DNA of 34,716 bases from a virus (lineage: Duplodnaviria > Caudoviricetes). The notes beneath the pieces were generated by a model. The model was not told where the DNA came from. It worked only from the letters and a program-made list of their open reading frames with translations, and did not search any database. Positions within the stretch are counted from its first letter, which is position 1; each line of letters opens with the position of its first letter. The translations under genes were made by a program, and so were the position numbers. Shown one piece after another: positions 1 to 34,716 of the stretch. The stretch covers positions 1 to 34,716 of IMG/VR virus record IMGVR_UViG_3300020398_000009; one strand, given 5' to 3'.

Positions 1-342
1 CGTACCCGGAGGCGTATAACGTTGAGCCCACGACCGAGAAAGCTGCTCTCGGTTAGACATCGGAGGCGTGGTCGGTTGAGTCCAGGTGCCACCTTTAGGT
101 CCTCGATACCGACCCGTCATCGCCATCAGCGCATCCTGTCGCAACTGAGACACCGGAGCCTGACTCTCCTGCCAGGCTTTCCACGCCGCTTGGCGCTCTT
201 CACGACCCCGTTCAAGATTCGATTGAGCTTGACGCAGCGCCCTGTCCTGCGTTCTCCCAGCCGAATGAGCCCCGTAGATGCTAGCGCCTGCGCCGGCAAG
301 CCCAGCTATCGCTGTTGCTGCTGTTGCTGTTAGTCCAACCAT
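1..342 (-). CDS. DNA ejection/pilot protein (P22 gp7-like), truncated by window edge
   Basis: Translated by hand: MVGLTATAATAIAGLAGAGASIYGAHSAGRTQDRALRQAQ..., a Gly/Ala hydrophobic N-terminus followed by an Ala/Gln helix. Purine-rich RBS GGGGAGAGAGAG. Follows the GNAT gene as in P22-like tails. Alternative in-frame ATG at 450. Confidence 0.65.
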   Translation of the reverse strand, partial: MVGLTATAATAIAGLAGAGASIYGAHSAGRTQDRALRQAQSNLERGREERQAAWKAWQESQAPVSQLRQDALMAMTGRYRGPKGGTWTQPTTPPMSNREQLSRSWAQRYTPPGT

Positions 343-480
343 ATTCTCTCTCTCCCCCACAGCCCTTCGTGCTGCCCTCGAAGCCGGAGACTGATAGCCG
401 ATCTGGCTAATGGAACGAGACGGATTAGTTCCTAACACGCCCTCATACATACTGATCGCCTTACTGATGGTCAAACACGA

Positions 481-939
481 TTAGGCCGTCACCTGTTTAA
501 CGTACTGCACTTCCAGCGACACATAGCCAAGTCGATGAAACAGCGACCCGACTTTGTCATTCGGCGCAGCCACATACATGAGAGACGCCTCTTGATCTTT
601 CGCCCATCGCTCACCATGACGCAACAGTCGCACAGCATCCGACGTGCCACGATCAGGAGGATTCACCCACCAAAACACCTCATTCGTGACACGCTCATTA
701 GAAAGCGGGTGGTGATACACCACCATCCCCAACATACCTGAGAGATGCCGAGGCACCTTCACGCCGTCCGTCTCGGACACCAGTAACAAGCCGTCCGTGT
801 TGTCGATCAGTGACGTCATCACGGTGCGAATCCGTGCCGGGTCACTGAAGAGCACCATGCGATACGTGGACGTGTCCACAAACGTACAGCCCATCTTCAC
901 CAGATCCGGCACATCCTCCAGTGTGGCATCTCGAATCAT
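481..939 (-). CDS. GNAT-family acetyltransferase (P22 gp14-like position)
   Basis: MIRDATLEDVP N-terminus, FWWVNPPDRG acetyl-CoA motif, LFHRLGY C-terminus; lies between tail hub and ejection genes. Confidence 0.8.
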   Translation of the reverse strand: MIRDATLEDVPDLVKMGCTFVDTSTYRMVLFSDPARIRTVMTSLIDNTDGLLLVSETDGVKVPRHLSGMLGMVVYHHPLSNERVTNEVFWWVNPPDRGTSDAVRLLRHGERWAKDQEASLMYVAAPNDKVGSLFHRLGYVSLEVQYVKQVTA

Positions 940-1421
940 GCCATCGACTCCACCATGACATATAAACTGTATTGCATCGCCGTCGCCCCAGACGATGCAT
1001 AAGTCGTCGCATACGTCACAACATCGTTCGCCACAAGCGCATTCGGACCCACATGGATCAGGAACGAGGCGTTCTGCTGTGTCGCCGTCGTGTTCCCGGT
1101 CATCGCGGCTCCACTCTGTGACTGCGCGACATCCCCATCAACCCACGAGATCGTGACCGTGAGACTGGAACTGGTCGACGCAGCAGTCGTAATACGCGCG
1201 CTATAACTCACACGGTACACGGCAGGGTCCAGTGAACCAGTGTCCACTGTCGTCGCACTCACAGACGCCGTCTGTCCAGTCGCACTGACCAACGCCAGCT
1301 TCCGTGACGCCCGGTTCAAGACATCGACAATCGACTGTAAATACCGCACCCATTCGCGTGTGACAATCTCATGCACACCCTGCAAGAACGGCGTGCGAAA
1401 CGGCACCTGTGCTAACGCCAT
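936..1421 (-). CDS. Putative tail needle/structural protein (gp26 position)
   Basis: Directly after gp10-like gene; N-terminal P-x-R-x-P...TREWVRYL helix, then Ser/Thr-rich beta domain. Confidence 0.55.
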   Translation of the reverse strand: MALAQVPFRTPFLQGVHEIVTREWVRYLQSIVDVLNRASRKLALVSATGQTASVSATTVDTGSLDPAVYRVSYSARITTAASTSSSLTVTISWVDGDVAQSQSGAAMTGNTTATQQNASFLIHVGPNALVANDVVTYATTYASSGATAMQYSLYVMVESMA

Positions 1422-1423
1422 CG

Positions 1424-2869
1424 CTACCGGTCTCGCACACTCAGTTCAAGATACGCACCCGTGACACGCCACGGAATCGGATCGGACACGGCAATTTCGT
1501 ACACACGGTCGTAGCCACGACCCAACCGACGCCAGATCGTCCGCACTCCGTAGTTGCCACGCTTCCCAGCCGACGCCCAATGTTCATTGCCCCACGTCTC
1601 ACCACCATCGTCGCTCCATCGCATCATCACCTGTGGGTCGCTGCCCTGCCCCGCAGACACCCCCAGTCCAGACTGAAGCTCCACCTGAAGCGAGTTGTAA
1701 AACATCCAGTCGTCATTCACAGACACATGCGGCGTCCGACGCAATCGACGTAGCGGACCCCCTCCAGCATCCTGAAACTTCTCAATCGACATCTCATACA
1801 CCGTTCCAAGCGCACGGTCCCCCACAAGATGTTTGCTGAAGGCATAGACGTGATACTGAGGTCGCCATGCCTTGTACTCCACGTCGTCCACATTCCATGT
1901 GCCGCGCTCATGCCAGAGTTGCGTGGCCGCATCAAAGACCCATGTCGCTTTCGCACTGGGAAAATTCAACCCATAAAAGCTATGCCCGTCTTCTTGATAA
2001 GTCCACGCAACCGCATCCGTAATGCTAATCCCAGCCCGAACATAGCCCTGAATGGCAAACTCCACCGCATGCGTGCTAATCCGCTGCGGCGTATACCCAT
2101 TCGCCATCCAGACGACACCGTCGCCCTCTTCACTGCTCCCCAGCCAGATGATCGTGTTCCCTAAACGCTTCGCTGAATAAGGAGCGGCAATACCCTGTTC
2201 CAGAAACGCACCGGGAATCGCCGCAAAGGGAAACGGACTCGTGCCAGCGTTATACCAGACCTCTGTCGTCTGCTTACCAAAAAGCCAGATATCACGATGC
2301 GTCACGACTACGGATTGCCACGGGTCGGCTCCCGCCGTCCGTTGGGCATACTGTGTCACATCCCATGTCGTGCCATCGTTCAGATCCGACAGACGCAGCG
2401 TGGACGTGGTGGCATTTAACGACAGAAAAAACCCATCCAGAAACTCACCCTGCGTAGCACCAGACGCCAAGACCGTGGCAAACGCATTCGTACTCAACGT
2501 GAACACATACCCGACACCAGCGGAGGTGATGAAAATCTCATCACCCATGTCATTCGCCACCAAGGTGGCCGGGTCAACATTACGCGCCACGGTGCCGCGC
2601 ACGGTCGGCGTTATCGTCTTGTCGTTGTAAAGTTCATAGAACGTCTGCCCGACGACCACAAAGCAGCGCCCGTTATGCTCCAGCATCCCACGCACGGGAG
2701 ACTCGTCAAACGTATGACGCTCCTCACAGCCAGGTGTCGGATAAAGCGCGCTCTGGAACGGTTCATCCCCCACTTCGGAGGATTCCAGATACCAGTTCAC
2801 GCACCGCTGCGTAGCTAAAATGGGAGACTGCGACACGTAGGAGGGACCGACGAATCCCGGAAACTTCAT
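1424..2869 (-). CDS. Packaged-DNA stabilization protein / tail hub (P22 gp10-like)
   Basis: LYPTPG start motif, FLDGFF, TTEVWYNAG..FPF, ISTHAVE, WHER, MMRWSDDGGETW..E, WRRLG motifs. Confidence 0.9.
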   Translation of the reverse strand: MKFPGFVGPSYVSQSPILATQRCVNWYLESSEVGDEPFQSALYPTPGCEERHTFDESPVRGMLEHNGRCFVVVGQTFYELYNDKTITPTVRGTVARNVDPATLVANDMGDEIFITSAGVGYVFTLSTNAFATVLASGATQGEFLDGFFLSLNATTSTLRLSDLNDGTTWDVTQYAQRTAGADPWQSVVVTHRDIWLFGKQTTEVWYNAGTSPFPFAAIPGAFLEQGIAAPYSAKRLGNTIIWLGSSEEGDGVVWMANGYTPQRISTHAVEFAIQGYVRAGISITDAVAWTYQEDGHSFYGLNFPSAKATWVFDAATQLWHERGTWNVDDVEYKAWRPQYHVYAFSKHLVGDRALGTVYEMSIEKFQDAGGGPLRRLRRTPHVSVNDDWMFYNSLQVELQSGLGVSAGQGSDPQVMMRWSDDGGETWGNEHWASAGKRGNYGVRTIWRRLGRGYDRVYEIAVSDPIPWRVTGAYLELSVRDR

Positions 2870-3600
2870 GCGAACTGATCCGTTCGCCAGTTATACCGTC
2901 CGCCCTGCGCGGTCAGCGCCGGATCAATGCCCAGTGTCGCCTTCGATAGATTGACGCGCTTGATGTCGGCAAATGATTCCCGCGCCAGTTCCAGCAGTCC
3001 GCCACTCACCACCGCCCCAAACTCCTGCGCGAGACGCAACGCCAGTTGATACCGCAGTGCCTCTTCATACCCCGGAGGAAACGTATACGCCGTGGTGAGA
3101 TCCGCAAACTGTGTCAGCGCCGTTGGCACATACAGCACCAATTGCACATTGCTGTTGTCAGGAATCGGCCAGACACTCACCTTCGCCAGTCCCGCCGTCC
3201 ACGCCTTGTCGTAATAGAACAACGTGGGATAGGTGCTGGTCGTGCCTTTGATAGCGACACGCTGCCACTCCTGCACCGTCACCGGGCCAGACACGGGAAG
3301 CTCGATCTTCTCCGCTGCGGACGCATTCCTGTCAAGAATCAGACTGCCACGCGCAATCCAGACCGGACGCACGATGGCAAACGTGCCGCCCGTGCCAATC
3401 GTATATTCCTGCGTTGACGCAGACAGGTCCAGCACATTGCGTATCACGGCATAAATCGTGAGACGATTCGTCGCCCACGAATCCACCATGTTGTTCAGCA
3501 CGACCAACGCATCGGACACGCTGCCACTGTCTGCCGTTTCGCCAGACGCCAAGACCCCAATCGTCTTGAGCGACCGGGTGATCAACTCGTTGGCCGTCAT
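2866..3600 (-). CDS. Head-to-tail adaptor (P22 gp4-like)
   Basis: MTANELITRSLKTIGVLASGE...DALVVLNNMVDSW; FPPGYEEALRYQLALRLAQEFG. Confidence 0.85.
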   Translation of the reverse strand: MTANELITRSLKTIGVLASGETADSGSVSDALVVLNNMVDSWATNRLTIYAVIRNVLDLSASTQEYTIGTGGTFAIVRPVWIARGSLILDRNASAAEKIELPVSGPVTVQEWQRVAIKGTTSTYPTLFYYDKAWTAGLAKVSVWPIPDNSNVQLVLYVPTALTQFADLTTAYTFPPGYEEALRYQLALRLAQEFGAVVSGGLLELARESFADIKRVNLSKATLGIDPALTAQGGRYNWRTDQFA

Positions 3601-3602
3601 GG

Positions 3603-3809
3603 CTAGACCCGTCTAGTTTTCGTCTTTGACCCCACACGCTTGGACGGCTGCGGTGCCTTGACCGAAAACGGACCATCCGGTGATTCCGCCCATCCCAGTC
3701 CCAACGCTTTCAGTTCAGCAGGCGTCTGGACAACGGTGTTGATCACCTCGCCGTCACATTTGGCGTAGACCATCTTCGGGTAAGCCTGATAGGGATAGCT
3801 CTCACTCAT
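3603..3809 (-). CDS. Small hypothetical protein downstream of coat gene
   Basis: MSESYPYQAYPKMVY...LGLGWAESP; RBS GAGG; position typical of P22-like head modules. Confidence 0.65.
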   Translation of the reverse strand: MSESYPYQAYPKMVYAKCDGEVINTVVQTPAELKALGLGWAESPDGPFSVKAPQPSKRVGSKTKTRRV

Positions 3810-3823
3810 AAGGGACCTCATGG

Positions 3824-3861
3824 AAAGAACGGGGAGCGGAGAACACACCCCCACCCCCCGT
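3824..3861 (-). terminator. Rho-independent terminator after coat gene
   Basis: Minus strand ACGGGGGGTGGGG-gtgtgtt-CTCCGCTCCCCGT followed by TCTTT. Confidence 0.6.
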
Positions 3862-3878
3862 ATGGTCCTACAGTGACC

Positions 3879-5090
3879 CTACGCCTGCACTCGGCATGCG
3901 AGTTCAGGACGCAACGTCGCCCACCCGAAAAGCACATCCAGCCTGCACGGGAACTTATCAGTCGAGATGTCGTAATCGCGGATCATGCGAATCGACATGC
4001 CCAACTGACTATCGCTCACACGCGCAGCCATGTCTGTCCCTTGCGGGAGTGGCAAGTCAGCCATCGCCAACGTAAACGCATCACGGTGATGCGCGAGACC
4101 CTGTGGGGTCTGTGTGCTGGCAGCACCGATAATGGTCAACGCCGCGTTATCCACCGGCAATGCATCAACGGTCTGGAACGCACCGCTGCTGGTAATGGCC
4201 GGACTGATTGCCGCAGTGAGGTTGCCTGAACCATCCGAACTGACGTCGGCGGTCACCACAAACTGCTGCAACTGCGTCGTGGATTGACGCGACTGTGGGT
4301 TGACAGAGTTCACGTTGGCAATCGTGAAGACGTCACCCTGCTTCAACCGCGCTGCGGCTGACGCTGTCCACCCATCAGTGACCAGTGACGTCGCACCACT
4401 GGTCGGCACGCCATTGCAAAGCGGCGTGCCACCCAAGGGGCCAACCGTGTGTGTGTTGACGTTCTGATCCATGAGCCAGTCGAAACCAGCCGCCGTGCCC
4501 ATCGTCCCCTTGCGATACTGAGTCGCCAGAGCCGAGGACTGCTGAAACAGACCCTTCAACGCATCCACAATCGTGGCTTGCATCAACGGCGTGATCACCA
4601 CCGACCGCTGTCCGTCCATCGGTGCGGAGTTGTCATCCAACTTCACACCCGCTGAGAGATACGTCAGCAACGCCGTTGGTGTCGTACCCGGTGTCCCCAC
4701 GCTGTTATAGATGTCCTTATACAGCGCCAATCCAGCATTATCGATCTTGTTCGCCACCGTGGCAGTCGCCGGAGTGATGAACCGCTGACTAAAGTCATCA
4801 ATCTTCAAAGCGAGGTCTTCCGAGGTAAACGTGATATCGACACCAAACTGCGTGTCGAGCGTCACAGCGACCTGGGTTTCTGTCGCGTCTTCGATTGAAA
4901 TCGCCGTTCCTGTCCGACCAATGTAGCGCGGTGGTTTTCTGACGTTCAGGACGGTGCCGATTTTCGCGCCTTCGACCCCGAACTTACTGTCGTATTGACG
5001 ATTGACACCTTTGGTAAAGGCGAGGTTGTTCTCCAGTACACGAAGCGCCTCCCTCGTGATCATGGAGATCGTAAGCAAGGTATTCGCCAT
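3879..5090 (-). CDS. Major capsid protein (P22 coat family)
   Basis: MANTLLTISMITREALRVLENNL...NRQYD..F...GAKIG; C-terminal RLDVLFGWATLRPELACR. Confidence 0.93.
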   Translation of the reverse strand: MANTLLTISMITREALRVLENNLAFTKGVNRQYDSKFGVEGAKIGTVLNVRKPPRYIGRTGTAISIEDATETQVAVTLDTQFGVDITFTSEDLALKIDDFSQRFITPATATVANKIDNAGLALYKDIYNSVGTPGTTPTALLTYLSAGVKLDDNSAPMDGQRSVVITPLMQATIVDALKGLFQQSSALATQYRKGTMGTAAGFDWLMDQNVNTHTVGPLGGTPLCNGVPTSGATSLVTDGWTASAAARLKQGDVFTIANVNSVNPQSRQSTTQLQQFVVTADVSSDGSGNLTAAISPAITSSGAFQTVDALPVDNAALTIIGAASTQTPQGLAHHRDAFTLAMADLPLPQGTDMAARVSDSQLGMSIRMIRDYDISTDKFPCRLDVLFGWATLRPELACRVQA

Positions 5091-5118
5091 AAAACTGACC
5101 CTTCCAATGCATCAACAC

Positions 5119-6180
5119 TTATCGTTCCCTGATCCCGAGTTGAATCTCCCGCTGTCGTTTGAATTCCTGATACGGAAGTGTATCCAACTCGACGGTTGAT
5201 GCTGTCGCACCGCCACCAACAGGCTTGATGGGCTTTGGTGCTTTCGTGATAGTGGACGTCGATGAGGACGGGCCTGTGGAAGCATCCTCTAATCTCGCTT
5301 CAATTTTTCCCATTTCCTTAATTGCCGCCATCGGATGCAGACGCGCAATGCGGTCACACTCTTCAGGATTCCGCGAGAGGTGATACATCATCGCTGGTCC
5401 GAGGTCTGAATTAAGAACCGAATCTTGCATCGGTCGTGTCATCGGAAGGTCTTTCCCCTTCCCAACAACCGCATCGAAGTCCGGGTGCGCCTCTCGAAAC
5501 GTGTCGATTCGCTCATGAAGAGTAGCGACACTCGTTTCGTGGGCCTTCTGAGCCTGATCCTGTTCGATGCGGACACGATGCTCAGATTCCTGTGCCGTCA
5601 GACGCTGGTCGACTTTCCAGTCCATCAACGCTTCTGCGTATTCTTCGTACGTTTCAAACTTGTCCTGCTCCGGTTTCCCGCGTCCTGACGTCGACGCCTC
5701 CGACGTCGTCGGCTCAGCCGTGGCCGTTGACGTCTCCTCAGACGCAGACTCGGCCGTCCCCTCAGCCTGTGGCTCGACACGCTGCGACTGTTGAGCGCGG
5801 AGACTATTCAACTGGTCCTGAAGATGATTGGCACGCGCCTGTTCTGACGCCTTCTCGCGTGCCAGTTGACTGGCGCGATCACGATAAGACCGGCCCCGAC
5901 GACGACGCTTCCGTTTGGGTGACTCGTCCGTCACCTCCGCATCATCCGTCTCAGTCTCGGCTGACGCCTCAACGTCACCCTCGTCACCCCCAGACTCGGA
6001 CTCGACGTCAGCCACAGACGCCGCATCAGCCGTCACCTCATCGCCAGACGCACCCGCTGTCTCACTCGCAGGTGACGCGCCATCGGCTGGAGTCGACGCA
6101 GGAGTCTCCGCATTCGCAGCCGTATTCAAGTCGGCCACTTGCGCTTCGGTATCGGTGGTGCTGGCGATGGTCACGGTCAT
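5119..6180 (-). CDS. Scaffolding protein
   Basis: Acidic low-complexity N-terminus, coiled coil, P...F.TYEEY.EAL.DW, HPDFDAVV, GPAMMYHL..NPEE, TKAPKPIKPV; between portal and coat. Confidence 0.85.
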   Translation of the reverse strand: MTVTIASTTDTEAQVADLNTAANAETPASTPADGASPASETAGASGDEVTADAASVADVESESGGDEGDVEASAETETDDAEVTDESPKRKRRRRGRSYRDRASQLAREKASEQARANHLQDQLNSLRAQQSQRVEPQAEGTAESASEETSTATAEPTTSEASTSGRGKPEQDKFETYEEYAEALMDWKVDQRLTAQESEHRVRIEQDQAQKAHETSVATLHERIDTFREAHPDFDAVVGKGKDLPMTRPMQDSVLNSDLGPAMMYHLSRNPEECDRIARLHPMAAIKEMGKIEARLEDASTGPSSSTSTITKAPKPIKPVGGGATASTVELDTLPYQEFKRQREIQLGIRER

Positions 6181-6198
6181 GACTTACCGGTTCTTTCC

Positions 6199-6227
6199 TC
6201 TATAGTCTGCCAGAAAAATTCTGGCAA
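6199..6227 (-). promoter_or_regulatory. Sigma70-like promoter for scaffold/coat overlapped by a palindrome
   Basis: TTGCCA-N17-TATAGA on minus strand; TGCCAGAA-ttt-TTCTGGCA inverted repeat over the -35 box and spacer. Confidence 0.5.
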
Positions 6228-6229
6228 CG

Positions 6230-8635
6230 CTAAATATCTTCTGGCAGCGGAGGTGCGACTCCAGGCGGACCCCCCGGCACAACTCCCTGCGGACCTCCCG
6301 GAGGAACTCCAGGCGGAACTCCAGGCGGACCCCCCGCAGGGACTCCCTGCGGGACTCCCCGTGGACCTGCCTGTGGAGGAGCGTCGACCGGTGGCATCAT
6401 AGCAATGCGCTCATAACGGTCCTCTTGACGATTTGAAATTTCCACATTTCTCGAAATGAGCTGTTCCAGACGACCGATTTCCGTTTGCAGAATCTCACTC
6501 GCCCGTTGCTGTTCAATCTTCGCCAAAGCCCGAGAGCTCTCTCCCTGCTGTTTGATCTGTTCCAGTTGCAACCTGGCTTGCAAGTCACGCTCCTGCGCCG
6601 CCGCGTCAGCCGCAAGTTCACGCTCCTTGATCGCCACTTGCGCCTGCCGTTTGACCTGATCAGTACGCAACGCTTCCTGCGCCTGTTGATAGGCTTTCTG
6701 AATCTGCTTCAACTGTCCGTCGATCTGCTGCATGCGCGCCTGGACTTCAGGTGGAATATCACGCTGGTCCACATCGTCCTGCAACTGTGGCGGCAGCATT
6801 TTCTTTAACCGTGCCGCCACCTGCTTCGACCCAGGCCAATCCATGTTCTCGGCCAACAGGTCCCCGATCATCGGGAACGCATTGGGATACGCCTGGACAA
6901 ACTGCACCAAGGAGTCTACCGCTTCCTGTCGACGTGTCTGGAAGCTCGGTCCCACAGACACGCTGACGTCGTATCGTCCAACACCAAGGTTATAGATGCC
7001 TTCGATGCCCGGTGGCATCTGCTCCACATCGACGTCCGATGGGGCATTCTCTGCACCCGCAAACACCATCACGTTTCGACGCTTTTCATCGTCACCGACA
7101 ATCCGAATCACCCGTGCAATGTCATAAATGTTCGGCAGTAAATCCACCACGATGCGACCGACCTGACGAATCGCCCGACCAAGGTTGTCCAGATAATGCG
7201 AGTTCGCCATCTCGTCCTGCTGCTGACGTGTACGCAACGCCTTGCCGGATTCCTGTGGACCGCGCACGCCCAACGACGCATCGTTGAAACCGCCAGTCGA
7301 TTTGAGGTCGTTGTCGCTTTGGGCAATCGCCATCGTCATCGCCTGAATCGGCGGTTCCCAACTCTGACGCTGGGGCGGCGGTGCCAGCTGCCCACTGAAG
7401 GTTTTCGGTTTGTATTCCAGATACGGGAAGTTCCGCACGTTCGCGTTTTCCCACTTGGCCTCATGGCCCTCAAACTGCCCTTCAGCCGCCACAAACGGCG
7501 CACGCGGAGCCAACGCAATCATCTCGGTTTCCGCCGAAACCCAGTAGTTATACATCCGTTGCGGGTCCTTCGCGTCTCTCACAATCCCCCGGTAATCCTT
7601 CACGCCGTTGATGTTAATCTCGTCACCCAACACCGGCACCAGCGGGATATACTTCCCAGGCCAGTCCAGCCCCCCCACCTTGAGCGCATCGCCCTCCAGT
7701 ATTTCAGCGCCGTTGATGAGCGCCCACTTCACGGCACGATTCGTCACTTCACGCTCGGCCAATAACGTCACACCCTCGGGAAGCGCCGTCACGTCAGCAT
7801 AGGTCTCGCGTGGCACTTTCTGCTTCGACCCATCGGGCATGAGCAGAATCACAACCTGCTCACGGGTTTCCTCCACGTAGAAATACTCCGCAATCCGCAC
7901 ACTGCCTTCCGGCATCCACTCCGCCTGTTGATTCCCTGACGAGGTGAATTCCGACAGGTTCACGAGGTCCGACAAGGGATAGCGGAAGGTATATTCATCC
8001 TTGGGAAGATCCTCCACGACAAACCCATACCTCGCGTCAGACCCGTCCGGCTTCTGTGCCGAAGGGTCCATATAGACCGAGAACGGATTCCCGACGCGCT
8101 CGATACGGATTTCCTGATTCAGATCCAGTGGGTCATCATCCACATAATCCGTAATCACACGAATATACCCACGCCCCATCGTGGCCTGATGGTCCCCAGC
8201 CGTACTGTAGGCCACATCAGCATCCGATTTGTTTTCGATATGCCGCACCACCCCTTGGATGACTTCCGCCACATCCTGGTCAGCATCATCACCCGTGGGA
8301 TTCACGGCAATCGCCGGACGAGACGCTCGTTGGTTATTCGTGACCTGCCGAATAAACTGCGGAATGCGATTCACCGTCAGACAGGGACGACTGTCAGCGT
8401 TTCGCATCGTTTTCACCTGCTCAGGCCACTGCTCGGAGGCACGAAACTTTAAGTCCTCCAGCATGTTCTTCCGAAGCTCGGCCTCGGCAGAGACGACAGT
8501 ATGAAAGCGCATGTGCGCGAGACGAAGAAACTCATCCCGCTCCGTCTGAAGCACCGACTCGACGTCATCGATCTCCACGTCCTCTTCCACCACCACCACC
8601 TGATACCCACCACCGGTTGGATCATCATGTGGCAT
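6230..8635 (-). CDS. Portal protein (P22-like) with Pro/Gly-rich tail
   Basis: EDLKF..QWP, RPCLTVNRI, GIVRDAKDPQRMYNYW, GVGRYDVSVSVGPSFQTRRQEA, MDWPG; C-terminal coiled coil then GVPPGGP repeats. Confidence 0.93.
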   Translation of the reverse strand: MPHDDPTGGGYQVVVVEEDVEIDDVESVLQTERDEFLRLAHMRFHTVVSAEAELRKNMLEDLKFRASEQWPEQVKTMRNADSRPCLTVNRIPQFIRQVTNNQRASRPAIAVNPTGDDADQDVAEVIQGVVRHIENKSDADVAYSTAGDHQATMGRGYIRVITDYVDDDPLDLNQEIRIERVGNPFSVYMDPSAQKPDGSDARYGFVVEDLPKDEYTFRYPLSDLVNLSEFTSSGNQQAEWMPEGSVRIAEYFYVEETREQVVILLMPDGSKQKVPRETYADVTALPEGVTLLAEREVTNRAVKWALINGAEILEGDALKVGGLDWPGKYIPLVPVLGDEININGVKDYRGIVRDAKDPQRMYNYWVSAETEMIALAPRAPFVAAEGQFEGHEAKWENANVRNFPYLEYKPKTFSGQLAPPPQRQSWEPPIQAMTMAIAQSDNDLKSTGGFNDASLGVRGPQESGKALRTRQQQDEMANSHYLDNLGRAIRQVGRIVVDLLPNIYDIARVIRIVGDDEKRRNVMVFAGAENAPSDVDVEQMPPGIEGIYNLGVGRYDVSVSVGPSFQTRRQEAVDSLVQFVQAYPNAFPMIGDLLAENMDWPGSKQVAARLKKMLPPQLQDDVDQRDIPPEVQARMQQIDGQLKQIQKAYQQAQEALRTDQVKRQAQVAIKERELAADAAAQERDLQARLQLEQIKQQGESSRALAKIEQQRASEILQTEIGRLEQLISRNVEISNRQEDRYERIAMMPPVDAPPQAGPRGVPQGVPAGGPPGVPPGVPPGGPQGVVPGGPPGVAPPLPEDI

Positions 8636-8885
8636 ACGTCTGTCCTCCAGGCACCGATGCCGCGCGTGCAGTCAACTGCTGAAACGCCTGACGATAATCG
8701 TCGCGCGTAAACCCATGCCCGGACCAGTCGACCCTGGCACGTCTCACGAATTCATCCCGACCCGTCGCCACAATCGTATGGAGCGTGGGGGCGTCAATCT
8801 GATTCAGAAGCGACTCCACCGCCATCTTGAGAAACTGCTGCTTGTTGAGAATGATATCTTCGGGATGACTCATTAGTGCATCCAT
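8625..8885 (-). CDS. Hypothetical protein
   Basis: Fills the gap between terL-C and portal with overlapping ends; start may be the ATG at 8873. Confidence 0.5.
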   Translation of the reverse strand: MDALMSHPEDIILNKQQFLKMAVESLLNQIDAPTLHTIVATGRDEFVRRARVDWSGHGFTRDDYRQAFQQLTARAASVPGGQTYAT

Positions 8886-9628
8886 CCCAACGTATCCGAC
8901 CCCACGTCAATATACCGCACGCGAGGTAAGTCCTGCGCGGACGACGGTTCCACCGTCATCCACTCCACGCCCGACACAATCGCATACCGCGTGGCGTCCA
9001 TTAAGTGATCATTCTGCTTCACAATACGCCCCTTCAAGTCACGACGATAGAGACGGAATTCCTCCAACCACCCGTGACACGACTGAAAGACCTTCAGTTG
9101 TCCAGTACTCAGCAGCCGCCAGACGTCCAGAATCCCAGCCTCCACCGCATTCGGAGCCACGTCCAGAAACAATCCCTGATCCACGTAGTCGTCAATCAAC
9201 ACCGTGCCATCGCGCTGGCTGCGTCCGCGTGAGGCAGGGTCAATGCGTCCCGGTATCCAGACCCCACGCGACCGCACCGCATCCGCATGAATCGACGGCT
9301 CCGCTTCGCCGCGCTTGTGAATGGCATACACATACCGGACGCCAGTTTCACGGTCGTGCGCCAACCAGACAACCGCCGTGCAGTTCCACCCGACATCCAT
9401 CCCATACCCACGCGCATAGTGCGCGGGGAGATCAAAATCGGCAATGACAATGTCAGTTTCCGGCACAGGATAAATCGCCCCGGACCCCAGTTGCGGCACC
9501 CCTTTGGTTCTGGCGTCTCGCTGATGGGGCGGAATCGAGGCGAAGAGTTCCGCCTTCTCCGTCCCACTAAGATGCGGGACATCGTCCCAATCCGCCATCA
9601 CCACGAATTTCGACATGCCGTCTCTCAC
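8873..9628 (-). CDS. terL: Terminase large subunit, C-terminal part (lid segment + RNase H-like nuclease)
   Basis: WDDVPHL...RDARTKGVPQLGSGAIYP, GMDVGW, IDPASRGR, EEFRLYRRD, DHLMDATRY; own RBS AGGAG. Confidence 0.9.
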   Translation of the reverse strand: MRDGMSKFVVMADWDDVPHLSGTEKAELFASIPPHQRDARTKGVPQLGSGAIYPVPETDIVIADFDLPAHYARGYGMDVGWNCTAVVWLAHDRETGVRYVYAIHKRGEAEPSIHADAVRSRGVWIPGRIDPASRGRSQRDGTVLIDDYVDQGLFLDVAPNAVEAGILDVWRLLSTGQLKVFQSCHGWLEEFRLYRRDLKGRIVKQNDHLMDATRYAIVSGVEWMTVEPSSAQDLPRVRYIDVGSDTLGWMH

Positions 9629-9640
9629 CTCTCCTACGGA

Positions 9641-9988
9641 TTAAGTCACCTTTCCACGAAGATCATCGACCACCGCTGCAAGCGCCGCATGCGCGTTGCG
9701 TAACGCCACTTCAGCGTCGATCACCTCTCCCACGGCATGCGTCAACGTATGATTATTCATCAGGTCTCGGTTGGTCACGTCCTCGGCAATCGTCAACAAC
9801 GTCCCGGTCAGGTCAATCGCCCGCTGGCGCTTGGTCGCACTCGGGTGATCAATCACGATGTCCTCGACAATCTGAATGGACGAGGACACCGCCTTGAGGA
9901 TGATGCCGGCCGGTCCTCCCACCAGCGGCACAAACGGCATCAAGCCTTTCAGCACGCCACTAATCTTTCTCCACGAGAGTCCCATCAT
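9641..9988 (-). CDS. Hypothetical protein inserted in terL, holin-like amphipathic N-terminus
   Basis: RBS AAGGAG; hydrophobic LMPFVPLVGGPAGIILKAV followed by helical region. Confidence 0.6.
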   Translation of the reverse strand: MMGLSWRKISGVLKGLMPFVPLVGGPAGIILKAVSSSIQIVEDIVIDHPSATKRQRAIDLTGTLLTIAEDVTNRDLMNNHTLTHAVGEVIDAEVALRNAHAALAAVVDDLRGKVT

Positions 9989-10001
9989 GTCTCCTTGTCC
10001 A

Positions 10002-10406
10002 TCATGCTTTACTTATCCGACGAAACGGCGAGTCGAGGCCGCGTCCACCAAGAGACCTCGGCGGTCGCGTCAGAGGTTGGGCGCTGGACTCCAACTGTGC
10101 CGTCCACTCCACGCGCCGACGCACACGCTCAGTAAACTGTGTCACATCCATCCCAGCCCCGCTTGTCCATAAGCGTAATATCGGATCAGACGCATCCTGA
10201 AGCCAGCGACGTGTGACCAGAAACTCTCGTTGCTCTCTCTCCGACCACGCCGACATCCGACACACCGTCACCCGATGCCCCACCTCCACCAGTTCGGCAT
10301 CACGAATCGCCCGTTCCAACACCGCCACTGCAAGTTTGGTAATCCCCGCGAGACGGTAGCGATGCGTATCGACGTCACTCAACGGTACGATTCCATCCCC
10401 GTTCAC
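10002..10406 (-). CDS. Conserved-type hypothetical phage protein inserted in terL
   Basis: GTG start overlaps terL-N stop (GTGA); LAVAVLERAIRD...RRWL...AGMD pattern resembles a recurrent uncharacterised phage family. Confidence 0.6.
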   Translation of the reverse strand: MNGDGIVPLSDVDTHRYRLAGITKLAVAVLERAIRDAELVEVGHRVTVCRMSAWSEREQREFLVTRRWLQDASDPILRLWTSGAGMDVTQFTERVRRRVEWTAQLESSAQPLTRPPRSLGGRGLDSPFRRISKA

Positions 10407-11200
10407 GACGGGAGTCGTCCTCCAGGTAAAAATTCCAGCACCAACGGCGTCAGCCCCTGAAGCGGCGTAAACGTCAGCATCAACATCCCTCCCACAAAGT
10501 CCGGGGTCTGCGCGGTTCTGAGGAGACACTCAATGTAAATATCGTCCGGCGGCTCTTCATCCATCCAGATCCCGTGCTTCTTCGTGCCTTGAAACGCCTC
10601 CCGACGCTGGTCGTAGCTCTTAAGGCCTAACTCCGAAAGACACGGTGCCCCATGCACCTGCTCGACATGCTTCACCCACACCGTCTCAACCGCATCCGTC
10701 ACTCCCGGCTTGCGTGAGAAATGTTCAATCAGATGTCTCGGAATAAACCCGGAGCCAATCGCATTCATCGGCCCCAACAATTCAAGCTGGCCAATGTCAC
10801 GCACCGTCTTCGCCGTATCCCCAGCAGCCCAGAAAGACACCGGCTCCTCGAATTTGCGGCCCTGCCACCAGGAGGGATACAGGCCCGTCAGATGCGCGAC
10901 CGTTTCATACGCGCCCGCCTGTGTCTTGCCAATCCGGTTGGCCGCGATCATGAGACGCTCACGGGCATGGCTTTGAAAGAAGGCGCTGTGCTTCCGATAC
11001 AGCACACGGCACATCCCCACATGGTCGTCCACATCCGTGGAGTCCGGGTCACAGTCGGACGTGCAGTCAGGAAAATACCGCTCGAAACGCCCCTGCTGTC
11101 GCGTCTTCCGCGTCTCCGCAATCGCCGCCAGTGTGGCATCCGGCACCTCGTCCTGCGCCATAAGCCCTTCGTCTGCCGCTGTCATGTGTTCACCGGCCAT
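10403..11200 (-). CDS. terL: Terminase large subunit, N-terminal ATPase part
   Basis: Walker A AANRIGKT, KSYDQRREAFQG, Walker B GIWMDEEPP, coupling motif LTFTP; stops at LPGGRLPS. Confidence 0.9.
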   Translation of the reverse strand: MAGEHMTAADEGLMAQDEVPDATLAAIAETRKTRQQGRFERYFPDCTSDCDPDSTDVDDHVGMCRVLYRKHSAFFQSHARERLMIAANRIGKTQAGAYETVAHLTGLYPSWWQGRKFEEPVSFWAAGDTAKTVRDIGQLELLGPMNAIGSGFIPRHLIEHFSRKPGVTDAVETVWVKHVEQVHGAPCLSELGLKSYDQRREAFQGTKKHGIWMDEEPPDDIYIECLLRTAQTPDFVGGMLMLTFTPLQGLTPLVLEFLPGGRLPS

Positions 11201-11201
11201 C

Positions 11202-11384
11202 TCAGCCTTTCGGCTTCATCCCACGCAACGTCTTCGCCAGCCGCGCGCGTTGGCCCAGCTTGCCTCCCGCCTTCGCCGCACGATTCAACGTCTTCGCCGG
11301 GATCGTCTGCCCCGCCTTCACACCTAAACTCGTCCGCAACGCCCCAGGTTTCTTAATCGCGTCCTGAATCCATCGCTTAGCCAT
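11202..11384 (-). CDS. Small basic phage protein
   Basis: MAKRWIQDAIKKPGALR..LG...IPA..L..AAK..G..G.RARLA.TL resembles a recurrent family near terminases; RBS GGGAGG. Confidence 0.75.
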   Translation of the reverse strand: MAKRWIQDAIKKPGALRTSLGVKAGQTIPAKTLNRAAKAGGKLGQRARLAKTLRGMKPKG

Positions 11385-11403
11385 GCCCTTCCCCTCCCGT
11401 CTT

Positions 11404-11464
11404 AACCGTCAAAGTGTCAACCGCCCACCCCCAGTTTCATTCGGTGCTTGACGGTTTGACGCTT
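11404..11464. repeat. Inverted pairs of GTCAA-core repeats
   Basis: AACCGTCAA AGTGTCAA ... TTGACGGTT TGACGCTT, intergenic. Confidence 0.55.
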
Positions 11465-11494
11465 GTGTGACATCCCCCCCATAAAGCAATTAAC

Positions 11495-11704
11495 CTAACC
11501 TTCAACATCATCCCTAATTTGAACCTCGCCCGTCTTACTATTGACACATCTCAGCGCATACGTGGCCCGAATCGGATGAGTCAAAACCCTCTCGCATTCC
11601 CACGTTCCGTTGTCCTCTTCGATTCCTGTTGGGGCAGCAGGAGCACACCCAGAACACCCGTCTACCGGAAAGGCAATCGCTATCAATAACCACAAAACTC
11701 TCAT
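11495..11704 (-). CDS. Putative small exported/lipoprotein
   Basis: Hydrophobic N-terminus ending in GCSGC; second Cys pair downstream. Confidence 0.55.
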   Translation of the reverse strand: MRVLWLLIAIAFPVDGCSGCAPAAPTGIEEDNGTWECERVLTHPIRATYALRCVNSKTGEVQIRDDVEG

Positions 11705-11707
11705 GAC

Positions 11708-12022
11708 TCAGACGCCATGTAAATCTATCCAGTCCTTGAGCCTCACCACGACAACCGCGTCATCGTCTCGCTTGCCAGGCTCTTTCCAGACCACGACCCC
11801 CGTGGCTGAGCCAGTCTCGATAGACTGGTCATCAGCTTGCCCGGAAATCCCACGTAGCCACTCTCTGAGATACCCAGGCATCCGCTGCCGGAGCTTCAAC
11901 TGATACACAAACGGGCCTGCGTCGACGTCAACCCCGTCCCGCTCTCCCGTCACCGGGATACGTCGACCGCCAACCTTCCTCGCAATCCGTCGCTCAAATG
12001 CCTTCCACGACCTGTCAGCCAC
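11708..12022 (-). CDS. Holliday-junction resolvase-like PD-(D/E)xK nuclease
   Basis: GTG start after GAGGG: MADRSWKAFERRIAR..GGRR...DV...YQLKLR...VVVRLKDW. Confidence 0.65.
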   Translation of the reverse strand: MADRSWKAFERRIARKVGGRRIPVTGERDGVDVDAGPFVYQLKLRQRMPGYLREWLRGISGQADDQSIETGSATGVVVWKEPGKRDDDAVVVVRLKDWIDLHGV

Positions 12023-12614
12023 GATCACCCTCACTGCAGAATCCGACAATGACGACACGCCCATCGCGTGAGGATGTCCCCCAGCCGTCATGGGGATACC
12101 GGCTATGGAAGAGGTCTGCCGGATACACCGCCAGCCGGTTCCGCTGCATCGGCACCACCTGCTGTACGCGCCAGCGGGATTCGTCCATCGACTCCTCAGC
12201 CAGCAGCCGGTCGTGTTCAGCAGCAGTGCCGGAAAACCGGTCCCCCCATGTCTCGTGCGTGAAAAAGGCCGTCCCGTAGCACGTCCCGTTATCAGAGTCC
12301 TGCGGAGTATCCTGGCTATACCAGACCCACGCATGGCTCGCGCCCATCCCCTGGTCCGAATGAATCCGCACCCCACTGTCCACCGTCGCCGTGGAACATC
12401 GGGCGAAACTCAGACCGTGAGACGACACCGGCATCATCCGCTCCACTTCCGTGCGGAGCACCTGACGGATCAGCGTGGGAATCGCCGCGATATTGAACGT
12501 CCCGTCAATCACCGTAAACGACGCCTCGTCGCGCAGCCAGTCCACCACCGCGTCCGGGTCGTCAAAGATGTCGTCTCTCCAAACCGGTGTCTCACAAGCT
12601 CGTCTCTCAGACAT
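12015..12614 (-). CDS. 2OG-Fe(II) oxygenase-like protein (DUF6445-like)
   Basis: DDIFDDPD N-terminus, HSD (HxD), GTAFF.H, NRLAVYPADLFHS (distal His), conserved Arg in GRVV. Confidence 0.75.
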   Translation of the reverse strand: MSERRACETPVWRDDIFDDPDAVVDWLRDEASFTVIDGTFNIAAIPTLIRQVLRTEVERMMPVSSHGLSFARCSTATVDSGVRIHSDQGMGASHAWVWYSQDTPQDSDNGTCYGTAFFTHETWGDRFSGTAAEHDRLLAEESMDESRWRVQQVVPMQRNRLAVYPADLFHSRYPHDGWGTSSRDGRVVIVGFCSEGDRG

Positions 12615-12643
12615 TGAACGTGAAGATGGCTTTTATGAACTTG

Positions 12644-12841
12644 TCACTTCCGCTTCACAAACTCCACGAGTAACGCCATCAGCGCCACGCCCGCCAACGT
12701 CCCAGCCTCGCCGTTCAGGGCCACGTCGTAGGTCGTTGCCGTCAGTAACTGTAACAGCAGTAACGTCAGACAGACGACACAGACACGCGCTAATCCGATC
12801 AGCGACATCCAAACCGCTGGCGTGGGACGAGACTTCGCCAT
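12644..12841 (-). CDS. Small two-TM membrane protein
   Basis: Two hydrophobic stretches, basic C-terminus KRK. Confidence 0.55.
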   Translation of the reverse strand: MAKSRPTPAVWMSLIGLARVCVVCLTLLLLQLLTATTYDVALNGEAGTLAGVALMALLVEFVKRK

Positions 12842-12849
12842 CCGTCACC

Positions 12850-12963
12850 CTACTTCGTATACGCTGAGGCCGGTTTCGTGTAGGTGACCTTCTTGCCCGT
12901 CTTCTTCGCTGCCGCTTTGGCCTTGCTCACACTGCTAAACGTCTTGCGTCCGACTTTTGGCAT
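12850..12963 (-). CDS. 37-aa Lys-rich basic peptide
   Basis: Hand translation MPKVGRKTFSSVSKAKAAAKKTGKKVTYTKPASAYTK; RBS AAGGGAG; below the ORF-track cutoff. Confidence 0.65.
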   Translation of the reverse strand: MPKVGRKTFSSVSKAKAAAKKTGKKVTYTKPASAYTK

Positions 12964-12970
12964 CGTTGCT

Positions 12971-13130
12971 CCCTTCCCTTCACTTCAGTTCCCTTCTGTT
13001 CAGTTCCCTTCTGTTCAGGCGGAAGTTCCGGGAACTTCCGGGAACTTCCGGGAACTTCCGGGAACTTCCGGGAATTTCCCGTAATTTCCGGGAACTTCAC
13101 GTCATGGAACTGAATTTCCGGGAAAAATTG
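12971..13130. repeat. Iteron/origin-like tandem repeat array
   Basis: Eight 10-bp units at 13021-13100 (four exact GGAACTTCCG; the first two units form the palindrome GGAAGTTCC-G-GGAACTTCC). Also 15-bp TTCAGTTCCCTTCTG x2 at 12984-13013 and inverted GGAACTGAA at 13106-13114. Confidence 0.85.
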
Positions 13131-13249
13131 GCACGCTGGATTCGTCGTCATTCCCCTGTCCTGGCGGTTTTTCTGACACCCCTTCTGCATTGTAGTGACC
13201 CTGTCTCGCTTTCTGCAACTGTGGGAATCCGTGGACGTGGACTTTAGGA

Positions 13250-13310
13250 TGGGTCCTATAGGTATAGGGGGGTGCCTCGGGATCGAAAGATTGTTACGGG
13301 GGGGGTGGCA
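13250..13310. other. Candidate packaging (pac/terminus) region
   Basis: G-runs (GGGGGG, GGGGGGGG) and CCTATAGG palindrome immediately downstream of terS. Confidence 0.3.
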
Positions 13311-13329
13311 GCCCAGGAAGCGGTCACAG

Positions 13330-13953
13330 CTAGGCTGGATTCAGCGCCTTCTGACGACCCTGGCCCGTCACCTCGCGTTGCAGCTCACCGATGATAGTGT
13401 GGGCTGTCTCCAGCCGGTCGAGCTGCTCGTCGCTCATGCTCGCTATCACCTCTGGGGAGAAGGTGACGATATGTCCGTGTAAGTGCATGTGCGTCTCGCC
13501 GCCCTGAAGCATCCCCAGGTGCTTGGCGAGTAGAGATAGTGCAGACGTCCTGTCAGCAAGACGCACACTAGACAGTGCAGTCTGTCCGTCCCGGTCAGTG
13601 AGCGAGAAGGACGACAGGCTCGATGCCACGTCCTCTGGTAGGTCTTGTAATGGCCTGAGCTTACCCGTGTCAGGGTCGACAAGTTCCCTGACGTCAGCGA
13701 AGGCAAGCCGGCTCACGGCAGCAAGCACTGACTCTTGGGTGAGCGCCATTGCATCAGCTCGACGAGTCAGCAGACGCTTCAGCGCTCTCTGAACCCGAAC
13801 ATCAGCCAATAGCCGGGGACCCGCAGATTGACTACTCTCTGCGCTGCAATCTGGATACGCCCGTCGGTACGCAGACGAGGCATTGAAGTCAACGCAATAG
13901 GCGTCTATGAAGTCTTTTTGTCGCCCGTTCAGCGGCCGAAGAGGTGCGGTCAT
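13330..13953 (-). CDS. terS: Terminase small subunit
   Basis: LNGRQKDFIDAYCVDFNASSAYRRAY, RLLADVRVQ, RLAFAD, DRTSALSLLAKHLGM; TAATAT 6 nt upstream suggests leaderless mRNA. Confidence 0.88.
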   Translation of the reverse strand: MTAPLRPLNGRQKDFIDAYCVDFNASSAYRRAYPDCSAESSQSAGPRLLADVRVQRALKRLLTRRADAMALTQESVLAAVSRLAFADVRELVDPDTGKLRPLQDLPEDVASSLSSFSLTDRDGQTALSSVRLADRTSALSLLAKHLGMLQGGETHMHLHGHIVTFSPEVIASMSDEQLDRLETAHTIIGELQREVTGQGRQKALNPA

Positions 13954-14009
13954 GCGGGGATATTACACCGGTCCTGGTAGGCATCGTGCGTGCGGCATCT
14001 GGTTAGCAC

Positions 14010-14038
14010 TTGACACGGCTCACGGTGTGAGCTACGAT
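14010..14038 (+). promoter_or_regulatory. Sigma70-type early promoter with palindromic spacer
   Basis: TTGACA-N17-TACGAT; GCTCAC-ggt-GTGAGC in spacer; ATG 9 nt downstream without RBS. Confidence 0.7.
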
Positions 14039-14047
14039 ACCCAGCAC

Positions 14048-14224
14048 ATGACGACGACACCACTTATTGAGAATGTGAAGAAACGGGCACATGCGACGGC
14101 TGGAGACGACGAGCAGCTCGACTTCTACGCCGCTGCTCGCACGCTGGGATCGACAGAAGCAGACGCAGATTGGATCGACCAGCATCTGACGATCCGCCAG
14201 CTGCGCGCAGCTGGTGCAATCTGA
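14048..14224 (+). CDS. Hypothetical early protein (MTTTPL...)
   Basis: First ORF after promoter; N-terminus shared with 14719 ORF. Confidence 0.65.
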   Translation: MTTTPLIENVKKRAHATAGDDEQLDFYAAARTLGSTEADADWIDQHLTIRQLRAAGAI

Positions 14225-14256
14225 CGAGGAGGCCGCGCTCAGGAGGGCGCGAAGAC

Positions 14257-14637
14257 ATGATGAGTGACGATGGAACAGCACTGTCGGCGAGAAGAACTGC
14301 TATCACCCAAGCCGTCAAGGGGGAGGGTTGGACTCGCCGTAAGGCGATGGTGAGAGGCGGAGAATACCCGGTAAGCGACGTAGAGCGCACCGTCACCGTG
14401 AGCGCCGACGGGCGTTTCAGAATTTACCCATCTGGATCCATGCGTCGAGTGAAGAGTCACGGCTTTTACGGTCACGTATACAGAGGGTGGCGGTGGTCAG
14501 GCTACCGACTGATGGATCTGCATACAGAGTCACCCAGCTACCCCTTCCTGTGCAGGCAGGAGTCGGTAAAAGGGATCAAGGAAGCTATTGCAAGGTGGAG
14601 ATTGACTCAAGCGGCAGCGGAATTGGGCCGAATTTAG
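14257..14637 (+). CDS. Hypothetical early protein
   Basis: Strong RBS AGGAGG. Confidence 0.65.
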   Translation: MMSDDGTALSARRTAITQAVKGEGWTRRKAMVRGGEYPVSDVERTVTVSADGRFRIYPSGSMRRVKSHGFYGHVYRGWRWSGYRLMDLHTESPSYPFLCRQESVKGIKEAIARWRLTQAAAELGRI

Positions 14638-14687
14638 TGCTCGGTAGGAGCCTGGAGCGTTGCTCCAGGCTCCGGTCGGAGCACCTA
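14635..14687 (+). other. Long intergenic hairpin
   Basis: GGAGCCTGGAGC-gtt-GCTCCAGGCTCC core with outer TAGTGCTC/GAGCACCTA arms. Confidence 0.6.
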
Positions 14688-14718
14688 ACCAACACGCGCT
14701 CAAGGAGGGCGCGTAGAC

Positions 14719-15006
14719 ATGACGACGACACCACTTGGACACCAGAACCGCTATGAGGAGCTGTCTGACTCAGACAGGCACCTCATCGACCGGGCCTGTA
14801 ACTCGCTCGCGTCCGGCTACACAGTGCCGTTCGGCACTCCTATTGGCACTGACAACTGGTGCCGCCCAACGTTGACCTTACTTCGGCTACTGCTCGGAGA
14901 GACTCTTGAGTATGTTGTCGGAGAAACCGAGAAGACAGAGCATGAACGGCTCGTCTCCCTCTTAGGAAAGATCACGCTACGTCTCAATGCATTGGAGGAC
15001 ATCTGA
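14719..15006 (+). CDS. Hypothetical early protein (MTTTPL...)
   Basis: RBS AAGGAGG. Confidence 0.7.
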   Translation: MTTTPLGHQNRYEELSDSDRHLIDRACNSLASGYTVPFGTPIGTDNWCRPTLTLLRLLLGETLEYVVGETEKTEHERLVSLLGKITLRLNALEDI

Positions 15007-15179
15007 TGGTCGTCCGGGTGACGTACGCGATTGCAGTACTGGTCAGCGCAGGCTGTCTGGCCCTGGCGCTGATGCGCGCGGGGGACGGACATGCAGACAC
15101 TCTCACAACCGCACTCTGGATGGCTGGCGTGACTGGGACTATCTGTGCTCCAACTTGGATCATTTGTCGGAACACCTAA
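15006..15179 (+). CDS. 57-aa two-TM membrane protein
   Basis: TGATG coupling; hand translation MVVRVTYAIAVLVSAGCLALALMRAG...LWMAGVTGTICAPTWIICRNT. Confidence 0.55.
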   Translation: MVVRVTYAIAVLVSAGCLALALMRAGDGHADTLTTALWMAGVTGTICAPTWIICRNT

Positions 15180-15209
15180 CATCGCTCCAAAAACAGGAAA
15201 GGACGCAAC

Positions 15210-15458
15210 ATGGCTAGCACACACACAGCAACAATCACCCTGGAAAACGGCGTCACAGCCCTGCAAAGCTACGGCACGACCGTAGCGGCGCTCATCCCTG
15301 GACGTGGATGGGTGCGTACAGATCGGTACTTCTCTAGGACCACATCCAAGCACGCGAACGAATGGTTGCGTCAACACGGCCACCGAAACGGATCAGCCTA
15401 CGTGATCCCGCATGATGATCTGGTAAAGCTCACGTCGCCGATTTACTCAGCACGCTAG
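15210..15458 (+). CDS. Conserved-type small phage early protein
   Basis: SYGTTVA...YFSRTTSKHANEWL resembles a recurrent phage early-region family; RBS AAAGGA. Confidence 0.75.
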   Translation: MASTHTATITLENGVTALQSYGTTVAALIPGRGWVRTDRYFSRTTSKHANEWLRQHGHRNGSAYVIPHDDLVKLTSPIYSAR

Positions 15459-15525
15459 CCGGTCGCCAGTTTCAGCCCAGCAGCCCACGAACGGCTGCTG
15501 GGCTGTGTAGTGGCGATGATCGCTA
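15456..15525 (+). other. Long intergenic hairpin
   Basis: CAGCCCAGCAGCC-7nt-GGCTGCTGGGCTG core; outer TCGCCA/TGGCGA and TAGC/GCTA arms. Confidence 0.65.
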
Positions 15526-15546
15526 CTGTCCCCAGGAGGACGCAAC

Positions 15547-16167
15547 ATGGCGAGCACACACACAGCAACAATAGAAGTGAAGAAAGCACCGAAGAATTGG
15601 AAGCCGTTCCGGCTTCTCCGAGTCACGAAATGCAACGGCACATGCTGCTACGTCCAATGGTCGACGACTAGGGATGGACGGGCGGATCGACGATCGAGAA
15701 GGCCGGACGATCGGACGTGGGATGAGGCGCTGAAGATGCAAGGCCTGCACGCACAGTGGACTCAGCAGACGTCTCGATCCAAACGGACTGAGCGTAGAGT
15801 GCAGTCTATTCTGGACGACGTGAATGGCCGGTCGACACGGCATGTCTTCACGAGTCCAGACGAGATCCTACAGTGCATGGACATTGCCGAGTGCAGGCGA
15901 GTCACACTGAGCCTCACGAAGCGCGACTCGCTCGGTATGCGAGTGCGGTGTCACTCTGGCCTGAGCGTGTCGAAGAGCTATAAATACCAACGGACGGGAA
16001 CAGAGGTCGTCCTGATCTATCGTCGCTCCGGGTGGTACATCGAGGCTATCAAGTCAATTCAGCTATACCCGACGGAGGGCGGCCTGGTCGACCCGATCCT
16101 GACGCCAGGTCAGGCCAAGCTTGCACTGGACGCCTACCAGCGCACACAGTTCAGCCTGCAACAGTGA
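15547..16167 (+). CDS. Hypothetical early protein (MASTHTATI...)
   Basis: RBS AGGAGG; first 9 aa identical to 15210 ORF. Confidence 0.7.
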   Translation: MASTHTATIEVKKAPKNWKPFRLLRVTKCNGTCCYVQWSTTRDGRADRRSRRPDDRTWDEALKMQGLHAQWTQQTSRSKRTERRVQSILDDVNGRSTRHVFTSPDEILQCMDIAECRRVTLSLTKRDSLGMRVRCHSGLSVSKSYKYQRTGTEVVLIYRRSGWYIEAIKSIQLYPTEGGLVDPILTPGQAKLALDAYQRTQFSLQQ

Positions 16168-16192
16168 GCAACACTCAAAGGAGGACCACTAG

Positions 16193-16408
16193 ATGAGTAG
16201 TATTAAAAAAGCGGAGCTTGAACGCCAAGTGCGAATGCTGAATAACGTCACAGACGGCGACTACAGCCTCGACTGGGCGTATGGCGGCGTCAGAGTTGAA
16301 CGGGCGGGCGGTAGCGTGGACGTCACGGAGCGAGGGTCGAAGCGTGCCGTCCACGCCATGCTACGTGGGATGATCCATGTGGCCGTTTTGGAAAATCTGA
16401 ACCCCTAA
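16193..16408 (+). CDS. Hypothetical early protein
   Basis: RBS AAGGAGG; YSLDWAYGG motif. Confidence 0.7.
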   Translation: MSSIKKAELERQVRMLNNVTDGDYSLDWAYGGVRVERAGGSVDVTERGSKRAVHAMLRGMIHVAVLENLNP

Positions 16409-16441
16409 AACATCGATCCAATTCAAACAGGAGGGCGCGTC

Positions 16442-16675
16442 ATGACGAGACAAGCGGTTAAAACTGATCTTGTGACTGAGGATGGTGAGCGCATCTACGA
16501 CCTCGACCCGCTCGCTTCTGAATTGTGGGCGATTGCAGGCCCGGACGGCCTGGACCCAACCACGATCTGGCCTGATGATCTGCCGACGGGCTGCCGATGG
16601 CTGAGCGACGACGAATGGGCAGAGAGCGAGACAGACGCTAGTGCCGAAACCACCAAGCAGCACTGCACTGGTTGA
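16442..16675 (+). CDS. Acidic hypothetical protein
   Basis: RBS AGGAGG; D/E-rich. Confidence 0.65.
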   Translation: MTRQAVKTDLVTEDGERIYDLDPLASELWAIAGPDGLDPTTIWPDDLPTGCRWLSDDEWAESETDASAETTKQHCTG

Positions 16676-16710
16676 CAGTGATACTGTCATCGTGCTAAGC
16701 TACATTTACT
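16672..16710 (+). promoter_or_regulatory. Early promoter, copy 1
   Basis: TTGACA-N18-TAAGCT with extended TG; palindrome TGACAGT-gat-ACTGTCA; 29/35 identical to 27496-27530. Confidence 0.7.
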
Positions 16711-16729
16711 GTCTCGGGAGGGGCAGATC

Positions 16730-16939
16730 ATGAAACATCTAATGACACCGGAAGAATGCAAAGTTTGGACGTGGATCTCAGGACTCACCACCTCGAAAGA
16801 GCTACAGGACGCTACGACATACGTCGACGGACTGAGCGCACTCATCGCGAAGCGTCACGATGCGATCAGGAAGCGTCACGATGCGAGGAAGGAGAGACTC
16901 TTGAGTCTGTTGACCGTGCCCGAGAACTGCGACTTCTGA
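16730..16939 (+). CDS. Hypothetical protein
   Basis: RBS GGGAGG; internal tandem duplication KRHDA(IR)KRHDA. Confidence 0.6.
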   Translation: MKHLMTPEECKVWTWISGLTTSKELQDATTYVDGLSALIAKRHDAIRKRHDARKERLLSLLTVPENCDF

Positions 16940-16978
16940 CCGTAACTACGGAAACTTTGACCGTAGCTACGTAAACGT
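16937..16978. repeat. Tandem 21-bp repeat with internal palindromes (operator-like)
   Basis: TGACCGTAACTACGGAAACTT / TGACCGTAGCTACGTAAACGT, each containing CGTAnnTACG. Confidence 0.65.
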
Positions 16979-17012
16979 TGAGTCTTGATCATTCAGTCTC
17001 TAGGAGGGACTA

Positions 17013-17825
17013 ATGCGAACCGAACCCACGACGTCAGACAGAAACACGCACTTTGCAGCCTTGATTCACGCGGCAGTCACTGAGCCTGGAGTGCTGGCCG
17101 ATTGCTACAAACTTTTTCACAGCTACTCGCCGTGGAACGTGTTTTGGGCAATGGGTCAGGCTCTCGCCTTGGGAATTGAAGTCGGGCCCCTCTCCACCTA
17201 CAAGCGGTGGAAGGCGCTTGGCCGGACAGTCAAGAAGGGCTCTAAGGCAATTTTTATGACCATGCCACGTTTGAAGTTTGCACCAGACCCCGAGGACCCA
17301 ACCAAGAAAATTCCTGCCGGCCAGTATTTTATCTCTGTGCCTAGGTGGTTTTTTCTGTCGCAGACCGACGGTCCAGACGTGGCCGTCGAAGCCGGCGATA
17401 GTGTGCAGTGGGACAAGGACATGGCGCTCAAGGCTCTTGAGATTACCGAAGAGACCTTCAGCCTAGCTGACGGGAATTGCGGTGGATACGCGCACGTCAC
17501 GGGAGACAAAAAAGGCACCATTGCAGTCAATCCGGTACACCCGCACCCCTATCGGATTTACTTCCACGAAATGGCCCATGTGCTGATGCACAGTGAGACT
17601 GAGACCGTCAAGGCTGAGGACAGACCGCCGTCAAACATTCGAGAGCTTGAGGCCGAACTCACCGCCTATATCTGCGCTCAGACCTTGGGCCTTGATGGAG
17701 CGTCAGAATCTCGCGGATACATCCAGCAGTGGTTCACTCACAAGACTGTTCCTGAGACGTCAGCCAAGTCTGTCTGCGAGACGGCGGCAAAGATTCTCGC
17801 TGCTGGGCAGTCGAGAAGACAATAA
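17013..17825 (+). CDS. ardC: ArdC-like antirestriction protein (ssDNA-binding N-domain + zincin-like domain)
   Basis: YSPWN, TYKRWKALGRTVKKGSKAI, F.LSQTDG, HEMAH (HExxH), RELEAE..AY, SRGYIQQW. Confidence 0.82.
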   Translation: MRTEPTTSDRNTHFAALIHAAVTEPGVLADCYKLFHSYSPWNVFWAMGQALALGIEVGPLSTYKRWKALGRTVKKGSKAIFMTMPRLKFAPDPEDPTKKIPAGQYFISVPRWFFLSQTDGPDVAVEAGDSVQWDKDMALKALEITEETFSLADGNCGGYAHVTGDKKGTIAVNPVHPHPYRIYFHEMAHVLMHSETETVKAEDRPPSNIRELEAELTAYICAQTLGLDGASESRGYIQQWFTHKTVPETSAKSVCETAAKILAAGQSRRQ

Positions 17826-17865
17826 GCCGACGCCTGGGACCACCACAGAGACCCCGGAGAAGACT

Positions 17866-18171
17866 ATGTCATTCCCACTCTACACAGTCATCGTCTCAAG
17901 CCAGCACGATGATTTACGTGACTGGCATAACAACGGAAGTCCGTCAAACACCGTTCAGCACTACGCGCTCAGCGTGAGCGGTGCTCGGCTGATCGCCTAT
18001 CGAGAATTCGTCTATCTTGGACGACCACCGTCTATCGGACACGACCAACTAATCTGGACTGAGCAGGACGACAACGACGTTGTGCTCGCGCAGCGTGACA
18101 CCTGGCTTGCTGACCACGGCTACTCGATCACAATACGTTATCTGTGCGACCTCCGTGAACCAGAGAGCTGA
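17866..18171 (+). CDS. Hypothetical protein
   Basis: RBS GGAG upstream of ATG 17866. Confidence 0.55.
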   Translation: MSFPLYTVIVSSQHDDLRDWHNNGSPSNTVQHYALSVSGARLIAYREFVYLGRPPSIGHDQLIWTEQDDNDVVLAQRDTWLADHGYSITIRYLCDLREPES

Positions 18172-18181
18172 GACATTCGTA

Positions 18182-18853
18182 ATGACACGAGAGACCACCA
18201 CCGGGCTCCGAGAGGCGCACCTAACCTGGCTACTACGGTTTGCTGGGAGCGACCTGCCAAAGTTCCGAAGTAAGGAGTCCAAGGAAGCTCGCGATCAGAT
18301 CAAAGAGACAGTCGTCGGCGAGGTGTGGCACGCGAAGCGGCTGCTATTACATCGGTGGTTGACTCCGATGGGTCGCGGTGAGCAGCAGTCGGTGATTGAG
18401 GAGCGTCTTGACGAGTCACGGTTCAGGCGACAGCTCAGGCTACCGACTGAGGATGAGGTCCGACAGCTCCACACGTGGTTGGTGCGCGACCTGGCACAGA
18501 CTCGACCACCGGGCATGGAACTGAATCGGTCAATCAACACGAACAGCGTGTTCCTGCCCATCTCGTACGCGAGGAGTCCGTATCAGCCGGTCGTGGTGCG
18601 TAAGAGCGACGACTACAAGCGGTTGCTGTTTGTGAAAGATGAAGACGTGTATGTCGCCTCGGCCTTTGAGCTGCTAAGTGCGTTCGGTGATCGAGTTCTG
18701 CGCTGCGAGGACCAAGACTGTGACCGGTTGTTCGTTCGGATACGCCAGATGAGGTATTGCTCGGATCAATGTTCCGCTCGGGTTCGCATGCGGAAGCACC
18801 GTATCGAGAACAAGGATGCTGTGAACGCGAGAAGGCGAGAGAGATATCGGTAG
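18182..18853 (+). CDS. CGNR-type zinc-finger protein
   Basis: C-terminal RCEDQDCDRLFV...RYCSDQCSARVRMRKHR. Confidence 0.75.
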   Translation: MTRETTTGLREAHLTWLLRFAGSDLPKFRSKESKEARDQIKETVVGEVWHAKRLLLHRWLTPMGRGEQQSVIEERLDESRFRRQLRLPTEDEVRQLHTWLVRDLAQTRPPGMELNRSINTNSVFLPISYARSPYQPVVVRKSDDYKRLLFVKDEDVYVASAFELLSAFGDRVLRCEDQDCDRLFVRIRQMRYCSDQCSARVRMRKHRIENKDAVNARRRERYR

Positions 18854-18883
18854 GCCACGAAAGTAGAGGCTGAGCTGAAGAAT

Positions 18884-19243
18884 ATGATCCCGATCTTTTA
18901 CGGTTACGTCGAGCGCGGCGTCGTGCGCGTCGACCATCGTGACCGGATGCGATCGTACCTGATGTCGTTGGACGGTGAGCGGGTCGTCGTGACCGTGCAG
19001 AAGGCCGAGTCCGGCCGCACGATAAACCAGAATAGATACTACTGGCTGATCGTGCGCATCGTGGGCGACCACTGCGGATACAGCGCCAGCGAGACTCATA
19101 CAGAGATCAAGAAGCGCTTCGGCATAACGACGTCTAGTGCGGCGCTGACGCTAGAGGAGTTTTCGGAGTATGTCGAACGGGTCGTGGCGTGGGCTCAGAC
19201 TGACTTGGGTCTGACACTCCCTGCGCCGGACGAGGTGCGCTAG
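18884..19243 (+). CDS. NinB/Orf-like recombination accessory protein
   Basis: RTINQNRYYW...E.H..K...SSAALTLEEFSEYVERV..LG..LP. Confidence 0.7.
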   Translation: MIPIFYGYVERGVVRVDHRDRMRSYLMSLDGERVVVTVQKAESGRTINQNRYYWLIVRIVGDHCGYSASETHTEIKKRFGITTSSAALTLEEFSEYVERVVAWAQTDLGLTLPAPDEVR

Positions 19244-19418
19244 GGTCGTCGGGTTGGATCGACACCGCCCATCGGTCAGCCAGTCCGATCACGAGACCGG
19301 CTGTGAAGGCCAGCAGAATCGCGTGGGTCCCGTACGCCATCGGCCAGCGTAGCTGGCAGTAGACGGCCGTGCCGCCCATGAGCACCGCTGAGACGTTGAA
19401 AAAGAATGACAGGTTCAC
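19134..19418 (-). CDS. Hypothetical membrane protein
   Basis: Two hydrophobic segments; GTGA coupling to upstream ORF; 3' end overlaps convergent NinB-like gene. Confidence 0.45.
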   Translation of the reverse strand: MNLSFFFNVSAVLMGGTAVYCQLRWPMAYGTHAILLAFTAGLVIGLADRWAVSIQPDDPSAPRPAQGVSDPSQSEPTPRPVRHTPKTPLASAPH

Positions 19419-19603
19419 GACGCGTTCCTGAGCTTTGACCGGTCTTTGAGGAGTGCGTAGAGCGACGCTTGTGTACGCGTCAGCTTTTTACCGAGGTCGT
19501 GTAACTGCGTCAGCGTCAGCGACGTGAGTAAACGATACGATTCTCGTTCGCGCCTGGCCTGCGCGAGTGCCTGGTGCAGGACGTCGACCTGGAGGTCAGT
19601 CAC
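19415..19603 (-). CDS. Hypothetical coiled-coil protein
   Basis: GTG start overlapping previous stop, RBS GGGAGG; helical Leu-rich sequence. Confidence 0.55.
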   Translation of the reverse strand: MTDLQVDVLHQALAQARRERESYRLLTSLTLTQLHDLGKKLTRTQASLYALLKDRSKLRNAS

Positions 19604-21090
19604 CGTCTGCCCTCCCACGGTCTCACGACACCGTCCCACGGCTCTATGCCCCAATCTGTGCGCCAGCGCCTGGGTGGTCCGGCACTTGAAATGTCGATGC
19701 GCTCGCTGTCAGGGTCGCCCACACCGCCACGGAGCCCCGGATACCAAATCGTGTCTTTGGAGACACGGATAATGCCAGGCATCACCGTTGGGAGGTCATG
19801 CGTGAACGCCTCCGTAATACTGTGAATCGTCTGGTCGCCATCGGGTCGCCACACGAGATTGCAGAGGACACGTGCCTTCGGGGTTGTGACGTTCCCCGTA
19901 CCGCGCGCACCACCCACGCAGCACGCCACCGCACGGTCAGCGGCTCGGGATTCGGTATATTGATGGTGCTGGGCGGCACCCCCTTCGGCGGCACTGTGTT
20001 CATACGCCACAACGGTGCGGCCACCTGCACGCGACACTACCTGACGGGTATAAGCCTGCAACTGCATTCGGGTATCGCTCCGCTTCCCTTGAAGCAGTAT
20101 CAGACAGTCCGCGGGAAGTTTCGCAAATTGATCGGCACGAATCGAGTCCATATGCTCCGAGCCGTGGAAGGCTACGTGAGAATGCCGCGCTCGTAATTCG
20201 TGGAACAGGCTTCCGTATTGCGTGGAGCTGCGTCGTTCGTCGATCTCAAATTCTGGAATGATCCAGGCGAACTTTCCAGCAAACTGCTCGACTACTGTTT
20301 CGCACCGTTGGATCAAGATGTCAGGACTGATCTCATCGGTGTCTGATCCCGACGCCCCACGGTCGTGCAGTACGAGGTTGGGGGTCAACCCTGCCTCAAT
20401 CGCAAGATCCAAAAGCCGTCCGGTGCGTACCAAACTGTCTGTATTCTCGAACGTGTTAATGTCGAAATCGCCCGCCCACCCGTGATCAAAGAACCGCTTG
20501 CGATAGATCCATTGCAAATAAACGTCGAGATGGATTGCCCCACTAGATTTGCGTTTCGCAAGTAACTGCGGCCAAATAGACTCTGAACACGACAAGATCG
20601 ACGGGCCAAAGTACGGATAGAGGAACGACCCAGTGTACGGGTGTGAGACAAGGTCAGACGTCAACGACGACCGCCCTGGTGTTGGCTTTGGCGTCAAAGG
20701 ATGCTTCTTCGCCCACTCCGGTGACGCCCGAATGTCCTCCCGTATTTTCGCGACAGTCCAATCGTCTTGGGAGGCTTTTCGGGCATAGAAATCAAGTCCA
20801 ACCTTGTCGGGCTCGCGGAATAATTCTTCGAGGTAGATCGTATGGATGGACGCCTTTAGCGCCTCCTGATCCTCATCCTCGAACGGGTCGACCGCTACCA
20901 CCACCTGGGGCAGCGGTCGCAGGGGCAGCGCATAGAGACGACCATGATGGGAACGCACAGTCTTCCAGTCGTCTGAAATCACAAACGTTTCCCAGGCGCC
21001 GCGAGTCTCTTTGGGGCGTCGCACCCACGTGCCCCCCGGCTCTTCGGACCACACATGAGTACCGCTCGCGCGGAGCACCACTTTCGCCAT
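19600..21090 (-). CDS. Multidomain protein, possibly glycoside-hydrolase-like
   Basis: Fascin-like N-terminal motif (EEPGG...GAWETF), DUF4214-like IY.E.L.REPD..GL.FY, then alternating beta/alpha core. Confidence 0.45.
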   Translation of the reverse strand: MAKVVLRASGTHVWSEEPGGTWVRRPKETRGAWETFVISDDWKTVRSHHGRLYALPLRPLPQVVVAVDPFEDEDQEALKASIHTIYLEELFREPDKVGLDFYARKASQDDWTVAKIREDIRASPEWAKKHPLTPKPTPGRSSLTSDLVSHPYTGSFLYPYFGPSILSCSESIWPQLLAKRKSSGAIHLDVYLQWIYRKRFFDHGWAGDFDINTFENTDSLVRTGRLLDLAIEAGLTPNLVLHDRGASGSDTDEISPDILIQRCETVVEQFAGKFAWIIPEFEIDERRSSTQYGSLFHELRARHSHVAFHGSEHMDSIRADQFAKLPADCLILLQGKRSDTRMQLQAYTRQVVSRAGGRTVVAYEHSAAEGGAAQHHQYTESRAADRAVACCVGGARGTGNVTTPKARVLCNLVWRPDGDQTIHSITEAFTHDLPTVMPGIIRVSKDTIWYPGLRGGVGDPDSERIDISSAGPPRRWRTDWGIEPWDGVVRPWEGRR

Positions 21091-21105
21091 GAGTCTTGTC
21101 CCTTC

Positions 21106-21306
21106 TCAGCATGAAATAGAACCACCGTACATCCACCCGTCACTGACAGGCCCATCAACCGTGCATCCCTCGACAATCCGCTGAACAGCACGCCGGCTGC
21201 TTCTTCCTTGTTGACCTTCGGCCTGTACGGACGACGACGTCAGTGTGACCGCCACCAACACCCACACGCCGACCACCAACGCCGCGAGCAGTATACGAGT
21301 CTCCAT
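21106..21306 (-). CDS. Small exported/membrane protein
   Basis: RBS AAGGAG; METRILLAALVVGVWVLVAV hydrophobic leader; Cys pair. Confidence 0.6.
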   Translation of the reverse strand: METRILLAALVVGVWVLVAVTLTSSSVQAEGQQGRSSRRAVQRIVEGCTVDGPVSDGWMYGGSISC

Positions 21307-21489
21307 GTAATGCTCTCCTTCCCTGTAGCTAGCGCCACTCCCGGTCTCACCCGTCCAGGTGTCCGCTACCCCAGTATGTATTGGGTGATCCTGCGATGGC
21401 CACCCGTCCGCCGACCTCTTCGCCGGACGGGTCGAATTCTCCTGTTTTACCCCAGTTTTATTAGGTTCGGGACGCTTGGACACCTTGTT

Positions 21490-21723
21490 TCACAACACGT
21501 CGCCCTGATCCGCCAGCAGTGAGTGCTGGCGGTAGGCGACCCACAACTCGGCTTTCTTTTGATCGCGGGCCTCGGTGGAAAGCGGAGGCGAACACGCGAC
21601 GAATTGCGGAGGCTGACGTGGCTCTGGGTCCCTGTCAAGGAGCAGCCTGAAGGCTCGCAATCGCTCCGGGTCGTGGGTATACGGGTCTGATCGCACAGTC
21701 TGTCTCACCATCAAAAAAGACAC
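21490..21723 (-). CDS. Hypothetical protein
   Basis: Co-oriented ORF filling operon gap; start uncertain. Confidence 0.4.
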   Translation of the reverse strand: MSFLMVRQTVRSDPYTHDPERLRAFRLLLDRDPEPRQPPQFVACSPPLSTEARDQKKAELWVAYRQHSLLADQGDVL

Positions 21724-21734
21724 CGTGGGTAGAT

Positions 21735-21799
21735 GTCACTGCAATGCCGACTGCAATGTGGGGTGTGTCTCTAAGAGACACACCCCACATTGCAGTGAC
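21735..21799. repeat. Perfect 23-bp-arm palindrome with flanking direct repeat
   Basis: ACTGCAATGTGGGGTGTGTCTCT-A-AGAGACACACCCCACATTGCAGT (21750-21796) plus extra GTCACTGCAATG at 21735. Confidence 0.9.
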
Positions 21800-21801
21800 G
21801 G

Positions 21802-22059
21802 TCACACGATACCGCGTGTGGCCGGTCCAAACGACGTGGGCGGATCACGGGTCGTCCACAGCGCAAACGGCTGATGACACTCCAAGCCGTCCTCACGGGG
21901 GGGACGATGCACCTCCTCCCAGTGCAGCCAGCCCCCGTCGATATGCGGAATCAAACAATCTCCGCAGATCACGCAGACGACGTACTCAGTCTGGTGGCGA
22001 CAGAGCCAGCGTTCCAACACAGACTGCGTCACGTCGTCCCAACGTATGTGTTCCGTCAT
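21802..22059 (-). CDS. Hypothetical Cys/His-containing protein
   Basis: RBS AAGGAGG; CVICGDC motif; ATGA coupling. Confidence 0.55.
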   Translation of the reverse strand: MTEHIRWDDVTQSVLERWLCRHQTEYVVCVICGDCLIPHIDGGWLHWEEVHRPPREDGLECHQPFALWTTRDPPTSFGPATRGIV

Positions 22060-22448
22060 GACCCCTCCTTCTTTGCTGCCTCGTGGGCGAAAACGTCGAC
22101 CAGGGTCTGACCAGTCAGTCCGTCTCTGCGACGTGCCCACGTTCGTGCCGTCGTCACGTCGCGCAGGACGACGACTGCTCCGCCAGTCCAACCAGACATG
22201 AACGTCCGTTGGTCCTTGGTGAGTCGTCTGGCGCTCGGCGGCTTCGCACCGTCCTTCACCTCGACCAAAAAGGTCTGTCCAGCGAGCCCGACGAGGAGGT
22301 CTGGACAGCCGACGGCCACGCCGGAAACACCGTAGACAACGGCTCCGGCATCCCTCAGCGCCTCGATAATGGCAGATCGATTTGTGTCCACGGCTTCACA
22401 CGTCCGTTCCGCATCAGTAAAAAGGGAGCATGGCCCTGGTGTCCGCAC
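22056..22448 (-). CDS. VRR-NUC-like endonuclease (start uncertain)
   Basis: VDTN..AI..ALR..G, GCPDLLVG, LVEVKDG.KPPSARRLT.DQ..F. Confidence 0.75.
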   Translation of the reverse strand: MRTPGPCSLFTDAERTCEAVDTNRSAIIEALRDAGAVVYGVSGVAVGCPDLLVGLAGQTFLVEVKDGAKPPSARRLTKDQRTFMSGWTGGAVVVLRDVTTARTWARRRDGLTGQTLVDVFAHEAAKKEGS

Positions 22449-22600
22449 CGCGCCGTTGCCACGACCACCGGAACGTCTCCACCACGCCTGGACGGACGTC
22501 CAGACTGTGCTTCTCGCTCCACGATCAAAAGGTCACCACAGACATCGCACGTCGTCGTGTCATACCCGCACTGCTCCGCTGTCCGCCGGCCACCAGTCAC
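22355..22600 (-). CDS. Hypothetical zinc-ribbon-like protein
   Basis: CDVCGD motif; GTG start coupled to previous stop. Confidence 0.35.
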   Translation of the reverse strand: MTGGRRTAEQCGYDTTTCDVCGDLLIVEREAQSGRPSRRGGDVPVVVATARCGHQGHAPFLLMRNGRVKPWTQIDLPLSRR

Positions 22601-22968
22601 CACAGACGCTCCTGACCCTGGTCTAGCTTTCCGACGCAAGTGTATTCAAAGAGATTCCCCAGACGACGTTTGCGGATATCGTACGCGCCGAAGCGCGGCT
22701 TCCGCAGATTGCGGAGTTGGGCGCTGATGGAGGCCTGTGGGTCAGACGTGCGTGCGGCAATGCCGTTGAGTGTCAACCAGCGTCCATCCTTCACTGTCTC
22801 ATAGACGCGCTTCAGCTGCCCCGTCAGACGCACTTTGTCCTTCGCAGCAATATACGTGTCCCCGTCGAAATCAGGGGCCGTAGAGGGCCGCTGAGCGCGT
22901 GTCACGCCCGGTTCACCAAACGCTTGTGTCGGGTCAAACACGATTCTCCTCTTTGACTGTTTCACCAT
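22597..22968 (-). CDS. Winged-helix DNA-binding protein
   Basis: RLTGQLKRVY...DGRWLTLNGIA....PQASISAQLRNLRK. Confidence 0.7.
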   Translation of the reverse strand: MVKQSKRRIVFDPTQAFGEPGVTRAQRPSTAPDFDGDTYIAAKDKVRLTGQLKRVYETVKDGRWLTLNGIAARTSDPQASISAQLRNLRKPRFGAYDIRKRRLGNLFEYTCVGKLDQGQERLW

Positions 22969-24239
22969 GTCCTCACTTTCTCTTTCAGATCAGATTCCCC
23001 GGCAGGCTGCGGGTCCTCGGCGGTCCGTTCCCTGAACCGTTGATACTCCCCGTCGAATACCAGATCAATCTCGCCCAATGGTCCGTTCCTGAATTTACGC
23101 ACGGCCAAGACGGTCCTGTCTGGCACCGTGTCGTCCGACACGCGCGCGAGCATCCAGACCAAATCAGCATCCTGCTCGATTTCACCGCTGTCTCTCAGGT
23201 CTGAGAGATACGGGAGTCCACCGCGCGCCTCCACCGCCCGGTTCAACTGGCACAGTGCGAGCACGGAAACGCCGCAGTCGTGGGCAATCGCCTTCAGCCC
23301 CCGGCTCAGTGTGCCAACTTCAGCCGTACGTGACCGGTAGCCTCGCGTATACGACGGAGGATTGAGCAGTTGTAGGTAGTCGACCACCAGCAGTCCGCCG
23401 CGCTGCACCATCGCTCGACGCAGGTCACCGAGACCCAGTCCGCTGCGGTCGTCAATCTGGATCGGCAACGACGAGAGGGACTCCACGCTGGAGGCAATCC
23501 GACGATATTCCAGGTCGTTCAGGTCCCCACGACGCAGGTGACCGAAGTCCACCGGCCCGGTCGAGGAAAGCCAGCGCATGGTCAGCGCCGAGGCCGTCAT
23601 TTCTAAACTGGCGACCCAGACCGGATGACCGGCTTCCGCCACGGCCAGTGCGCTCTGGAGCGCCAGTGCCGACTTCCCGCTGCTCGGGCGACCGGCCAGG
23701 ACGGTCAGTTCCCCAGGCCGATACCCCGCGCCCAGCCTGTCCAGCGACGGCAGACCGGTCGGCAACACGTCGACAGGGCAATCCATCTCCTGGATCAAGG
23801 CCGTCAGCGCCTCGCTGAGCGGTTTCCCGCCAAATCGTGCCAGCCGCACGGCCTGTTTGATGTGGTCAATGACCTGCTCCGCCACCGCCTGCGCTGTTGT
23901 CGCATCCTCGATGCCGAGGAGCGCCGCGTGCAGCGTCTGCGACACCGAGCGTCGGTCGCTCAGGTCCACCAGCGCCTCAGTCGCGTCGGATAGCGAAAAC
24001 GAGGGAGGCACCGCCTCCATGAAGTCGGCAATCTCCTGAGAGGTCAGCTCCTCCACACGGGCCGTCCAGGGTGACGTGCGCCCATCGAGAATCTCTTGGA
24101 ATAACGCCGCGTGTGTCGCCACGAAAAAGTCGTCAACCGTCAGGCGCTCGCGCACTTCACAGACCCGATCAGGAGACTTGAGCAACGTACCCAGTACGGC
24201 CTGTTCCAGGTCTGCCTTGTGCGGATAGGGCGTGTTCAC
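22962..24239 (-). CDS. dnaB: Replicative DNA helicase, DnaB family
   Basis: LEQAVLG, TG..LD, LAGRPSSGKS, SLEM, VVDYLQL, LCQLNRAVE, LSDLRDSGEIEQDAD, KFRNGPLG. Confidence 0.95.
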   Translation of the reverse strand: MNTPYPHKADLEQAVLGTLLKSPDRVCEVRERLTVDDFFVATHAALFQEILDGRTSPWTARVEELTSQEIADFMEAVPPSFSLSDATEALVDLSDRRSVSQTLHAALLGIEDATTAQAVAEQVIDHIKQAVRLARFGGKPLSEALTALIQEMDCPVDVLPTGLPSLDRLGAGYRPGELTVLAGRPSSGKSALALQSALAVAEAGHPVWVASLEMTASALTMRWLSSTGPVDFGHLRRGDLNDLEYRRIASSVESLSSLPIQIDDRSGLGLGDLRRAMVQRGGLLVVDYLQLLNPPSYTRGYRSRTAEVGTLSRGLKAIAHDCGVSVLALCQLNRAVEARGGLPYLSDLRDSGEIEQDADLVWMLARVSDDTVPDRTVLAVRKFRNGPLGEIDLVFDGEYQRFRERTAEDPQPAGESDLKEKVRTW

Positions 24240-24259
24240 AGGTGGATTCCTCCAGTCAG

Positions 24260-24949
24260 TCAGGTCACCGAATGGATCTTGAGGTGCGTGGCAATGTCTC
24301 CGATCAGCGATTTGAGCATCGGCAACGTCCGCTGGTGCCCAACCATGAACTTCGCCTTCGGATGGTTCTCAGCGTCGATACGTAGGAAAAACTCCGTGAT
24401 CTTGAGCAGGTCGTCCGCGCTGTACGCCTCGGACATCTCATGTGCCGCGTGCAGGTCTTTGGTCTTTTGTATGGTCGTGTTCCCGAGGTAGGGCTGGCCC
24501 TGGATCTTGCGATACAGCTCCTGATAGTGCGTGAGGTACACCCCGGCGGCAGAGACGGCAGTGCCACGTCCGTTTTGTGGAGCGACCACGGGCGTCGTCA
24601 GCGACGGCGGGTCAGGCAGCTTACTAACCGTCCGCCGATGTAGCCCGGATTGATGGTCGTTAAAAGCCAGAATCGCCACATACTGCCGGTCCTCCACCAG
24701 ATACAGTTCAATCAGACCCACGCGAGACAGTAACTCCAGCGCAGCCTGGAAGTCCGTTTCACCTCGACTCGAAACCGGCCAGACACGGTATTTGATCGTG
24801 AATGCATCCCCCTCCAATCGTCCGAAATCGTCCGACCAGGCGACGAGCAACGGGAAGAGCGCAGCGGAGAATTCGCCCAGTTTTCCGGTGAGGGCCGCAA
24901 ACTTGCGAGAGGTGCCCAACGTCCGAGAGATGATCCGTCCGCGCGCCAT
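24260..24949 (-). CDS. Phage replication initiator (replisome organizer, lambda O-like role)
   Basis: MARGRIIS...DDFGR.EG...L...GLIELY..EDRQY..I..F.DHQ N-terminal domain; directly upstream of dnaB. Confidence 0.75.
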   Translation of the reverse strand: MARGRIISRTLGTSRKFAALTGKLGEFSAALFPLLVAWSDDFGRLEGDAFTIKYRVWPVSSRGETDFQAALELLSRVGLIELYLVEDRQYVAILAFNDHQSGLHRRTVSKLPDPPSLTTPVVAPQNGRGTAVSAAGVYLTHYQELYRKIQGQPYLGNTTIQKTKDLHAAHEMSEAYSADDLLKITEFFLRIDAENHPKAKFMVGHQRTLPMLKSLIGDIATHLKIHSVT

Positions 24950-24964
24950 GGTCGTCTCCTCCGC

Positions 24965-25309
24965 TCACTCACTACTTCGCCTGACAAAGATCATCCTGCG
25001 TGGGAATGCATCCTCGTCGTCTAGCGACTGGATACTCCCCACTCCGTCGTGGACGTCGCGGTGGTGCTGTCGACAGGTTGCCACGAGATGCGTTGCTAGG
25101 GCGCTGTCTCCGACATTGCGGCGTCCGATACCACCGATGAGGTGGTGGACTTCGTCTGCTGGAAATCCGCACCGTACGCCAAGCTCCCAAATCTCACAGC
25201 GGCCCTCGCTACGGTCGAGAACTTTGGCGCGCTGTTCACGTTGGAATTGTGCGTGATCCATGCGCTTCCGGCGTGTCACTCGACGCTGCGGTTCCGGCTT
25301 CGGAAACAT
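24965..25309 (-). CDS. HNH endonuclease-like protein
   Basis: MFPKP..., RSEGRCE...C...EVHH...R...LVATCRQHH; start could extend to 25384. Confidence 0.7.
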   Translation of the reverse strand: MFPKPEPQRRVTRRKRMDHAQFQREQRAKVLDRSEGRCEIWELGVRCGFPADEVHHLIGGIGRRNVGDSALATHLVATCRQHHRDVHDGVGSIQSLDDEDAFPRRMIFVRRSSE

Positions 25310-25426
25310 TGTCGTCGTCCATGCAAATAAAGAAAGACCCGATAGATCCACACGGCTCGGGTCAACACCGTCAGGAGACAGCACGTCTAGGGCGCGCTGC
25401 CGTGGACTGGAGCGCCGTGGTTAGCA

Positions 25427-25738
25427 CTAGAACGGAATGTCATCCGCAGTCACTTCCGCGCGTGCGGGTCTGGCCTTGGGCACAAACGCTGGTCCTATTT
25501 TCAGACTGCCGTCCGGGCCTTCGTTGCCGGACTTCGTCGGACGCTTCTCCGCCGCTGCCTTCGGCGTAATCGACGCGACGTCCAGCCAGATCGTGAAGTC
25601 GAGACGGTCGTCGTTCGCCAGTCGCACCGCCTCCGCCAGCGCCGACTTGTTCACACTGCCCGAGAGCAGTGCTTTCCCGCTCGGCAGCGTCTTCAGAAAT
25701 AGCCCTGTCAAATACGACTCTTTTTCATGCGGCATCAT
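25427..25738 (-). CDS. ssb: Single-stranded DNA-binding protein (putative)
   Basis: GLF...G...LSGSV core, acidic DDIPF C-terminus, follows ERF and exonuclease. Confidence 0.6.
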   Translation of the reverse strand: MMPHEKESYLTGLFLKTLPSGKALLSGSVNKSALAEAVRLANDDRLDFTIWLDVASITPKAAAEKRPTKSGNEGPDGSLKIGPAFVPKARPARAEVTADDIPF

Positions 25739-26423
25739 GTCCCTCCGTTAATTTATGGAAACGACGAAACTTGGCGACCGTCAAGGCTGACGCCCACAGA
25801 ACGTCGGCCTCACCACCCACCCCGTAGTCCTCCACGGTATACGTGCCCTTTTTATTGAGGTAGACACAGATACGGCACAGCTTGCCGGCTGACCGTGGCG
25901 CTTCGCCCTGCACGACCAACTGCCGGGTCACGAGTGCCGAGTAGGCAGCAAGCTGGACTGGATGTGTCGGAGTCTTGACCCCGCTTTTGATGTCCACAAC
26001 ACACCGACGACGTACGCGACTCCGACCATTGCCAGATGTCGCCCCCTTCGCTTGCAGGAGGAGCGTCCCGACGCGATCAATCGTGCCAGCATACCCAAGA
26101 TCAGGATGCGCCAACGCCCACTCGGTGCGAGAAAACTTCGCGCCTGTGTCTTCGACAAATTGCGCCCACGCCGTGACATAGGGCAGCAGCGGATCGTCTG
26201 CCAACATCGACAGGTCGACAAGACCCGCATCGAACTGTTCTGTCAGCGCATGCACCGCGGTGCCTCGGTCCCGAGACTGCGGCGTGAAGTACGCGGTTCT
26301 CACCAGTCCTGCGTAGCCCAGCGTGGCGCTCACGCTCATCAGTTCCACCGCAAGCTCCCGAAGTGGACCCCAGTGGTACTGATGCGTGTCGGCATCGAAC
26401 CACAGCGTAGACACGTCGCTCAC
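25725..26423 (-). CDS. PD-(D/E)xK exonuclease (RecB/Cas4-like)
   Basis: HQY...SVS, RGTAVH, E...GYAGTIDR, VVDIKSG, QLAAY. Confidence 0.8.
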   Translation of the reverse strand: MSDVSTLWFDADTHQYHWGPLRELAVELMSVSATLGYAGLVRTAYFTPQSRDRGTAVHALTEQFDAGLVDLSMLADDPLLPYVTAWAQFVEDTGAKFSRTEWALAHPDLGYAGTIDRVGTLLLQAKGATSGNGRSRVRRRCVVDIKSGVKTPTHPVQLAAYSALVTRQLVVQGEAPRSAGKLCRICVYLNKKGTYTVEDYGVGGEADVLWASALTVAKFRRFHKLTEGHDAA

Positions 26424-27124
26424 TCGAACACCTTGTCATCTTTTTCCTTGACCGAATTGACGAGCTTCGTCAGCGCCTGATAGGCGTCGTTAAGATTCGT
26501 ACACCCGTGGATCGCCTGACGCTCCTGCGCCTTCGTCAACGCTGTGCCTGAAAACTTTGCCAGCACGACAAAGCCATTCCGCAGACGCTGGTCTTTCAGC
26601 ATCACGGTCGAAGACATCTTGGCCTGCGGATTGTCGTTGACCTCTCCCGCTGCATTCCCGTCGTCGTCAGAAAGTTCCGCCAGAAGCGATTCCTCCTTGG
26701 GGTCGACGGGTGCCAGGCCGCAGATTGACAACAGTCCAATGCGTCGACCGTACGTCATCGCAGACGCATACGCCTGACTCGTGTTGCCAGCCAGTGCCTT
26801 CTCGCTCGGCTGGATCGGCATCACGGTCTCCATCCACTCGCCAGAGACATGCAGCAGCCTCGTCGTGACGGCAAACTGATTGCCGACCAGACCGCCGCCC
26901 TGGACCACGACCAACCCGACACTGGCGAGATCCTGCTTAACCATGTGAATGACAAAGGGAAGCGTGGCATACGCACTCTTGAAGTGCGGATTCGTGGATT
27001 GCGCGAGAAACTCAATCCCCTTCTTCCAAAACTCAACGAGCGCCGATTGTAATTGTCCGACCTCCGACGACGCTGAGATATTGAGTGTCGTGTTGGTGGC
27101 AACAGGTATACTGGAGTCAGTCAT
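26420..27124 (-). CDS. erf: ERF-family single-strand annealing recombinase
   Basis: NPHFKSAYATL, TRLLHVSGEWME, QAYASAMTYGRR, DDDGNAA. Confidence 0.9.
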   Translation of the reverse strand: MTDSSIPVATNTTLNISASSEVGQLQSALVEFWKKGIEFLAQSTNPHFKSAYATLPFVIHMVKQDLASVGLVVVQGGGLVGNQFAVTTRLLHVSGEWMETVMPIQPSEKALAGNTSQAYASAMTYGRRIGLLSICGLAPVDPKEESLLAELSDDDGNAAGEVNDNPQAKMSSTVMLKDQRLRNGFVVLAKFSGTALTKAQERQAIHGCTNLNDAYQALTKLVNSVKEKDDKVFE

Positions 27125-27137
27125 TTGTCCTCCATGG

Positions 27138-27178
27138 ACGGGGAGGGAGCCGTACCAAGCGGCCCCTCCCGTTTTTAT
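27138..27178 (+). terminator. Hairpin between HTH gene and erf, T-tract on + strand
   Basis: ACGGGGAGGGAGCCG-loop-CGGCCCCTCCCGT-TTTTATT. Confidence 0.5.
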
Positions 27179-27429
27179 TCACCACGCGGAAACAGCACTT
27201 CAATCGCACAGCCGAAAAACTGCGCGACCTTGTGTGCGTTCCGCACCGTGATTCCATCGTAACGCTGGCGCACTAAGTCGGAGACGTAGGACTCAGGCAC
27301 GTCGATGGCGCGTGCAATCGTACGCTGAGTGACCCCAGCCAATTCAATCGCTTTCCCGACACGATTCGAGTTGACGGGTTCGCGCCGCAGTGTCGAGACA
27401 TGGTGCGTAGTGAGCGTGGCGTTCGGCAT
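27175..27429 (-). CDS. Cro/XRE-family HTH regulator
   Basis: GVTQRTIARAIDVPESYVSDLVR....ITV.NA.KVAQFFG..IE.LFP. Confidence 0.85.
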   Translation of the reverse strand: MPNATLTTHHVSTLRREPVNSNRVGKAIELAGVTQRTIARAIDVPESYVSDLVRQRYDGITVRNAHKVAQFFGCAIEVLFPRGE

Positions 27430-27435
27430 AAAGAC

Positions 27436-27465
27436 AGTCTACTGTGAAACGTGTATCTGGGTCAA
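27436..27465 (-). promoter_or_regulatory. Promoter for leaderless HTH/replication operon
   Basis: TTGACC-N18-TAGACT-6nt-ATG; ACAGT-nn-ACTGT palindrome over the -10 box. Confidence 0.65.
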
Positions 27466-27495
27466 CCCGCCGTGAACGCTCGACACAAACCACAC

Positions 27496-27533
27496 TTGAC
27501 AGGAGTATTGCCATCGTGCTAAACTACATTACT
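27496..27533 (+). promoter_or_regulatory. Early promoter, copy 2
   Basis: TTGACA-N18-TAAACT with extended TG; near copy of 16672-16706. Confidence 0.7.
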
Positions 27534-27575
27534 CAAGTAGCAGTGAACGATGCATGAAACACAAGGAGAGGGATC

Positions 27576-27866
27576 ATGACTGTAAGGTGTCGACCGTGGC
27601 TACCTAACGCGGAACACGTTGCCACGCTCATCGCGCGCGGGAACGAGAAAGACGACGAGTTCGGCAGCGTGAAGGAACGCCGCACGACCGCGCGTCGAGA
27701 GGCGAAAGCCCACGGTCACCGTCTGCACCCGTGGTCGTTCCAAGGATCTCGGAGGTGGACCTCGTACTGTGCCGAGTGCAAACAAGTCTTCATCGTCGAC
27801 GATGCCTGCTCGAACTTCGGCGGACGTATGCAGTGTGGACCGTGCGTCGTGACTGGAAGGGCATAA
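27576..27866 (+). CDS. Hypothetical zinc-binding protein
   Basis: RBS AAGGAG; HGH.L..W...CAEC...C motif. Confidence 0.65.
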   Translation: MTVRCRPWLPNAEHVATLIARGNEKDDEFGSVKERRTTARREAKAHGHRLHPWSFQGSRRWTSYCAECKQVFIVDDACSNFGGRMQCGPCVVTGRA

Positions 27867-27876
27867 GGTGCAAGAG

Positions 27877-27966
27877 ATGCCTGCTGACGCCACGCTCGCC
27901 ATCGCCGCAGCCGTGGCCCTCTTCGTCTTCGGCTGTCTCGTGTTCTACCTGTCAGACCAGGAATAG
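27877..27966 (+). CDS. 29-aa single-TM peptide
   Basis: Hand translation MPADATLAIAAAVALFVFGCLVFYLSDQE; RBS TAAGGTG. Confidence 0.5.
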   Translation: MPADATLAIAAAVALFVFGCLVFYLSDQE

Positions 27967-27979
27967 GGGGTATCCCTGC

Positions 27980-28423
27980 CTACGAGCGTGACCACGAGCC
28001 GCGTCTGAGATACCGTGCCAGCACCAGGGCGCGACTCCCAACCTGGCGCGCGTAACGACTGTCCAATAGCTCTGCACTACTGGTCTCCCAATCTTTCACC
28101 GCAATCGCCGCACGCATCTTCCTGAAGCTGTCAATCGACCCCATGTTGAAAAGCAGGGAAACGATGACCGCCTTCCGCACGTCGTTTAAACCGTTGAACC
28201 ATTTATACGTCCGCGCTTTCTTGGTCGCACGCTGAATGTCGTGCTTGAGGAGCGTCGTGATTTCACGCGGAGTCACACCACCACTCGTGAGGTTGCGCCC
28301 GACGCCAATCGTCAGGTTCCCGACCAGCGTATCTCCCACGCGCAGTGTTTTCCCGGTCGCATCGTCATAGGCCCGCAGTCTCACCCCTTCGTGAGTCCTG
28401 AGCATCTCTTCCAATGACTTCAT
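27980..28423 (-). CDS. Endolysin, phage lysozyme (GH24, T4-like)
   Basis: HEGVRLRAYDD..G...TIGVGRNL, LFNMG, ELLDSRYARQVG.RA. Confidence 0.9.
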   Translation of the reverse strand: MKSLEEMLRTHEGVRLRAYDDATGKTLRVGDTLVGNLTIGVGRNLTSGGVTPREITTLLKHDIQRATKKARTYKWFNGLNDVRKAVIVSLLFNMGSIDSFRKMRAAIAVKDWETSSAELLDSRYARQVGSRALVLARYLRRGSWSRS

Positions 28424-28659
28424 CGTGAGACCTTCATCGCCAGGACAGCACCGACCATACTGCCTGTCGCATACGACACCCACCCATACGGCACCTCATC
28501 GACAGCAGCCAGTACATTGGTATACCAACAGCAGCCGATCAGGAATGCGCCGGCCGCAATCCGACGCAGGTCACCGAGGTGGATGGCTCGTGTCTGCCAC
28601 GAGACCAGTCCCACAAGAATCACCCCTCTGACAAACAAGAGGGCGTAGCTACTTCTCAT
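28420..28659 (-). CDS. Multi-TM membrane protein (holin candidate)
   Basis: Three hydrophobic segments; coupled to lysozyme start. Confidence 0.55.
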   Translation of the reverse strand: MRSSYALLFVRGVILVGLVSWQTRAIHLGDLRRIAAGAFLIGCCWYTNVLAAVDEVPYGWVSYATGSMVGAVLAMKVSR

Positions 28660-28954
28660 GGTCGACGGCTTCCCCATAGAGAAACGCATAGGCGTCAGCA
28701 GCGGACTTCCCCTCAACCGCCATCTGCTGAAGTTGGTCTTTGACAGTCTTGTAGTAGACAGGGAGATCCAAGAGTTCATCCTCCAGATTCCGCATCGCTC
28801 CAGGCTTCGTCCAGAGTTCTCCGCCATGCTCCTGCTGACCTCGATGATACTTCTCGGCCATCGCGCGCTGAAGCCACTTCAGAATCGACTCAATGTGTGC
28901 TGTTGGACTGGTAAACCGAAACACCACAAGATGATCCATCCTCTTATGAGACAA
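28649..28954 (-). CDS. Hypothetical protein, possibly all-alpha NTP-pyrophosphatase-like
   Basis: KY..G..EHGG.L...EDELLDL..Y motif. Confidence 0.45.
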   Translation of the reverse strand: MSHKRMDHLVVFRFTSPTAHIESILKWLQRAMAEKYHRGQQEHGGELWTKPGAMRNLEDELLDLPVYYKTVKDQLQQMAVEGKSAADAYAFLYGEAVDHEK

Positions 28955-29014
28955 ACGACCATGCCGACAATGCGAAACGCGGGGAGTGGAAATCAGATAC
29001 TGGTGAGGACACCG

Positions 29015-29287
29015 TCATCGTAACCGGAGACATCCTGACCGTGCCGAATCCGTCTCAGCTGTATTCAAACATATTTGGCGGGACACTGACAGAATCTGTC
29101 GCAGTAACTCGTCACTAGACGCCGAATGTTGTGCGATCGACGTCCTGCTCTCCTGAGCATGAGTTTCGACAGCGCCCAGCAATTGAGACGTGAGGAAATA
29201 CACCAGATACAAGGCGATGGCACTCGGGATACCGACCTGCGCGATAAAGCGCGTATACCACGGGCCGTTGCTGTTAGGAAGAGACAT
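29015..29287 (-). CDS. Holin-like single-TM protein
   Basis: FIAQVGIPSAIALYLVYFL TM segment, helix, C-terminal Cys pair. Confidence 0.55.
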   Translation of the reverse strand: MSLPNSNGPWYTRFIAQVGIPSAIALYLVYFLTSQLLGAVETHAQESRTSIAQHSASSDELLRQILSVSRQICLNTAETDSARSGCLRLR

Positions 29288-29328
29288 CTACTGAACCGAC
29301 CGCCTATCGGTGCCGCGCCCCGACACGA

Positions 29329-29691
29329 TTACGCGCATGGGTCAAAGCCAAGGGATTCCGTATGAGAGGCTCGCTCTGCGAGTGAGAGACCACGAAAGCT
29401 GTCACAGCCAGTCTCTCGCGCACGGCGCATCTGATCCGCCAGCATATTCGTGATGTCCTGACTGAATCGCGCGTACAGCCACGCTTGCAGCGAACTAAAC
29501 TCACGCACCTCTCTGGTCACGGCTGGTGTGTCACTCGTCGCTGGCGTCACAATCTCCGTGACGAGCGGGTCGTTGACATCCCAAGCTGCCGTGAGACCAG
29601 CCTGCTGCTCCGGTTGCACGATCACGGTAATGGTTTGGGCAGTAACAGACGTTGCCACCAATAAGAAGGCGAATATGAGAGTAAGACGCAT
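29329..29691 (-). CDS. Secreted hypothetical protein
   Basis: Signal peptide MRLTLIFAFLLVATSVTA|Q; 2 Cys. Confidence 0.7.
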   Translation of the reverse strand: MRLTLIFAFLLVATSVTAQTITVIVQPEQQAGLTAAWDVNDPLVTEIVTPATSDTPAVTREVREFSSLQAWLYARFSQDITNMLADQMRRARETGCDSFRGLSLAERASHTESLGFDPCA

Positions 29692-29700
29692 AAGGATCTC

Positions 29701-30987
29701 CTAAGAACAAGCAGTCACAATCCCGTTGATTGTGGTGACAGCCGCTGCTGAAGTGCAGTCGACGCCCGCTGAGCCCTCGACATAAGGCACGATGGTATTA
29801 AAATCCCAAATCACCAGCCCGGTGGACGACGTAAGCTCAACCGCATTTGCCGTCGTCTCGAAGTCAAAGGTGATGTTCTCGTTATTGGTATTGCCAACCG
29901 AGGCGAGGAGCACTGTTCCAGTCTCTAGAATCGTGAACATGTTGCCTTGGCCCGAAGCGAGCACACGAAACACGCCCACTTCTGAGGAGTCGTCGTCCAC
30001 CTCCATAATGATCCCGGAGTTGGATTTGATGATGAGGTTCGACCCAGACACAGCATCTGCAATGATTGTCGCATCCCCGCCAGTCAGTCTCAGTCTGCTA
30101 TCGGAACTGCCCGTGCCAGTCCAATTCAGGACCGAGGCACCGGTTGTTGTGCCCAGGGTGATCTCGTTCGCCGTGTCGTCAAGATTGATGGTGAGACATT
30201 CATCGGCACCATTCCCCTCACCACAAATGCTCAGCAGACCGTCCCCGTCCTCGGTCAACCCCACCCCGTCTGAGCCCCCGAGTCGGAGTGTACCGTTGGT
30301 GATCTGAAGATCGCTCGACTGCGTGACATTTCCACCCTCGTCAGCCGACCAGATGGTCGCGTTCGAGCCGCTGAGAATGTTGAACGTCTCACCAGTCGCC
30401 GCGTCCTCGTCCAGGTGAAAGATGAAACTGCCGTCCGCGAGAAACACCATGTCGAGTCCGGCTCCGTCTTGGATAATTTGGCAGTCGGTAGCGTCTTGGC
30501 CGCAGTAAAGGTCGCCGTTGAAACGCCCATCTCCCGCTGTGCTGAGTTCAAACACGGACACATACGACCCACTGGCGAACGTGTTGAAGTGGATGTCGTT
30601 GTCAGACGCGACGTTTGAAATCCTCCAACTGTCGGCGTTGTCATCTGACTGATCGGACTCAAGGATAAGGTCGGCGTCGTCGCCTTCAGTCTGGGCAGTG
30701 AAGGTGAACGTCCCCAGTTCATCAAACATGACAATGGCCGCACCGGCCCCGTCGAGGACTTCAAGCGTGCCAGAATCGTCCGCGTCTGTGTCCAGTTGGA
30801 GATGAATGTCCTTCTCGGACGAAATGACGCAGTCCAGACCTGCCCCGACCGCACCACATTCAATCACCCCGTCGACCACCACGAGGGTCGGGACAGTGCT
30901 GCGAGACGGGATGATGGTGACCTGTGCGCCCGCACTCGTCGGCCACAGCGCCGCCAGAAGAACAGCAAGAGAGATCCAGTGTGTCAT
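29701..30987 (-). CDS. Secreted acidic fibre/spike-like repeat protein
   Basis: Signal peptide MTHWISLAVLLAALWPTSAGA|Q; repeated beta modules; C-terminal VTTINGIVT fibre-end-like motif; 8 Cys in 4 local pairs. Confidence 0.65.
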   Translation of the reverse strand: MTHWISLAVLLAALWPTSAGAQVTIIPSRSTVPTLVVVDGVIECGAVGAGLDCVISSEKDIHLQLDTDADDSGTLEVLDGAGAAIVMFDELGTFTFTAQTEGDDADLILESDQSDDNADSWRISNVASDNDIHFNTFASGSYVSVFELSTAGDGRFNGDLYCGQDATDCQIIQDGAGLDMVFLADGSFIFHLDEDAATGETFNILSGSNATIWSADEGGNVTQSSDLQITNGTLRLGGSDGVGLTEDGDGLLSICGEGNGADECLTINLDDTANEITLGTTTGASVLNWTGTGSSDSRLRLTGGDATIIADAVSGSNLIIKSNSGIIMEVDDDSSEVGVFRVLASGQGNMFTILETGTVLLASVGNTNNENITFDFETTANAVELTSSTGLVIWDFNTIVPYVEGSAGVDCTSAAAVTTINGIVTACS

Positions 30988-31337
30988 TATTGGTCGTCCT
31001 CGACGTCAGCCACGGGCGTCTCCTCCGGCGCACACGCCCGAAGGTTGATGTCATAGGTGCAGTCGAACGTCTCGCTAACCTCACGCACAAGGGTGACGAT
31101 GGCGACCTGCAACTCGTTCCTCTGCTTCGCAAGATCAGCCATGTCTCTATCGAGGAGGTCTTGGCCCAACTGGATGCTGTTCTGACGCTGCGCGAGAAGG
31201 TCGATACGCAATCCGATAACCTCGTCCGTCAGTGCCGTCGCACGAGGCAGTCCTGTGGACTCATCAGCCGCTTCTTGGCCGATGAGTGGCACCACGATGA
31301 GTAGCACGAACAGGATCGTGAATAGTAGCCGCGTCAT
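30987..31337 (-). CDS. Exported coiled-coil protein
   Basis: MTRLLFTILFVLLIVVPLIG|Q leader, heptad coiled coil, Cys pair; ATGA and TAATG coupling. Confidence 0.65.
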   Translation of the reverse strand: MTRLLFTILFVLLIVVPLIGQEAADESTGLPRATALTDEVIGLRIDLLAQRQNSIQLGQDLLDRDMADLAKQRNELQVAIVTLVREVSETFDCTYDINLRACAPEETPVADVEDDQ

Positions 31338-31687
31338 GGGGTGAAAATCTCGCAGGTGATAGACAGGACTCCGCTGGTCGACCCTGTCCGAAACCATTGA
31401 ATCGTGCGGGCGATGTCGTTCCCGCTGATGACCAAGACGTCTCCAACGTCCATCACCGTCCCAACGGTTGCAGACGGGGCCGTGCCGTCGTAGCGGTATC
31501 GCACCTGCGCCGTCGCCAGACGAGCGGTGCAGTAATTGTTCTGTGGATAGCCTGCCGGGTTCACCACGGAATCCGTGATGCCCGTTGCAGACGCCGCCAC
31601 GGTCAGTGCTTCAAACTCGATGTTCTCTTGCGCGATGACAGGAGCCACCAAGGCCAGCATCACCGCTATCAGTGACAATCGTCTCAT
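31334..31687 (-). CDS. Secreted beta-sandwich virion-type protein (spike-base-like)
   Basis: RBS AAGGGAG; signal MRRLSLIAVMLALVAPVIA|Q; VRYRYDGTAPSATVG motif; 2 Cys. Confidence 0.65.
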   Translation of the reverse strand: MRRLSLIAVMLALVAPVIAQENIEFEALTVAASATGITDSVVNPAGYPQNNYCTARLATAQVRYRYDGTAPSATVGTVMDVGDVLVISGNDIARTIQWFRTGSTSGVLSITCEIFTP

Positions 31688-31814
31688 CTCGTTCTCCCTT
31701 ACCGCACAGACCCGCCAGTATGCCAGTTCCAACCATATCACGAGCAGCCTGGACACAGACTGTGATGGTATTAGCTAGTCCCTCATGATTGCAGGACAAG
31801 CCATACGTGCCGCT

Positions 31815-32003
31815 CTATCCCAGATCGGTGCGTGCCTCAAAGTCTACGCCGTTCCATCTCAGCACAGACCAATCCTCCTGGTCACGGTCAGTCACTTCGA
31901 TATGCGTGTCCGGGACAGCCTGCCTGTCGTCTCCAGGCGGAAACTGACTCTCAAGTGTTGCCACCACGTTCCCGTCGCCATCAAGTTGAACGAACATACG
32001 CAT
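31815..32003 (-). CDS. Tail-fibre assembly-like small protein
   Basis: FVQLD..GNVV...LRWNG..F pattern; follows fibre genes. Confidence 0.55.
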   Translation of the reverse strand: MRMFVQLDGDGNVVATLESQFPPGDDRQAVPDTHIEVTDRDQEDWSVLRWNGVDFEARTDLG

Positions 32004-32272
32004 CAGTAATACTCCACAACTTGGTATGTCGTACGACCATTACTATTATCAGGGGCCGTCGCCATCTCCACCGTTACCGTGGTCGCGTCCGTGAGATACA
32101 ACGTCACCAGGGCTTTATTGACCGCGGTCTGCTCCGTTCTATTTCCGCTGTACGAAATCAGTGACTTCGATGCATCAACCGACGTGATGGTGGCCGTATA
32201 CGATGTCCCGCTTGAAAGATGATTGATCGTGCCTCGCTGTATCGACTTCACGACACTGGTTGCGTACGACAT
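32003..32272 (-). CDS. Tail-fibre tip-like protein
   Basis: VKSIQRG...TATITSVD.SKS...LT.ATTVT...YQVVEY. Confidence 0.65.
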   Translation of the reverse strand: MSYATSVVKSIQRGTINHLSSGTSYTATITSVDASKSLISYSGNRTEQTAVNKALVTLYLTDATTVTVEMATAPDNSNGRTTYQVVEYY

Positions 32273-32281
32273 AGTCCATCC

Positions 32282-32710
32282 TCAGAAAATGTGCCAGTTG
32301 CTACCGTCGCACACTAGCGACAGGGACGTGTATTGAGCCGCGATGACCCGCGTCGTCGCGCCGTCAATCGTCTCCGACGCATTGCCGTCGATAGTCACCG
32401 TGTTCGCGCTCGAATCGAGCTTCTTTATCTTTACCTGACGGCCTGAATTCGATGACGCCGCGTACAGCGTAATCGTCCGATTGCCACCACTGGCGTCCAC
32501 CGTGATCTGACAATCCGTGCCAGCGTCTCCCAGAGTCACCGTATAGTCCGCTGATTTGGCTAAAACGGTAACGACTGCCGAGGTGAACGACAGCGTGCCT
32601 GACCCGTCTGAGGTCAAAGCACCAGCCGCGTCAGCAGACGGCAGCGTCAGTCCATACTCCGTCCCTGCCGCAACACGCAACGCTGTATTTAATTTCGTGG
32701 CTCTCGCCAT
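32282..32710 (-). CDS. Tail fibre/baseplate-like protein
   Basis: LTLPSAD...LTSDGSGTLSF; VDASGG..TITL...IKKLDSSANTVTIDGNASETIDG...DGSNW. Confidence 0.7.
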   Translation of the reverse strand: MARATKLNTALRVAAGTEYGLTLPSADAAGALTSDGSGTLSFTSAVVTVLAKSADYTVTLGDAGTDCQITVDASGGNRTITLYAASSNSGRQVKIKKLDSSANTVTIDGNASETIDGATTRVIAAQYTSLSLVCDGSNWHIF

Positions 32711-33399
32711 TACGACGTCCTCACAAGTTCAAGACCCCACGCCTGCACATAGCTCGCTGCATTGCCGCTGATCGCCTTGATCCCATAATTCTTGCTGGCC
32801 CCAGAAGCGGCAAACGTCACCGCTGAACTCGTCACCACTTCTCCCGTGATAGACGTGCTGCTAATCGTGACAATCGCCGTATCGGGACTGCCGTCAGTCA
32901 GATTCACGAGTGCGGCTGTCGCAGCGTGTGACGCATTGGGCGTCAAGAGCATCCCACGAATAGACCACACCCCCGTGACATCAGCCGAGTCGAGCGGGAG
33001 CACCTTCGTGCCTGGACACAGCTTATCGACCGTAGTCCCACTCGGGTAACTTGTATCATTGATTGCCTGGCTCGCGTCACCGAAGAACGGAAGATTCTCT
33101 CCAATGACCGTGGTTGACAACGTGAGAGCCTGGACGTTATCCACTGTCCAGACGGTCACATCTGCGCTTGTTTTCAAGATGAACTTATAGGAATTCGAGG
33201 AAAGAAAGATGGTGGCTCGACCCGCTGAATCCAACACGACTGGATTGGCATTGGGCGTCGTTAACGCGCTAGACGTATACGTGTCCTGTGCCGTCGTCGT
33301 ACCAGCCTCATACGCATAGAGCTTGCCGCCATTCAGCGGATTCCCGTCAGAATCAAGCCCCGTGAAGATGGGGTCCGGGATCACATTGCCTGTTGCCAT
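32710..33399 (-). CDS. Tail spike/fibre with podovirus virion-binding N-terminal domain
   Basis: DSDGNPLNGGKLYAYEAGTTT...TY...NANPVVLDSAGRA.IFL...YKFILK...WTVDNV. Confidence 0.8.
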   Translation of the reverse strand: MATGNVIPDPIFTGLDSDGNPLNGGKLYAYEAGTTTAQDTYTSSALTTPNANPVVLDSAGRATIFLSSNSYKFILKTSADVTVWTVDNVQALTLSTTVIGENLPFFGDASQAINDTSYPSGTTVDKLCPGTKVLPLDSADVTGVWSIRGMLLTPNASHAATAALVNLTDGSPDTAIVTISSTSITGEVVTSSAVTFAASGASKNYGIKAISGNAASYVQAWGLELVRTS

Positions 33400-33447
33400 C
33401 GTCTCTGTCCTTCAACTATTTACGTTTTTCTTTCTAGAGAAGTAGGA

Positions 33448-34716
33448 TTAGTGATAGAGCGGATCGTTATCGTAATACTGCCGAGCCAAGTCAATCATAT
33501 CGTTCCATAACTCCTGCTCCTCATCGCCGCGCTCCTTCGCTGTCTTATTGTCAAATTTCTCATATAGGTCGTTAATACGCGACCGATAGAGAGACAGCAT
33601 GGTTCGCGTGAACTTGATTAGCGGCTCTTTACTGAGAAGGTCCCTGTGGTCACGATAATCTTCCATCCATTCTTTCTCGCGTCCACCCTCCATCTTAATC
33701 CTCATGTCACGTTTCACCCCATCAAGTTCATTCGCTTCCTCGTAAAAGTCCACGAGCGACCTGGCACTCCCACCTGAAGAAGTCGGACGGAACAACGCTC
33801 GTAATCCCCACAAACGGGTCATGGGCGTGCCTTTTTCTGGAACAGGCGGTCGCACTAACTGGGCAGCGATAGGATTCTCAATTCCGAGGAACTCCTCAGT
33901 TCTCATGATCATATCAGTGGTATCCGTCGCATACTTGCCAATCGCGGCAGTATAACCCTGAATCAGATGGTCGATATGAGCCGCACCGAGGAACGGTCGA
34001 CCAAAGAGCTTCGACAGTTGACGCGCTGTCTCAGACGTATACCTATTGGACTGATACTCAGGGCTGATGACATTCCAGTCATACGGACTGACAATCGGCG
34101 CTCGACGGAAGATAGAGCGGTTGAACCCAGCCTCAACGATAGGGAGAATGATGGTAGGAATCATGGTTCCTATCAAGCTTATTGCAGAGTCTTCATCTGG
34201 GAAGATTTCCTCGATGAACTTCTTGCCGTCCTGTCCTTTATAGACGTAGTCCAAGGCAGATTCAGGGATGTTGCCGAAGAGATGCGCGAGTTCCCACGGC
34301 TTTGGAATCGTAAACCACTCGTGGTTTTTATGTTTCCCTAACGCAAACCACCAGTAGGCATCCTTCTGATACTGTGAAAGTTCCTCGTATTCAGGATCGT
34401 CCTTATTGAAATACCACGCCAACATAGAAAGCAGCGTGATACTACTAAGTGCCTTGACCGTCGACCCGACAGGATCTCTGGTAAAGACCTCCACGAGACG
34501 TGCTTTCCCCTGAAGACCGGCATTAAAGAACGCCTTCATCTGGTTCATCTGGCGTCCAAAACTTCCCATCCGCTTGAAGTTCACCGTCACTTCAGCGGCC
34601 CCATACGCGGCTTGAGCGCGTGCCTCTTCTGGTGAGAACCCCTCCCGCTCCAGCCGTTTGACAGAGAGCATGAAGTCACCTACACGAGATGAGTTTTCCA
34701 TAAACTCTTGAAATCG
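33448..34716 (-). CDS. C-terminal part of giant ejection/polyvalent protein with LPD38-like domain (5' truncated)
   Basis: Frame open to window end; EN..R..F, EVTVNF.R.G, FFNAGLQG, YEEL..Y.KD.YW, IPKPWE, PIVE...N..IF...PIV, IDHLIQGY. Confidence 0.75.
   Translation of the reverse strand, partial: RFQEFMENSSRVGDFMLSVKRLEREGFSPEEARAQAAYGAAEVTVNFKRMGSFGRQMNQMKAFFNAGLQGKARLVEVFTRDPVGSTVKALSSITLLSMLAWYFNKDDPEYEELSQYQKDAYWWFALGKHKNHEWFTIPKPWELAHLFGNIPESALDYVYKGQDGKKFIEEIFPDEDSAISLIGTMIPTIILPIVEAGFNRSIFRRAPIVSPYDWNVISPEYQSNRYTSETARQLSKLFGRPFLGAAHIDHLIQGYTAAIGKYATDTTDMIMRTEEFLGIENPIAAQLVRPPVPEKGTPMTRLWGLRALFRPTSSGGSARSLVDFYEEANELDGVKRDMRIKMEGGREKEWMEDYRDHRDLLSKEPLIKFTRTMLSLYRSRINDLYEKFDNKTAKERGDEEQELWNDMIDLARQYYDNDPLYH

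Follow-up and report, generated by a model that had tools for sequence, protein, structure and literature searches.

terL serves as a standard marker gene for phages, and large terminases (TerL) are, to our knowledge, treated as obligate single chains. In the one-chain P22-type proteins, such as P22 gp2 and the TerL of PaP3 and of EBPR podovirus 1, the domains Terminase_6N and Terminase_6C are encoded by a single gene. The locus described here shares their catalytic motifs and their P22-like portal, coat and head-closure neighbors, but its two domains are encoded by separate genes with other genes nested between them. Fusion across the loop at which they part was found in 132 of the 203 entries that we surveyed.

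Divided genes for essential phage enzymes have been described in several forms. Passages of PMC2677866 present NrdA-a/b of Aeromonas phage Aeh1, which flank mobE, and the split gp43 of T4-like phages as essential enzymes made of two peptides, encoded in one operon with an intervening gene and left unspliced. There, a homing endonuclease separates the pieces, whereas the gap of our locus has none and holds small, shuffled genes (hereafter cargo). Other terL genes are interrupted, sometimes with nested genes, and are rejoined at the RNA or protein level, as described in parts of PMC10448857 and PMC3322345 for Vibrio phage ICP1 and Campylobacter phage IBB_35 and in PMC2677866 for a split-intein terminase. 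The interrupted herpesvirus gene UL15 is likewise rejoined by splicing according to a passage of PMC13595911, and no such feature was found in the window (the whole stretch of DNA analyzed, a virus record of 34.7 kb).

The two-gene TerL layout with nested genes is already known from cultured phages. A passage of PMC5513430 notes two terL-related genes in the cluster AT Arthrobacter phages, and in the record of one of them, KellEzio (KU647626.1), gp4 is labeled 'ATPase domain' and gp10 'nuclease domain', with five genes between them. As in the window, co-oriented terL halves flank unrelated genes, the ATPase gene specifies about 260 amino acids and, judged by eye, the lid lies on the nuclease gene. 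Nonetheless, KellEzio is a cultured siphovirus of Actinobacteria, whereas the window carries a P22-type head module from seawater, and in gp4, judged by eye, the strand that follows the motif III helix is retained, whereas in the window it opens the second chain. Since gp4 and gp10 have no detectable similarity to the window's halves (hhalign probability 0.1 and 0.2), they point to an independent event. The novelty of a two-gene TerL that was implied in the original prediction was overstated, such genes being already annotated in cluster AT, while the P22-type version is a different family with an apparently slightly different break. The main texts of the open-licence literature yielded no account of a P22-type TerL made of two chains. 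For the gene transfer agent of Caulobacter, the passages of PMC9632790 do not support a split TerL.

Organization of the terL Locus

The window, a linear fragment of about 90% completeness, carries on its minus strand a P22-like head module of terS, terL, portal, scaffold, coat and head-closure genes (Table 1). Its terL consists of two separate minus-strand ORFs, encoding first TerL-N and then TerL-C. TerL-N carries Walker A (AANRIGKT), Walker B (GIWMDEE) and motif III (TFTP), ends in FLPGGRLPS-TGA and matches PF03237 in Pfam (E 2e-10). TerL-C opens with MSKFVVMADWDDVPHL, carries the nuclease motifs GMDVG ... NDHLMDA and matches PF17289 in Pfam (E 2.6e-13); the P22 nuclease 4DKW matches it from residue 43 on (E 3.5e-22). 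ORFs and Pfam matches agree with the initial reading that the ATPase half halts at this stop and that the lid and nuclease half resumes in a later ORF. Walker A, Walker B with the catalytic Glu and motif III are invariant or near-invariant across 78 aligned N proteins, and in TerL-C D74 is invariant while D203 and D207 are kept in at least 90% of 63 sequences. When aligned to P22 gp2, the halves are colinear at 36-37% identity, with TerL-N covering residues 55-243 and TerL-C residues 249-467, so that any loss is limited to a loop and nothing is missing relative to gp2. Fused relatives join the same motifs via a short, variable loop. In the window, the two domains that define a P22-type TerL do not lie on one polypeptide, as 786 nt, measured from the TerL-N stop to the TerL-C ATG, and seven in-frame stops intervene. 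The gap of about 775 nt given previously is correct if counted to the in-frame GTG at 9628.

Table 1. Features of the divided terL locus in the window.
Feature	Coordinates	Strand	Description
terS	13330..13953	-	PF03592, E 4.7e-23; about 2.1 kb upstream, with more small genes between it and terL-N
TerL-N	11200..10403	-	265 aa; ATPase core including the helix after motif III; without last strand and lid
Cargo 1	10406..10002	-	134 aa; its GTG and the TerL-N stop overlap in GTGA
Cargo 2	9988..9641	-	115 aa, helical; AAGGAG upstream
TerL-C initiation region	9640..9617	-	AGGAGAGGTG; GAGGTG 9 nt ahead of ATG
TerL-C	9616..8873	-	247 aa from ATG; last ATPase strand (KFVVMA), lid, hinge, RNase H-like nuclease
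P22-like portal	6230..8635	-	PF16510, E 1.8e-171; downstream of terL-C

The second half had been credited with an AGGAG ribosome-binding site of its own. AGGAG is indeed present at 9635-9631 as part of AGGAGAGGTG, but the spacing of GAGGTG makes ATG 9616 a likelier start than GTG 9628, and relatives start at the position equivalent to ATG 9616. The initiation region has a duplex energy of -9.1 kcal/mol, computed with an anti-Shine-Dalgarno motif. Among 21 hand-dereplicated loci (the window and 20 relatives), 17 C starts lie within -9 to +4 nt of the stop of an upstream ORF. The window's own start is one of the four uncoupled ones and has GAGGTG at its 9-nt distance instead. A Shine-Dalgarno duplex energy of -5 or lower occurs in 19 of the 21 loci, a cut-off that comes without a shuffled control, and for that reason we prefer the coupling count.

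Genes Between the Two Halves

The gap holds two intact, co-oriented ORFs, the first coupled by GTGA, just as was read from the DNA at the outset. Cargo 1 belongs to a conserved phage protein family present in seven of the 21 gaps, with homologues at 40-53% identity in the six others. It had no family match in Pfam, PHROGs or NCBIfam, and its nearest Atlas clusters are hypothetical. The cargo 2 family occurs in 11 of the 21 gaps and also upstream of terL in locus L015, a small WWKSKTFW protein occurs in nine, and no cargo family is common to all. For cargo 2, the former label 'holin-like' finds no match at E ≤0.01 in Pfam, PHROGs or NCBIfam. Its nearest named Atlas cluster is PF09682 (LL-H holin), a sub-threshold hit (0.80, 23% of members, TM 0.50), and its maximal Kyte-Doolittle value over a 19-mer is 1.65, with 1.2-1.8 across its family. 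A role as LL-H holin is a weak lead only.

Across the 21 loci, the gaps measure 132-1472 nt, and a rough parse assigns about 72-100% of their length to coding sequence. The search of related contigs that had been proposed returned the same split, recurring with varied and shuffled cargo. Two cargo families sit upstream of terL-N in other relatives, so genes move between the gap and the interval from terS to terL. Besides a single pair of 30-nt repeats at 77%, the window's gap has two inverted pairs, both weak, and we attribute all of these to chance. A promoter and terminator scan stayed at chance level.

Conservation and Selection in the Lineage

The survey comprised 202 fetched loci and the window, of which 132 were fused, 53 were called split by script and 18 had the C-half only. 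The split count becomes 52 after dropping L100, which is fused at the loop and frameshifted past the lid. At a C-half identity of at least 75%, 45 loci remain, including cross-collection duplicates and three copies of the window's sequence: 35 of them carry the split, 10 have no N-half on the contig, and fused loci are absent. Clustered at 95% identity, the 45 loci reduce to 17 groups. The split clade has an SH-aLRT support of 100 in both the C tree and the N tree (16 rows in the latter), and the closest fused protein in the protein database is at most 63% identical. Among the best 120 short protein matches, which lack DNA context, 110 end 13-60 residues past TFTP (91 within 13-30), and only four include the lid-start motif. 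No cultured phage with the P22-type split was present among the INPHARED entries compared, namely the best 60 plus a spread of 60 out of 418 for the N-half and 60 out of 417 for the C-half. The sole split record to appear among these rows, GenBank MW202785.1, is a genome of metagenomic origin; its terL is broken in the loop described here, and it carries a pair of CDS labeled 'large terminase'.

Both TerL halves are under strong purifying selection. Between the window and its 20 relatives, dN/dS is about 0.04-0.18 for either half, rough values given that dS is near saturation, and over the first 44 codons of TerL-C pN is 0.03-0.14 versus a pS of 0.52-0.94. The frame offset between the halves is 0, 1 or 2 in 11, three and seven of the 21 loci, respectively, and the TerL-N tails are 1-39 residues long, often running over the start of the next gene. 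We regard the split of terL in this lineage as ancient, selected and recurrent.

Position of the Break in the Motor

Sequence searches of the PDB with TerL-N gave no match, and its placement came from the fold search alone. Folded alone, the AlphaFold model of TerL-N has a pLDDT of 90.8 and aligns to residues 13-207 of P74-26 TerL (Z 16.1, rmsd 2.8, 171 residues), as well as to Sf6 4-165, T4 124-305 and D6E 9-189. According to Table 1 of PMC6379665, the lids begin at residues 221 (P74-26), 173 (Sf6) and 314 (T4), which puts the break 8-14 residues ahead of the lid in these three proteins. The TerL-C profile meets D6E TerL from residue 201. The end of the TerL-N fold, the lid starts and this residue together indicate that everything from the last strand onward, namely lid, hinge and nuclease, lies on TerL-C along with that strand. 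The TerL-C model has a pLDDT of 82, with residues 1-10 at 55 and no strand when folded alone, as expected if these first ten residues need TerL-N.

We propose that the locus most probably encodes a two-chain P22-like motor, interrupted at a surface loop of its ATPase part, whose chains likely reassemble without splicing into one motor subunit. This was the first option put forward in the original prediction, with the break in the ATPase domain before the lid, and it fits the clade-wide split, the purifying selection, the coding gaps, the independent starts and the structural mapping. The chains could instead act largely apart or meet transiently, with a ring of TerL-N to which TerL-C docks for some steps or at less than one copy per subunit. 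Separate starts would permit unequal synthesis, TerL-N folds alone with high confidence and, as stated in a passage of PMC9958956, nuclease activity is needed at initiation and termination only. We nonetheless consider such an arrangement distinctly unlikely. Passages of PMC6379665 and PMC5389665 describe the lid as a cap over the ATP site and implicate it in hydrolyzing ATP, in contacts between subunits and in mechanochemical coupling, a role at the active site that makes pumping without TerL-C improbable. Both the strand and the lid are strongly conserved.

Splicing, Authenticity and Readthrough

A single TerL chain might also be restored by an unrecognised self-splicing intron or by ribosomal bypass, the former having been the second option of the original prediction and ICP1 providing the example. 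In the window, the halves share one frame. The TerL-C start ends in G, and group I introns end in G. Spliced phage terL genes do exist (parts of PMC10448857 and PMC3322345), yet an Rfam search, the intron check that had been recommended, gave no match at E <1 over positions 8500-11600, nor was there an Rfam match in the 20 other split loci tested. Neither the ribozyme core nor the splice borders of group I or group II introns were found in the window or in these 20 loci. The gap folds no better than shuffled sequence (z +0.70), its borders are unconserved and no DNA is common to all gaps. Gaps of 132 nt are wholly coding, halves of some distant loci overlap by 4-8 nt, the C start shifts in locus L012 and most C starts are translationally coupled. 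The absence of an Rfam match, the unconserved borders and the coding gaps speak against a splicing element, and restoration of one chain by intron or bypass appears very unlikely. A split intein is not indicated either, since no intein matched Pfam in the window, TerL-N ends one residue past a conserved Pro and TerL-C begins directly with the terminase strand. In the window's gap, family searches and the Atlas returned no homing endonuclease gene, in line with the early remark that no homing endonuclease or intein signature is visible there.

A further reading, in which the phages are defective or resemble satellites and their terL is broken, or in which the assembly is chimeric, is highly improbable. 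The clade has no known isolate and the record is an incomplete linear fragment, but single contigs cover both junctions in runs X2 (9288-11466) and X6 (9287-11500), both possibly the window's source, and contigs in runs X13 and X15 bridge each junction. The junctions, flagged early on as the place to look for misassembly, are hence bridged by contigs from four public runs, and no joint skipping the gap occurs in the contigs of these four runs examined out of 24 listed. At least half of the stretch's words are present in 19 of the 24 listed runs, and purifying selection persists across synonymous near-saturation. A second intact terL, which would have called the split into question, is absent from the window's genome at its completeness of about 90%; TerL-N and TerL-C are each present in one copy, and each of five relatives tested (34-87% complete) has one nuclease half. 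Finally, readthrough or recoding of stops into one long protein with an insert has a negligible probability: TerL-N, cargo 2 and TerL-C share one frame in the window, but the in-frame stops between the halves comprise five TGA and two TAA, and the halves are out of frame in 10 of the 21 loci.

Probable Repeated Origins of the Split

Among the 157 loci that are more distant, 16 are split in this loop as well, and their gaps span -8 to 1949 nt. The cargo-free splits L073, L094, L115 and L167 are possibly single-base errors, while L088 has support from L025 and L155. The distribution of split and fused proteins requires 11 changes on the C tree and nine on the N tree, at least three of them forced by strong branches; both trees are quick searches on short alignments, and recombination can mimic repeated origins. 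L148 was excluded from the trees as truncated, and the N tree further excludes L006, L007, L107, L114, L100 and short or multi-piece rows. An AU test rejects a single split clade (p 1.8e-53) with 40 of the 102 rows, chosen after the tree was seen; L100 counts as split in this test and in the C tree. Judged from these sequence trees, a single origin of the split is rejected, although recombination could mimic some of the changes. A careful tree of 66 N-domains nests the window's clade in a wider group (97/95) made up largely of N-only proteins, and a fused subclade (100/99) lies in that group too. The nesting of this fused P0122 group among split proteins, labels that derive from protein ends alone, hints at a re-fusion. 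Three distant gaps hold a homing-type nuclease or its remnant, namely endonuclease VII in L040 (PF02945, E 1.8e-18), an HNH nuclease in L042 and an HNH remnant in L087, which suggests for some origins a route like that described for Aeh1 in passages of PMC2677866.

Proposed Mechanism and Implications

In the two-chain motor that we favor, both chains would be translated from the late operon, the second either from a ribosome-binding site of its own or through translational coupling with the final cargo gene. By homology, the KFVVMA strand at the N terminus of TerL-C would join the ATPase sheet formed by TerL-N, and the lid of TerL-C would close over the ATP site, making each subunit of the ring a heterodimer. 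A passage of PMC9958956 reports that translocation is lost when the T4 domains are parted at the hinge, and one of PMC5389665 that the P22 nuclease on its own fails to cut DNA. Unlike the hinge between ATPase and nuclease, the loop may tolerate a break because the lid, hinge and nuclease stay covalently joined on one chain. The break may have arisen several times, in some lineages probably via insertion of a homing endonuclease, and after breakage the gap would have joined the zone of accessory genes around terL. A bolder version, which we consider speculative and rather unlikely, holds that the loop is a reversible fission hot spot of the P22-type family, with an ATP site completed in trans by the strand and lid of the nuclease chain, many splits and at least one re-fusion. 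Through the separate chains, phages would set or change the ratio of ATPase to nuclease, and they would load or swap the lid-nuclease chain when passing from cutting to pumping or back.

Divided terL halves are easily misread as fragments or pseudogenes. Here, a P22-type family is naturally and repeatedly cut about 45 residues ahead of the hinge and before the lid, whereas T4 gp17 cut at the hinge does not package. The site of the break thereby points to the covalent links that the motor needs (lid-hinge-nuclease) as opposed to those that are dispensable. If true, a natural two-chain motor would allow ATPase cores and lid-nuclease chains to be separately mixed, labelled and titrated, and would bear on how the lid couples ATP hydrolysis to translocation and on the switch to cutting.

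Junction and gap variation

In contigs of relatives from two public sequencing runs (X6 and X15), the sequence tracks TerL-C, the lid-nuclease half of the terminase, as far as its ATG (window 9616) and diverges exactly at this ATG, beyond which different cargo is found within the same samples. Within cargo 2, the second of the two genes nested in the gap, a third codon position (window 9848) is A in the window versus G in all four runs compared (4/4). Genes also lie in, or close to, the gaps of distant split phages (see table). In one of these phages (L087), the 46-aa ORF matches part of the HNH endonuclease family phrog_99 (E 4.7e-5), and by this similarity it is likely a homing-endonuclease remnant. 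Frameshifts elsewhere in terL, each in a single record, are located past the lid (L100, around 4001-4130) or within the ATPase of the N-half (L086), and are possibly errors.

Gene neighborhood

In the window, small genes separate terS from terL-N, the ATPase half, over about 2.1 kb (11202-13330). They include a RusA-like resolvase; in the Arthrobacter phage KellEzio, a RusA-like gene immediately follows the ATPase half. The 86-aa ORF between terL-C and portal has no family match. Further away, the block at 15547-18853 has the opposite orientation (+ strand).

Features of the window, and features in or near the gaps of distant split phages
Feature	Location	Strand	Family	Remark
RusA-like resolvase	window 11708-12076		phrog_244	between terS and terL-N
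86-aa ORF	window 8625-8885			between terL-C and portal, overlapping each
ArdC-like anti-restriction protein	window 17013-17825	+		in 15547-18853 block
CGNR zinc-finger protein	window 18080-18853	+		in 15547-18853 block
LPD38-domain polyvalent protein	window 33448-34701			probably truncated by contig end
46-aa ORF, unannotated	L087:2864-3004 (MW202785.1)			occupies gap separating two 'large terminase' CDS, both ends coupled
GroES-like co-chaperonin	L095:2840-3541		PF00166	in or just ahead of TerL-C gap
GroES-like co-chaperonin	L038:60-425			in or just ahead of TerL-C gap

Fused and split relatives

In the N-domain tree, six fused (one-chain) TerL proteins (P0122, P0126, P0130, P0134, P0138 and P0142) form a subclade inside proteins that end after the ATPase core. 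Their junction is unusually short and the strand preceding the W-x-E-V-P-H-L motif is shortened; this nested subclade possibly represents re-fusion of a once-split gene. The best-scoring long relative, P0121, is also fused and carries an intein (PF14890) within the Walker A motif, a site that differs from the split position in the window TerL. Residues 59-258 of TerL-N match (E 3.8e-54) the PHROGs family phrog_31467, which spans 261 positions and is labelled 'unknown function'; this family may consist of N-only terminase halves.

A comparable case to the clade-wide split terL of the window lineage is the RNA polymerase gene of HTVC019P-group pelagiphages, which is reported to be in two parts throughout the clade (10.1101/672428).
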